DNA of 64,000 nt from Alphaproteobacteria bacterium (GTDB taxonomy: Bacteria; Pseudomonadota; Alphaproteobacteria; Bin95). This document shows positions 1-64,000 of the stretch, one piece after another. Where the stretch lies: the NCBI GenBank assembly GCA_964291285.2, contig OZ219788.1, positions 544,001-608,000 on the forward strand, read 5' to 3'. Each line of letters starts with the position of its first letter. Position 1 is the stretch's first letter. The position numbers and the translations under genes are program-made. Below the pieces are notes generated by a model. The model made no database searches and was not told the DNA's origin. It worked only from the letters and a program-made list of their open reading frames with translations.

Positions 1-173
1 TAGAGCGAAACGCCGCGCAACGCCGCCGTGGTGAGCCGCCGGCGGGCCTCGACCGCGTGGCCGAAGCCGCGCTTGCTGCCTTCGCCCTCGACCGCCAGCG
101 CCGACCCGCCGGCGACCGCTGCCGCTATCGCCTCCTCGAGTTCGGCCTCATTGTGGGGCGCCAGCTCCTCCAT
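1..173 (-). CDS. glcE: glycolate oxidase FAD-binding subunit GlcE, 5' part (runs off the window)
   Basis: Manual translation MEELAPHNEAELEEAIAAAVAGGSALAVEGEGSKRGFG...; lies directly downstream of glcD and resembles the GlcE N-terminus. Confidence 0.8.
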   Translation of the reverse strand, partial: MEELAPHNEAELEEAIAAAVAGGSALAVEGEGSKRGFGHAVEARRRLTTAALRGVSL

Positions 174-196
174 GCTGCCGGGTCCGGCAGGCCGGC

Positions 197-1690
197 TCAG
201 AAGCGCGGCAGGTCCGGGAAGGGCAGGGCGCCGCCCCGGACATGCATCCGCCCGAGCTCGGCGCAGCGCCGCAAGGTCGGGAAGACCTTGCCGGGATTGA
301 GCCGGTGCTCCGGGTCGAAGGCGCATTTGACCCGCTGCTGCTGGTCGAGGTCGGCCTCGGTGAACATCGCGCCCATCAGGTCGCGCTTCTCGACGCCGAC
401 GCCGTGCTCGCCGGTCAGCACGCCGCCGACGGCGACGCAGAGCTTCAATATGTCCGCGCCGAACGCCTCCGCCTTTTCGATGTCGCCCGGCCGGTTGGCG
501 TCGTAGAGGATCAGCGGGTGCAGATTGCCGTCGCCGGCATGGAACACGTTCGCCACGCGCAGCCCGTGTTCGCCGGCAAGCGCGGTCATGCCGGCCAGCA
601 CTTCCGCCAGCCGGCCGCGCGGGATGGTGCCGTCCATGCAGAGATAGTCCGGCCCGATGGCGCCGACGGCCGGAAAGGAGTTTTTGCGCCCGGCCCAGAA
701 GCGGAGCCGTTCCTCCTCGCTCTCGGAGGCCCGGATGGTCGTCGCGCCGGCCGCCCGCGCGATTCCGGACACGCGCCCGACCAGGTGGTCCACCTCGGAG
801 GCCTCGCCGTCGAGCTCGCAGATCAGCAGCGAAGCGGCGTCCGTCGGGTAGCCGCAGGGCTGGAAGTCCTCGGTCGCGCGGATCGCCGGCCCGTCCATCA
901 TCTCCAGCCCGCCGGGGATGATGCCTGCCGCGATGATGTCGGCGACGCAGGTGGCGCCCGCCTCGACCGTCGGGAAGGCGAGCAGCAGGCCGCGCGCGGT
1001 CTCGGGCTTCGGCAGCAGGCGCACCGTCACCTCGGTGATGACGCCGAGCAGGCCCTCGGAGCCGGTCATCAGCCCCATCAGGTCGTAGCCCTCGGAATCG
1101 AGATGCTTGCCGCCGAGATGCACGATCTCGCCGCCCATCAGCACGATTTCGAGGCCGAGTATGTTGTTGGTGGTCAGCCCGTATTTCAGGCAGTGCACGC
1201 CGCCCGAATTCTCGCCGACATTGCCGCCGATGGAGCACGCGATCTGCGAGGAGGGGTCAGGCGCGTAGTAGAAGCCGCGCTCGGCTACGGCATCGCTGAT
1301 CGCGAGATTGGCCACGCCCGGCTGCACGCGGGCCGAGCGGTTTTCGTAGTCGATCTCCAGGACGCGGTTGAACTTGCCCATGGCGAGCAGGATGCCGTCG
1401 CCGAGCGGCATGGAGCCGCCGGAAAGCGAGGTGCCGGCCCCGCGCGGCACCACCTTCACGTTCATCTCGGCCGCGAGCGCCATGATCGCCTGCACCTGGC
1501 TCACGGTTTCCGGCAGGGCGACGACGAGCGGAAGCTGGCGGTACATGGTGAGCGCGTCGCACTCATAGGCGCGCATCGCCGTCTCTTCGGCGATCACGCT
1601 CGCGTCGGGCAGGATCGCGCGCAGCCGGCGGATCAGCCGGTCGCGGTTCTCCAGGATCGCCGCCTCGGGCGCCGGCATGGTGAGCGACAT
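197..1690 (-). CDS. glcD: glycolate oxidase subunit GlcD (FAD-linked oxidase)
   Basis: PRGAGTSLSGG, APDPSSQIACSIGGN, HAGDGNLHP, GEHGVGVEK and LNPGK motifs. Confidence 0.93.
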   Translation of the reverse strand: MSLTMPAPEAAILENRDRLIRRLRAILPDASVIAEETAMRAYECDALTMYRQLPLVVALPETVSQVQAIMALAAEMNVKVVPRGAGTSLSGGSMPLGDGILLAMGKFNRVLEIDYENRSARVQPGVANLAISDAVAERGFYYAPDPSSQIACSIGGNVGENSGGVHCLKYGLTTNNILGLEIVLMGGEIVHLGGKHLDSEGYDLMGLMTGSEGLLGVITEVTVRLLPKPETARGLLLAFPTVEAGATCVADIIAAGIIPGGLEMMDGPAIRATEDFQPCGYPTDAASLLICELDGEASEVDHLVGRVSGIARAAGATTIRASESEEERLRFWAGRKNSFPAVGAIGPDYLCMDGTIPRGRLAEVLAGMTALAGEHGLRVANVFHAGDGNLHPLILYDANRPGDIEKAEAFGADILKLCVAVGGVLTGEHGVGVEKRDLMGAMFTEADLDQQQRVKCAFDPEHRLNPGKVFPTLRRCAELGRMHVRGGALPFPDLPRF

Positions 1691-1945
1691 GGGCAGAGGC
1701 CTCCCCGACCGCCCGCCAGTCTAGGGCCTTTCCGGCGGGAACGGAAACGGCGGACCAGTGATTGGTGAATAGTGGATCGAAGGAAGTGTGGCCGCCTCCC
1801 ACCGCCGCGTAGAGGGTACGCCACGCATACGGGCTCCCGACCTTGAGCTACTCCCTCGTCACCCCGGACGAGCAAGGCGGCGATTCGGGGCGACAAGAGG
1901 ATCGGCCGCGGTGATAATGGGGCTGCCTTGAGTTCGGAGCCCTCT

Positions 1946-3124
1946 ATGCCCCGCTTTGTTGTTTGCGCCCTCACCGCCTTCATATGGCCGGCCATATCTT
2001 CCGCCGCAGATTGCGGCAACTGGAATACATTGGAGTTCTTCAAAGGCACTGTTCCCGAAAGTGTTCGGACTTGCCTTGCTGCCGGCGCTGACCCCAATGC
2101 GCGTGCAGACACAGACAAGGATATGACGCCGTTGCACATGGCAGCGTTCGCCAACGGAGACCCGGCGGTTATGGCGGTCCTTCTCGACGCAGGCGCCGAC
2201 CCCAACGCGAGGGCAGATAGGGGCTGGACGCCGCTGCACATGGCGATATTCGCCAACGGGGATCTAACGGTTCTAGCGACCCTTCTTGGTGCCGACGTTG
2301 ATTCGAAGGCGCAGAACGGCGGTAGCCCGATACGTCCGTACGCGCCTGCAGCCATGAACGACAACCTGGCAATCGTCGCGATCCTCCTCGACGCGGGCGC
2401 TGACCCCAACGCGCGGGTCGATAAGGGCTTGACGCCGCTGCAGATAGCAGCGTCCGTCAGCAGGGACCCGGCGGTTCTGGCCGCCCTTCTTGATGCCGGC
2501 GCCGATCCGAAGGCGCGAAGCGAAGGCGGCTCGACACCTCTACACGCGGCTGCAATCATGAACGACAATCCGGCAGTCGTCACAGCGCTGCTTGACGTCG
2601 GCGTTGATCCAAACGCTAGGGAAGATCAAGGTTGGAGCCCCCTTCACGCTGCGGCGCGCCACAACCGGAACCCGGCGGTTCTGGCCGCCCTGCTCGATGC
2701 TGGCGCCGACCCGAAGGCACGGGAGGAATACAACCAGACGCCTTTGCATCTGGCGGCAGCACACAGCGAGAATCCGGCCGTTCTGACAGTGCTCCTCAAT
2801 GCTGGCGCTGACCCCAACGCGCAAGCAACTAGAGGCCTTACGCCCCTTCATATGGCTGCGGTCGGCACCAAGAATCCGGCAATCGTGACGGTGCTGCTCA
2901 ATGCCGGAGCTGACCCGAAAGCGCAAGCCGGTGGAAGCTGGACGCCGCTGCATGTGGCTGCAATGAAGAGCGAGAACCCGGCAGTCGTGGCAGCGTTGCT
3001 TGACGCCGGTGCCGACCCGAAGGCGCGATCTCATGACGGCAACACTCCTTGGGACTTGGCGAAGGACCGAGAGGCTCTGAAGGGAAGCGACGCCTATTGG
3101 CGGCTCAATGACGGGCGTTTCTGA
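1946..3124 (+). CDS. secreted ankyrin-repeat protein (~9-10 repeats)
   Basis: Signal-peptide-like N-terminus MPRFVVCALTAFIWPAISSA; repeated TPLH(x)AA...LLDAGADPNAR units of ~34 aa. Confidence 0.92.
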   Translation: MPRFVVCALTAFIWPAISSAADCGNWNTLEFFKGTVPESVRTCLAAGADPNARADTDKDMTPLHMAAFANGDPAVMAVLLDAGADPNARADRGWTPLHMAIFANGDLTVLATLLGADVDSKAQNGGSPIRPYAPAAMNDNLAIVAILLDAGADPNARVDKGLTPLQIAASVSRDPAVLAALLDAGADPKARSEGGSTPLHAAAIMNDNPAVVTALLDVGVDPNAREDQGWSPLHAAARHNRNPAVLAALLDAGADPKAREEYNQTPLHLAAAHSENPAVLTVLLNAGADPNAQATRGLTPLHMAAVGTKNPAIVTVLLNAGADPKAQAGGSWTPLHVAAMKSENPAVVAALLDAGADPKARSHDGNTPWDLAKDREALKGSDAYWRLNDGRF

Positions 3125-3216
3125 ACGAGTCCCGCCACGCGAACAGTCCCCTGTGCCTTCCCTGCTTCCGCAGCCGCGCTATGCTGGCCGCCAGGATAGC
3201 GGCGGAGGGCCGGGCT

Positions 3217-4389
3217 ATGGCGGGCGGCACGTGGATTTCCTTTCCCCACAGCGAGGGCGAGACCAACCGGCGGGCGCATGTCCAACTGCCGGACGGGCGC
3301 TTCGAGCGCGAACTGGGCCGCGAGGGCTTCTTCGGCCCGGCGGCGCACATGTACCACCGCAACCCGCCGACCGCCTGGACCGGCTGGGAAGGGCCGCTCC
3401 GCCCCCGCGCCTTCGACCTCAACAGGCTTCCCGCCGCCGCCTCTCCGTGGGAAGCCCGGCGGGTGCTGCACAACGCCCATGTCGATTACCGCTTCTGGCG
3501 CGCCGAGGGGCGGATGGACCACCTCGTCCGCAACGGGGACGGCGACGACCTGCTCTTCCTGCACCGCGGCAGCGGCGACTTCTTCTGCGATTACGGGCGG
3601 CTTCCGGTCGAGCAGGGCGACTATGTCGTCATCCCGCGCGGCACCATGTGGCGGCTCGACGCCGAGGGGCCGACAGAGGCGCTGCTGATCGAGGCGACCG
3701 GCGGTTTCTACCGGCTGCCGGAAAAGGGCATGGTCGGCCGCCATGCGGTGTTCGACCCGGCCGCGCTCGTCCTGCCCCGCATAGACGACGCCTTCCGCGC
3801 CCAGCAGGGGCCGGGCACATGGCAGGTGCGGATCAAGCGCCGGGGCCGGATCAGCTGCGCGACCTTCCCCTTCAACCCGCTCGACGCCGTCGGCTGGCAT
3901 GGCGACCTTTCCGTCGCCAAGCTCAATGTGCGCGAAATCCGCCCGCTGATGAGCCACCGCTACCACCTGCCGCCCTCGGCGCACACCACCTTCGTCGCCG
4001 ACCGTTTCGTCGTCTGCACCTTTGCGCCCCGCCCGGCCGAGACCGACCCGGAGGCGCTCAAGGTGCCGTTCTTCCACAACAATGACGATTACGACGAGGT
4101 GATCTTCTACCACTCCGGCGACTTCTTCAGCCGCGACGGCATCGACGCCGGCATGGTGACATTGCACCCCTGCGGTTTCGCCCACGGCCCCCATCCCAAG
4201 GCGCTGGCCCGCATGCTCGGGGGCGGCAAGGCCTTTCTCGACGAATATGCCGTCATGCTGGACACGCGCGATGCGCTCGACGTCGCCGAGCTGCCGGAGG
4301 ACGTCGAATGGGCCGGCTATGTCGACAGTTGGGAGGGCGCGCTTGCCTTCGCGCCCGACGCGCCGGAAAACGGAGGCGGCGGGACGTAG
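3217..4389 (+). CDS. hmgA: homogentisate 1,2-dioxygenase
   Basis: RNGDGDDL, IPRG, PLDAVGWHG, HLPPSAH, PFFHNNDDYDEV and HGPHP motifs. Confidence 0.88.
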   Translation: MAGGTWISFPHSEGETNRRAHVQLPDGRFERELGREGFFGPAAHMYHRNPPTAWTGWEGPLRPRAFDLNRLPAAASPWEARRVLHNAHVDYRFWRAEGRMDHLVRNGDGDDLLFLHRGSGDFFCDYGRLPVEQGDYVVIPRGTMWRLDAEGPTEALLIEATGGFYRLPEKGMVGRHAVFDPAALVLPRIDDAFRAQQGPGTWQVRIKRRGRISCATFPFNPLDAVGWHGDLSVAKLNVREIRPLMSHRYHLPPSAHTTFVADRFVVCTFAPRPAETDPEALKVPFFHNNDDYDEVIFYHSGDFFSRDGIDAGMVTLHPCGFAHGPHPKALARMLGGGKAFLDEYAVMLDTRDALDVAELPEDVEWAGYVDSWEGALAFAPDAPENGGGGT

Positions 4390-4407
4390 CTGCTCGCGGG
4401 AAGCGCA

Positions 4408-6267
4408 ATGCGCCCGGCCTCTGTGCTGAAGTGGACCGGGCTGGCGCTCGCCCTCATCGCCGCGGCCGCCACCGCGGCACTCCTTTCGGTCGATGTCGGC
4501 AGCTACCGGGAAGAAATTGCCGCGGAATTCCGCAAGGCGACCGGCCGCGACCTCACTATCGGCGGCGACATGGACCTGTCAATTTCGCTCAGTCCCGCCG
4601 TGGTCGTGGAGCGGGTCTCCGTCGCCAATGCCGGCTGGGGCTCGCGCCCGGTCATGGCGGCAATCGAGCGCGCCGAGGCGGAAGTCGAATTGCTTTCGCT
4701 GCTCGCCGGCGATATCCGCGTGACCCGGCTCATCCTCGTCGAGCCCGACATCCTGTTCGAGACGAATGCGGCCGGCCTTTCCAACTGGCGGACAGGACCG
4801 TCTTCGGAGGACCGGTCCGCTGCGCCTGCCGGCTCCGGAGAGGCGGACAGGGAAGGCAGGGCGGACGGTGCGCCGCCGGTGCCGCTCTTCAACCATGTGG
4901 AAATCCGCCGGGGGCGCCTGACCTACAGGGACGCGCGGACCGGCGGGGAAATGCGCCTCGACCTCGAACGCGTGTCGGCAAAGACGGACTCTTTCAGCGC
5001 GCCGCTGAAGATAGAGGCCGCAGGCGCGTGGAACGGAAGCCCGTTTTCGATCTCGGGCGCTGCCGACTCCCTGGCCGGCATCGCTGCGGGCGGCCCGGTG
5101 GGCATCGACTTCGAGGCCGCGCTCGGGGCCAGCGACCTCTCCGGCCGGATCGAGCTTGCGCTGGCGGGGCTCCGCCCGCGCCTTGCCGGGACGCTGGCGT
5201 CAGACGCAATCGACCCCGCAGGACTGCGGCGGGGGTCGGCCGGCAGCGGGCGTCCCGCCGCTCCGGGCGGTGAGGCCGGGCCGGAAAAGCCGCCGCCGGA
5301 CCGGGTTTTCCCCGATGACCCGCTTCCGCTGGACGGACTGAAGTCGGTCGATCTGGATCTGACGCTCAGCATCGGGACGCTGGCCGGCCATGCGGTTCCG
5401 GTCGGCGCGGTGGAGTCCCGTATCAGGCTCGATCACGGCGCGCTGGCGGTAAGGCCGTTGCGGGCGCGTGTCGCCGGGAGCCCGGTAGAGGGCGAGCTTC
5501 ACCTCGACGCGCGCCGCGCGCCGCCCCGGCTCCGCCTCGCGGCAAGAGCTGACGGGTTCGATCTCGGCCGCCTGCTGGCGGAGGCCGGCGTCACCGACCT
5601 CTTCGAGGGGAAAGCAAGGGCGAGGATCGATCTCTCGGGCGCCGGCCGGTCCGTCGCCGCGCTGATGGCCGGCCTCGACGGCGATGTCAGGCTCGTTGGC
5701 GGGAGCGGACGGCTGAAGACGCAGGCGTTCGATGCGGCGGCAGGTGGCGCGAGCGCCCTTCTGGGCACGCTGTTCTCGGGCCGGCAGCAATGGACGGTCG
5801 TCAATTGCGCCATCGCTTCCGTCGGCATCGAGAAGGGGCGCGCGACCGGCCGGGCGGTGCTGATCGACACCGAGTATTCAACCGTCGCCGCCAGCGGCAT
5901 GGCGGACCTGGCCTCGGAAACCCTCGACCTCGTCGTCGAGCCCCGGGCGAAATCGGCAACTCTCAATGTCGCAGTCCCGGTCCATATACGAGGTAGTTTC
6001 GCCGAGCCGAAAATCCGGCCCGACACCGGCGCGGTGCTGAAGAAGCTCGGCGGCCTCGCGGCGCTCGCCCTGTTTCCGCCGGCCGCCATCGTTGGCCTCG
6101 GCGAACTCGGCGGCGGTGACAATGAATGCCTGAAGGCCGCCGCCGGCCCCGGGCCGCGCGCCACGTCGCCGGAAAAGGCCGTCCGGGAACTCAAGGACAA
6201 TCTCAAGGGCGCCGTGCAGGATATCGGCCGCGGCCTGAAGGGCCTGTTCCGCCGCAAGAAGGACTGA
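4408..6267 (+). CDS. AsmA family protein
   Basis: N-terminal TM anchor, ATGRDLTIGGD, C-terminal VPVHIRGSFAEP. Confidence 0.85.
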   Translation: MRPASVLKWTGLALALIAAAATAALLSVDVGSYREEIAAEFRKATGRDLTIGGDMDLSISLSPAVVVERVSVANAGWGSRPVMAAIERAEAEVELLSLLAGDIRVTRLILVEPDILFETNAAGLSNWRTGPSSEDRSAAPAGSGEADREGRADGAPPVPLFNHVEIRRGRLTYRDARTGGEMRLDLERVSAKTDSFSAPLKIEAAGAWNGSPFSISGAADSLAGIAAGGPVGIDFEAALGASDLSGRIELALAGLRPRLAGTLASDAIDPAGLRRGSAGSGRPAAPGGEAGPEKPPPDRVFPDDPLPLDGLKSVDLDLTLSIGTLAGHAVPVGAVESRIRLDHGALAVRPLRARVAGSPVEGELHLDARRAPPRLRLAARADGFDLGRLLAEAGVTDLFEGKARARIDLSGAGRSVAALMAGLDGDVRLVGGSGRLKTQAFDAAAGGASALLGTLFSGRQQWTVVNCAIASVGIEKGRATGRAVLIDTEYSTVAASGMADLASETLDLVVEPRAKSATLNVAVPVHIRGSFAEPKIRPDTGAVLKKLGGLAALALFPPAAIVGLGELGGGDNECLKAAAGPGPRATSPEKAVRELKDNLKGAVQDIGRGLKGLFRRKKD

Positions 6268-6366
6268 GCCCGAACCTCGACAGGCACGGCTCGTCCCGTC
6301 ATGCTCGCGCTTCGTGAACAGCCGGTCCCGGGCCCGGACAGTCCGCCAGAGGAAGGCCAAGCGCCG

Positions 6367-7005
6367 ATGAAGCTCTATGTCTGGAATATCGCGCCGAACC
6401 CGCGCCGGGTGGTCATCTATCTGGCGGAGAAGGGGATCGAGGTGCCGATGGAGGAGGCGGGTATTCCCGGCAAGCCGGCCCTCGACCCGGCCTTTCTCGA
6501 AAAGGCGCCCTACCGCCGGGTGCCGCTGTTGGAGCTCGATGACGGCACGCTGATCTCCGAGGCCATGGCGATCTGCCGCTATTTCGAGGCGCAGCATCCC
6601 GACCCGCCGCTGATGGGCGCGGACGCGCTGGAGATGGCGCGCGTCGAGATGTGGGAGCGGATGTCCGAGTTCGAGGGGCTGTTCGCCGTGGCCGAATCCT
6701 TCCGCAACGCCAAGCGCAGCTTCGCCGGCCGCGCGCTGCCCGGGATTCCCGGCGAGAGCGCCCAGATCCCCGAACTGATCGAACGCGGCAGGCAGCGGGC
6801 CGCGCTCTATTTCGACCGCCTCGACGCCCGCCTCGGCGAGTCGCGGTTCCTGGCAGGCGAGCGCTTCACCACCGCCGACATCACCGCCTTCTGCACCGTC
6901 GATTTCGCCAGGTTCATCGAGATGGACGCATCCGACGGCCGCCGCCATATCGCGCGCTGGCAGGCGGAGGTCGCGGCGCGGCCCAGCATCCGCGGGACCG
7001 CGTAG
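6367..7005 (+). CDS. glutathione S-transferase family protein
   Basis: APNPRRVVIYLAEKG, VPLLELDDGTLISE, FLAGERFTTADI. Confidence 0.9.
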   Translation: MKLYVWNIAPNPRRVVIYLAEKGIEVPMEEAGIPGKPALDPAFLEKAPYRRVPLLELDDGTLISEAMAICRYFEAQHPDPPLMGADALEMARVEMWERMSEFEGLFAVAESFRNAKRSFAGRALPGIPGESAQIPELIERGRQRAALYFDRLDARLGESRFLAGERFTTADITAFCTVDFARFIEMDASDGRRHIARWQAEVAARPSIRGTA

Positions 7006-7017
7006 CCGCCGGCCCCG

Positions 7018-7350
7018 TCAATCGATAATCAGAAGGGCTGCTTCCCGGGCTTCTTCAAAGTCGCGAAGATCGCCCGCGCGCCGTCTCAACGCCGCAACGA
7101 TATCCGCCGTCGAACAGTTGCCCATACGCACCCAAACGACTTTCGGCGGCGCCCCGGCAAGAAAACTCAATTGCCGGAAATCCCCGTCCTTGGAAACTAT
7201 GGCGCACCGGTTTTCAATAGCGAATTGCCAGACGGTGCGATCATCGGCTTCCCCCAGTCCGGCATCCAGAACATGCTGCGAATCCGGGAATAGGTCGGCA
7301 AGCAACTGCACGAGCCTTGGCGACAGGTTCTGGTCGAAGAGCAGCCTCAC
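7018..7350 (-). CDS. DUF5615-family PIN-like toxin
   Basis: MRLLFDQNLS...IVSKDGDF...PPKVVW; overlaps the DUF433 gene. Confidence 0.85.
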   Translation of the reverse strand: MRLLFDQNLSPRLVQLLADLFPDSQHVLDAGLGEADDRTVWQFAIENRCAIVSKDGDFRQLSFLAGAPPKVVWVRMGNCSTADIVAALRRRAGDLRDFEEAREAALLIID

Positions 7351-7577
7351 TCGGCTGCGGGAGACATCAACTTGCGCTCCCGGTCGGCGGCAAACGCGAG
7401 GCAGGCGCGGATATCCTCTTCGACGAGATACGGGAAGTCTTCGAGGATTTCCGGGACGGTCATGCCGGAGGCGAGATAGTCGAGGACATCGTAAACGGTG
7501 ATCCGCATGCCCCGGATGCAGGGCTGGCCGCCGCGTTTGCCGGGCTCGATGGTAATGCGGCCGTCATAGTCCGCCAC
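7347..7577 (-). CDS. DUF433 antitoxin
   Basis: RITIEPGKRGGQPCIRGMRITVYDVL...EDIRACLAFAA; GTG start chosen. Confidence 0.88.
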   Translation of the reverse strand: MADYDGRITIEPGKRGGQPCIRGMRITVYDVLDYLASGMTVPEILEDFPYLVEEDIRACLAFAADRERKLMSPAAE

Positions 7578-7692
7578 TGCCGGCGCCTCCTGACGCTGCC
7601 CGCCGGAACAATTGCCCGACTGTAGCAGACCAGCCCGGCCGGCGTCACCCCGGCCTCGACAGGCTCGGCCCGCCGCGCCATGCTCGTGCCCC

Positions 7693-8238
7693 ATGACCGG
7701 CGCCCCCTTCATCCGCACCGTGCCCGAGGGCGACGACCGGGAGCGGCTGGTTTGCGCCGATTGCGGGCATATCGCCTATGAGAACCCGAAGATCGTGGTG
7801 GGCTCGGTCGCAGTGCTGGGCGACCGGCTGCTGCTCTGCCGGCGCGCCATCGAGCCGCGCAAGGGCTTCTGGACCCTGCCGGCGGGCTATCTGGAACTGC
7901 ACGAGACGCCGGAGGACGGGGCGAAGCGGGAAGCGGTCGAGGAAGCCTGCGCCGCTATCGAGATCGACCGGCTGCTCGCCGTCTTCTCCATCCCGCGGCT
8001 CTCGCAGGTGCAGCTCATCTTCCGCGCGCGCCTCGCTTCGCCCGAGATCGCGCCCGGACCGGAGAGCACCGATGTCCGGCTTGCGCGCTGGGAGGAGATT
8101 CCCTGGGACGAGATCGCCTTCCCATCGGTCCGCTGGTCGCTCGACGCCTGGCGACAGACGCTGGACCAGGTGGATTTCGCGCCCCTCGGCAACCCGCCGG
8201 GCGAAACCGGCGACATGCGCGCCGGCAGGCCGGACTAG
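7693..8238 (+). CDS. NUDIX hydrolase (Zn-ribbon type)
   Basis: CADCG, YENPK, Nudix box G-YLELHETPEDGAKREAVEE. Confidence 0.9.
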   Translation: MTGAPFIRTVPEGDDRERLVCADCGHIAYENPKIVVGSVAVLGDRLLLCRRAIEPRKGFWTLPAGYLELHETPEDGAKREAVEEACAAIEIDRLLAVFSIPRLSQVQLIFRARLASPEIAPGPESTDVRLARWEEIPWDEIAFPSVRWSLDAWRQTLDQVDFAPLGNPPGETGDMRAGRPD

Positions 8239-8244
8239 GCCCGA

Positions 8245-9330
8245 TCAGACGTAGGGGATCACCTTTTCCATCGTGATCCGCATGGACGACTCGACATGCT
8301 CGATCGGCAGGCCGCCGAGCGTGCTCCAGAGCGCGAACTCGGTGATGCCGAGCTTGTCGCGCAGCTCGCGGAGGCGCGCGATGCATTCCTCCGGGTCGCC
8401 GGCGATGCAGGCGCCGAACTCGTGCAGTTTCTCGAAGTTGAGATAGCCCATCTCGCGCGTCTTCAGCCCCTCGGTCATGGTCAGCTCATAGCCCCTGACC
8501 GGCTTGAAGGACCCCGTCTGCGAGAGCTGGTTGCTCGCCACCTTGTTGTAGAACCACTGCACGCGCTCGCCGAAGATTTCGCGCGCCGCCGCCCCGTCCT
8601 CGTGACAGAAATAGGGCATGAGCATCATGCGCTCGGCCGCCTTCGGGTCGCGGCCGTTGGCCTCGCAGGCCGCCTCGTATCCGGCGAGGTTCTCCTCCAG
8701 CTTCTCGACCCATACCTCCCGGTAGGTGCGGTAGGTGAAGGGCGAGGCCAGCTGCAGGTGGAAGCCCTTCTCCGCCGCCTGGGTGAAGCTCTCCGGCGAG
8801 ATCGACGCCTGATAGACCGGCGGATGCGGCTGCTGGACCGGCTTCGGCAGGCATTCGACGGGATCGGGAATGGGCCAGTGGCGGCCGTCGGGCCGGCTGA
8901 CGGTCTCGTTGGTCCAGGCGTCGAGCACGATGTCGACGCCCTCGTTCATCATCTCGCGCGCTTCCGCCATCGGCACGCCGAGACCGACGAATTCATGCGG
9001 CTGGTAGGCCCGCCCGACGCCGAACAGCAGCCGTCCGTGGCTCAGTATGTCGATCAGCGCGAAGTCGGAGGCGGTTCGCAGCGGATGGTTGAAGGGGATC
9101 GCCACCACGGCCGTGCCGATCCTGATGCGTTTCGTGCGCTGGGCGACGGCGGCGGCATAGACCTGCGTCGAGGTGACGACGCCATAGGTCGAGAACAGGT
9201 GCTCGGCGAGCCAGACCGTGTCGTAGCCGAGTTCCTCCGCCTTCACGAAATAGTCGAGGTCCTCGTCGAACGCCTCCACCCGCCGGGTCTGGTCCGGCAT
9301 CTGGCTCAGGCTGAAGACGGCCCATTTCAT
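8245..9330 (-). CDS. LLM-class flavin-dependent oxidoreductase (luciferase-like)
   Basis: AEELGYDTVWLAEH, DILSHGRL, PKPVQQPHPP. Confidence 0.9.
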   Translation of the reverse strand: MKWAVFSLSQMPDQTRRVEAFDEDLDYFVKAEELGYDTVWLAEHLFSTYGVVTSTQVYAAAVAQRTKRIRIGTAVVAIPFNHPLRTASDFALIDILSHGRLLFGVGRAYQPHEFVGLGVPMAEAREMMNEGVDIVLDAWTNETVSRPDGRHWPIPDPVECLPKPVQQPHPPVYQASISPESFTQAAEKGFHLQLASPFTYRTYREVWVEKLEENLAGYEAACEANGRDPKAAERMMLMPYFCHEDGAAAREIFGERVQWFYNKVASNQLSQTGSFKPVRGYELTMTEGLKTREMGYLNFEKLHEFGACIAGDPEECIARLRELRDKLGITEFALWSTLGGLPIEHVESSMRITMEKVIPYV

Positions 9331-10688
9331 CGCATATCGCCTCCGGGCTGCGTGAGGGCCGCAAGCTGGCCCACTTCCGCGACCGACTCAAGCCGGTCCA
9401 CTCCTTCTATCAGTCGTTCGCCCGCCTCGGCGTCGAGCCCGGCCCAGGCCCAGTTGCCGCGGAACTTGGCGAGGTGCTGGGCGCGGGTGAGCGGCCGGGC
9501 CGGGCCGCCGGGCACATCCTCGACCCGGCGCTCGAGGCGGCGGCCGTCCTTGAGCGCGATCTCGACCGCGACCGGGGCCAGCGCATTCGGGTCGGGATTG
9601 CCGTCCGTCTCGACGCGCACGCGCCCGGCGAATTCCTGGCTTTCCCTGTCGGCGAGCGCGTCGGGCGTGAAATCCGCGTGGCCGAGATCGCTGCCGAGCA
9701 GGATCCGCGCCGTCGTCCAGCGGACCGAGAGCCGTGCCTGGTTGACGGCCAGCTCCCCCCGGACCTCGCGGCCGACCAGCTGCTCCACCAGCGGCGTCAC
9801 GCTCAACAGGACATCGGCCACGTCGCCCGCGCCGAAGCCGTGCTCCGCCCGCAGCGCCCGCAGCGCCTCGACGACGCCATGCGTTGCGCGCCCGCTCGGC
9901 CAGGGCTTGTGCGCCGTCTCCGCGATCCGCCAGACCCGGCCGAGACCGGCCAGCACGGGCGCGATATCGTGTTCGCCCTCGATAAGCTCCAGATAGCCGT
10001 GCTCGCCCTCGATGCTGCCCTGCGGCCCCGGCAGGCCGGCGCGGGCCATGTCGACCGCCGCGATGGCGTTGCGTGCGCCGAAGCCTACCTGCATGCCGAG
10101 CAGCGGCGAGCCTTCGCCATGCGCCTGCATCGTTCCGGAGACCTGCCCGAGCGCGATGCCGAAGGCGTGCGCGGTCGCCTCCTCGTCGAGCCCGGCGAGC
10201 TTCGCGCAAGCCGCCGTTCCGCCGAAGGTGCCCGCCGTCGCCGGGCGGAAGAAGCGCAAGCCCGCCTTCGACGCAAGGCCGAGCCCGGCCGCGACATCCG
10301 CGCCGACGGCGACCGCCTCGATCAGCCGGCGGCCGGACACGCCGCCCTCGCGCTCGGCGAACGCCATGGCGGCCGGGAACAGCACCGCCATGGTGTGCAC
10401 CACCGCGCCCTCATGGACGCAGTCATATTCCGAGTTGTGCAGCTGGTAGGCGTTGAGCGCCGCCGCGGCCGGGGCCGGCAGCCTGTCCGGTGTCGCCCAG
10501 ACCCGCGCCTCGGCCGGCGGGCCGGTCAGCACGCGGCGCCACTCGGCGGTAAACGGGCCGCGCGAGCCCGCCGCCGCCACGCCGAAGGAATCGAGCGCGA
10601 AGGTCTTGACGGCCTCGACGGCCGCCGCCGGCAGGTCGTCGAAACCCGTGCCCGCGACATGGCGGGCGAAGATGCGGGCCGCGTCCAT
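9327..10688 (-). CDS. MmgE/PrpD family protein
   Basis: HNSEYDCVH...VH, KPWPSGRATH. Confidence 0.88.
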   Translation of the reverse strand: MDAARIFARHVAGTGFDDLPAAAVEAVKTFALDSFGVAAAGSRGPFTAEWRRVLTGPPAEARVWATPDRLPAPAAAALNAYQLHNSEYDCVHEGAVVHTMAVLFPAAMAFAEREGGVSGRRLIEAVAVGADVAAGLGLASKAGLRFFRPATAGTFGGTAACAKLAGLDEEATAHAFGIALGQVSGTMQAHGEGSPLLGMQVGFGARNAIAAVDMARAGLPGPQGSIEGEHGYLELIEGEHDIAPVLAGLGRVWRIAETAHKPWPSGRATHGVVEALRALRAEHGFGAGDVADVLLSVTPLVEQLVGREVRGELAVNQARLSVRWTTARILLGSDLGHADFTPDALADRESQEFAGRVRVETDGNPDPNALAPVAVEIALKDGRRLERRVEDVPGGPARPLTRAQHLAKFRGNWAWAGLDAEAGERLIEGVDRLESVAEVGQLAALTQPGGDMR

Positions 10689-10716
10689 GCCCTGCCGGCG
10701 TTCCCGGGTCAGCGGG

Positions 10717-11898
<1,182 letters not shown>

Positions 11899-12045
11899 GC
11901 GGTGTTCTCCCTGAAACACGATTCAGGGCGGAGTATTGCCAGTCCCCGCCCCCGGTTTCAATGGCCGCGCTCGGGGCCGGCGTCTTCCCCCTCCCGGGGA
12001 ACCGTTCTAAAACGCCGCTATCCGCCCGCTCGGAGAGTTGACCGC

Positions 12046-12792
12046 ATGGCGTCCGAGACCGGCAAGACGCCCCGGACCGTTGCCCTGTTCGCGACCTGCC
12101 TGGCCGACCTCGTCCGCCCGTCGGTCGCGTTCGCTTCCGTGCGCCTGCTGGAGGCGGCGGGATGCCGGGTGGACGTGCCGGCGGCGCAGACCTGCTGCGG
12201 CCAGCCCGCCTATAACAGCGGCGACCGCAGGCACGCCGCCCGGATCGCGCGGAAGACGGTGCGCGCCTTTCGCGGCTATGAGTGGATCGTGGTCCCCTCG
12301 GGGTCCTGCGCCGGCATGCTGCGCTGTCACTATGCCGACCTGCTGGGCGATGACGAGGGCTTCGGCGAGCGCGTCTGGGAACTGACCTCCTTCCTGGTCG
12401 ATGTCTGCGGGTTCGAGGGTATGCAGGCCCGCTGGCCGATGACCGCCGCCTATCACGACAGCTGCGCGGGCCTGCGGGAGCTCGGCGTGAAGGACCAGCC
12501 GCGCGCCCTGCTGGCCAAGGTGGAGGGACTCGAACTCGCCGAACTGCCCGATGCCGAGGTGTGCTGCGGCTTCGGCGGCACCTTCTGCGTCAAATATCCC
12601 GACATCTCGACCGCCATGGTCCGGGACAAGGCCGCCGCCGTGAAGAGCACAGGGGCCGGCGCGCTGCTGGCGGGCGACCTCGGCTGCCTGATGAACATGG
12701 CCGGGCGGCTCTCGCGCGAAGGAGCCAAGGTCGAGGTGCGCCATGTCGCGGAGGTGCTGGCCGGCATGGTGGACGAGACGCCGCCGCTATGA
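12046..12792 (+). CDS. lutA: L-lactate utilisation Fe-S protein LutA
   Basis: QTCCGQPAYNSG, YHDSC and CCGFGGTF CCG motifs; first gene of the lut operon. Confidence 0.9.
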   Translation: MASETGKTPRTVALFATCLADLVRPSVAFASVRLLEAAGCRVDVPAAQTCCGQPAYNSGDRRHAARIARKTVRAFRGYEWIVVPSGSCAGMLRCHYADLLGDDEGFGERVWELTSFLVDVCGFEGMQARWPMTAAYHDSCAGLRELGVKDQPRALLAKVEGLELAELPDAEVCCGFGGTFCVKYPDISTAMVRDKAAAVKSTGAGALLAGDLGCLMNMAGRLSREGAKVEVRHVAEVLAGMVDETPPL

Positions 12793-14198
12793 GCTTCGCC
12801 GGGCCCGCCAATTTCCGTGTCAGCGCCGCCCGCGCGCTCGCCGACGAGCCGTTGCAGCGCGAGCTCGGAAAGTTCAGCCGCGGCTTCCAGGTCCGGCGCG
12901 TCGAGGCGGCCTCCCGGCTGCCGGAATTCGAGGCGCTTCGGGACCGGGCGCGCGACATCAAGAACCACTGCCTCGCCCATCTCGACTTCTACCTGGAGCG
13001 CTTCGAGGAGAACTGCCGCGCGGCCGGCGGCGAGGTGCACTGGTGCGCCACCGCCGGGGACGCCCGCCAGGCGATCCTCGCCATCTGCCGCCGCCTCGGC
13101 GCGAAAACCATGGCGAAGGGCAAGTCCATGGTCTCGGAGGAGATCGGGCTCAACGATTTCCTCGCCGAAAACGGCGTGCGCGCGGTCGAGACGGACCTCG
13201 GCGAATATATCCTCCAGCTTCGCGGCGAATCGCCGAGCCATATCGTGGCCCCGGCGATCCATGTCGCGACCGAGCAGTGGACCGAAGCCTTCCGCGCGGC
13301 GCACACCGACCGGCCGGCGGACCGCCCGCTCTCGGACGGCAACGAGATCATGGCGGAGGCCCGCGCCGTGCTGCGCGAGCAGTTCCTGGGCGCCGATGTC
13401 GGCCTGACGGGCGCCAATTTCCTGATCGCCGAGACCGGCTCCTCGGTCATCTTCACCAATGAGGGCAATGGCGACCTCTCGCAGACCCTGCCGCGCGCCC
13501 ATATCGTCATCGCCGGCATCGAGAAGGTGATCCCGACCCTGGAGGACCTCTCGGTGTTCATGCGCGTGCTGCCGCGCTCGGCGACCGGGCAGGAACTCAC
13601 CGTCTATACGACGCTCTCCACCGGCCCGCGCCGGCCGGAGGACCTCGACGGGCCGGAGGAATACCATGTCGTGTTGCTCGACAACGGGCGCGCGGACATG
13701 CTGGGCGGCGAATTCCAGGACATGCTGCGCTGCATACGCTGCGCGGCCTGCATGAATGCCTGCCCGGTCTACAAGCAGATCGGCGGCCACGCCTATGGCT
13801 GGGTCTATCCGGGGCCGATGGGCGCGGTGCTGACGCCGGGCCTGCGCGGCGTCGAGGAAGCGGGGCACCTGCCCAACGCCTCCACCTTCTGCGGCAAGTG
13901 CGAGGAGGTGTGCCCGGTCCGCATTCCCCTGCCGCGCATGATGCGCCACTGGCGCGAGCGCGAATTCTCCCGCCGCCTCAGTCCGGCCAGATTCCGCTAC
14001 GGGCTGGGCATATGGGCCTTCTTCGCCGCCCGCCCGGGGCTCTACCGGCCTTTTGCGGCCCTTGCCGCAAGAGTGCTCGGCGGCCGGAAGCCCTGGCGGC
14101 GGCTGCCGCTTGCCGGCGGCTGGACGGGCACACGCGACTTCCCGGCGTCGGAGGGCCGAAGCTTCATGAGCCTCTGGCGGGCGGGGCGGAGGCGCTGA
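12789..14198 (+). CDS. lutB: L-lactate utilisation Fe-S protein LutB
   Basis: ETDLGEYILQL, PSHIVAPAIH, CIRCAACMNACP, YPGPMG. Confidence 0.92.
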   Translation: MSFAGPANFRVSAARALADEPLQRELGKFSRGFQVRRVEAASRLPEFEALRDRARDIKNHCLAHLDFYLERFEENCRAAGGEVHWCATAGDARQAILAICRRLGAKTMAKGKSMVSEEIGLNDFLAENGVRAVETDLGEYILQLRGESPSHIVAPAIHVATEQWTEAFRAAHTDRPADRPLSDGNEIMAEARAVLREQFLGADVGLTGANFLIAETGSSVIFTNEGNGDLSQTLPRAHIVIAGIEKVIPTLEDLSVFMRVLPRSATGQELTVYTTLSTGPRRPEDLDGPEEYHVVLLDNGRADMLGGEFQDMLRCIRCAACMNACPVYKQIGGHAYGWVYPGPMGAVLTPGLRGVEEAGHLPNASTFCGKCEEVCPVRIPLPRMMRHWREREFSRRLSPARFRYGLGIWAFFAARPGLYRPFAALAARVLGGRKPWRRLPLAGGWTGTRDFPASEGRSFMSLWRAGRRR

Positions 14199-14201
14199 GC
14201 C

Positions 14202-14633
14202 GTGGCATCGCGGGCGGCCCTGCATGAGCGGATCGTCGAGGCCGAAAACGCGCAGGCCGTCGAGGTCGGCATCGACCTGCGCCGGCTGAACGAGCCGGAT
14301 TCCCCGGTCTTCAACCGGGCCGAGAACTCGGCTCCCTTCTTCGTGGCGATGGGCGCAGTGTTCGCCGCGCTCTATTTCGGCGGCTGGGTCTGGGCGCTGG
14401 CCGTCGCCGGCACCGCGCTTATCCTGATGGCGACCGGCCTCCAGTATGTGCTCATGCTCCGGCTGCGCCGGCGGGCGCTCGCCTATGCGCTCTCCGATCC
14501 CGAGCGCTGGCAGCGGCTCTGGGACCTGGGCGGGCTGACGCTTCGCATACCGAGCCGGGACGACACGCTCGCCGAATCTCCCGAAGGGGACTGGACCCGT
14601 TTCGCCTCGCGGTATCTGGGGCCCCCGCAATGA
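14202..14633 (+). CDS. hypothetical membrane protein (about 2 TM segments) inside the lut operon
   Basis: Tightly packed between lutB and lutC (ATGA overlap with lutC); hydrophobic core. Confidence 0.75.
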   Translation: MASRAALHERIVEAENAQAVEVGIDLRRLNEPDSPVFNRAENSAPFFVAMGAVFAALYFGGWVWALAVAGTALILMATGLQYVLMLRLRRRALAYALSDPERWQRLWDLGGLTLRIPSRDDTLAESPEGDWTRFASRYLGPPQ

Positions 14634-15298
14634 GCGGCCGCGACGCTATTCTGGCCCGGATCAGGGCCGCCACCGGCGGCGCGAAGGGCGAAGCGGAAGA
14701 ACGGCTTGCCGCCCGGCCGAGCGGCCCCCGGCCGGCCCGCGCGGCCGACGACCCGCTTGAACGCTTCGCGGCCGAGGCGCGCGCGGCCGGCAGCACGGTT
14801 GCCGGTCCGGTGCCTCCGGAAGAGGTGCCGGCCGCGATCGCCGAGTGGCTTGTCAACGAAAACCTGCCGGCCCGCCTCGCCGCCTCGCCCGACCCGGCGC
14901 TCGACCGCTATCCCTGGAGCAGCCGCCCGCTGCTGACGCTGGAGCGCCGGCGGGCGGAGCCGGAGGACCGCGTGGCGCTCACGCCCTGTTTCGCGGGCGT
15001 CGCCGAGACCGGCACGCTCGCCATGCTCTCCGGGCCGGAGCGCCCGGTCACGCTCAACTTCCTGCCGGAGGCGCATATTGCGCTGGTGAGCGCGCGCGAC
15101 CTTGTGGGCGCCTATGAGGACCTCTGGGCGCGGATGCGCGCGGCGGGCGACACGCCTCGCACGGTCAACCTGATAACTGGGCCGTCGCGCAGCGCCGATA
15201 TCGGGCAGGAGTTGCGCATGGGCGCGCACGGGCCCCGGAGGCTGCATATCGTGCTGGTTGATGACAACGAGCCGGCGGAAGGCTCCGATGGCGGCTAA
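14630..15298 (+). CDS. lutC: lactate utilisation protein LutC
   Basis: VAETGT, LPEAH, ITGPSRSADI, GAHGP. Confidence 0.9.
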   Translation: MSGRDAILARIRAATGGAKGEAEERLAARPSGPRPARAADDPLERFAAEARAAGSTVAGPVPPEEVPAAIAEWLVNENLPARLAASPDPALDRYPWSSRPLLTLERRRAEPEDRVALTPCFAGVAETGTLAMLSGPERPVTLNFLPEAHIALVSARDLVGAYEDLWARMRAAGDTPRTVNLITGPSRSADIGQELRMGAHGPRRLHIVLVDDNEPAEGSDGG

Positions 15299-15815
15299 CC
15301 GCGAAGATTTCGAAGTCTGGCGCCGGATGACGCAAAGCGTCCGGCCTCTGCCGGGCCGTCCCGCCCCGCCCGAACAGCGCCTGCCCGAGCCCGCGGCGGA
15401 GCGGGAGCCGGAGGAACCGCCGCCGCCCTCCTCCGGCGGCGCGGCGGCCGCGGCGCGCTCCGCCCCCACCGCCGGCAGCGGCATCGACAAGCGCACCGCG
15501 AGGCGCATCAGGCGCGGCGCCCTGCCCATCGACGCCCGGATCGACCTGCACGGCATGACGCGCGAGCAGGCCTGGCACCGCCTGACCCGCTTCATCGCCG
15601 AGAGCCAGGCGGCCGGGCGCCGGCTGGTGCTGGTCGTCACCGGCAAGGGCCGCAGGGTCGAGGACGGCATGGCGGTCGGAGTCATCCGCCGCGAGGCGCC
15701 GCTCTGGCTCGCGCGTCCGCCCAATGCCGCGCGCGTGCTGGACACGGCCCCGGCGCAGCCCCGCCATGGCGGCGATGGCGCGCTCTATGTCTATCTGCGG
15801 AAACCGAGGCCGTGA
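15288..15815 (+). CDS. Smr/MutS2-domain protein
   Basis: IDLHGMT, VVTGKG, HGGDGALYV. Confidence 0.92.
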   Translation: MAANREDFEVWRRMTQSVRPLPGRPAPPEQRLPEPAAEREPEEPPPPSSGGAAAAARSAPTAGSGIDKRTARRIRRGALPIDARIDLHGMTREQAWHRLTRFIAESQAAGRRLVLVVTGKGRRVEDGMAVGVIRREAPLWLARPPNAARVLDTAPAQPRHGGDGALYVYLRKPRP

Positions 15816-17086
15816 CCCCGGCGGCGCGCATCGGCGCGGCCATCGAAGCTCTGGAGTCGATCGAGGAGACCGGCCGCCCGGCCGACGCCGTGCTGGGCGG
15901 CTTCTTCCGCGCCCGGCGCCATATCGGCGCGAGCGACCGCAAGGCGGTGGCGGAGCGGGTGTTCGGCGTGCTGCGCCGCCGCGCCCGGCTGGACTGGCAC
16001 CTGGCCCGCCGGGGCGTCGAGCCGACGGCGCGTGCGCGAATGCTGGTCCGCCTCCTGCTGGTGGACCGTCTGCAGGAGCCGGGGGCCGTCTTCGGGCGGG
16101 GCAGATACGCGCCCGCACCGCTCGACCCCGAGGAACTGGACCTGTTCATGGCGCTGGCCGGGGAACCGCTGGAGCCGCCGGAGATGCCGGCCGCCGTGCG
16201 CGCCGAATGCCCCGCCTGGGCCGAAAACGGGCTCAGGGAGAGCCTGGGCGGGGCCTTCGCCGAGGAAATGAAGGCGCTCGCCGGGCCCGCCCCGGTGGAC
16301 CTCCGCGTCAACGCGCTCAAGACGACGCGCCGCGAAGCACGCCGCCTCCTGTTTCGCGAGGGCATCCGCACCGAGCCGCTGGATGACGCCCCCTGGGCGC
16401 TGCGCTGCGAGGGCCGCCCGGCGCTCGGCCGCACGCGCGCCTTCCGCGAGGGCCTGATCGAAGTACAGGACGCGGGCTCGCAGCGCATTGCCCACGCGGT
16501 CGCAGCGGGACCGGGGATGCAGGTGGTCGATTTCTGCGCCGGCGCGGGCGGCAAGGCGCTCGCGCTCGCTGCCGACATGGACGGCAAGGGGCGCGTCGTC
16601 GCCACGGACGTGCATGACAAGCGCCTTGCGCGCCTCGGCGAGCGGATGCGCCGCGCGGGCGCACACAATATCGAGCGCCGCCTGCTGGAAAGCGAGCGCG
16701 ACCGCTGGGTCCGCCGCCAGCGCGGCAAGTTCGACCGCGTACTGGTCGATGCGCCCTGCACCGGCACCGGTTCCTGGCGGCGCAACCCGGACGCCCGCTG
16801 GACGCGCGAGGGCCCTCGCCTCGCGGAACTGACCGAGCTCCAGGGCCGCATCCTCGAAAGCGCCGCGCGGCTCGTGAAACCCGGCGGCCGGCTGGTCTAT
16901 GCCACCTGCTCGCTGCTCCGCGAGGAGAACGAGGCGCGCGTCGAGCACTTCCTGGAGGCCGCGCCCGGTTTCGCGCGCGCCGGAGACGACCTCCGCATTT
17001 CGCCCGCCCGGGACGGCTCGGACGGGTTCTATGCCGCCATTCTGGAACGGGAAGAGGCCCCATGCGCGAACGACTCCGCGACCTGA
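15812..17086 (+). CDS. RsmB/NOP-family RNA m5C methyltransferase
   Basis: VQDAGSQ, DFCAGAGGK, VDAPCTGTG, YATCS. Confidence 0.92.
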   Translation: MTPAARIGAAIEALESIEETGRPADAVLGGFFRARRHIGASDRKAVAERVFGVLRRRARLDWHLARRGVEPTARARMLVRLLLVDRLQEPGAVFGRGRYAPAPLDPEELDLFMALAGEPLEPPEMPAAVRAECPAWAENGLRESLGGAFAEEMKALAGPAPVDLRVNALKTTRREARRLLFREGIRTEPLDDAPWALRCEGRPALGRTRAFREGLIEVQDAGSQRIAHAVAAGPGMQVVDFCAGAGGKALALAADMDGKGRVVATDVHDKRLARLGERMRRAGAHNIERRLLESERDRWVRRQRGKFDRVLVDAPCTGTGSWRRNPDARWTREGPRLAELTELQGRILESAARLVKPGGRLVYATCSLLREENEARVEHFLEAAPGFARAGDDLRISPARDGSDGFYAAILEREEAPCANDSAT

Positions 17087-17595
17087 TCGCCGAACGGGCG
17101 CTCTCCACCGGAGAGTTCACCCTCGCCTCCGGGGCGGGCACCGGATATTTCTTCGACATGAAGCGGGTGATGCTGGACCCGGAGGGCCTGACGCTCATCG
17201 CCGAAGCCTTCCTGGAGCGCATCCGAGGGGAGCCGGCGGACCATGTCGGCGGCATCGCCATGGGGGCGGTGCCCATCGTGTCGGCGGTCTGCGCATTGAG
17301 CCGCGCCACCCCGCGCCCGCGCCGGGCCTTCTTCGTGCGCAAGGAGACCAAGGACCACGGCACCGAACGGCGCGTGGAAGGCTATCTGCCCGAGGGCGGC
17401 GAGGTGCTGCTGTTCGAGGATGTGACCACCACCGGCGGCTCGGCGATGATCGCGGTGGAGGCCGCGCGCGCCGCCGGCTGCCGGGTGGAGACGCTCTACA
17501 CCGTGGTGGACCGGCTCGAGGGCGCGGAAGCCAATCTCGCCCGCGAAGGCATCCACCTCGCCCCGCTCTTCACCCGCGACGACTTCACGCTGTAG
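17062..17595 (+). CDS. pyrE: orotate phosphoribosyltransferase
   Basis: FTLASG, RKETKDHG, PRPP-binding EDVTTTGGS. Confidence 0.9.
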   Translation: MRERLRDLIAERALSTGEFTLASGAGTGYFFDMKRVMLDPEGLTLIAEAFLERIRGEPADHVGGIAMGAVPIVSAVCALSRATPRPRRAFFVRKETKDHGTERRVEGYLPEGGEVLLFEDVTTTGGSAMIAVEAARAAGCRVETLYTVVDRLEGAEANLAREGIHLAPLFTRDDFTL

Positions 17596-17630
17596 AATCC
17601 GGGCCGAGGCTAACCGGGAGCGCGGCTGCC

Positions 17631-18065
17631 ATGTCGCGGACGGCAGATATCGACACGAGCGGCCTCCGGCGGTGCATCGGCACGCTTGAGACGGCGTTCG
17701 CGCATTTGCAGCAGGAAAGTCCGGACGGGCCGATGCGCGATGTCTTCCGGGCTGCCTGTGTCAAGGAATTCGAACTCGTGCTGGAAGTCGGCGGCGCCTT
17801 GCTGAGGCGACGCCTCAAGGACTTTTTCGCGAGCGGCCGCGAGGCCGACCGGCTGACCTTCCGGGACGCCTTCCGCCACGCCGCAAAACATGCACTCGTA
17901 ACCGCCGACGCCTGCGAACGGTGGCTGCAATACCGCGATGTCCGCAACGCCTCGGCGCACGATTATGGCGAGCGCTTCGCCGAGACGGCGCTGGAGCTCA
18001 TACCGGCATTCGTGGCTGACGCGCGGGCGCTGGCCGATGCCATCGAGGGCGAAGATGGTGGCTGA
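17631..18065 (+). CDS. HEPN protein (nucleotidyltransferase substrate-binding, HI0074-like) toxin
   Basis: CVKEFE and RX4H motif RNASAH-DY; overlaps the MNT gene. Confidence 0.85.
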   Translation: MSRTADIDTSGLRRCIGTLETAFAHLQQESPDGPMRDVFRAACVKEFELVLEVGGALLRRRLKDFFASGREADRLTFRDAFRHAAKHALVTADACERWLQYRDVRNASAHDYGERFAETALELIPAFVADARALADAIEGEDGG

Positions 18066-18405
18066 CGGGCTTCTCCTGCATGAGCGCCACCGCGCCGCGC
18101 TCGAACGGCTCTTCGCCGAATATCTGCCCGAGGTCGAGGTCTGGGCTTATGGCAGCCGGGTCACCGGCCGCGCGCATGAAGGCAGCGACCTCGACCTGGC
18201 GCTGCGCGCGCCCGGCGGGGCCGAAATCGAACCCGTCCGGCTGGGTGCGCTCTGCCGTGCGCTGGAAGCCTCCACCATCCCCTTCCTCGTCCAACCGCAT
18301 GACTGGGCCCGCCTGCCCGACCGCTTCCGCCGGGAAATCGAGCGCCGGCACACGGTGCTGCGGCGCAGGCCGGAAACTCGCGAATTCGCGGACGGCCGTT
18401 CGTAA
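18055..18405 (+). CDS. minimal nucleotidyltransferase (MNT) antitoxin
   Basis: GS-X10-DXD motif: GSRVTGRAHEGSDLD. Confidence 0.88.
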   Translation: MVADGLLLHERHRAALERLFAEYLPEVEVWAYGSRVTGRAHEGSDLDLALRAPGGAEIEPVRLGALCRALEASTIPFLVQPHDWARLPDRFRREIERRHTVLRRRPETREFADGRS

Positions 18406-18443
18406 CGAAACGCGGTCTGCCCCCCGGAGCGGGCTTCATCGCC

Positions 18444-18569
18444 GTCGATCTGCCCAGGCTCGCGGACATGTATATGCGCGGCCGGTTGAAGATCGACGAG
18501 CTGATAAGCCGTTCCTGCCCGCTGGAGCAGATCAACGAGGCCTATGACGCGCTGCAGGCGGGCGGGGTT
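18444..18569 (+). pseudogene. 3'-terminal remnant of a Zn-dependent alcohol dehydrogenase gene
   Basis: VDLPRLADMYMRGRLKIDELISRSCPLEQINEAYDALQAG matches the C-terminal pattern of class-III-like ADHs; no upstream body. Confidence 0.75.
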
Positions 18570-20562
18570 AGCCCCGCGCCGCGCTCAGCTGCGGGAATTC
18601 GGCCCGGAGTGCATCGAAGGCCGCGCGGACCTCCGTGCCGTCGCCCTTGCGCGCGTCCGGGTCGAGCATGTCGAGAGCGTCGAAGATCCGGTGCTTGGCG
18701 TAGAAGCGCCAGTGGACGGGCAGCGCCGCCAGGCATTGGGTGAGCGCGTCGTAATTGGCGTCCGTCCAGACGGCCTCGAAGGCCGCCCGCTCGGGGCCGA
18801 CATCGTAGAAGCCGTCCGCCTTCCCGCCGGCGCGGGCCGCGCGCAGCGCCTCGGTGGCGGGCCCGTCCACCGCGCCGTCGGCAATGACCACGCCGTAGGC
18901 CTCGCGCGCCTGCTCCGTCGAGACCCAGCCGCGCCGCCAGTCCAGCAGCACCGCCTCCGGATCGCGCCGGAACGGGTCGCCCCAGCCGCCCGCGCCGCCG
19001 CAGGTGACATGGATGATATCTCCGGGGCCGATGGTGAGGATGTCGGTGTTCTTCAGGTCCACCTCGCGGTTGGTCCCCGGATTCAGGATGAATTTCGACG
19101 CGCCGCCCGGGCGGCCGCCCTCGATGCCCCAGCCCGTGAAGATCGTCCGGTCCCGGTTGCGCGCCGTGACGCGGGTGTTCGGCGAGAACGCCTGGAACAC
19201 CAGCTCCGTGCCGAGCCCGCCGCGATGCAGGCCGGGCCCGGCCGAGTCGCGCGCAAGGCCGAAGCGCAGCACCTTGATGCCGGCCTCCGCCTCGTTCACT
19301 TCGGTCGGCGTGTTCTTCATGAAGCCCTGATTGGCGCCCGAGCCGTCCTGGCCGTCCTCCATCGCGCGCCCGCCGCCGCCGCCGCTCATCGGGCTGATCG
19401 CCGCCATGATCCGCCGGCCCGTGCGGTTGTCGATGGTGTTGACGTTCATGATCGGCCCGCCGGAACCGGGAGCGCCCGCCATGCGGTCCGGGGCCGCCTG
19501 GGCGAAAGCGCCGAAGGTGAGCCCGTGCAGGCGGTAGCAGCTGAGCGTGCGCATGCCGACCGCCGCGGGGAACTCCGGATTGACCATGGTGCCCGACGGC
19601 AGGATGCAGCGGCAGACGCGCGCGATGCCGGAGTTGAGGTAGAGCGACGGGTCCAGCGAATAGAGCACATAGGTCATGCCGACCAGCAGCAGCACGTGGC
19701 GTTCGTCGCCGCCGGTCGGCATGTTGAGCGAGGATTCGAGCTGCGGGTCGGACCCGGTGAAGTCGAAGACCAGCTCCTCGTCGCGGACGATCACCGTCAG
19801 CTTCATGCGGCAGGGCCGCCCGTCCACCGAGTCCTCGTCCATGTAATCCGCAAACGGGTAGCTGCCGTTCGGCAGGGTGCGGACGATGGCGCGCGCCTGG
19901 GCCTCGGCATAGTCCAGCAGGTCCGCCACGCCCTCGCGGAAAGTGTCCGCCCCGAAGCGGGCGATCATCTCGTGGACCTTGCGCTCGCCGGTGTTGCAGG
20001 CGGCGATCTGGGCCTTCAGGTCGCCCCAGTTCTGGTCGGGCGCGCGGACATTGGCGAGGAAGATGTCGAGCACCTGGCGGTTGAGTTCGCCCTCTTCGAG
20101 AATCTTTACGGGCGGGATGCGCACGCCCTCCTGGTGGATTTCCGACAGCGTGCGGGAAAGCGAGGCCGGCACCGCGCCGCCGACATCGGTGTTGTGGATG
20201 TGCCCGACGGAAAAGGCCACGATCTCGCCCTCGTGGAACACGGGCTTCCAGATGTGCATGTCCGGCGAATGGGTGGAGACGAAGCCCGAATAGGGGTCGT
20301 TCGTCATCGCGATGTCGCCCGGCCGGTAGTCGTCGATCATGGCGATGGCGCGCCCGTAATTCAGGCCGACGAACCAGGTGGCGCCGAGTTCCGTGGGCGT
20401 GGCGAAGGTCTCCCCCTCCGGCGTGGTGAGGCCGGTGGTGAAGTCCTCGGTCTCCTTGACGAAGGTCGAATGCGCCGTGCGGTAGAGCGTATAGGCCATG
20501 CTCTCCGCCGCCGCGCGGGTGTGGTTCTTCAGGATTTCCAGCGTGACCTTGTCGATGGGCAT
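18568..20562 (-). CDS. hydantoinase B/oxoprolinase family protein
   Basis: NDPYSG...THSPD, HNTDVGGAVPAS, EIHQEG, GGAGGWGDP. Confidence 0.92.
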   Translation of the reverse strand: MPIDKVTLEILKNHTRAAAESMAYTLYRTAHSTFVKETEDFTTGLTTPEGETFATPTELGATWFVGLNYGRAIAMIDDYRPGDIAMTNDPYSGFVSTHSPDMHIWKPVFHEGEIVAFSVGHIHNTDVGGAVPASLSRTLSEIHQEGVRIPPVKILEEGELNRQVLDIFLANVRAPDQNWGDLKAQIAACNTGERKVHEMIARFGADTFREGVADLLDYAEAQARAIVRTLPNGSYPFADYMDEDSVDGRPCRMKLTVIVRDEELVFDFTGSDPQLESSLNMPTGGDERHVLLLVGMTYVLYSLDPSLYLNSGIARVCRCILPSGTMVNPEFPAAVGMRTLSCYRLHGLTFGAFAQAAPDRMAGAPGSGGPIMNVNTIDNRTGRRIMAAISPMSGGGGGRAMEDGQDGSGANQGFMKNTPTEVNEAEAGIKVLRFGLARDSAGPGLHRGGLGTELVFQAFSPNTRVTARNRDRTIFTGWGIEGGRPGGASKFILNPGTNREVDLKNTDILTIGPGDIIHVTCGGAGGWGDPFRRDPEAVLLDWRRGWVSTEQAREAYGVVIADGAVDGPATEALRAARAGGKADGFYDVGPERAAFEAVWTDANYDALTQCLAALPVHWRFYAKHRIFDALDMLDPDARKGDGTEVRAAFDALRAEFPQLSAARG

Positions 20563-22620
20563 TCAGTCCTCCCTGGTGAGGATCAGGTTGCTGCACAGAT
20601 CGACCTCGGCCGAGAACCCCGGAGGAACGACGGTGGTGCAGTCGTCCTGCGAGACGATTGCGGGGCCGGCGAAATGCCGGCCGGGCGGCAGGTCCGCCCG
20701 GTCGTAGAGCGCCGCCATGCGTTCGGCGCCGTCCAGAAAGACCGCCGCATGGCCCTTCGGCGCCGCCGGCCCCGGCGCGGCGGCGGCCCCGGCCAGGGCC
20801 GGCTTCGGCACGGAGCCGCTGACCGTCAGCCGGAGATTGACCGCCTGCACCGGCGCTTGCCTGTCGGCATGGTCGTAAACGCGGGCATGTTCGCCGTGGA
20901 AGGCCTCGGCCAGCGCCGCGACCCGGCCGGCGGCGATATCGGCGCGGCCCACCGGGGTTTCGATTTCGTAGGACTGGCCGAGATAGCGCATGTCGGCGGA
21001 CCAGATGAGCCGCGCCTCGCCCCGGAAGCCCTGCTCCTCGCGCAGCCAGGCGAGCGCCTCAGCCTCCAGGTCTCCCGCGAGGCCCTCCAGCACCGCCAGG
21101 CCGTCGGCGTCCAGATCGACGAAGGCCGTGCGGATGAAGTCGTTGCGGATGTCGGCGATCAGGCCGCCATAGGCGGACAGCACGCCGGGCGCGGGCGGCA
21201 CGATCACCCGCGCCATGCCGAGCTCGCGCGCGAACAGGGCGCCCAGCATCGGCCCGGCGCCGCCGAAGGCCAGCAGCGAGAATGTGCGTGGGTCCGCGCC
21301 CCGGCGCGACATCAGCTTCGAGACCTCCAGATACATGCCGGAGACCGCAACGCTCACGATGCTCTCGGCCGCCTCCGAGAGCCCGAGCGACAGGCGCTTC
21401 GCAACCCCGCCGACCGCGCGCTCGGCCGCCGCCCGGTCCAGCCTGACGGCGCCGTATCCGAGCGCACCCGCGCCGAGCAGGCCCATCGCAAGGAAGGCAT
21501 CGGTGACGGTCGGGCGTTCGCCGCCCGCGCCGTAGCAGGCGGGGCCCGGCCGGGAGCCCGCGCTTTCCGGGCCGACCTTCAGCACGCCGAAATCGTCCAC
21601 CCGGGCGATGGAGCCGCCGCCCGCGCCGATGGAGGTGACGGAGACCGTCGGCACATAGATCGGGAACTCGCCCACCAGCTCGCCCGTGCCGAAGGCCGGC
21701 TCGCCGCCCTGGACGACCGCGACATCTGCCGAGGTGCCCCCGACATCGAAGCTCAGCACATCCTGAGCCCCGATGCGCGCCGCCGCGTCGGCCGCGCCGA
21801 TGGCCCCGGACGCCGTGCCCGAGAGCAGCATGGCGATGGGGCGGGTCTTGCCGAGTTCGGCCGCCATGATGCCGCCGTTCGACTTGGTAATCATCGGCTC
21901 GGCCGGCACGCCGGCATCGCGGAGCGCCGCCTGCAGCGAGCCGATATAGGCGGCCACCCGGCGCTGCACATAGCCGGCGACGGTGGCCGTCACCGTGCGC
22001 TCATATTCCCGGATGACCGGCCAGACATCGGAGGAGAGCGTCACCGCCATGCCGGGCTCCGCCGCCAGGATCGCGTCCCGGACCGCGCGTTCGTTCGCCG
22101 GGTTGGCATAGGCATGCAGGAGGGCGACGACGATCGTGTCCGCGCCGGCCGCCTTCGCCTTCGCCACCGCGTTCAGGACATCGGCGGGATCGACCGGCGT
22201 TTCGACCGAGCCGTCCTTCAGCACCCGCTCCGCGATGCCGTAAACCCGCTCGCGGGGGACCAGCGGCGGCGGGCGGCGCGAGAAGATGTCGTAAGGGTCG
22301 GGCGTCTTCAGCCGCGCGACCTCCAGCACGTCCTCGAACTCCCGCGTCGTGAACAGCGCCAGCTCTGCGCCCCGGCGCTGGATCACAGTGTTGACCCCCA
22401 CCGTGGTGCCGTGGGTGAAGAACCGGATGCCGGAGGCCGGCTGCCCGTGGCGCCGGTCCAGCTCGGCGATGCCCTGCATGACCTCCGCACCCGGAGTCTC
22501 GGGCGTCGAGAGGATCTTCAGGGTCCTGAGCGCGCCCGTCGCCTCGTCGAAGGCGCAGAAATCGGTGAACGTGCCGCCGATATCGACAGCGACCCGGCAT
22601 CCCTTTGTAAGTTCCGACAC
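20563..22620 (-). CDS. hydantoinase A/oxoprolinase family protein
   Basis: DIGGTFTD, HGTT, REYER, DVGGTSAD, GPESAG, FGGAGP. Confidence 0.92.
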   Translation of the reverse strand: MSELTKGCRVAVDIGGTFTDFCAFDEATGALRTLKILSTPETPGAEVMQGIAELDRRHGQPASGIRFFTHGTTVGVNTVIQRRGAELALFTTREFEDVLEVARLKTPDPYDIFSRRPPPLVPRERVYGIAERVLKDGSVETPVDPADVLNAVAKAKAAGADTIVVALLHAYANPANERAVRDAILAAEPGMAVTLSSDVWPVIREYERTVTATVAGYVQRRVAAYIGSLQAALRDAGVPAEPMITKSNGGIMAAELGKTRPIAMLLSGTASGAIGAADAAARIGAQDVLSFDVGGTSADVAVVQGGEPAFGTGELVGEFPIYVPTVSVTSIGAGGGSIARVDDFGVLKVGPESAGSRPGPACYGAGGERPTVTDAFLAMGLLGAGALGYGAVRLDRAAAERAVGGVAKRLSLGLSEAAESIVSVAVSGMYLEVSKLMSRRGADPRTFSLLAFGGAGPMLGALFARELGMARVIVPPAPGVLSAYGGLIADIRNDFIRTAFVDLDADGLAVLEGLAGDLEAEALAWLREEQGFRGEARLIWSADMRYLGQSYEIETPVGRADIAAGRVAALAEAFHGEHARVYDHADRQAPVQAVNLRLTVSGSVPKPALAGAAAAPGPAAPKGHAAVFLDGAERMAALYDRADLPPGRHFAGPAIVSQDDCTTVVPPGFSAEVDLCSNLILTRED

Positions 22621-22800
22621 GGTGCCCCAATTCCATTCAGGATCGCGGCCGCCGGTCGCGAAGGCCGCAGTTCCGCCCAGCATTTCCCGGGCCGCGCCGC
22701 AAGTCCAGCCTCGTCATCGCGCGGCGGGGAATGTCGGCGCGCGCCGCCCGGATATGCGATACAGGCGCGGGAAACGGGACGGACGGAAAGGGCCGCGGCC

Positions 22801-23688
22801 ATGCTCGCAGGACTCAACACGGCGCTGGTGACGCCGTTCGATGCGGAGTTCGCGTTCGACGAGGCTGCCATGCGCAGAAGCGTCCGCCACCAGATCGAGG
22901 CCGGCGCGGCCGGGCTTTGCGCGCTCGGCGGCACGGGGGAGCCGCTGTCGCTCACCCTTGCCGAGCATTTCAGGGTCGTCGATACGGTCGTCGAGGAGGC
23001 GGGCGGGCGCGTGCCCGTCACGGTCGGCTGCCTGCTCGGCGCGCAGGCCGACATCCTTGCGGTCGCGCGGCATGCGGAACGGGCCGGCGCCGATTTCATC
23101 ATGCTCGTCCCGCCCTTTTTCTTCTCCGCCCGGCCCTTCGACATCGAGCGCCATTTTGCCGCCGTCGCGGAGGCCTGCGGGCTGCCGATCGTGCTCTTCC
23201 ATACGCCCGGGCGGAGCGGCGTCCGCCTGAATGCGGACGAACTGCTCGCCCTCATCCACGCGGTTCCCTCCATCCGGGGCATCAAGGAGGCATCCGGCGA
23301 CATGCTGCTCGCGGGCGAGGTGATGAACGGCGCGCCGCAGGGGTTCGCGTTCATGCAGGGGCTGGACGAGCTGTTGCTGCCGTCGCTCGCGATGGGCGCG
23401 GCGGGCGGCATCGTCTCGCTCGGCGAACTGCTTCCCCGGAGCCTGCGGGCGCTGTTTGAGCATGCCGGGGCGGGCGCGCTTGAGCCGGCACAGGGAATAC
23501 AACTGGGCCTCCTGCCGCTCTGCCGCTGGATCTATTGCGAGCCCAATCCCGGCCCGCTCAAGCATGCGCTCGACCTCGCCGGCCGCCCGGCGGGCCCCTG
23601 CCGCCCGCCCATCTACGGCCCCCGCGACGCCACGGTGCAGGCGCTCCGGAAACTGCTGCCGCCCCTGCTCCGCGCGGAGGAGGGCTGA
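22801..23688 (+). CDS. dihydrodipicolinate synthase-family aldolase
   Basis: TALVTPF, GGTGE, Schiff-base GIKEASGD, PNPGPLK. Confidence 0.88.
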   Translation: MLAGLNTALVTPFDAEFAFDEAAMRRSVRHQIEAGAAGLCALGGTGEPLSLTLAEHFRVVDTVVEEAGGRVPVTVGCLLGAQADILAVARHAERAGADFIMLVPPFFFSARPFDIERHFAAVAEACGLPIVLFHTPGRSGVRLNADELLALIHAVPSIRGIKEASGDMLLAGEVMNGAPQGFAFMQGLDELLLPSLAMGAAGGIVSLGELLPRSLRALFEHAGAGALEPAQGIQLGLLPLCRWIYCEPNPGPLKHALDLAGRPAGPCRPPIYGPRDATVQALRKLLPPLLRAEEG

Positions 23689-23697
23689 CCCGCGCGG

Positions 23698-23730
23698 GAT
23701 GTCATGGAATGTCATGTTTTGTCATGTTCC
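23698..23730. repeat. three 10-bp-period GTCATG units (left arm of a long-range inverted repeat)
   Basis: gat GTCATGgaat GTCATGtttt GTCATGttcc; reverse complements lie at 26003-26023 and 26036-26058. Confidence 0.85.
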
Positions 23731-23808
23731 GGGTTCGTACACTGACGGCTTCCGCCGGTTCGAGGGGTTGTTTCACGGGCCGGGGCGGCGGTGGGGGGCG
23801 GGACCCTA

Positions 23809-25824
23809 ACCCGACTTCCGCAACTCGGCTTGAGAATCGACTGATTTGACGGTTTTCCGGCGCGAGAAGTGTCGGATTTCGGTGCAGTACCTCTCGGGAC
23901 CGGCTTGTAGTGCCGACCTACCCCCTTGATCGGGCTGGCGAAGATCCGGACGCTGCGCTGATGTTCGTGCGCTGCAAGAGACGCTTCAAGGACGGCAAGG
24001 AGCACCGCTACTGGAGCGTTGTGGAGAACGTCCGGGTCCACGGCGGTCGGGTTGTTCAGCGTCAGGTGCTCTATCTCGGGGAGATCAACGACAGCCAGCG
24101 AGCGGCGTGGTGCCGCTCGATCGAGGTGGTGGAGGGCAAGTCGCGATCACGGCAGATGGCGCTGTTTCCCGAGGACCGGGAGGCGCCGGCGCTGACTTGC
24201 GAAGTGGTGAAGATCGACCTCTCGCAGGTGGCGCTTCACGACCCGCGCCAGTGGGGGGCGTGCTGGCTGGCGCTGTCCTTGTGGGACCGCCTGGACCTGG
24301 ACCGCTTCTGGGAAGAGCGGCTGCCGGCGAGCCGGCAAGGCACGCGGTGGCTGGACATCCTGAAGATCCAGGTCTGCTACCGGCTGATCGACCCGGGCAG
24401 CGAGTGGCGCCTTCACCGTCACTGGTATGAGCACAGCGCGCTTCGCGATCTTCTGGGTGGCGAGCGGGCGATCGCCGACGACACACTCTATCGCTGTCTC
24501 GACAAGCTGCTGGCGCACAAGCAGGGCTTCTTCTCGTTTCTGCGCGACCGCTGGGCGACGCTGTTCGAGGCGCGCTTCGACGTGCTGCTCTACGACCTGA
24601 CCTCGACCTACTTCGAGAGCGATCCGCCGTTCGATGACAAGCGCCGCTTCGGCTACAGCCGGGACAAGCGGCCCGACTGCGTGCAGGTGGTGATCGCCCT
24701 GATCGTTACGCCGCAGGGCTTTCCGCTGGCCTATGAGGTGATGCCGGGCAACACCTCCGACGACACCACGCTGGCGGCGTTCCTCAAGAAGATCGAGGAT
24801 CAGTATGGCCGCTCCGAGCGGGTGTGGATCATGGACCGCGGCATCCCCACCGAGGAGACGCTGGCCGCGATGCGCGAGGGCGAGGCGCCGGTGCGCTACC
24901 TGGTGGGCACGCCCAAGGGCCGGCTGACGCGGCTCGAGAAGGTGTTCCTGGGCCTGCCCTGGCAGGAGGTGCGCCAGTCCGTGACTGTCAAGCTTCTGGT
25001 CGAGGATGGCGAGCTCTACGTCCTGGTGCGCAGCGAGGGGCGGCAGGTGAAGGAACGCGGCATGCGCCGGCGCCGGCTGAAGAGGCTGTGGCGTCGATTG
25101 GCCGAGTTGCAAGGGCAGTCGAACAGCCGGGATCAGTTGTTGCTCAAGCTCGGCGCCGCCAGGAAGGAGGCCGGCCGGGCCTGGAGCCTGGTCGACATCA
25201 CCGTGCCCGGGACCGACAGCGAACTCGCCGCCAACGGCTTCTCATTCCGCCTGCAGCGCGACCGGCTGCGCCAGGTCCGCCGCCGCGAGGGCCGTTACCT
25301 GCTGCGATCCAACATGGTCGCCGAAGACCCCGCCACGCTGTGGCATCTGTACATGCAGCTCGTCGAGATCGAGCAGGCGTTCAAGGAACTCAAGCACGAC
25401 CTCGCGATCCGCCCCATCTTCCATCAGCGCCAAGAGCGCATCGAGGCGCATATCTTCGTCTCGTTCATCGCCTACTGCCTGCTGGTGACCCTGAAGAACC
25501 TCGCCCGGCCGCGCGCCCCGGGCCTCACCCCACGCGCCATCCTTGAGGCCTTCGCCACCATCCAGATGGTGGACGTCCATCTGCCAACCACCGACGGCCG
25601 GCACCTCGTCCTGCCGCGCCACACCCGGCCGAACAAGGAGCACGAGCTACTGCTGCAACAGCTCGGCATGACCTGGCCGCAGCAACCCGCACCCCGGATC
25701 TCCGCCTGACGGCACACGGCGCCGCCTCTCCGTTCGCCGCCTTGTAGTGCCGACCCTCGGGGAGACGATCAAGGCTATTCAATGAGTTAGCATCCTCATG
25801 ACCCCCGAGTTGCGGAAGTCGGGT
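23809..25824 (+). mobile_element. IS1634-family insertion sequence
   Basis: Terminal IR ACCCGACTTCCGCAACTCGG / CCGAGTTGCGGAAGTCGGGT with TA on both sides; exact ends ambiguous because the target is palindromic. Confidence 0.88.
23961..25709 (+). CDS. IS1634-family transposase
   Basis: LYDLTSTYFE, GYSRDKRPD, IMDRG, IEQAFKELK, RIEAHIFVSF. Confidence 0.92.
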   Translation: MFVRCKRRFKDGKEHRYWSVVENVRVHGGRVVQRQVLYLGEINDSQRAAWCRSIEVVEGKSRSRQMALFPEDREAPALTCEVVKIDLSQVALHDPRQWGACWLALSLWDRLDLDRFWEERLPASRQGTRWLDILKIQVCYRLIDPGSEWRLHRHWYEHSALRDLLGGERAIADDTLYRCLDKLLAHKQGFFSFLRDRWATLFEARFDVLLYDLTSTYFESDPPFDDKRRFGYSRDKRPDCVQVVIALIVTPQGFPLAYEVMPGNTSDDTTLAAFLKKIEDQYGRSERVWIMDRGIPTEETLAAMREGEAPVRYLVGTPKGRLTRLEKVFLGLPWQEVRQSVTVKLLVEDGELYVLVRSEGRQVKERGMRRRRLKRLWRRLAELQGQSNSRDQLLLKLGAARKEAGRAWSLVDITVPGTDSELAANGFSFRLQRDRLRQVRRREGRYLLRSNMVAEDPATLWHLYMQLVEIEQAFKELKHDLAIRPIFHQRQERIEAHIFVSFIAYCLLVTLKNLARPRAPGLTPRAILEAFATIQMVDVHLPTTDGRHLVLPRHTRPNKEHELLLQQLGMTWPQQPAPRISA

Positions 25825-26002
25825 TAGGGTTCCGCCCCCGGGCAAACCGGCAGCGGGGAGAACGGAACGGACAGGGCTTAAAAGGAGAGACTCATGCCGA
25901 AGACGCGAAGCCGGGCAAACCGGAGGACATACCCAGGGGAGCTGCCCGGGGCGAGGGCCTTATGCCGGGATCGAACGCAGACTATGACCCCGGCGCATGG
26001 CG

Positions 26003-26058
26003 AACATGACATTCCATGACATCGCACGGCCTCCTCATGACAAAACATGACATTCCAT
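26003..26058. repeat. CATGAC 10-bp-period units (right arm of the long-range inverted repeat)
   Basis: AACATGACATTCCATGACATC (21 bp) and CATGACAAAACATGACATTCCAT (23 bp) are perfect reverse complements of 23698-23718 and 23704-23726. Confidence 0.85.
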
Positions 26059-26148
26059 CACGTCCGGCGGCCTCCCCGCACCGCCTTCGTCGAAACCTGC
26101 CGCGAGGGCATGCGCGCCGGCCGGCGAACGGTGGTATGACGCCCGGCG

Positions 26149-26859
26149 ATGATCGATTGGACCGACCGCGCCGTCATGTTGTCCGCCCGTCCCTTCGGGG
26201 AGGGCAAGGCCGTCGCGCAGGCGCTGACCGAGACGCACGGCCGCCATGCCGGGCTGGTGCAGGGCGCGCGCCGCCACGCCGAGGCGCTCCAGCCCGGCAC
26301 GCTCGCGACGGTGCGCTGGCGGGCGCGGCTCTCCGACCAGCTGGGCAGCTTCTCATGCGAGGTCGAGACGGCCCACGCCGCGCTCTGGCTGGACGACCCG
26401 GCGCGGCTGGCGGCGCTCCAGAGCGCCTGCGCGGTGGCGGAAATGGGCCTGCCGGAGCGCGAGCCGCACCCGGCGGCGTTCTCGGGGCTCGCCGCCTTCC
26501 TGGAAACGCTGGCGGGCGGCGCCTGGCCCGCGGCCTATGTCGGCTACGAGGTGGCGCTGCTGGCGGAGCTCGGCTTCGGCCTCGACCTGGAGCGCTGCGC
26601 GGTCACGGGCTGCCGCACGGGGCTTGCCTGGGTCTCGCCCCGGTCCGGGCGGGCCGTCACGCGCGAGGCCGGCGAGCCGTGGAAGGACCGGCTGCTGGCC
26701 CTGCCGGGCTTCCTCTCCGGCGCGCCCGGCTTCACGCCCGGCGACATTCGCGACGGCCTGGCGCTCACCGGCCATTTCCTCGCCCGCCATATCGCCGGGC
26801 CGGTGGACCGCCCCCTGCCCGCCGCGCGCCTGCGCCTCGCGGATTGTTTCGCGGGCTGA
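26149..26859 (+). CDS. recO: DNA repair protein RecO
   Basis: [39 protein letters not shown]; adjacent to parC. Confidence 0.93.
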
Positions 26860-26872
26860 GGACGCCTATTCT

Positions 26873-29146
<2,274 letters not shown>

Positions 29147-29152
29147 CCGGCC

Positions 29153-30565
29153 TCAGAGCGCCGGGCGCCTGTCTGCCCAGGGGCGCGCGGCCTCGAAGGC
29201 GGCGGCGGCCTGGAGCACGCCCAGATCGTCCAGCCGGCGCCCGACGACCTGGAGGCCGACGGGCAGCCCCGCCTCCGTGAACCCGCAGGGAATCGAGGCC
29301 GCCGGGTTGTGGGAGAGATTGAAGGGGTAGCTGAATTGCGCCCATTGCAGCCAGTTCCACGGATGGTCCGGCCAGTGGGAGGGGGAGAGGCGCCCGGCGG
29401 GGAAGGCGGCGACCGAGACGGACGGCGTGAGCAGGAAGTCGTAATCCTCGAAGAAGCGGTGGATCGCCTCGACATAGGCGAGCTTCCGCGCGCGCATGGC
29501 GAGATAGTCCTCCGCCCGGTAGCCCAGCCCGTCGCGGATGCAGGCGACAAGGCCGGGGTCCATCCGGTCCTCGAACGCCTCCAGCAGGCCGGCATAGCCG
29601 AGCTCGTGGACCGGCCAGAAGAAATGCTCGATCTCCACCCCGTCCGGCCCCCAGGCGGGCGAGACTTCCTCGATCTCGGCCCCGAGTTCCGCGACCGCCG
29701 CGACCGCATCGGCCACCAGCGCCGCCACCTCCCCATCGACCCGCGCATGGCCGAGATGGGGGCTGTAAGCGACGCGCGCGCCCCGGAGCCGCTCCCCCTC
29801 GCCCAGGAGTGCGGGATAGTCCGCCGGCGGCGCTTCGAGGCTGTAATGGTCGCGCGGGTGCGGCCCGGCCATGACCCTGAGCATCAGCGCGGCATCGGCG
29901 ACGGTGCGGGTCATCGGCCCGACATGGCTCACCTGGTCGGTATTGCCGACCGGCAGATGCGCCACCCGCCCGTAGCTCGGCTTGATGCCGAAAATGCCGC
30001 AGAAATGGCTCGGCATACGGATCGAGCCCGCGCCGTCGGAGCCCTGGTGCAGCGGCCCGTAGCCCGCCGCCGCGCCCGCGCCGGCGCCCGCCGAGGAGGC
30101 GCCGGCGTTCATGCCGTGCGCCCAGGGATTGTGCGTGATCCCGGTGAGCGGGCTCTGGCTCACTCCCTTCCAGCCGAACTCCGACGTCGTCGTCTTGCCG
30201 AGGGAGACCGCGCCCGCCGCCGCCAGCCGGTCCACGCAGGGCGCGCTTTCCGCCGGGACGGTCCCCTTCTCCGCGTGCGATCCGCGCTCGGTCGGGATGC
30301 CGGCCGTGTTGGTCAGGTCCTTGATCGTCACCGGCACGCCGTGCAGGGGCCCGAGCGCCGCGCCCGACATGACCTTCGCCTCGGCCTCCTTCGCCGTGTC
30401 GCGCGCGCGCTCGGCGGTGAGCGTGGCGAAGGCGTTGATGCGCGGCTCCAGCCGCTCGATCCGGGCCAGCACCGTATCGACGATCTCGACCGGCGAAATC
30501 TCCTTCGCGGCCACCATCGCCGCCAACCGGGTCGCCGGCGTGAAACACAGGTCTTCTTCGTTCAT
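29153..30565 (-). CDS. amidase (amidase-signature family)
   Basis: GVPVTIKD, GASSAG, GSDGAGSIRMPS, GLPVGLQ. Confidence 0.92.
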   Translation of the reverse strand: MNEEDLCFTPATRLAAMVAAKEISPVEIVDTVLARIERLEPRINAFATLTAERARDTAKEAEAKVMSGAALGPLHGVPVTIKDLTNTAGIPTERGSHAEKGTVPAESAPCVDRLAAAGAVSLGKTTTSEFGWKGVSQSPLTGITHNPWAHGMNAGASSAGAGAGAAAGYGPLHQGSDGAGSIRMPSHFCGIFGIKPSYGRVAHLPVGNTDQVSHVGPMTRTVADAALMLRVMAGPHPRDHYSLEAPPADYPALLGEGERLRGARVAYSPHLGHARVDGEVAALVADAVAAVAELGAEIEEVSPAWGPDGVEIEHFFWPVHELGYAGLLEAFEDRMDPGLVACIRDGLGYRAEDYLAMRARKLAYVEAIHRFFEDYDFLLTPSVSVAAFPAGRLSPSHWPDHPWNWLQWAQFSYPFNLSHNPAASIPCGFTEAGLPVGLQVVGRRLDDLGVLQAAAAFEAARPWADRRPAL

Positions 30566-30687
30566 CGGCCCTCTCCGGCCCCGCGGAATGTCGAGGCCGG
30601 GAGCCTAACCCGGATGTCTCGCCGATGTCATGGGCCCGTGCGGCGCCTGTGCTAGGGTCCGGGCCCGGCGCGTCGGAGGAGAGCGAA

Positions 30688-31488
30688 ATGGTAGAGGTGG
30701 CGACATTCGCACCCGGCGGATACCGCTATATCCGGGGGCGGTTCCAGTATTCGGGCGGCGTCGCGGCGGAGCCCGGCTTCCGGATCGAGCGCGTGCGCTT
30801 CCGCCGCCTCGTGCCGCTGGAGGCGGGCTTCCGGCGGATCGAGGCCTGGCTGGAGGCGGCGGGGCGGCCGATGACGGCCTTCTGCGCCTGCGAGCTGCGT
30901 TCGCCCGGACAGTTCAGCGAAGAGGGGTTCGTTGCCTTCAACCGGGCCTATGTGCGCACACTGGAGCGCTGGGGCATTTTCCGCGACGAGGAGAACCCGG
31001 TCGCGCGCTCCAATGTCTGCCCGGAGGTGAACCCGCCCGGCGAACCGGGCTTCCACGCCTTCTGCTACACCGTCGCGCAGAACGCGACGAACCGTTCGGA
31101 TGGCGGCGTTGGCGCCGCCGTCCCCGACGAGGGGACGGGCGGCACCTTCGTCATCGCCGGCTCCGGCGAGGCGCCGGAAGGGCCGGGGCCCTACCGGGAC
31201 CGGATCATCCGCCTCGGCGACACCTCGCCGGACGCGATGCGGGAGAAGGCGCGCTATGTGCTGGGCGCCATGGAGAGCCGCATGGCCGCGCTCGGCTTCG
31301 GCTGGGCGGACGCGACCGCCGCCCAGGTCTATACGGTCCACGAAATCCACGGCCTTCTCGGGCCCGAGATCGTCGCGCGCGGCGCAGCGCCGGACGGCAT
31401 CCAGTGGACCTTCGCCCGCCCGCCGGTCGAGGGCCTCGCCTTCGAAATGGACGTGCGCGGCCTGTTCTCGGAGCGGGTCGTAGCCTGA
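30688..31488 (+). CDS. CnbZ-like (2-amino-5-chloromuconate deaminase family) protein
   Basis: FQYSGGVAA, CACELRSP, NPVARSNVCP, RPPV-GL-FEMDVR. Confidence 0.75.
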   Translation: MVEVATFAPGGYRYIRGRFQYSGGVAAEPGFRIERVRFRRLVPLEAGFRRIEAWLEAAGRPMTAFCACELRSPGQFSEEGFVAFNRAYVRTLERWGIFRDEENPVARSNVCPEVNPPGEPGFHAFCYTVAQNATNRSDGGVGAAVPDEGTGGTFVIAGSGEAPEGPGPYRDRIIRLGDTSPDAMREKARYVLGAMESRMAALGFGWADATAAQVYTVHEIHGLLGPEIVARGAAPDGIQWTFARPPVEGLAFEMDVRGLFSERVVA

Positions 31489-31556
31489 CGCGCGACGGCG
31501 GCACCACGGTACCGCGCTGCCCGAAGCGCCGCGGCCTTCACCGCATCCGGGTCCCG

Positions 31557-32696
31557 TCAATAGACGCCGGGGAAGATGCGGTATTTCACCCTTGCCCGGT
31601 ATTCGGCCCATTTCCGGGGGCCGTATTTCTCCGCGCAGTGGCGCTCGTCCGCGCGCTGGCGCCAGACGAACAGCGAGACGATGAAGACGAAATAGGTCCA
31701 GGCCCAGGGATTGCCCGGATAGCCGAATAGGAGCGCGATCGAGAGCGACAGGAACCCCTCGCCCAGATAGTTGAAATGGCGTGCGGCGCCCCACAGGCCG
31801 CTGCACAGGATCTTGCGCTCGCCCGCCTCGATATAGTCGGGCTCGATGAGCCCGAGAAACTTGCGGTCGGGCCATCGCTTGAATGTGTATTTCTGCAGGT
31901 TCGCGCCGCGCGAAATGCTCCAGCCGAACAGGAACAGCGCCCCCGTTCCGATGAGCCAGGCATTTGTCCATGCCGGCGGGAATCCGGGGTCCGGATGGGC
32001 GGCCATGCCCCAGAGCGGCAGGATGAACAGCCACCCGTAGACGACAAGCCCGCCCCAGATCAGCATGAAGCCGAGCTTCTCGTGGATCAGGTCGTAGGTG
32101 TAGAGCTGGACGCGCTCGAAGACGAAATAGTCCAGCACGTAGAATGTGAAGAACGCCGCATACAGGAAGACGCCGGGATTGGCGTCCGCGCCGAAGCGCT
32201 CATAGTGGTACGCGGCGCCGGAAAGCGCGTTGAGCGCGAACATCGTCCCGCCGACGACATAGAGATACATCTTCACGTCGAAGCGGCCGTTGAAGAGGGC
32301 GATCTCCAGCGCCCGCCCGTGCCAGAGGTCGGCGGCCAGGCTTCCGGTTTTCGCCTTCGGCCGGCCGCACACGGCCAGGACGGTGAAGACCGCGGAGAAC
32401 ACCGTGCCGCCGATCACGGCCGGGATCGTGGACCTGTAGAACCAGTCATGCGGCAGGCCGGTGATCCCGGACGCCCACACGGCCAGCGCAAGCGCGAACA
32501 CCAGGATGCCGTTCAGGCGGTATTCGCGGGGTTTGCCGGTCTCCGGATCGATGACGTAGCCGGGCACCCGCCTTGCCGGAAGGACGAGTTGCGCTGTGAG
32601 AAAAACGGCAAAGACCGCGAGCGGGGTGAAGAAGCCGGCAATCGCCTCCGCCCGCGAGAGCTCGAAAAGGTGGCCGATGCCAAGCGCCTCGATCAC
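31557..32696 (-). CDS. ERG4/ERG24-family sterol reductase-like integral membrane protein
   Basis: Multi-TM; RGANLQK, SGLWGAARHFNYLGE, C-terminal CAEKYG...W..Y...V.YRIFPGVY. Confidence 0.85.
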   Translation of the reverse strand: MIEALGIGHLFELSRAEAIAGFFTPLAVFAVFLTAQLVLPARRVPGYVIDPETGKPREYRLNGILVFALALAVWASGITGLPHDWFYRSTIPAVIGGTVFSAVFTVLAVCGRPKAKTGSLAADLWHGRALEIALFNGRFDVKMYLYVVGGTMFALNALSGAAYHYERFGADANPGVFLYAAFFTFYVLDYFVFERVQLYTYDLIHEKLGFMLIWGGLVVYGWLFILPLWGMAAHPDPGFPPAWTNAWLIGTGALFLFGWSISRGANLQKYTFKRWPDRKFLGLIEPDYIEAGERKILCSGLWGAARHFNYLGEGFLSLSIALLFGYPGNPWAWTYFVFIVSLFVWRQRADERHCAEKYGPRKWAEYRARVKYRIFPGVY

Positions 32697-32913
32697 GGCC
32701 GGCCCCTCTTTCTCCGGCAATGCGGCGATTGTGGATTTCGCCGCCGGAGCGGTCAATTGCGCGCAGCATAACGGCGCCGCAGAAGGCCGACAGCTCGTGC
32801 CTGCCGGTTGTACTGCACGCCGTCCCGTCGTCGGGAAAGCCGGAGGCCGGTGACGTCAGACCGGCGCTCTTACCGGCACGATGCGTGCCTGGAGAGAGCG
32901 CCGCTGGCGACGG

Positions 32914-33123
32914 CTAGGAGGTGATGGTGAGGTCCTCGGCCGCGGACTTGCCGTTGCGTCCGGGCCTGAGCTCGTAGCTGACCTTCTGCCCTTCGTTGAG
33001 CGTGGAGAGCCCGGCCCTCTCGACGGCCGAGATGTGGACGAAGGCGTCGCTCGAGCCGTCTTCCGGCTCGATGAACCCGTAACCCTTGGTAGCGTTGAAC
33101 CACTTGACGGTGCCGGTAGGCAT
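32914..33123 (-). CDS. cold-shock protein
   Basis: GTVKWFNATKGYGFI, AFVHISA. Confidence 0.95.
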   Translation of the reverse strand: MPTGTVKWFNATKGYGFIEPEDGSSDAFVHISAVERAGLSTLNEGQKVSYELRPGRNGKSAAEDLTITS

Positions 33124-33307
33124 GTTCGATTTCTCCAGACGGTGGAATTTCGCGCGTCGCGGCGCGCGACAAGGTTGTTGGTTGACGTCCGCATTGTTGG
33201 GGGGATGCCGGTCGGACCGGCGAACCGGTCTGCGGAGAGCACCGGACGAATGCAGCGTGCCGGTGCGGTGTGCCGCCTCCGGGCCGCAAAGTCAAGCCGT
33301 CCGCGCG

Positions 33308-34339
33308 CTATCTCCCGGCGCGCATCCCGCCGAGCGCCGCTTCCACGTCGAAGGACGGGGTGCGTCCTTCCTGGGGCTCTATGCCTTCGGGCGCTATTTC
33401 GGGCACGGTCGGGCGCATGTCCGCGTTCCTGAGCCATAGCCTGAGCAGGTGGCGGCGCCGCTCCGGCTCCTCCCAGTCCTCGAAGGCCGTGCGGGCGTGC
33501 AGGTGGGTGAAATTGTTGAACCAGAGGATCTCGCCCGGCTCCAGCGTGAACCGCAATTGCAGCGCGTCGCTGTTCGCCGCCGCCAGGAAGGCCTCGACGG
33601 CCTCTTCCGCGAACCCGCCGAGCGGCTCCCCTTTCGCCTCCTGGCCGAGAACGGCGTAGGTCCGGACCCAGCGGCAGCTGACCTTGCCGTCCGCGGACGA
33701 ATAGACCGGCACCTTCCAGGGCGTGACCGGGTCCTCGCCGGGCGCCTCCTCGCCGCGCCGGTGCATGTAGAAGCCCTCATAGAGCCGTTCCAGATAGTCC
33801 GGCCGCTCCGCGAGCAGCCGGTTGTGCACGGCGAGCGCGCTGGTCAGGTGCGACACGCCGCCCCTCCTCGCCGCGCGGAGGCTGAACAGGCCGACGACAT
33901 GCGCGCGGTCCGTGTGGGGGTCCAGTTCCCTGCGGTTGCGGTAGGCGCGCGCGTGGGGGTCCTCGCGCGTCACGTCCCGGACATGGCCCAGCCGGTCGCC
34001 GAGCACGCTCTGCGACATGCCGGTCCCGAGCCGCGTGCCCATCGCCCAGTAGACCCGCTCCGCATCCTCCTGGCGCCAGCGCTCGACCGGCAGCCCCGCC
34101 ATCACCGCGAAGCCGCGCCCGTCTCGCAGTTCGTCGTACAGACCGGCCAGCCGGGCCCCGACCAGCGGGCAGCGGAAATCCTCGCGGCCGATATCGTCGA
34201 GCGTCCTGCCCTCGCGGTCCATCTCCCGGATGAAGCCGTCAAGCTCGTCGATCTCGGCCGCCGTCAGCCGGACCGTATAGTCCTCCGGGCCGGCGAAATC
34301 CCCGACGGTCCAGAAAGCGCCTTCGTCAACCGCCTGCAT
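33308..34339 (-). CDS. TauD/TfdA-family 2-oxoglutarate dioxygenase
   Basis: HTD motif, HARTAF, RHLLRLWL. Confidence 0.88.
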   Translation of the reverse strand: MQAVDEGAFWTVGDFAGPEDYTVRLTAAEIDELDGFIREMDREGRTLDDIGREDFRCPLVGARLAGLYDELRDGRGFAVMAGLPVERWRQEDAERVYWAMGTRLGTGMSQSVLGDRLGHVRDVTREDPHARAYRNRRELDPHTDRAHVVGLFSLRAARRGGVSHLTSALAVHNRLLAERPDYLERLYEGFYMHRRGEEAPGEDPVTPWKVPVYSSADGKVSCRWVRTYAVLGQEAKGEPLGGFAEEAVEAFLAAANSDALQLRFTLEPGEILWFNNFTHLHARTAFEDWEEPERRRHLLRLWLRNADMRPTVPEIAPEGIEPQEGRTPSFDVEAALGGMRAGR

Positions 34340-34476
34340 CGCGTCCCTCCCGCAAGGTTTCCCGCGCGTCGCAGCATCGCCGCCGGTCCGCCTGCCGGCA
34401 TATTGGCCATGCCGAACGCGGCGGGGTCAAGCACCGGCCCGGAAAGCGGCAGCGGTTTGTGCGCGCACTCGGGAAG

Positions 34477-34501
34477 GTGTATGATTTCGAAAATCATGCA
34501 C
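34477..34501. promoter_or_regulatory. inverted repeat, probable VapB operator
   Basis: GTGTATGATTT-cga-AAATCATGCAC (10/11 arm match) just upstream of vapB. Confidence 0.6.
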
Positions 34502-34514
34502 ATGGGACGCGGCG

Positions 34515-34709
34515 ATGCGCACCAATATCGACATCGATGACGCCCTGATGGCGGAGGTCATGGAAGCGGGCGGCTTCAAGACCAAGAAGGCCGCGGTCGA
34601 GGAGAGTTTGCGCCTGTTTGCGCGCACGCTGTCGCAGGGGCGCCTGCGCGCGCTCCACGGCAAGCTGGACTGGGAAGGCTCCCTCGACGACATGCGGCGC
34701 GACCGGTGA
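34515..34709 (+). CDS. vapB: VapB antitoxin
   Basis: MRTNIDIDDALM...TKKAAVEESL...WEGSLDDMR; GTGA overlap with vapC. Confidence 0.9.
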   Translation: MRTNIDIDDALMAEVMEAGGFKTKKAAVEESLRLFARTLSQGRLRALHGKLDWEGSLDDMRRDR

Positions 34710-35095
34710 TCGTCGTCGATTCCTCGGTCTGGATCGACTATTTCAGGGGCGTCGATACGCGCGAGGCGATGCTGCTGCACAGCCTGCTCGGCAGGGAACC
34801 GGTCGTCATCGGCGATCTGGTCCTTGCGGAGGTTCTGCAGGGTTTCCGGCGCGAACGCGATCTCCGCCGGGCCGAGGCGGCGTTGCAGACGCTGATCTTC
34901 GAGCCGATGGTCGGCCGCGCCGTCGCAATGGCGAGTGCGCGCAACTATCGCGCCTTGCGGGCCGTCGGCGTCACGGTGCGCAAGACCATCGACGTGCTGA
35001 TCGCCACGTTCTGCATGGAGAACGGCCACGCGCTGCTTCACGCGGACCGCGATTTCGATCCGCTGGAGCGTCATCTCGGATTGCAGACCCTCTGA
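34706..35095 (+). CDS. vapC: VapC PIN-domain toxin
   Basis: VDSSVWID, EVLQG, RKTIDVLIA, HADRDF. Confidence 0.92.
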   Translation: MIVVDSSVWIDYFRGVDTREAMLLHSLLGREPVVIGDLVLAEVLQGFRRERDLRRAEAALQTLIFEPMVGRAVAMASARNYRALRAVGVTVRKTIDVLIATFCMENGHALLHADRDFDPLERHLGLQTL

Positions 35096-35104
35096 GGCGC
35101 CGCC

Positions 35105-35920
35105 ATGCGCAGCGACGTTGCCGAGCTTCGCGCCTTCTACGACGGCCCGCTGGGGCAGGCGGCGGGGCTCGTGCTGGCGGAGCGGGTGCGGCGGCGCTGG
35201 CCGGCGCTCGGCGGGATGCAGGTGCTGGGGCTCGGCTATGCGCCGCCGCTGCTGGACGGGCTCGGCGGCGGCGCGGCGCCCGCGCTGGCGGCGATGCCGG
35301 CGGGACAGGGCGCGCTGCGCTGGCCGGCGGAGGGCCGCTGCCGGACGGTGCTGACGGAGGAGGACGCGCTGCCCTTTCCCGACCTCGCCTTCGACCGGGT
35401 GCTGCTCGCCCACGATGTCGAGACCTCGGACCATCTGGCGGGGCGGCTGCGCGAGATCTGGCGCATCCTGGCGGCGGAGGGCCGGCTGATGGTCATCGCG
35501 CCGAGCCGCCGCGGCCTCTGGGCGCGGTTCGAGCACACGCCCTTCGGCCACGGCCGGCCCTGGTCGCGCTCGCAACTGGAGCGGCTGCTGCGCGGAGCGA
35601 TGTTCGAGCCGCTCGGCAGCGAGGAGGCGCTGTTCGCCCCGCCGCTCCGCCGGCTGGTGCGGCCCGGCGCGGCGGAGGCCTGGGAGCGCTTCGGGCGGCG
35701 CTGCCTGCCGGTGTTCGGCGGGGTGGTGATCGCCGAGGCGGCGAAGCGGCTGGCCGGCGTGACGCCGGTGCCTGCGAGGGCCCGGCGGCGCCTCCTGCAG
35801 GGCGTGCTTACGCCGCAGCCGAGCGGCGCTCCTCGCTGCGGGCCGCCTCCCAGCCGATCAGCGCCGCCTTGCGGGCCAGCCCCCACTCGTAATTGTGGAG
35901 ATAGCCGTTCGCCAGGATGA
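35105..35920 (+). CDS. SAM-dependent methyltransferase-domain protein
   Basis: LGLGYA, LPFPD, TPFGHGRPWS; 3' end overlaps ada, so the end is uncertain. Confidence 0.82.
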   Translation: MRSDVAELRAFYDGPLGQAAGLVLAERVRRRWPALGGMQVLGLGYAPPLLDGLGGGAAPALAAMPAGQGALRWPAEGRCRTVLTEEDALPFPDLAFDRVLLAHDVETSDHLAGRLREIWRILAAEGRLMVIAPSRRGLWARFEHTPFGHGRPWSRSQLERLLRGAMFEPLGSEEALFAPPLRRLVRPGAAEAWERFGRRCLPVFGGVVIAEAAKRLAGVTPVPARARRRLLQGVLTPQPSGAPRCGPPPSRSAPPCGPAPTRNCGDSRSPG

Positions 35921-36659
35921 CCCGGTGGCAGGGCACCAGCCAGGAGACCGGGTTGCGCCCGATGGCGGCGCCGACCGCCCGCGCCGCGCGCGGCGCGCCG
36001 ACCGCCGCCGCCACATCGCCATAGGTGGCGAGCGCGCCCGGCGGAATCCGCAGCAGGGCGTCCCAGACGCGGATCTGGAAATTGGTGCCGTGCAGGCAGA
36101 GCGGCAGCGCCGGCGCGCCGGCCTTCGGCTCGAATATGCGCCCGGCGAGCGCAGCAGTCTCGTCCGGCGCCTCCATGAAGGCCGCAGCCGGCCAGCGCCG
36201 GCGCATGTTCTCCAGCCCCGCGCGCTCTTCCCCCTCGGCGGCGAAGGCAAGCCCGCAAACGCCCCGGTCGGTCGCCATCAGCAGGCAGCGGCCGAAGGGC
36301 GAGTCGTGGATGCCGTAGCGGATGGCGAGCCCCGCCCCGCGCCGCTTGTAGTCGCCGGGGGTGACGGCCTCGTGGGTGACGAACAGGTCGTGCAGCCGGC
36401 CGGGGCCGGAAAGGCCGGCGTCCCAGGAGGCCTCCAGCACGCTGGCGTTCTCGGCCAGGCTGGCCTTGGCGCGCTCCAGGGTCAGATATTGCAGGAACCT
36501 GGTCGGGCTGATGCCGACCCAGCGGCGGAAGGTGCGCTGGAAATGGTGCGGGCTCATGCAGGCGGCGGCGGCCATCTCGTCGAGGCCCGGCTGGTCGGCC
36601 TGGTTCTCGGCGATCATGGCGAGCGCGGCTTCGATGCGGGAATAGAGGCTCATGGACAT
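35808..36659 (-). CDS. ada: AraC-HTH / methylated-DNA-protein-cysteine methyltransferase (Ada-like)
   Basis: HFQRTFRRWVGISP, GTNFQIRVW, active-site PCHRV. Confidence 0.9.
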   Translation of the reverse strand: MSMSLYSRIEAALAMIAENQADQPGLDEMAAAACMSPHHFQRTFRRWVGISPTRFLQYLTLERAKASLAENASVLEASWDAGLSGPGRLHDLFVTHEAVTPGDYKRRGAGLAIRYGIHDSPFGRCLLMATDRGVCGLAFAAEGEERAGLENMRRRWPAAAFMEAPDETAALAGRIFEPKAGAPALPLCLHGTNFQIRVWDALLRIPPGALATYGDVAAAVGAPRAARAVGAAIGRNPVSWLVPCHRVILANGYLHNYEWGLARKAALIGWEAARSEERRSAAA

Positions 36660-36759
36660 GGGGCCGGGGTCTCCTTGCCGGGTCATGGGGCCGAAGCTAG
36701 GATCGGCCCGGCGCCTCCGCCACCCGATGCTTGCGCTTTTTCGCCGGGAGAGACAAGCC

Positions 36760-37647
36760 ATGCGCCTTACCCTGCTCGGCACCGGCACGCCCGCGCCCTC
36801 GCTCAGGCGCATGGGTTCCGGCTATCTGGTCGAGACCGGCGGCGACACTATCGTGCTCGACCACGGGCCGGGGGCGCACCACCGGCTGCTGGAGGCCGGC
36901 AGGCGGGCGGTCGACGTCACCCACTGCTTCCTCACCCACCTGCATTACGACCACTGCATGGACTATGCGCGCCTGGTGATGAACCGCTGGGACCAGGGCG
37001 CGGGCAAACTGGCGGAACTGCAGGTGTTCGGCCCGCCGCCGACCGCGCGCATGACCGATCTCCTGTTCTCGCCGGAGGGGGTTTACGGCCCCGACATCGA
37101 GGCGCGCACCCGCCACCGCTGCAGCCTCGACGTCTACGAAGCGCGCGGCGGCGCCGGCGCGCGCGCCCGGCCGGACCCGCAGGTGCGCGAGGTCGGCCCC
37201 GGCGATGTCGTCGAGGGCAGGGACTGGCGCGTGACGGTGGGCGAGGGCTGGCATTTCCAGCCCTACCTGCAATGCCTCGCCTATCGCATCGACGCAGAGG
37301 CCGGCTCGATCTGCTATTCCGGCGACAGCGGCGGCGTGTGCCCCGGCATCGTGGAGCTGGCGCGGGGCGCGGACGTTCTGGTCCACATGAACCATTTCTT
37401 CACCGGCACCGAGCCCTCGCCGGAATACCGCCGCGCCTGCGGCAACCATATGGACACCGCGCAGGTGGCGGCGGAGGCGGGCGTGGCGACCCTGGTGCTG
37501 ACGCACATCACCAGCCAGATCGACACGCCCGTCATGCGCTCGCGCATCTTGCGCGAGATGTCGCCGGTGTTCGGCGGCGATATCGTGTGGGGCGAGGACC
37601 TGATGGAGGTCCCGGTCCGGCAGGCGGCCCTCGGGCGCATCGACTGA
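36760..37647 (+). CDS. MBL-fold metallo-hydrolase (RNase Z-like)
   Basis: LLGTGTP, THLHYDH, YSGDS, LVLTH. Confidence 0.88.
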   Translation: MRLTLLGTGTPAPSLRRMGSGYLVETGGDTIVLDHGPGAHHRLLEAGRRAVDVTHCFLTHLHYDHCMDYARLVMNRWDQGAGKLAELQVFGPPPTARMTDLLFSPEGVYGPDIEARTRHRCSLDVYEARGGAGARARPDPQVREVGPGDVVEGRDWRVTVGEGWHFQPYLQCLAYRIDAEAGSICYSGDSGGVCPGIVELARGADVLVHMNHFFTGTEPSPEYRRACGNHMDTAQVAAEAGVATLVLTHITSQIDTPVMRSRILREMSPVFGGDIVWGEDLMEVPVRQAALGRID

Positions 37648-37669
37648 CAGGGCGGGGAAGGCGGGCACG

Positions 37670-38725
37670 ATGAACGACATCCATAATGCGGGACCGGCCC
37701 CGGTCCAGACGCCGCAATGCTGGTACGGGCCGGACATGGCGCGCCGGCCGGAGCTCTGGACGCACGAGCTCGCGGCCGGAGAAGTCGCCGAAATCGAGGC
37801 GGCCGTGGCGCGCCTCGACGATGTGCCCGTCCTGGAGATCGCCCGCGCGCCGCTGCCGGGGCTGGAGGAGCGGCTTGCCCGCGTCCGGGAGGAGGCGCTG
37901 CACGGCATCGGCTTCCAGGTGATCCGCGGCCTGCCGGTCGGGCGCTGGACGGTCGGGCGGGCGGCGGCGGCCTTCTGGCTGCTCGGCCTGCACCTGGGCG
38001 AGGCGGTCTCGCAGAACGGCAAGGGCCACGTGCTCGGCCATGTCCGCGACCTCGGCCTCGACTACAGCCTGGCGGAGACGCGCGGCTACCAGACCAGCGC
38101 GCGCCTGCCCTACCACACCGACCAGTCGGACCTCGCCTGCCTGCTCTGCCTGCGCACGGCGCGCGAGGGCGGGCTGTCCTCGCTGGTGAGTTCGGTCACG
38201 GTCTGGAACGAGATGGTCCGCCGCCGGCCGGACCTGGCGGCGGCGCTCTGCCGTCCCGTCGCCCGCACCCGCTGGGGCGAGGTGCCGGCCGGCCGCAGGC
38301 CCTGGGCGGAGGTGCCGGTCTTCCTGCCCTGGCGGGGCAATGTGGTCACGACCTACACGCGCAGCGCGGTCGAGAAGGCGCGGCCGATGCCCGGCCCGCC
38401 GGAGCCCTCGGCGCTCCAGACCGAAGCGATGGACATGATCGACGCGCTCGCCGCCGACCCGGCGCTGCACCTCGACATGGCGCTGGAGGAGGGCGACCTC
38501 CAGATCGTCTCCAACCACCGCATCCTGCATTCGCGCACGGCCTATCTGGACTGGCAGGAGCCGGAGCGCAAACGCCACATGCTGCGCCTCTGGCTCGCCT
38601 GCGCCGACGGGCCGGACCTGCCGCCGCCGATGACGGAGGAATACCAGGAGGCGACGGCATCGGGGCGCCCGAACGGCATCAACGTGCCGGGCGTGCCCTT
38701 TTCCGCGCCGCTCGCCGCGAATTAG
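37670..38725 (+). CDS. TauD/TfdA-family 2-oxoglutarate dioxygenase
   Basis: YHTD, HSRTAY, RHMLRLWL. Confidence 0.88.
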   Translation: MNDIHNAGPAPVQTPQCWYGPDMARRPELWTHELAAGEVAEIEAAVARLDDVPVLEIARAPLPGLEERLARVREEALHGIGFQVIRGLPVGRWTVGRAAAAFWLLGLHLGEAVSQNGKGHVLGHVRDLGLDYSLAETRGYQTSARLPYHTDQSDLACLLCLRTAREGGLSSLVSSVTVWNEMVRRRPDLAAALCRPVARTRWGEVPAGRRPWAEVPVFLPWRGNVVTTYTRSAVEKARPMPGPPEPSALQTEAMDMIDALAADPALHLDMALEEGDLQIVSNHRILHSRTAYLDWQEPERKRHMLRLWLACADGPDLPPPMTEEYQEATASGRPNGINVPGVPFSAPLAAN

Positions 38726-38827
38726 GTTGGGCCCGGCCGGGGCGGGTGCTATGGTCCGCCCCCCGCGCCGGGAGGTTGTCCCGGACGCCCGTCGCCGCGC
38801 CGGACGCGGTATAGGATTGCCCTGCAA

Positions 38828-39301
38828 ATGACCGCGAAGACCGTCAAGTTCCTGCTGTCCGACGGCAGCACGATCCATGTCGAAACCGCCGGCGAGGCGG
38901 AGGAGGCCGAGCAGGCCGCGTCCGGCGGCGTGGAGGTCGTGCCGCGCTTCGAGCGCGCCGCCTCGCGCCTGCAGCCGCTGGCCGGAACCCTGCTGGAGCA
39001 GGTGAAGGCCGCCGAGCCGGGCAAGGTCGCCATCGCGTTCGCGCTCAAGTTCGACGCCGCCGGCGAGCCGGTGGTGGCGGCCGGAGACGAGGGTGCGGCG
39101 TTCCGCATCACGCTCGAATGGCAGCGCGGCGGCCGGCCGGCGGACCGGCAGGGCGACCGCCAGCGGGGCCGTCCCTTCGACGACAGGCGGGGCGGGGGCG
39201 GCTACGACGACCGCCGCGGCGGCTATGACGACCGGCGGGGCCCGCCGAGGGGCGGCGGCCCGAGGCGCCCCGGCTTCCGCAAGGACCGGGACCGGGACTG
39301 A
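38828..39301 (+). CDS. Trypco1/CU044_2847-like domain protein with Arg-Gly-Asp-rich tail
   Basis: DGSTIHVE...P.KVAIAFALKFDA.G..VVA....AAFRITLEW pattern followed by DDRRGG repeats. Confidence 0.65.
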   Translation: MTAKTVKFLLSDGSTIHVETAGEAEEAEQAASGGVEVVPRFERAASRLQPLAGTLLEQVKAAEPGKVAIAFALKFDAAGEPVVAAGDEGAAFRITLEWQRGGRPADRQGDRQRGRPFDDRRGGGGYDDRRGGYDDRRGPPRGGGPRRPGFRKDRDRD

Positions 39302-39307
39302 TCCGCT

Positions 39308-39748
39308 CTACTGGACGCCGGCGGGCTGGCTGAAGCGCCCGACATTGCCGAGTATCTGTTCCAGAATGGTGATCGAATGGCCGGCCGTCGGCGTCTCGCG
39401 GCTGACCAGAACGACCTCGCGGCCGCTCCTGGCGTCCTTGGTCCCGATCTCGGAAAGCAGGCCGCCATCGTCGAAGCGCAGGATGAGGATATGGCGTTCG
39501 ATCAGTTCGGGATCCAGGAACGCCTCGCTCCATGTCGTCTCGCCGATATAGTACCAGGTGTTGTCGTCAAGGGCGGCCATGCTGGAGGGCGATCCGAGCG
39601 CCTGCAGCACCTCATCGCGCGTCGCCGTGCCCGAGGCGAGCTTCCCCACCGCCTGTTTCGGCACCACATAGCCCCGATGGTCGATGGCGGGCGCGCACCC
39701 GGCCAGGACGAGGCCAAGCGCGACAAGCATGGCGGCAATCCGTATCAT
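39308..39748 (-). CDS. bamE: outer-membrane assembly lipoprotein BamE
   Basis: Lipobox LAGC, LGSPS, WYYIG, RETPTAG, LGNVGRF. Confidence 0.9.
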   Translation of the reverse strand: MIRIAAMLVALGLVLAGCAPAIDHRGYVVPKQAVGKLASGTATRDEVLQALGSPSSMAALDDNTWYYIGETTWSEAFLDPELIERHILILRFDDGGLLSEIGTKDARSGREVVLVSRETPTAGHSITILEQILGNVGRFSQPAGVQ

Positions 39749-39783
39749 GGCGACGCTTCCCCGCTCCGGAGTTCCGCTTCTTG

Positions 39784-40347
39784 ATGGCGAGACGAGGCCC
39801 CGCTGTCAATCTCGGCGCGTTGAAACGCCTGATTTTCGGGCGGCAGCCCGCGGATGCGGCATGGACGCTCTACCGCGCTGCCGTCGATGCGGCGCGCCGG
39901 CCGGCGGTCATGCTGGCGCTCGGCGTGCCGGACACGCTGGACGGGCGGTTCGAGCTGGTGACGCTGCATGCGGCGCTGCTGCTGCGGCGCCTGCAGCGCG
40001 CGCCGGCGCTGGCGGGGCTGGGCCAGGGGCTGGTGGACCTGTTCGTCGCCGACATGGACCAGAGCCTGAGGGAAATGGGCGCGGGCGACCTCTCGGTCGG
40101 AAAGAAGGTGAGGCGGATGGCATCGGCCTTTTACGGCCGGCTGGACGCCTACAGCGACGGGCTCGACCGCGGCGGCGACCTCGCCGCGGCGGCCGAGCGC
40201 AACCTTTACGGCACGCTGGAGGCCGCGCCCGGACAGGCGGCGCGCGCGGCCGCCTATATCCGCGCGGTCGAGGCGGCGCTGGCCGCGCAGGAGGACGCCG
40301 CGCTTGCCGCCGGCGAGGTATCTTTCCCGGACGCCCCGCCATGCTGA
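39784..40347 (+). CDS. ubiquinol-cytochrome c chaperone (Cbp3) family protein
   Basis: GVPDTLDGRFE, DMDQSLREMG-GDLSVGK, AFYGR; divergent from bamE. Confidence 0.88.
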   Translation: MARRGPAVNLGALKRLIFGRQPADAAWTLYRAAVDAARRPAVMLALGVPDTLDGRFELVTLHAALLLRRLQRAPALAGLGQGLVDLFVADMDQSLREMGAGDLSVGKKVRRMASAFYGRLDAYSDGLDRGGDLAAAAERNLYGTLEAAPGQAARAAAYIRAVEAALAAQEDAALAAGEVSFPDAPPC

Positions 40348-40850
40348 CCCGCCGGATCGCCCGCCCCGAGGCCGAGGCGCGCATCGAGGCCCGTGCGACG
40401 AAGACGGAATGCCGGGACCTGGCAACGCTTTTCGACCTGCCGGCGGTGCATTCCGTCGAAGCGGTCTTCACCGTCCGGCCGCTGCCGGAGGGCGCGCTCG
40501 AACTGGAAGGCCGGGTGGCGGCCCGGCTCCGGCGGCTCTGCGTGGTGACGGCAGAGCTCTTCGACGAGGACTTCGCCGAGCCGGAGCGGCGGCACTACCT
40601 GCCGGGGCCGGTCGAGGCGGATGCGCGCGAGATCGAGGTCGCCGCGCTGGAGGAGGATGCGCCCGAACCGCTGCCGCCCGACGGCGTCGATCTTCTGGAG
40701 CTGGTCTCGGAGGTGCTGGCGCTCGGCCTCGACCCGCATCCCCGCGCCCCCGGCGCCGACATCGCCGAACTCGACTACGAGCCGGAAGCGGACGAAGAAC
40801 CGACGGGCCCCTTCGCCGGGCTGGCGGCATTGAAGGAACCGGACGAGTGA
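40341..40850 (+). CDS. DUF177/YceD family protein
   Basis: CVVT, LALGLDPHPRAPG, PFAGLAALK. Confidence 0.85.
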   Translation: MLTRRIARPEAEARIEARATKTECRDLATLFDLPAVHSVEAVFTVRPLPEGALELEGRVAARLRRLCVVTAELFDEDFAEPERRHYLPGPVEADAREIEVAALEEDAPEPLPPDGVDLLELVSEVLALGLDPHPRAPGADIAELDYEPEADEEPTGPFAGLAALKEPDE

Positions 40851-40875
40851 GGGCACGGGACGTGGAATCGCTGCG

Positions 40876-42609
40876 ATGCTGACCAAACTCACCGTCCGCA
40901 ATTTCAAGCGCTTCGAGGAAGTCGAGATCGAGCTCGGCAACCGAGTGGTCTTCGTCGGCCCGAACAATTCCGGCAAGACCACGGCAATGCAGGCGCTCGC
41001 GCTCTGGGACGCCGGCTTGAAGCAATGGTTGGCCAAGCGCTCGGGAAAAACGGCGTCGGAGCAGCGTCCGGGCGTCACGGTCAATCGCCGCGACCTGACC
41101 GCCATTCCGGTGCCCAGCGCCAACATGCTCTGGCGCGGACTGCACACCCATCGGGGTTACCGCAGTGAAGACGGGCGAAGTCAAACCGACCCCGTCCGCA
41201 TCGATGTTGCCGTCGAAGGCGTTACCGAAGACGAGCATTGGGTTTGCGGTCTGGAATTCTACTACGCCAACGAGGAGTCCTTCTATTGCCGTCCTTTGCG
41301 GAGGAGCAGCAGAACGCCGAATGACCGGATGCCGGTGCCGGGCCGGGCCGGGTCGGTTCAAATTGCCTTCCTGCCGCCGATGTCCGGCCTCGCTGCAACG
41401 GAGACCAGCCTGCCGTCGGGCGCAGTAAACGTACGAATCGGCGAGGGGCGCACCGCCGAGGTGTTACGGAATCTATGCTCGCGCGTTCTCCGGGAACGCC
41501 CGGAGGCATGGGAGCGATTGGTCGCACAGATACATGACTTGTTCGGGGCCTCGCTCGAAGAACCGCGCCATGTGGAAGAGCGTGGCGAGATCGAGATGGC
41601 CTATGAGGAAAACGGGGTTCGGTTGGACCTCTCTTCCAGCGGGCGGGGTTTGCAGCAGACCTTGTTGATCCTGGCCTATCTCTACGCCAATCCCGGCAAT
41701 ATCCTTCTGCTGGATGAACCGGACGCGCATCTTGAGATCCTGCGTCAACGCGAGATTTACCGACTGCTATCGGAAGCCGCCGAACAGAGCGGTAGCCAGG
41801 TCATCGCCGCAAGCCATTCGGAAGTCCTCCTGAACGAAGCCGCCGAGCGCGACCTCGTTATTGCTTTCGTTGGCAAACCCCATCCGATCGGCGACCAGAC
41901 GAGCCAACTCAGGAAGTCCCTCACCGAGATCGGCTGGGACCAGTATTATCAGGCCGAACATAAGGGCTGGGTTCTGTATCTGGAGGGATCGACCGACCTT
42001 GCAATCCTGCAAAGATTTGCCGAGCGATTGGGCCACTCGGATGCGGTCGAGGCGCTAGGGCGGCCGTTTGTCCACTATTGCAGCAACCAGCCGAACAGGG
42101 CGTCGAGCCACTTTTACGGTTTGGCCGAAGCGATGCCGGAACTCAAGGGTATTGCGTTGTTCGACAGGTTGGAAACCAGGCAACGCGGAGATGGCGGTCT
42201 CCCGATAACCTGCTGGAGGAGGCGGGAAATCGAAAATTATCTTTGCACTCAAGCGACCTTGGAGACTTGGGCAGCCGTCTCCGCGCCCGAGGGGCAGATA
42301 GGACCGCTCTTCGTCGAGGCGCAGGCAGAGAAGCGGGTGCAAGCGATGCGCGAGGCGATTGTGGAAGTCTCCGCCGCTATGGCGACGCTGGGCAAGGGCA
42401 CTCCCTGGGATGCGGATACGAAAGTCAGCGACGATTTTCTCACGCCGCTGTTCGAAAGTTATTTCCGGAAACTGAACCTGCCCAACCTCATGCAGAAGAA
42501 GAATTTCCACGAGCTTGCCGACCATGTTCCCGACGGCGAGATCGATTCGGAAATCCGGGAGAAGCTGGACGCCATCGTTCAGGTGGCGGAAGGCGCCGAG
42601 CGAGCATGA
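40876..42609 (+). CDS. ABC-type ATPase fused to a TOPRIM-like domain (OLD-like nuclease)
   Basis: Walker A GPNNSGKT, signature SSSGRGLQQ, Walker B LLLDEPDAHL, H-loop ASHS, then YLEGSTD and REIENYL. Confidence 0.78.
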   Translation: MLTKLTVRNFKRFEEVEIELGNRVVFVGPNNSGKTTAMQALALWDAGLKQWLAKRSGKTASEQRPGVTVNRRDLTAIPVPSANMLWRGLHTHRGYRSEDGRSQTDPVRIDVAVEGVTEDEHWVCGLEFYYANEESFYCRPLRRSSRTPNDRMPVPGRAGSVQIAFLPPMSGLAATETSLPSGAVNVRIGEGRTAEVLRNLCSRVLRERPEAWERLVAQIHDLFGASLEEPRHVEERGEIEMAYEENGVRLDLSSSGRGLQQTLLILAYLYANPGNILLLDEPDAHLEILRQREIYRLLSEAAEQSGSQVIAASHSEVLLNEAAERDLVIAFVGKPHPIGDQTSQLRKSLTEIGWDQYYQAEHKGWVLYLEGSTDLAILQRFAERLGHSDAVEALGRPFVHYCSNQPNRASSHFYGLAEAMPELKGIALFDRLETRQRGDGGLPITCWRRREIENYLCTQATLETWAAVSAPEGQIGPLFVEAQAEKRVQAMREAIVEVSAAMATLGKGTPWDADTKVSDDFLTPLFESYFRKLNLPNLMQKKNFHELADHVPDGEIDSEIREKLDAIVQVAEGAERA

Positions 42610-43007
42610 AAGCGGAAGAGGTCGTCCGGCGGCTCGGGCTGGAGCCGCATCCGGAGGGCGGGTTCTTCCGGGAGACCTACCGGGCGCCGGGCGAGGGGCG
42701 CACGGCCGTCACCTCGATCTATTTCCTGCTGGAGGGCGGGCCGTCGCGCTGGCACCGGGTGGATGCGCCGGAAATCTGGGCCTGGCACGCCGGCGCGCCG
42801 CTGGTGCTGGAGACGGAGACCCGCCGGGTGACGCTCGGGCCGCTGGAGGAGGGCCACGAGCTCCAGGCCGTGGTGCCGGCGCACGAGTGGCAGCGCTGCC
42901 GGTCCTTCGGCGCCTGGAGCCTCGCTGGCTGCATCGTCGCGCCCGCCTTCACCTTCGAGGGCTTCGAGATCGCCCCGCCCGGCTGGGAACCGCCGGGGCG
43001 GGGCTAG
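42606..43007 (+). CDS. cupin_5 (DUF985) family protein
   Basis: LEPHPEGGFFRET, TSIYFLL, SRWHRVD, CIVAPAFTFEGFE. Confidence 0.9.
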   Translation: MKAEEVVRRLGLEPHPEGGFFRETYRAPGEGRTAVTSIYFLLEGGPSRWHRVDAPEIWAWHAGAPLVLETETRRVTLGPLEEGHELQAVVPAHEWQRCRSFGAWSLAGCIVAPAFTFEGFEIAPPGWEPPGRG

Positions 43008-43300
43008 TGGGAGTGCGCTTTGTCTTCGAGCCGTTGCAGCGCCTTCTTGATCCAGTCCAGGGCTTCGTTCTGCTTGGCGATTCCCTCTTTCAGCACGGCG
43101 ATGCCCTGCGCCGTTTCCTCGGCCGCCTTCGCCGCGCGCTCGCCCGCCTCTTCGAGGGATGCGACTCTGCCAACGATCGGGGCGAGTTCGGCTGCAACCA
43201 GCTTTTCTATGGCCCAGTAGGACGCGCCGCCCAGCAGCCCGATTGCGACAAGGGCAACGCCCGCCGCCCGCAGCGCAATCCTGACCCGTCCGAGGCTCAT
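43004..43300 (-). CDS. hypothetical protein (single TM plus coiled coil)
   Basis: Hydrophobic N-terminal segment followed by an Ala/Glu/Lys-rich helix. Confidence 0.6.
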   Translation of the reverse strand: MSLGRVRIALRAAGVALVAIGLLGGASYWAIEKLVAAELAPIVGRVASLEEAGERAAKAAEETAQGIAVLKEGIAKQNEALDWIKKALQRLEDKAHSH

Positions 43301-43401
43301 GCCCGGAGGCTCGCAAACGCAGGATAACGGCGCAAGGGGAAACAATGCCCCCGTCGAGGGGCGCGAGCGGCGTGAACGGCCCCTGCGGCCTAGCCGCCGT
43401 G

Positions 43402-43525
43402 CGGCGCACGAATGGCAGCGCTGCCGGTCCTTCGGAGACTGGACTGCATCGTCGCGCCCGCCTTCACCTTCGACGGCTTCGAGATCGCCCCGCCCGGTTG
43501 GGAACCGCCGGGGCGGGGCGGCTAA
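43402..43525 (+). pseudogene. degenerate duplicate of the cupin gene 3' end
   Basis: Near-identical to 42877-43007, with a few substitutions and a ~10-bp deletion. Confidence 0.88.
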
Positions 43526-43581
43526 GGCGCGCCTGTAGAACCGTTGTTCGGCGGCTCGATGTTCGAGGCTGACGAACCTTC

Positions 43582-43608
43582 TTGAAAGATAGTAACATAA
43601 TGTGTTAC
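43582..43608 (+). promoter_or_regulatory. higBA promoter/operator
   Basis: TTGAAA -35-like hexamer followed by inverted repeat GTAACA-taatg-TGTTAC, just before the higB ATG. Confidence 0.6.
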
Positions 43609-43616
43609 CACCCACC

Positions 43617-43892
43617 ATGATCCGGAGCTTCCGGCACAAGGGTCTTGCCGAACTGTTCGAACGAGGCCGCAGCCGCCATGTCCAACCAAGCCTCCATGCG
43701 CGTTGCCTGCGCCGGCTGGAAGTCCTGGACCGGGCTGAATCACTGGCCGATCTGCGCATTCCGGGGTTCGATTTCCACGGCCTCCGCGGAGCGCCTCAAC
43801 GCTACACCATCCATGTCAACGGTCCCTGGTGCATCACCTTCGAATGGCGGGAGGGCGAGGCGCTGCGCGTCGATCTCGAACAATATCATTGA
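43617..43892 (+). CDS. higB: HigB (RelE-family) toxin
   Basis: MIRSFRHKGL, FHGLRG, IHVNGPWCITFEW, VDLEQYH. Confidence 0.92.
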   Translation: MIRSFRHKGLAELFERGRSRHVQPSLHARCLRRLEVLDRAESLADLRIPGFDFHGLRGAPQRYTIHVNGPWCITFEWREGEALRVDLEQYH

Positions 43893-43904
43893 GGAGAGGA
43901 CAGA

Positions 43905-44231
43905 ATGACTGAGTATCGCGTCGAACGCCCGCCCGCGCGTGCGCCTGTCCATCCAGGAGAAGTACTGCGCGAGGACGTGCTGCCGGCGCTCGGCCTTTCG
44001 ACCGGCGCGGCGGCGAAACGGCTGGGGGTTTCGCGCCAGCACCTGCATCGGGTCCTGTCCTGCACGCATCCCGTTTCGGTGGAAATGGCGCTGCGGATCG
44101 GCAGGCTCGTCGGCAACGGACCGGGCCTCTGGCTCAGGATGCAGCAGAACCACGACCTGCGGCGGGCCGAACGGAAACTGAAAGACGAACTCGAAAAGAT
44201 AATCCCGGCCGAGGCGACTCCGGCGGCGTGA
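43905..44231 (+). CDS. higA: HigA antitoxin (HTH)
   Basis: HPGEVLRED, LGVSRQ, MALRIG, WLRMQ. Confidence 0.92.
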   Translation: MTEYRVERPPARAPVHPGEVLREDVLPALGLSTGAAAKRLGVSRQHLHRVLSCTHPVSVEMALRIGRLVGNGPGLWLRMQQNHDLRRAERKLKDELEKIIPAEATPAA

Positions 44232-44313
44232 ACGACGCTCAACGCAAGCGCGGCGCGTGGAGGGTCAAGCCGTTGTTTCGGGAAGTAATCGAGGTCGACG
44301 GCGGGTGGCACTT

Positions 44314-45303
44314 ATGAGGAAGGACGAACTCATTCAGTCGCCGTCAGACGTTCGTCCTCATGTTGTGTTGCTAGGAGCAGGAGCCAGCCGCGCCGCGTTC
44401 CCGAATGGAGATAGGACAGGACACCCGCTTCCGCTGATGAATGATCTCGTAAGCGTAGTCGGTTTGGAATCAATTTTGGAACAAGCCGGCGAGAAATTCG
44501 GGGACGGTGGAAATTTTGAGAGTATATATTCAAAACTGGTTTCGAGTCCAAAGCATCGAAATTTGGTAAAAGAGATTGAAGACAGGATTAGAAGATACTT
44601 TTCCTCGCTCTCTATTCCATCATCAACGACGTTATACGATTGTCTTCTCCTTTCTCTCAGGAGAAAAGATGCTATATTCACATTCAATTGGGATCCATTC
44701 TTATTCGATGCTTATTTGAGAAACTATCACATTGCAACGCTCCCACAAATTTTCTTCTTGCACGGAAATGTTCGAATTGGGATATGCCCGAGGCATCCCG
44801 AGAGATGGGGTATGAGGAAAATACAGTGCCCTGATTGTTTGGAACCATTAAATGACGTGCCTCTGCTTTATCCAATTGAGCAGAAAGATTACTCGAAGAA
44901 TCTATATATTGAACGAAGCTGGGAGGCGGCCAAAGCCTTCTTTCGAGAGGCATTTGTTTTGACAATTTTCGGTTATAGTGCCCCTCATTCAGATACCGAG
45001 GCCGTACGTTTGCTCAACCAAGCGTGGATGGAGCGCAGTGATCGGAAAATTGAACATATTGAAATCATTGACAAAAAGCCATACGGCGTTTTATATGAGC
45101 ATTGGGGACTGTTTTTGCCAACCGGTCATTTGAATAAAATTGATCATTTGCACGAATCTTGGATAATGAGATATCCCCGACGTTCTGTCGAGGCACTAAT
45201 GCAACCAATTTTGTTTGGTGAACCGGTCGAGCATTTTCCGTTGATTAATTCAAATATATTGCATGAAGTGCGAACATCGATTCTTGATAATGCGACTTGG
45301 TAG
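44314..45303 (+). CDS. SIR2-like domain protein (AT-rich, horizontally acquired)
   Basis: LLGAGASR, TFNWD, LHGN, Zn-site CxxH...CxxC, IFGYS; visibly AT-rich compared with flanks. Confidence 0.75.
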   Translation: MRKDELIQSPSDVRPHVVLLGAGASRAAFPNGDRTGHPLPLMNDLVSVVGLESILEQAGEKFGDGGNFESIYSKLVSSPKHRNLVKEIEDRIRRYFSSLSIPSSTTLYDCLLLSLRRKDAIFTFNWDPFLFDAYLRNYHIATLPQIFFLHGNVRIGICPRHPERWGMRKIQCPDCLEPLNDVPLLYPIEQKDYSKNLYIERSWEAAKAFFREAFVLTIFGYSAPHSDTEAVRLLNQAWMERSDRKIEHIEIIDKKPYGVLYEHWGLFLPTGHLNKIDHLHESWIMRYPRRSVEALMQPILFGEPVEHFPLINSNILHEVRTSILDNATW

Positions 45304-45545
45304 AAATCCAACAGTTTGAGCGAGAAATAGGACTTGACACCCTAAAAAATTCCCGTTCCCGTGCCGGCTCCTTTGTTGAAAATTCGGTTGCCTGGGGGGC
45401 ATACAAGGCCAAACCACCGCCGACAGAGATATGACGTCGGCAGCCGCAAGCGGGAGAGGAGCATGACGGAACGCTCCCGGCCATGTGTCCTGCATCGGGA
45501 ACCCCGGTATCGCAGACCTCTATTCGCCCGCAACCGGGCCGCCTG

Positions 45546-45980
45546 CTATCTCCCGGCCTTCCGCTTGCGCCGCCGCTGCGCGCGGCGGGTTTCGCGGTCG
45601 AGGCCGTGGCGTTTCAGGAAGCGCTGCGCCGCATCGGGGCTGACCGACACGCCCTCGGCGGCGAGCGCGCGGCTCAGCCCGTACATGGAGATGTCCGGCT
45701 GCTCTTCCAGGATGCGGAGGATCCGCTCCCGCTGAGGCTCGGCCCCCGAGACGCTGCCGCCCCGCCGGTCGGCGCGCAGGTGGCCGCGCTCCCGGAAGCG
45801 CTGCACCCACAGGCTGACGCTGTTCGGCGACACGCCGATGCGCCGCGCCGCCGCGCTCCTGCTCATGCCCTCATGCAGCACGGCCGCCACCGCCAGCGCG
45901 CGCATGTCCTCGCTCACCGCCCGGCCGCGCTTCCGCCCCGGCAGCCCGCCCGCCGGCGCGTCCGTCGATCCGTTTCCCAT
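45546..45980 (-). CDS. IS630-type transposase N-terminal double-HTH protein, no DDE domain
   Basis: GRAVSEDMR...GMSRSAAARRIGVS...WVQRFRERG...PDISM..L....GVSVS...RFLKRHG; purine-rich RBS upstream. Confidence 0.75.
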   Translation of the reverse strand: MGNGSTDAPAGGLPGRKRGRAVSEDMRALAVAAVLHEGMSRSAAARRIGVSPNSVSLWVQRFRERGHLRADRRGGSVSGAEPQRERILRILEEQPDISMYGLSRALAAEGVSVSPDAAQRFLKRHGLDRETRRAQRRRKRKAGR

Positions 45981-46269
45981 TCCGTTTCTTCCTCTCTCCG
46001 GCCGCCGCCGGTTCCCGCCTAACTCCGGCGCGGCAGCGCCGCCCGGTCTTCCTCGAACTCGAACGCGGCGGCGCCGCGCGGTCCCGCCGGCAAACGCCGC
46101 AATTTCCGCCAATGTCGAATGAGGCAGGGCTGCGTCCGGGCGCACCTGTCGGGTGAGCCGGCTCCCGCCCGAATGGCCGGCGCGTTCCTTGCGTTGGGTC
46201 GCTGCGGAGCGGGCGCTCCGATAGCCCGTCAGGTCATGTCCTCACTCGGCTTGTTTTCATGGCTGTCAG

Positions 46270-46300
46270 GAATATATAGGGAACATACAGGGGAAGTCAA
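46270..46300 (-). promoter_or_regulatory. sigma70-type promoter overlapped by a LexA-box-like site
   Basis: Minus strand TTGACT-18 bp-TATATT; GTTC-N7-ATTC overlaps the -10 (alphaproteobacterial consensus GTTC-N7-GTTC). Confidence 0.55.
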
Positions 46301-46464
46301 GCCCGCGACGGCCGGCGGCCGGGGGCCGGCGAATCGCGGACGGCGTATTGTCCCGCCGGCCTTGCCCCCGGTTCGCCGCCCCGGCCCCCGGGAAGAAGCG
46401 TGAGAAGGAATCGGGGCGGACATTTTTTGGTTTGCAAGGATGGATTGACCGGTCCGGCCGCCGG

Positions 46465-46493
46465 TTGTAAACAAAACCATAAAATGTTTACAA
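46465..46493. promoter_or_regulatory. perfect 9-bp inverted repeat overlapping the nucleotidyltransferase start
   Basis: TTGTAAACA-N11-TGTTTACAA. Confidence 0.6.
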
Positions 46494-47584
46494 TGAAGGG
46501 GAACGCTTCCTTGCGGACCTTCCAGCGCCTGCCCGTCGCGATGCAGACGGTTTACGCGGAACTGGCCGACCGGGCCTGGACGGGCAGTTTCCGGGACATC
46601 ATGGACGCGGGAGGAACGCCGCACAAACGCATCGTCAAGGGGCGGGAGTACTGGTACTGGCATCCCGCGACGCGCAACGGGCGCCGCCCGCCGGCGCGGT
46701 ATCTCGGCCCGGACACGCCTGAAATCCGTCGCAGGACCGAGGCCCGGGTGGAACGCGCCGAAGCCCGGAGGGACCGGATCGGCATGGTCCGGGCCCTGCG
46801 CGCCGGGGGAATGCCCGCTCCTGACGGCCTCAGCGGCAACGTGCTGGCCGCCCTGGCCGATGCCGGCGCGTTCCGGCTCCGCGCCGTGGTCGTCGGGTCC
46901 CTCGCTTTCCAGTGCTACCCGCCCATGCTCGGATTCAGGGCGCCGGGCGCGGCAACGCGCACGGGCGATGTGGACATCGGCCAGTTCCCTGCCGTCTCGA
47001 TCGCCGTGGACGACCGGATCGAGCCGGACCTGCTGTCCGTTCTGAAGAGCGTCGATCCCGCATTCGAGGCCGTCCCGTCGCCCTTCGATCCGCGCCGGAC
47101 CCTGCGTTACGCGATCCGGGGCGGGAGCGAGGAGAGGTTCGTCGTGGACGTGCTCGCGCCCATGCGCGGTCCGCCCCGGGACCGGCCCGTGCACCTCCCC
47201 GCCCTGGAAGGCGACGCGCAGCCGCTCCGGTTCCTCGACTTCCTCCTGTACCGGGAGATCGAGGCGCTTGTGCTTCACGGGGCGGGAATCCCCGTCAGGG
47301 TGCCTGCCCCGGAGCGTTTCGCCGTCCACAAACTGCTCGTCGCCGCGCGCAGGCGTGCGGACACGACAGACCGCATCAAGGCGCGGAAGGACGTGGAACA
47401 GGCCGCGCTCCTTGTGCGGGTGCTGGCAAGCGACCGCCCGGAAGAACTCCGGGATGCCTGGGAGGAAATGCGCGCGCGCGGGCCGGCCTGGCGCAAGGCG
47501 GCGGACCGGGGGCGGAAGGACCTGCCGCCCGACGTGCAGGACCTCCTGCCATTGCCGGACGTCCCGCACGATTCGGGCCGGTGA
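46484..47584 (+). CDS. GSU2403-like nucleotidyltransferase-fold protein
   Basis: YWYW...RYLGPD N-terminus, VVGS-AF, RTGDVD, VPAPERFAVHKL, KARKDVEQA. Confidence 0.8.
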   Translation: MFTMKGNASLRTFQRLPVAMQTVYAELADRAWTGSFRDIMDAGGTPHKRIVKGREYWYWHPATRNGRRPPARYLGPDTPEIRRRTEARVERAEARRDRIGMVRALRAGGMPAPDGLSGNVLAALADAGAFRLRAVVVGSLAFQCYPPMLGFRAPGAATRTGDVDIGQFPAVSIAVDDRIEPDLLSVLKSVDPAFEAVPSPFDPRRTLRYAIRGGSEERFVVDVLAPMRGPPRDRPVHLPALEGDAQPLRFLDFLLYREIEALVLHGAGIPVRVPAPERFAVHKLLVAARRRADTTDRIKARKDVEQAALLVRVLASDRPEELRDAWEEMRARGPAWRKAADRGRKDLPPDVQDLLPLPDVPHDSGR

Positions 47585-47681
47585 CCTCGCCGGACGGTTC
47601 GACCCGCTCCCGGGCGGCGACGCACGCCCCACCCTCAACGTCCCGGGGTCCCGACCTCGGACGGATGGTGGCCCGCCGGCC

Positions 47682-48008
47682 TCACGCCTCCTTGTCGATC
47701 AGCAGCATGAGGCCGGCGGCGCCGATGACGATCATCGCGATCAGGCCGGCCTTCAGCAGGCTCATCTTCTCGCCGAACAGGACCACGCCCGCCAGCACGA
47801 CCAGCGCCGTGCCGACGCCGGACCAGATGGCGTAGGCGGCGCCGACCGGGATGACCCTGAGCGAGAGCGCCAGGAAGAAGAAGCACACGCCGTAGGCCAG
47901 CATGGAAAGACCGCCGATCCCGACCCGCTCGAAGCCGTGGGAGAGCTTCAGCAGGCCGGTGCCGACGGTCTCGAGCAGGATGGCGAGCGCCAGATACGCC
48001 CAGGCCAT
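47682..48008 (-). CDS. SMR-family (EmrE/QacE) multidrug transporter
   Basis: 4 TM segments, conserved TM1 Glu, P-G-AYAIWSGVG. Confidence 0.92.
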   Translation of the reverse strand: MAWAYLALAILLETVGTGLLKLSHGFERVGIGGLSMLAYGVCFFFLALSLRVIPVGAAYAIWSGVGTALVVLAGVVLFGEKMSLLKAGLIAMIVIGAAGLMLLIDKEA

Positions 48009-48021
48009 CCCCCCTGTCCCC

Positions 48022-48819
48022 CTAGCCGCAGGCGGCGACCGCCCGGCGCGCCATGACGCCGACCAGATGCGCGCGGTATTCCGCCGAGGCGTGGATGTCC
48101 TCGTTCAGGTCGTCTGCGGACGCCGTCATGCCGTCCAGCGCGGCGGCCGAGAAATTGCCCTCCAGCGCCGCTTCCATCGCCGATTCGCGATAGACGCAGG
48201 AGGCCGCGCCCGTCACCGCGACGCGCACGCCGCCGCCCGTCGTCCGGGCCACGAACACGCCGACGATGGCGTAGCGCGAGGCCGGGTTCGGGAACTTCAT
48301 GTAGGCGGCCGTCTCCGGCGCCGGGAAGCGCACCGCTGTCACGATCTCGCCCTCGTCGAGCGCGGTCTCGAACATGCCGGCGAAGAAGTCGTCCGCCGCG
48401 ATCTCGCGCCGGTCGGTGCAGACCGTGGCGCCCAGGCCCACCAGCGCGGCCGGATAGTCGGCGGCGGGGTCGTTGTTGGCGATGGAGCCGCCGATGGTGC
48501 CGCGGTTGCGGACCTGCGGGTCGCCGATATGGCCGGCAACGGCCGCCAGCGCCGGGATCGCCGCCGCCACCTCGGACGAGTTGGCGACCGTATCGTGCGT
48601 GGTCATCGCGCCCACCGTGACAGTGCCGCCGGACACCCGGATGCCCCTGAGCTCGGCGACGGCCGCGAGATCGACCACGTCGGAGGGCTGCGCGAGGCGC
48701 TGCTTCAGGGTCGGCAGCAGGGTCATGCCGCCGGCCATCAGCACCGCGTCCTCTCCGGCGGCGGCCTTGGCGGCGGCGTCCGCAACCGAACCCGCCGCGT
48801 GATAGGTGAAGTCATGCAT
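48022..48819 (-). CDS. coxM: molybdenum hydroxylase FAD subunit (CoxM-like)
   Basis: AGGMTLLPTLKQRLA, IGDPQVRNRGTIGG, NDPAADYP. Confidence 0.88.
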   Translation of the reverse strand: MHDFTYHAAGSVADAAAKAAAGEDAVLMAGGMTLLPTLKQRLAQPSDVVDLAAVAELRGIRVSGGTVTVGAMTTHDTVANSSEVAAAIPALAAVAGHIGDPQVRNRGTIGGSIANNDPAADYPAALVGLGATVCTDRREIAADDFFAGMFETALDEGEIVTAVRFPAPETAAYMKFPNPASRYAIVGVFVARTTGGGVRVAVTGAASCVYRESAMEAALEGNFSAAALDGMTASADDLNEDIHASAEYRAHLVGVMARRAVAACG

Positions 48820-48839
48820 GGAAAGGAGACTCCTTGAGC

Positions 48840-51194
<2,355 letters not shown>

Positions 51195-51197
51195 GGG

Positions 51198-51677
<480 letters not shown>

Positions 51678-51754
51678 GGGAACGCTTCCTCCTCGAGTTC
51701 CTCGCGCGAGTGTTGTCCCGACATGGCGGCCGGGTCAAGCCGGATAAAGCCGCA

Positions 51755-52605
51755 TCAGCCGCCTCCGCCCGCCTGCATTCGGGCGCGGCGCAGGAATATT
51801 CCGGAATCGGCGCGCCATTGCTCATAACCTATGCGGCCGGAATCGGTCAGGCGGGCGATATTCCTGTCGAGGCAATCGGCGAGCGCGCGGTCCGAGGCCG
51901 CCAGGGCGAAGCCGCCGAGTTCGCGGCGGGAGTCGCGCGCGCCGATCGTAAGCGCGCCGCCGGACTCGAGGACGGCGTCAGCATTGCCGATCAGCCCTTG
52001 GGCGACCGCATCGACCTCGCCGGCGCGCAATGCTTCGAGTTGCGCGCCGTCCTCCTGGAAATAGACCACCTGCGGTATGTCCGCCGCGTCGCGGGGCGGC
52101 TCCAGCCGCCGCCGGCCTTCCAGAGCCGGCGAGGAGCCGGCCGCGGTGACGGTAAGGCGCTCGCCGGCCCCGGCTTCCAGCACCGCGCCGGAAGCGAGGT
52201 ACACCTTTGCGCCCGGCCGCAGCGCGCCGTCCGGCCCGATATAACCGGTCAATTGCAGCAGCCGCTCTTCACCGGTGGTGCCGGGCACCGCCGCAATACG
52301 GACATCCGGCGCGAAACCGCGATAGCCCGCGAACCGCCCGGCGTCCCCCGCGCGCACCAGCAATGTCTGGACGAAGGCGATATGCCCCGAGGTGAAGACG
52401 ACCGCCTCGCGGCCCTCAGCGTCGCGGGTGCGATCCTCGCGCACGGTGATGCCGCCGCCGACCAGGTCGTAGTCCGGCGAGGCGGCCTTGAGCCAGATGC
52501 CGGCGAATTCGCCGCCGATGGCGCGGCGGGAAAAGCGCGCGGCGCCCGTCGCCTCCAACGCGGTCAGCAGATCGGCCTCATAGCCGCGGTGTGACACGAA
52601 GCAAC
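51755..52605 (-). pseudogene. 5'-truncated periplasmic substrate-binding (SBP_bac_3-like) protein
   Basis: GYEADLL, GITVREDR, GTTGE, LRAGEVDA; no signal peptide, and the upstream part of the ORF runs into AT-rich non-coding DNA. Confidence 0.6.
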
Positions 52606-52971
52606 CATTTTGACTGATTGTTTCATGTTTTGGAGTGCGTCGTCCTTCTCCCATGTAAGGCAATAGATACAGAGACTTGGATCGCATGTCAAGGGGTTGC
52701 CGGAACCCTATACGAAGCAATAGAGGATGTGGCGGGAGCCCGTTAGTTGAATTCGGGGAACTGAAACTGCATTGCCGGATCTATGGAAACGCGCGTGAAG
52801 CGCTGCTGGAACATGGCCATCTGTTGGGGTATCCGGGACAGGTCATGGCGATGCGGCGAATCATGGGACATGAAATGGCCTGTTGTCTAGCAGGGGTATT
52901 TTCTGTAAAAATACGAATGATTGTTACGCGATTCAGGGTGCCCAGGGCAGCAAACGGGAAGCAACCGTGCC

Positions 52972-53583
52972 TCACCGGCTCCATAGCGGCGGTCCCTTGG
53001 CGCTCCAGCGCGGCGCGGGGTCAGTCGGCCATTTCTCCCAGGGCGGACAGAGGTATGCGGCGGTGACGTCCTGCGTGTCGGGCACGGGACAGTCGGGGCC
53101 GTCGGTGAGGAAGGGGACCTGGCATGTGAAGGACCCCTTGGTCTTGCGCGCCTCGTTGATGCACCAGATGACGGCGCCGCCATACTTGTTCCAGACATGG
53201 GCGCGCCAAGGCCAGAGGCGGCTGAACAGCTCGTCCTGCATACGGGTCGGGGAGAAGTATGCGGCGGTGACGAGGACGGCGGCGGCGAGCGTGACGGCCA
53301 TGGCCCATGTGAGGTTGACCCTGATGCGGGTCCGGGAGCGTTCGCGGCGGAGGGCGATTTTTTGGAGGCGGTCCGCCTGGTCCACGCTGTCGGGCTGCCG
53401 GCGGGCCGGCGGCGCTTGCGCGGACCCGGCTGCCGGCCGGTTCGCGGGCGCCGGCTTCACCGGCGGCGGCGCGGCGGCAGCCGGAGGGGCTTCGGGCGCC
53501 GGGGCGGCGGGCGGCGGATCGTTCCGGCGGTGCAGCCCGGCCCTGAGGCGGTCGAGGGCGGTTTCGGGCGGTCTGTCGGTCAC
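52972..53583 (-). CDS. hypothetical Pro/Ala-rich single-pass membrane protein
   Basis: Pro/Ala-rich N-terminus, one TM (LTWAMAVTLAAAVLVTAAYF), Cys-containing C-terminal domain. Confidence 0.6.
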   Translation of the reverse strand: MTDRPPETALDRLRAGLHRRNDPPPAAPAPEAPPAAAAPPPVKPAPANRPAAGSAQAPPARRQPDSVDQADRLQKIALRRERSRTRIRVNLTWAMAVTLAAAVLVTAAYFSPTRMQDELFSRLWPWRAHVWNKYGGAVIWCINEARKTKGSFTCQVPFLTDGPDCPVPDTQDVTAAYLCPPWEKWPTDPAPRWSAKGPPLWSR

Positions 53584-53647
53584 GGGCTGTCCCCCTGCGG
53601 CGGCGCGGCCGCGACCATACAGGCGATGACGGGAGAGGACGAAGGCG

Positions 53648-53977
53648 ATGACGAGGGACAGGGAGGACCGGCGGCGCCAGCGCTCGGTCACGTTGACCGA
53701 CAGCGAGTGGCGCCGGCTGAAGGCGCGGGCGGACGAGGCGGGCATGCCGGTGTCGCGCTTCATCGTCCACCGGCTTGCGGAGGAGGACCCGGGCCCGCCG
53801 CCGGACCGGGGGCCGGGCGGCCTGCCGGCGGCGGTTTGGCGGCGGGTGGCGCGCGAGCTGCTGCTGCTCGGCCGGCTGGAGGAGGAGAGGCTGGCGGCCG
53901 CGCGCCTCTCGGAGGAGCGCGACGTGCTCGCCGCCGAAGTGGAGACATGGCTCGCCCGGCAGGAGGAACTGGCGTGA
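53648..53977 (+). CDS. ribbon-helix-helix / MobC-like protein 1
   Basis: RSVTLTDSEWRRLKARADEAGMPVSRFIV. Confidence 0.72.
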   Translation: MTRDREDRRRQRSVTLTDSEWRRLKARADEAGMPVSRFIVHRLAEEDPGPPPDRGPGGLPAAVWRRVARELLLLGRLEEERLAAARLSEERDVLAAEVETWLARQEELA

Positions 53978-54002
53978 GCGCGCCATACCGCAGGAGGCCG
54001 TC

Positions 54003-54323
54003 ATGAAACAGGCGAAGTCGCGCTGCCTCTATCCGACGCCGGCGCAATGGTCGCGCATCCAGGCGCGGGCGAAGGCCGCGGGCATGAAGGTCTCGCCGTT
54101 CCTGGTGGCGTGCGCGCTGAAACGGGACGCCGGGGGGCGGGCGGGCGAGCCTCTGGTGCTGACGGCGGACGAACAGCGCGAGCTGTTCGACCGGGTGGCG
54201 CGGCTCGACCTTTACAGCCGGACCATGCTGGCGCCGCTGCCGGGCATGGACATGGCGGCGTTCGAGGCGGTCGCGTTGCTCTGCCGGCTGTTCCAGCCCG
54301 AAGACCCGGGAGAGGCGCCGTGA
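54003..54323 (+). CDS. ribbon-helix-helix / MobC-like protein 2
   Basis: RCLYPTPAQWSRIQARAKAAGMKVSPFLV; AGGAGG RBS. Confidence 0.72.
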   Translation: MKQAKSRCLYPTPAQWSRIQARAKAAGMKVSPFLVACALKRDAGGRAGEPLVLTADEQRELFDRVARLDLYSRTMLAPLPGMDMAAFEAVALLCRLFQPEDPGEAP

Positions 54324-54766
54324 GGCGCCCGCGCTCCGGGCCGAAGAAGATCGTGCGGTCCTTTTCCTGCACGGACCTGCAGCGGGAGGAGATCGGCAGG
54401 CGCGCGGCGGAGGCCGGCATGAACCTCTCGCCCTACGTCATCGAGTGCGGCCTGACGGTCGATCTCGACGCTGCCGAAGACGGGGCCGGCCCGTTGCCGT
54501 CGCTGGCCCTCGGCCGGGAGGAACAGCGCCGGCTGCACGACCGCGTCGCCGGGATCGCCGAACGGTGGCTGGGTCCGGACGCGCCCGATCCGGCGGGCAT
54601 GGCGGACCTGCCGGCGGTGCTCGGCGTGCTGCTCGAACGGCTCATGACCGACATGGTCGAGATGGGGCATGAAGAGCGGATGCGCCGTCTGCTGCTGGAT
54701 GCCTTCGGCGAGGCCCGGGGCTCGGAGCTCGCCCGCCGGTATGCGGACAAGGCGCGCCGCCGCTGA
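54320..54766 (+). CDS. ribbon-helix-helix / MobC-like protein 3
   Basis: RSFSCTDLQREEIGRRAAEAGMNLSPYVIECGL; GTGA overlap. Confidence 0.72.
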   Translation: MRRPRSGPKKIVRSFSCTDLQREEIGRRAAEAGMNLSPYVIECGLTVDLDAAEDGAGPLPSLALGREEQRRLHDRVAGIAERWLGPDAPDPAGMADLPAVLGVLLERLMTDMVEMGHEERMRRLLLDAFGEARGSELARRYADKARRR

Positions 54767-54875
54767 GCCCCGCACGGACATGCGAGAGGAAGGCGGCGGA
54801 CAGGAAACGGGACGGCGCCCCGGCGGCGCCCGCGCGGATTTCCCCGCAATGAAGGCGGCCGCGGGATAGCAGCAC

Positions 54876-54908
54876 AAAAAACGCCCCGGGCCGGAGCCTC
54901 GGGGCGTT
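54876..54908 (-). terminator. intrinsic terminator downstream of ssb
   Basis: Stem AACGCCCCG/CGGGGCGTT with an A6 run that reads as a U-tract on the minus strand. Confidence 0.7.
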
Positions 54909-54968
54909 GTGCCGAGCGTACAAGGAAAACCCCGGAACCCGAAGGCTCCGGGGCCGGGGGACGATGCC

Positions 54969-55388
54969 TCAGGCGGCAAGGTCCATCTCACAGGCTTCCG
55001 GGGGCGGCGCCGGCGGGCGGTTGTCGTTGGCCGCCCCGTCCGGCCTGGGGTCGAGGAAGTTGATGGAGCCGCGCGGGCCGACCACGATCTCGGTGGTGTA
55101 GCGGTCGTTGCCGTCGCGGTCCTGCCACTTGCGGGTGCGCAGCTTGCCGGTGACGTGCGCCTGGCGGCCCTTGGCGGCGTGCTTGCGCAGCATCTTCACC
55201 AGGCCGTCCTGGAAGACGGTGATCCTGTGCCACTCCGTCTGCCGGACATACTCGCCGGACTGCCTGTCCCGGTAGCCTTCGTTGGTGGCGATGCTGAAAT
55301 TGGCGACTTCGCCGCCGCCGGGGAGGCTGCGGAACTCGGGGTCCGCACCCAGATTGCCGATAAGGTCGACGCGATTCAGGCCGTTCAT
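54969..55388 (-). CDS. ssb: single-stranded DNA-binding protein (element-borne)
   Basis: LNRVDLIGNLGADPE, TEWHR, GKLRTRKWQD, YTTEIV; lacks the DDDIPF tail. Confidence 0.93.
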   Translation of the reverse strand: MNGLNRVDLIGNLGADPEFRSLPGGGEVANFSIATNEGYRDRQSGEYVRQTEWHRITVFQDGLVKMLRKHAAKGRQAHVTGKLRTRKWQDRDGNDRYTTEIVVGPRGSINFLDPRPDGAANDNRPPAPPPEACEMDLAA

Positions 55389-55434
55389 GGTTCTTGCTCC
55401 CTGCAAGTGGTTGACCGTGAGCCGTTACAACTCA

Positions 55435-55459
55435 CCCCGAAAAACCCTTTCCCAAACTT
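55435..55459 (-). repeat. conserved upstream motif, copy 1
   Basis: CCCCGAAAAACCCTTTCCCAAACTT (+ strand), ~47 nt upstream of the ssb start. Confidence 0.8.
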
Positions 55460-55546
55460 GCGGCGTCGATGCCGCCACAGGCCGGGACAGGGGAAACGGA
55501 AATCGGGATGCCGGGCGAAAGACGCCCCTGGGGGACACGGCGACGC

Positions 55547-56638
55547 TCACCAGGAGATCATCGTCGCCGTGGGAAAGTGGTCCGTGGCGATCTCCACGTC
55601 CTCGGGCGTGAGCTTCGCGTAGGCGAGCGCGGCGGCCACCTCGGCGATACTGTCCCAGGTACCGTGATCGACGCCCGTGCCGAGCTCGGTGACGGTATAT
55701 CGGGCGGGCAGGGGCGGAATGCCGCGCGAGGCAATGGCGCGCTGCCTGTCCCGGCATGGCCTGCATTCCAGCGTGCCGCGCGCGGGGGGCCGTTCGCCGC
55801 AACGCACGCACAGCCCTGCCGCCTGCCGCGCCGCGGAGTTGTGCCGGAAGCGTTCGAGCGCCTTGACGCGGCAATAGTCGCGGCAGCTTTCGCAATTGTC
55901 GTTATCCGGCAGGGCGTGGACCTTGCCGCAGCGCGTACAGACGCCCGGAGCGCGGCGTTCGGCGGTTCTGCGGCGCATGTGGTCCCGTGCGGATATCCGC
56001 CGCCGTTCGCCGCAGGACGCGCAGTAGCGCGAACCGGGCAGCGGGGGCTCCAGCTTGCAGCGGGCGCAGATGCCGGCGGCCACTCTGCGGGCGACCGTAG
56101 CGGCCTGGCTGGCCTTGCCGGTGTCGAGGCAGGGCCGGCAATGGAGCCTGCCGTCAGCTGCGGGATTCCGGCCGCAAGCCTTGCAGAGCCCGAGTGCGGC
56201 GCGCCGTTCCCCGCGCTTGCGGGTGTCTTTGTTCCGTTCGTCGAGACAGGCCTGGCATGTGGAGCGGTTCTCGGCCGGGGGGCGTTCGCCGCAATGGATG
56301 CAGAGCCCTTGCGAGGCGCGTTCGGCCCGGCGGGCGCGTCTGTTGTCCCGTGACTGCCGGTTGTGCCGCTCTGCGCAGGGTTTGCAGCGCAGGCTCCCGG
56401 GTAATGGAGCCGCGTTCCCGCAGTGCAGGCACAGTTGCTGGAGGGAGCGGCGCTGTCTCCGGCGCCGGCCGTCTTCCCTGTGGATGTCCAGGCAGGGGCG
56501 GCAGGCAGTGCGGCCTTCTTCGGGCGGGCGCTTGCCGCAGGCGCCGCAGAGACCCGCGGCCATGCGGGCATTGCGCTTGCGGGCGGCAGGGCCCGGCATA
56601 GTCACGATGTTCGGCGATGTGTCTGCGGGGCAGCGCAT
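55547..56638 (-). CDS. hypothetical protein with seven CxxC-x11-CxxC Arg-rich repeats
   Basis: Seven exact-spacing repeats, e.g. GLCGACGKRPPEEGRTACRPC, plus a distinct ~55-aa C-terminal domain. Confidence 0.85.
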   Translation of the reverse strand: MRCPADTSPNIVTMPGPAARKRNARMAAGLCGACGKRPPEEGRTACRPCLDIHREDGRRRRQRRSLQQLCLHCGNAAPLPGSLRCKPCAERHNRQSRDNRRARRAERASQGLCIHCGERPPAENRSTCQACLDERNKDTRKRGERRAALGLCKACGRNPAADGRLHCRPCLDTGKASQAATVARRVAAGICARCKLEPPLPGSRYCASCGERRRISARDHMRRRTAERRAPGVCTRCGKVHALPDNDNCESCRDYCRVKALERFRHNSAARQAAGLCVRCGERPPARGTLECRPCRDRQRAIASRGIPPLPARYTVTELGTGVDHGTWDSIAEVAAALAYAKLTPEDVEIATDHFPTATMISW

Positions 56639-56718
56639 GGCGGCGTCTCCCGGAGATGAACCGGAGGGAGGGAGCGGACCGGCGGCGCCCCCGGAGGAAC
56701 GCCGCCCGAAGGACCGGC

Positions 56719-57030
56719 TCAGAAGCGCTTGCGCCGGCCTTCCGCGAACAGGCCCGTTGCGAGATCCCCCCAGTACTGGATCCCGGAGCAGGTGATCTTC
56801 TCGCCCTTGCAGATCAGGATCTCGTTGCGCGCGGGGCGGAGCTCGCGGACGGTCTCCAGCGACAGGGTGAGCGGATGGCCCTTGCCGCCCGGCAGCCGGC
56901 GGATACCGCCGTCGATGCTGGTGCGGTAGCGCTCGATGACATAGTGCTCGTCCTGCAGGCCGCGGCCGAACACGTGCGTGAGGAACGTGTTCGCATCGGG
57001 GGGAAGGGCGGACGCATTGGTAGCGGGCAT
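56719..57030 (-). CDS. hypothetical protein
   Basis: AAAGGAG RBS before ATG; co-oriented with the neighbouring genes. Confidence 0.65.
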   Translation of the reverse strand: MPATNASALPPDANTFLTHVFGRGLQDEHYVIERYRTSIDGGIRRLPGGKGHPLTLSLETVRELRPARNEILICKGEKITCSGIQYWGDLATGLFAEGRRKRF

Positions 57031-57094
57031 GTGCGGTATCTCCTTTCGAAGGAAGGGAAGCGGGAGCCGGTCGCCCGGCCGCCCGCAGGGATCG

Positions 57095-57118
57095 CCCCGA
57101 AAACCCTTTCCCAAACTT
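57095..57118 (-). repeat. conserved upstream motif, copy 2
   Basis: CCCCGAAAACCCTTTCCCAAACTT, ~65 nt upstream of the 57030 start. Confidence 0.8.
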
Positions 57119-57570
57119 TCGGACGGGCGAGCCGGGCTCCGCCGTTCGCCGGTAAGGGCCGCCGGCTGCGGCGTCCGGTCGGCCGGCCGCGCGGGAGAGG
57201 ACCGCTGCGGTCCGGATGGGGCGCGGATCGGGACGCCGGAAACCGGTCCGCCGCCGTTTCGGCCGCCTCGGCGGCCGGCGCTCCGGGCTGCCGTACCGGG
57301 AACCGCCGGCGGGCCTTCCCCCGGAGTCGTGGACGCAGCGGCGGAAACGGCGCCGGCGGAGAACCGCGTCGGCGTCGTCGATTCGGTTACCGGGTTGCCG
57401 CTCGGCCTGCCCTGTGCGGTCGCGCGGGCGGCGAAGCGGGGCCGGGGGCGGGCATGAACGCCTCGTCCTTCGTCATCGGATGCGGGCCGGCGGCCGGCCC
57501 CGACCGGCCGGGAAGAGCGCGTGCGCCGCCTGCTGCCGGACGCTTTCGGCGAGCCCGCCGCCGCCGGGCC

Positions 57571-60500
57571 TCACACCGAGATGCCGCCGCCCGGGCCGAT
57601 ATCGCGGGAGAGGCCCTGCTGCCGGGCCGGGTCGCGGACGCGGAGATGGTTCTCGAGTTTCCGGCGGGCGCCGGGGTCCAGTTCGGGCCGGTCCAGCATC
57701 CGCTTCGCCTCCTCGACCACCTGCCTCAGCTCCGGAACGCTCAGGCGGGAGTTCTCGAGCCGGGGCGCGAACGCGGTCCAGGCCGCGTCGGTCTCCAGCG
57801 CGCGGGCGAGCCTTCCGCTGTCCCGCCCGATGTCGCCGCGCGCGCCTTCGATACGGTCCAGGTGGGGCGCGTAGCGCGTCTCCGCGAGGACCCGCTTCGC
57901 CCTCCCGCGGAGCCGTGCGGCTTCGTCCGCCCAGGCCCTGTAGCCCGTCCCCTCTTCCGTCACGCTCCGGCGCTGCTCCGCGGCGAGGTCCGACAGCTGC
58001 CGGCGCAGGTCCAGCGAGAAGCGGAGTTCCACGACGAGAGTCTCCACCTCCGCCTTCGCCGCCGCCGCCGCGTCATGTTCCGCGACCGCGTGCTCCAGCA
58101 GGGCGCGCGCCTCGGCGTCGAGGTCCGGCTCGGCCGCGAGCGCCCGCATGCTCCAGACGACCTCCTCATTGCCCTCGCGGTAGAAGACGGGCGTATCGGT
58201 CTCGCGCTCCACGATCTCCAGCCTCTCCAGCAGGCAGGCGGCATGGCGCCAGTCGAGCGCCACCGCGCCTTCCAGCGACTTGCGGTCCCGGGCAATGCCG
58301 TCGCGCAGCTCGGGCAGGGCGCCGGCATGGGCGAAGGAGCCGTCCGCGTCCGGAAGGCCCCGCGTCTCCGCCAGAAGGCCGCCGGCCTCCTCCCGCCAGG
58401 CCTCCAGCGCGGGAAGCACGGAATAGACCGCCCTGTCCTCCCCGGCCCCGTCGATCAGGCGCTCGCGCTTTTCCAAGCACTCCCGCAGCTTCGCGGCGAG
58501 CGGTTCGGCCGCGGCCTTCGCGGCGGCGACGGCGTCGCGCTCGGCGATCAGGTCCGACAGCTTCCGGCGGAGCGCCGCGTCGAGATGCGCCAACTCCAGC
58601 ACCCCGGCCATGCGCAGCAGGACCTCGTCGCGGCCCTCGGCATGGAACCAGTGCGCGCCGGCCTTATCGGCGCGCGCCTCCACCTTCTTCCACTCGTCCA
58701 GGACGGCGAACGCGGCATCGTCGGCGTCGAGGACGGCGTGCAGTTCCGCGCCCGCCCCGGCGATCCCGTCGCGGAGCGCGGGCGCGGCGTCCAGATGCGG
58801 ACGGTAGCGCTCCTCCTCGGCCGCGATCCCGTCCGCCTCCCTGCGAAGCCGGGACGCATGGTCCCGCCAGATGCGGTAGTCGCCGGCTCCCTCGCCGGCC
58901 GGATCGAACTGGATGCGCCGCACCGCGAGCGCCGTGCGCATCCGGTCATCCAGCCCGTCGAGAGTTGCGCGCGCCTTTCCCGCTGCCTCATGCGCCCCGG
59001 CAACCCGTTCCGCCTCGGCCGCGACGCCCGCCGCCACCCCGGGGGTCCGGCCCAATTCCGCGAGCCGCTCGACCGAGTCCGCGCATCCCTCCACATAGAA
59101 CGGGATCGTGCCCTGCCGGCGCGCCTCTTCCTCCAGCGCGCGCCAGGCCGAAAGCTCCGGCCACAGCGCCTCGCGCTCCGGGATCGGCAGGGGCGCCGGC
59201 GGGGCGATCTCCTCGCCCACCGCCTCCAGCGCCGTCATGGCCGCGCCCGCATGCGCCTCCAGCGCCTCGACAAGGTCCTCGCGGTTGTCGGTCAGCACCA
59301 CCGCATTGTCCCGCGCCCGGCTGATCCCGACATAGAACGCCGCCCGGTCCACGGGCAGGCCATGGCCGGAGTCCAGCACCACGATCGCATTGTCGCGGGT
59401 CGCGCCCTGCGCCGCATGCAGGGTCGCACTCCAGGCATGGTCCACATGGCGCAGCTGCGGATCGTCCCGGCGCAGGGACAGGGTACGGCCGTCCTCGACG
59501 TCGATCTTCACCAGCCGGGAGCCGATGGCGAGCACCTCCGCCTCGCCGCCATTGACGAGGCCGCGCTTCCTGTCGTTGCGCGTCCAGCGGATGCGGTCGC
59601 CCGCCTGGAGGCGGATCGGGCGCGTCTCGTAGGCCTCGTAGCGGTAGCGGACCGGCTTCGACGGGTCGATCCGGCGCGGGCGCCCGTCGGGATGGTGCAG
59701 CAGCACCCGGCCGCCCTCCGCTCCCGTCACCGTGCAGGCGTCGTCCGCCTTCACCCGGAACCGGTAGAGGTCGTTGTGGAACACCAGCACGTCGCCGGGG
59801 CGGTAGTTGGCGGTGTCGGCCTTCTGCGCACCCGTCAGCCCGAGCCCGACAAGCCGGTCGATCTCCAGAACCCGCCCGTGCAGCAGGCCTTCGTCGCGCA
59901 GCCCCTCGCGCACCGCCTCGTTGATGTCCTCCCGGAGCGCATGGGTCGGCGCCATGATCGCCGTCCGGGCGCGCGCCTCCGGGTGCAGCGAGAGCCAGAG
60001 CCGGGCGGCCGCCTCGCCGAGCTCGTCCGACTCCGCCTCGTGGACATTGCCGCCGAGCCGCTCCATGGCCTCGGCAGGCTCGCCCTCCCGGATGGCCGTT
60101 ACCGCCCGGTGCAGGTCGGGGTCGCGCTGGCGCAGCACCTCGTCCATGCGCGCCGTCGCCATGCCCGCCTGCTGGAGTTGCCGGAACGGCTGCCCGGCCT
60201 CCACCGAACGCAACTGCCCGGTGTCGCCGACCAGCGCCAGGCGCGCGATGCCGATCCGCTCCGATATCCGCATCAGCTGGCGCATCTGCGCCGAACTCAC
60301 CATTGAGGCCTCGTCCACCGCCAGCACCGCGCCGCCGAAGGCGAGCCGCGCCTCGGCAAGCCGTTCCGGCCCCGCGATCCGGTCGCCGATGTCCCGGTGG
60401 CGCGCGAGGAACCATTGCAGCGTCCGCGCCGGGATGCCCGCCTCCCGCTCCAGCGCCCGCACCGCCGCCATCGACGGCGCCAGCCCCACCACCTTGTGCT

Positions 60501-61905
60501 CTCCGGCAAGTCGCGCCGTCTCGCGCAGCATGACCGTCTTGCCCGTGCCCGCATGGCCCTGCACGCCCACCACCCTGTCCCGCGTGAGCAAAATCGTGCG
60601 CACCGCCTCGCGCTGGCCCTCCGTCAGCACCCCGGCGGCGAGCTCCCTCTCCACCGCCGCCCCGGCCGCCGCCGGCGCCCCCGCCCCGGCGCCCTCTCTC
60701 ATCCAGGCGATGTTGCCGCGTTCGGCCCGGAGCGCCCGGTCGGTCACGAACGCCCGGTCGGCGCCGCGCAACGCCGCCGCAACCAGATGCCCGTCGCGCC
60801 GCAGCTCCTCCACCGCCGCCTCGACCTCGCGCAGCGAATACCGCCCCGGCGCCTGGCCGAGCGCATGCGCCGCGATGTCGCCGGCCGCGAACACCGAAGA
60901 CCGCTCCTCAAGATGCGCCACCGCCCGCCAGACCGCTTCATGGACCGGCAGGAGGGAGCGCGCCTCCGCCCGCCTCTCCGCGCGCCGGCCGCGCCTTGCC
61001 CGCGCGGCCGCCTCCTTCGGCGGCAGGCCGGCCTCCCGGGCGCGGCGCCGCCAGATCCGCCGCAGCTCGTCCATGGCCGGCTCCGCCTTGCGCCGCCGCG
61101 TGTAGAGCGCCGCCTGCTGCGCCCGCGCCGCGCTGTAGGCCCCGCCCCGCCGGCGGATGTCCTCCAGTATGTCCCGACGCCGGGTCGAGAACGCGTCCCG
61201 CACCTCCCGGTCGTAGCCCTCCAGCTCGAACCCCGGCACCGGACCGATCATGGTCGGCACGATCCCGTAGCCGAGCGCCTCCAGACGCCGCGCCAGCTCG
61301 TTGCGGTAATGCGCCCCGATCAGTTTCTTGTTCCGGCGGATCGCCGTCGCCTCGATGCTTCGCCACTCGTCCGCGCCGTTCCGGGTCATGTTCGCCACCA
61401 CGCAGTGCGTGTGCAGCTGCGGGTCCAGATTGCGGCTCGCAAGGTGCCGAAAGGTCGCCGCGATCATGCCGTGCGCCTTCACCCGGGGCCGGCGCCGCGT
61501 CGCCGGGTCCCAGCCCCGCGTCTGCAGCAGCTCAGCCTCCACCCGGTCCAGCGCCGCGCGCACCGCCTCGTCATGCGCGCGGACCACCCGCCTGTCGCCG
61601 TGCAGCAGCGCCGCCAGCGATACCGACTTCGGCGCCGACAGCGTGATGTCCACCCCCGGACGGTGCTGGTGCTCGCCGTCCCGCAGGCGGCCCAGCCGGA
61701 TATCCGTGCCCGGCACGCAGCCCTGGAGGATCGCGTGGAACGTCTTCGGCGAGACATGCCGGCCGAGGCCCAGCGCACGCGCCGCCGCCCCGTGCCAGAA
61801 GCTCGCCCGGCGGTGCTCCGGGTCGCCCTTCGCGTAATAGCCGTCCTGCTCGAAATAGTGGACCGTCGAGCTTGCCGACCCGATGTCCGTCACCGTCGCG
61901 ACCAT
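57571..61905 (-). CDS. MOBF relaxase-helicase (TrwC/TraI-like)
   Basis: YFEQDGYY catalytic tyrosines, DITLSAPKSVS, H...DPQLHTH, Walker A GHAGTGKT, DEASM, GDTGQL, QGAT. Confidence 0.93.
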   Translation of the reverse strand: MVATVTDIGSASSTVHYFEQDGYYAKGDPEHRRASFWHGAAARALGLGRHVSPKTFHAILQGCVPGTDIRLGRLRDGEHQHRPGVDITLSAPKSVSLAALLHGDRRVVRAHDEAVRAALDRVEAELLQTRGWDPATRRRPRVKAHGMIAATFRHLASRNLDPQLHTHCVVANMTRNGADEWRSIEATAIRRNKKLIGAHYRNELARRLEALGYGIVPTMIGPVPGFELEGYDREVRDAFSTRRRDILEDIRRRGGAYSAARAQQAALYTRRRKAEPAMDELRRIWRRRAREAGLPPKEAAARARRGRRAERRAEARSLLPVHEAVWRAVAHLEERSSVFAAGDIAAHALGQAPGRYSLREVEAAVEELRRDGHLVAAALRGADRAFVTDRALRAERGNIAWMREGAGAGAPAAAGAAVERELAAGVLTEGQREAVRTILLTRDRVVGVQGHAGTGKTVMLRETARLAGEHKVVGLAPSMAAVRALEREAGIPARTLQWFLARHRDIGDRIAGPERLAEARLAFGGAVLAVDEASMVSSAQMRQLMRISERIGIARLALVGDTGQLRSVEAGQPFRQLQQAGMATARMDEVLRQRDPDLHRAVTAIREGEPAEAMERLGGNVHEAESDELGEAAARLWLSLHPEARARTAIMAPTHALREDINEAVREGLRDEGLLHGRVLEIDRLVGLGLTGAQKADTANYRPGDVLVFHNDLYRFRVKADDACTVTGAEGGRVLLHHPDGRPRRIDPSKPVRYRYEAYETRPIRLQAGDRIRWTRNDRKRGLVNGGEAEVLAIGSRLVKIDVEDGRTLSLRRDDPQLRHVDHAWSATLHAAQGATRDNAIVVLDSGHGLPVDRAAFYVGISRARDNAVVLTDNREDLVEALEAHAGAAMTALEAVGEEIAPPAPLPIPEREALWPELSAWRALEEEARRQGTIPFYVEGCADSVERLAELGRTPGVAAGVAAEAERVAGAHEAAGKARATLDGLDDRMRTALAVRRIQFDPAGEGAGDYRIWRDHASRLRREADGIAAEEERYRPHLDAAPALRDGIAGAGAELHAVLDADDAAFAVLDEWKKVEARADKAGAHWFHAEGRDEVLLRMAGVLELAHLDAALRRKLSDLIAERDAVAAAKAAAEPLAAKLRECLEKRERLIDGAGEDRAVYSVLPALEAWREEAGGLLAETRGLPDADGSFAHAGALPELRDGIARDRKSLEGAVALDWRHAACLLERLEIVERETDTPVFYREGNEEVVWSMRALAAEPDLDAEARALLEHAVAEHDAAAAAKAEVETLVVELRFSLDLRRQLSDLAAEQRRSVTEEGTGYRAWADEAARLRGRAKRVLAETRYAPHLDRIEGARGDIGRDSGRLARALETDAAWTAFAPRLENSRLSVPELRQVVEEAKRMLDRPELDPGARRKLENHLRVRDPARQQGLSRDIGPGGGISV

Positions 61906-62543
61906 GGCCTCATTCTATACGGACGGGGGCACGGACCCACAGGCGGCGTGAAGATGCGCGCCGGCGCGAACGGGGCTTGTTGCCGGAGCGTCTCAGCAGT
62001 TACCGGGGCGGCGGCGCGCGCCCGGTCGCAGTCGATGTCCTTGCCGGGGCCGCCGGCGCTCGATGCCGATGGCATCCGTCTTCGCGCCATTCGCTGAGAC
62101 GCGCCACGAATTCTTCCCGGTTCTCCCCAAAGTCGAGGACGCGCGATCCGTGGCGGCGCCATACAGTCCGGCCTCGCGGCATGCCGCCTGTGCATGAATG
62201 TGCCGGCGACCGGCATTATCCATGCGGGTCCGGGTTCGCTAACAAGGAGGAACGGAGAAGGCAGAACGCGGTCCGGAGGGGCCAGCAGTCCGGTGGCGGC
62301 TTGGGGGCCGGATAGAGGTTTCCAATAGCCGCCATTGCAAAATCCAACTGGCCCCGGGCGGCCGCGTTTCCACCTGACTCCCGAAAGGCATCCCCTGCGG
62401 ATGCGCCCCTGCACGGACACGGAACTATCGGGAAATGCGCGCACCAAACCCAGGCGGCCGGAAGACGGCAAGCAACCCCGGTCGCGGGTCGCGCCGGGCC
62501 CGGTTCCGCGATCCGCCGCCGGCCCCCGGCAGCGGGTTCCGGG

Positions 62544-63995
62544 GATCGTGTCCCGAGCCGTGGTGTAAGAGCCTGGCGTCCGTAGCGGTGTCCGGCGGGT
62601 AGGGCCGGTAGGCTCAGGCTGCCACGGCGGGCAGCTTGACGGTTGCATTGTCGCTCACGGGAGCGATGGATTCCAGCGTTACGTATCTGGCTCTCTGGAC
62701 GGCCCATTCGTCGTTCTGCTCGAGCAGGATGGCACCGATCAGGCGGGTGATGGCGTTCTCGTTGGGGAAGATGCCGACGGTGTTGGTGCGCCGCTTGATC
62801 TCGCCATGGAGGCGTTCGAGCGGGTTTGTGGAGTGCAGCTTGGCGCGATGCGCGGCCGGGAAGGTCATGTAGGCGAGAACATCGTGCTCGGCCTCGTCCA
62901 TGATGGCGGCGAGCTTCGGCGCCTTGGGCCTGAGCTGGTCGGCGACCTGGCGCCACTGGGCGGAGGCGCTGTCTGCATCCTCCTGGGCGAAGGCGGTGGT
63001 GACGAAGGCGGAGACGACGCGCCGGCCCTGCTTGCCGGCATGGGCGAGCAGGTTGCGCATGAAATGCACGCGGCATCTCTGCCATGTGGCGCCGAGGATG
63101 CGGGTCGCGGCGGCCTTCAGGCCCTTGTGGTCGTCGGAGATCACCAGCTTGACGCCGCGCAGGCCGCGCCGGGCGAGCGAGCGCAGGAAGTCGGTCCAGA
63201 AGGTCTCGGCCTCGGACGCGCCGATCGCCATGCCGAGCACCTCGCGCCGGCCCTGGTCGTTGACCGCCACCGCGATGGTGACCGCGACCGAGACGATGCG
63301 CCCGGCCTCGCGCATCTTCACATAGGTCGCGTCCAGCCACAGATACGGCCAGTCGCCCTCCAGCGGCCGGTCGAGGAAGTCGCGGATCTTGTCGTCGATC
63401 TCGCCGCACAGCCTGGACACCTGGCTCTTGGAGATGCCCGACATGCCCATCGCCTGCACCAGGTCGTCGACCGAGCGGGTGGATACGCCCTTGATGTAGG
63501 CCTCCTGGATCACCGCCGTCAGCGCCTTCTCCGCCATCCGCCGCGGCTCAAGGAAGCCCGGGAAGTAGCTCCCCTTGCGCAGCTTCGGGATCTTCAGCTC
63601 GACCGTGCCGGCGCGCGTCTCCCAGACCCGGTCGCGGTAGCCGTTGCGGTGCGTGATCCGGTCCGGCGAACGCTCGCCGTGCCCGGCGCCCGCAAGGCCC
63701 TCAACCTCAAGCGCCATCAGACGCGCGGCCGTGAACCCGATCATCTCGCGAAGCAGATCGGCGTCGGAACTCTTCTCCAACAGCGCCCGCAGGGTCATCA
63801 TGTCGGTGGTGGTCATCGTGGTACTCCTCCGGTCGGATGGACTGTGGAAGCCCAACCCTACCGGCACCGCGATGGCCATCCGCTATGGATAAGTGGCCCG
63901 CCGCCGCCAGACTCCAGACGGTCGCGGCGGCGGGCCACTTACCCACAGCTACCGATGGTGGCTCCAGCTCCTACACCACGCCTGGGGGCACGACC
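62544..63995 (-). mobile_element. complete IS256-family element
   Basis: 29-bp imperfect IR GATCGTGTCCCGAGCCGTGGTGTAAGAGC / GCTCCTACACCACGCCTGGGGGCACGACC; flank GTTCCGGG at 62536-62543 is repeated as GTTCC at 63996-64000 (TSD). Confidence 0.92.
62614..63816 (-). CDS. IS256-family transposase
   Basis: [46 protein letters not shown]. Confidence 0.95.
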
Positions 63996-64000
63996 GTTCC

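Follow-up and report, generated by a model that had tools for sequence, protein, structure and literature searches.

Predicted treble-clef-like units in a tandem array encoded on a bacterial mobile island, and the linked small gene orf103

Introduction

Long tandem arrays of zinc fingers are regarded as mainly eukaryotic. The C2H2 poly-zinc-finger proteins, with Cys2His2 ligands and a period of about 28 residues, and the TALEs resemble the array protein described here in being tandem arrays of variable unit number that grow by duplication; the array protein differs in its Cys4 ligands, its periods of 39–47 residues, a unit order that is fixed in the larger of its two subfamilies, and the fact that no hypervariable positions were detected in it. 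Treble-clef fingers (GATA, nuclear receptor, DksA/TraR C4 and LIM) are similar to its unit in the knuckle, in the ligands at the helix start and in the basic helix that comes next. As defined in PMC4999995, a CxxCG knuckle gives two ligands of a treble clef and the first turn of a helix two more; the multiple forms described in that source are tandem pairs (LIM, nuclear receptor) and the knotted triple of Rds3p, whereas the array has 3–8 single units set on helices of 20–50 residues.

The surroundings of the array gene resemble a second kind of described system, the establishment regulons. In those of pKM101 (CUP, with ArdK/ArdR), p576 (with a repressor) and F/ColIb (ssb-psiB-ard), as in the present cassette, small genes including ssb share a common upstream sequence on an element with a relaxase (PMC6294495, PMC11541004). 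SSBs are described as markers of leading regions (PMC11541004), and Toprim primases of mobile elements as priming transferred DNA (PMC5512222). The cassette differs in that its shared word spans about 25 bases, not over 400 as reported in PMC6294495. In addition, no known anti-defence gene was recognized in it, and the array gene and orf103 are without known homologue.

Here the array gene was analyzed within a window of 64,000 nucleotides (the whole stretch of DNA under study) from an alphaproteobacterial genome. The context added to an initial annotation of the gene is its partner orf103, ssb, the shared upstream word and the surrounding mobile island. The analysis also ties the gene more tightly to orf103, extends the known range beyond Alphaproteobacteria, divides the arrays into two classes and puts the idea of a recognition code to a test. 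The array, its end domain and orf103 belong to no named family; the fold group of the unit and the kind of regulon are already known. The reading put forward, which is given an even chance of being correct, is that the array protein belongs to an early, establishment-type cassette, in which it forms a scaffold that binds several turns of nucleic acid; it would act on DNA of the island itself, and the end domain would serve for docking. If this is true, the array gene and orf103 form a new two-gene module in the poorly known toolkit for the survival and establishment of mobile DNA after transfer.

The array gene and its repeat pattern

The array gene (55547..56638, minus strand) encodes 363 aa, with a GC3 of 0.83 and a GGAG ribosome-binding site 5' of the ATG. 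A motif scan and an AlphaFold2 model placed seven CxxC-x11-CxxC units in residues 31–295 (55754..56548, minus strand), with Arg-rich helices between them. The motifs start at residues 31, 70, 113, 152, 191, 234 and 277 (periods of 39, 43, 39, 39, 43 and 43) and contain 28 of the 30 Cys of the protein; when the protein was shuffled from 12 residues before the first motif, more than two motifs arose in none of 100,000 shuffles. The repeat region has a net charge of +41 and the end domain of −6. The seven-repeat, 28-Cys pattern and the very basic linkers followed by an acidic C-terminal domain, both noted in the initial annotation, were recovered in full, while the 11-residue spacer that it called invariant holds in the window's subfamily and not in the wider family, where the 208 motifs of alignment A1 have spacers of 11 (128 motifs), 10 (46), 9 (33) or 12 (one) residues.

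The array gene is a real gene under purifying selection. Its dN/dS against the closest ortholog (locus L011) is 0.46, and values of 0.21–0.46 were obtained in all 15 array-gene pairs; none of the pairs tested exceeded 1. Calculated by part for the same pairs, dN/dS ranged from 0.23 to 0.73 in the helices and from 0.15 to 0.38 in the knuckles, the helices being under weaker constraint in 14 of the 15. Contigs from a public sequencing run, which may itself be the source of the window, span the gene without differences.

Structure and relatives of the unit

In the AlphaFold2 model, which was built with 41 sequences (mean pLDDT 88, pTM 0.45), the single units are predicted with confidence and the overall shape of the protein is uncertain. 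Helices are predicted to begin at residues 47, 86, 129, 168, 207, 250 and 293, inside each second CxxC, and a Gly follows the first CxxC (CxxCG knuckle) in 98% of the 128 x11 units. As modeled, the array unit carries two marks of the treble clef, the CxxCG knuckle and a second ligand pair at the helix N-terminus, so that the “knuckles” of the initial annotation stand as a Cys pattern and the unit is better described as treble-clef-like, the second CxxC starting a helix, than as a bare knuckle. It differs from known treble clefs in a spacer of only 9–11 residues; a beta-hairpin between knuckle and helix is not clear in the model, to whose spacers DSSP assigned only isolated bridges. The Cys pattern and the model suggest that each CxxC-x11-CxxC would bind one zinc and fold into a small treble-clef-like cap, from which a long Arg-rich helix starts in a set orientation. 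Across the family, short periods are most often 39, 43 or 47 residues, and the longer periods of 67 and 69 include a helix break without Cys. As the short periods differ by about one helical turn, successive caps would be held in phase along an elongated chain with the high positive charge given above.

Among solved structures, ribosomal eL37 comes closest to the unit; the two-unit repeat profile matched it with an E value of 2e-4. Its zinc finger has the identical CxxC-x11-CxxC spacing, a preceding GL and a basic tail, but stands alone in a ribosomal protein of roughly 90 aa, unlike the seven units of a 363-aa protein encoded on a mobile island, and the array unit runs straight into its helix, which the eL37 finger does not; the likeness may have come about through convergence. 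Two-unit segments also gave weak PHROG matches to a DksA-like zinc finger (10 of 18), a “DNA binding protein” (6 of 18) and an HNH family (5 of 18), and in two of 53 homologs an array-type unit lies N-terminal to an HNH-like domain (P0051, PHROG E 0.029; P0037, where a motif suggests the domain). The likenesses to eL37, the PHROG families and HNH proteins are all weak, and Cys/Arg composition can produce matches of this kind. The array-type nucleic-acid binder proposed in the initial annotation is nevertheless the best reading of the repeat-region charge, the treble-clef-like units, the eL37 match, the HNH-linked units and the neighboring ssb; binding itself is what we infer from them.

Repeated Cys4 units with basic helices are also found in phage multi-zinc-ribbon proteins (Pfam DZR_2/DZR, BFVD entries such as A0A8S5SE92, and Atlas viral clusters). 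DZR_2 was matched by 34 of 41 members of the array family (best E 2e-6), the query itself giving no DZR hit, and matches were obtained in BFVD (E 1e-4 to 5e-4) and to Atlas viral clusters (scores 0.93–0.94). These phage proteins, themselves uncharacterized, show no sign of the end domain or of an orf103 partner.

Three other assignments were rejected. A C2H2 poly-zinc finger does not fit ligands that are all Cys, periods of 39–43 and the absence of a Pfam hit. DksA/TraR proteins have a 17-residue spacer and an acidic coiled-coil tip, whereas spacers here are 9–12 residues and the helices basic; PF01258 gave no hit in the query or the 41 members, and the matches to PHROG_54 were weak only. For an HNH/EndoVII homing endonuclease, the query has no nuclease domain and its end domain no invariant His, Asn or acidic residue.

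The acidic end domain

Model and alignment delimit an acidic C-terminal domain at about residues 311–363 (55550..55708, minus strand) with a beta-beta-alpha-beta-alpha order. It is acidic in all 28 aligned members (net −3 to −10), and its only invariant columns are P, V, L and V, the lack of an invariant polar residue arguing against an enzyme. A profile search returned 231 representatives (E≤0.001, clustered at 50% identity). As part of the proposed scaffold, the domain may dock a protein partner. A helix-turn-helix of the NUMOD1/IENR1 type, considered as a lead, was rejected: the 28 members gave no such Pfam hit at E≤5, the domain is acidic, and in place of the second (recognition) helix the model shows a 3-residue turn and then a strand.

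A small domain that is acidic in all aligned members would also suit a counter-defence factor, in which the basic array attaches to incoming DNA while the end domain inhibits a host enzyme or serves as a decoy for it; this alternative is judged improbable, and the gene neighborhood bears on it further below.

Distribution of the family and the two array classes

Searches of Pfam, NCBIfam and PADLOC returned nothing for the query, and its best PHROGs match had an E value of only 0.28, in agreement with the earlier statement that no characterized family could be recognized; no description of the array family, the end domain or orf103 appeared among the papers listed by the literature searches. 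A first search returned 53 homologs, and a two-unit profile extended the repeat to at least 400 clustered proteins. The genome of the window itself carries 25 paralogs that share the end domain. Repeat-number variation among homologs, a check proposed at the outset, was evident as 3–8 units among 143 proteins with the end domain. Of 16 other genomes of the genus, 13 contain the array family; among genomes from other genera of the same taxonomic family the count was one of eight, through one weak match (E 8e-4), and among those from other families one of 16. The end domain was found in five of 300 genomes drawn from the class. By record title, loci anchored on orf103 and containing the array gene come from Alphaproteobacteria, Nitrospinota, Halioglobus, Candidatus Poribacteria and Candidatus Poriferihabitaceae, all of them metagenome-assembled, with binning errors possible on short contigs. 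A treble-clef-like unit, as predicted, is found here in arrays of 3–8 across a bacterial family of this size, tied to orf103, in several phyla and on mobile islands.

Two classes of array were distinguished: A-type, which includes the query, and B-type, the larger subfamily. A-type arrays have 4–8 units in varied order (e.g. periods of 39, 39, 43, 43 or of 43, 43, 42, 43, 39, 43, 43) and include a recent two-unit duplication with 92% DNA identity. B-type arrays have a constant core of periods 69, 39 and 44–47; in 88 B-type proteins of one architecture (mean identity 67%), unit order and unit-specific residues are fixed, and of 163 helix/linker columns 80 reach a conservation of 80% or more, with 31 Arg, 18 Ala, 6 Tyr, 4 Glu, 3 Asp and 3 Ser among them. 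Judging from these alignments, B-type units are not interchangeable. In the scaffold reading, the array would wrap tens of bases, mainly by Arg–phosphate contacts with the help of a few conserved Tyr, and its specificity would be low or fixed rather than programmable. The conserved residues specific to each B-type unit fit a specific target equally well.

A rather unlikely alternative is that the array is a sequence-specific reader with its helices in the major groove of a long site, in the simplest case the shared upstream word, by which it would switch the cassette on or off. The modular make-up of the A-type arrays with their recent duplication, the signature kept by each B-type unit and the array-type units that precede HNH-like domains would all suit such a reader. 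Against it are the conserved helix columns, which are mostly Arg and Ala, the dN/dS values, and a comparison of three A-type islands with one common word, in which the arrays are 41–58% identical, orf103 74–85% and SSB 76–92%; two of these three array pairs are no closer to each other than A-type is to B-type (41–43%). Should the word be read by a protein of the island, orf103 tracks it better than the array does. The initial annotation had further supposed that the variable residues could encode specificity; taken as a swappable code, this is not supported by the fixed B-type order, the absence of dN/dS values above 1 and the divergence of the arrays under a constant word. That the array unit (a zinc cap with a 20–24-residue helix) is a new modular sequence-reading repeat, with A-type arrays retargeted by unit exchange and reading island or host sites together with orf103, is a long shot. 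If true, bacteria would possess a natural, programmable scaffold for binding nucleic acids that has no relation to C2H2 fingers, TALEs or PPR proteins, and a new scaffold for engineered nucleic-acid recognition would be at hand; the natural variants of 4–8 units make an in vitro test cheap.

Partner genes of the cassette

The gene orf103 (56719..57030, minus strand), encoding a basic protein of 103 aa, adjoins the array gene in all 25 paralogs of the genome. In the best 80 of 244 orf103 relatives, the set used for the counts out of 80 below, the end domain lies within 3 kb of orf103 in 73 of 80 loci. The ssb gene (54969..55388, minus strand; PF00436, E 8e-29) is present in 23 of the 25 paralog loci and in 57 of these 80 other loci, making orf103 the tightest companion of the array gene and ssb the next. 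Further neighbors in the best 80 loci of 244 are genes for YAcAr-SLOG (33 loci), integrase (25), Toprim (22) and TrwC (17), and AlkB-like and DUF4326 genes also occur near orf103. The SSB of the window is without the tail that is present in B-type SSBs, and an 85-aa cassette protein at L001:12713-12967 ends in an acidic tail that we take to be SSB-like. In five islands (L052-L055 and L057), a single orf103 is flanked by two different array genes.

This linkage is consistent with a scaffold that would be co-expressed with orf103 and SSB, often together with a Toprim primase-like gene, and would act on excised or transferred island DNA, possibly by coating or protecting it or by staging second-strand synthesis. 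In orf103, His19, Asp27, Tyr30, Glu33, Arg34, Glu70, Cys74 and Gln85 are near-invariant; it could be the catalytic or the word-reading member of the pair.

The neighborhood also has features in keeping with the counter-defence alternative, genes of no assigned function near ssb on conjugative elements being described as often anti-defence (PMC11541004), and SLOG, AlkB-like and DUF4326 genes being among the neighbors found here. In a narrower form of that alternative, the array protein would be the antitoxin of orf103. Many type II toxins are basic and of about 100 aa, as is orf103, but a type II toxin-antitoxin pair is a fixed, tightly coupled two-gene operon. Here gene order is variable (15 loci against 58 among the 73), ssb sits between orf103 and the array gene in L001, and the array gene is broken or missing beside an intact orf103 in 13 of the best 80 loci of 244, where copies elsewhere in the same genome may complement; this last count also weighs against the scaffold reading.

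The shared upstream word and the leaders

In the window's subfamily, cassette genes are headed by a word of about 25 bases. A motif matrix located it in the window ahead of orf103 (57095..57118, minus strand) and ahead of ssb (55435..55459, minus strand); the array gene of the window has no word of its own and sits behind orf103, from which it is separated by a GC-rich hairpin (56681..56706, minus strand; predicted fold only). All 30 hits above 24 bits in the genome, five of which had served to train the matrix, sit 53–87 bases ahead of a cassette gene (orf103 in nine cases, ssb in nine, the array gene in eight and a 180-aa gene in four), with none in the reversed genome; at 17 bits, 41 hits were obtained against 10 in the control. 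Among the best 80 of 244 relatives, 21 loci have A-type arrays, and 19 of these carry this word A, which is absent from all of the other 59. The co-variation of word and array class favors the array as a reader of the word but is confounded by linkage. That elements with shared upstream sequences possess dedicated regulators, as described in PMC6294495, is a further point in favor of such a reader.

In non-A islands (leaders of L003, L017, L025, L029 and L034), the ribosome-binding site of most cassette genes is immediately preceded by a purine-rich tract and by a hairpin whose loop is often of the GAGA type. By analogy with arginine-rich-motif antiterminators, the Arg-rich helices could bind such leader hairpins, the array protein then being an RNA-binding regulator of translation or read-through, a reading that we hold to be distinctly improbable. 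Hairpins, often with purine-rich loops, are predicted before cassette genes, with z values of +0.2 to −4.5 for 17 non-A leaders; the stem in the leader of orf103 is kept in 21 non-A loci, and eL37, the nearest solved relative by profile match, binds rRNA. However, both-sided change was found in only one of the 13 predicted pairs of that stem, A-type leaders do not exceed their shuffles in stability (z between +1.8 and −2.3), and five to eight units would exceed by far what one hairpin needs.

The mobile island

On the minus strand of the window, the order is TrwC relaxase, orf103, array gene and ssb, with three NikA-like genes facing them. The TrwC/MOBF relaxase-helicase (57571..61905, minus strand) was identified by PF08751 (E 1.6e-74) and AAA_30 (E 1.2e-47), and the three NikA-like ribbon-helix-helix genes (53648..54766, plus strand) by PF21983 (E 8.6e-6, 1.5e-6 and 1.6e-5, one of the three being over the cut-off). 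These last are ordinary candidates for a regulator, which weighs against the array as the reader of the word. A remnant of the third ribbon-helix-helix gene at 57443-57556, between relaxase and orf103, suggests that the cassette entered with a duplication. In the orf103-anchored loci (best 80 of 244), the cassette lies downstream or upstream of the relaxase, or is divergent from or convergent with it.

Homology to three other copies of the island begins at a 10-base core (52583..52592, plus strand), where the island cuts a gene that we take to be solute-binding-protein-like (51755..52585, minus strand). A probable N-terminal half of this gene, with a signal peptide, is found on another contig, from G000:C1:206748 onward, next to the integrase-side end of an island, and the split halves point to a rearrangement between island copies or to an assembly join. 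One copy (C1:188385-201970) is whole; it has a direct repeat that lies within an insertion sequence, and its far end carries two tyrosine integrases. Together, the sharp shared end, the whole integrase-bearing copy and the split gene halves identify the islands as integrative mobilizable islands.

The integrase-side ends (C1:201944-201968, C1:206732-206757 and about 19 similar ones) consist of a GCACC-N(3-5)-GGTGCG hairpin, 4–9 variable bases and usually GTGT, a pattern with 38 hits in the genome against seven in the reversed genome. The hairpin arms equal those of the IR2 hairpin at the R388 nick site as given in PMC4176350. Attachment site and transfer origin may coincide and, if so, the cassette would be oriented like leading-region genes; the variable bases after the hairpin argue against a plain nick site, and oriT was not located in the island.

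Two further stretches of the window have features of their own. Beyond the relaxase lies a 421-aa transposase-like gene (62614-63879, minus strand), presumably of IS256 type, which has more than 20 near-identical copies in the genome. At 44257-47584, a stretch of lower GC contains a 348-aa gene without a Pfam hit, whose start we take to be SIR2-like, together with a transposase HTH remnant and an NTP_transf_8 nucleotidyltransferase, and is possibly a defence locus.
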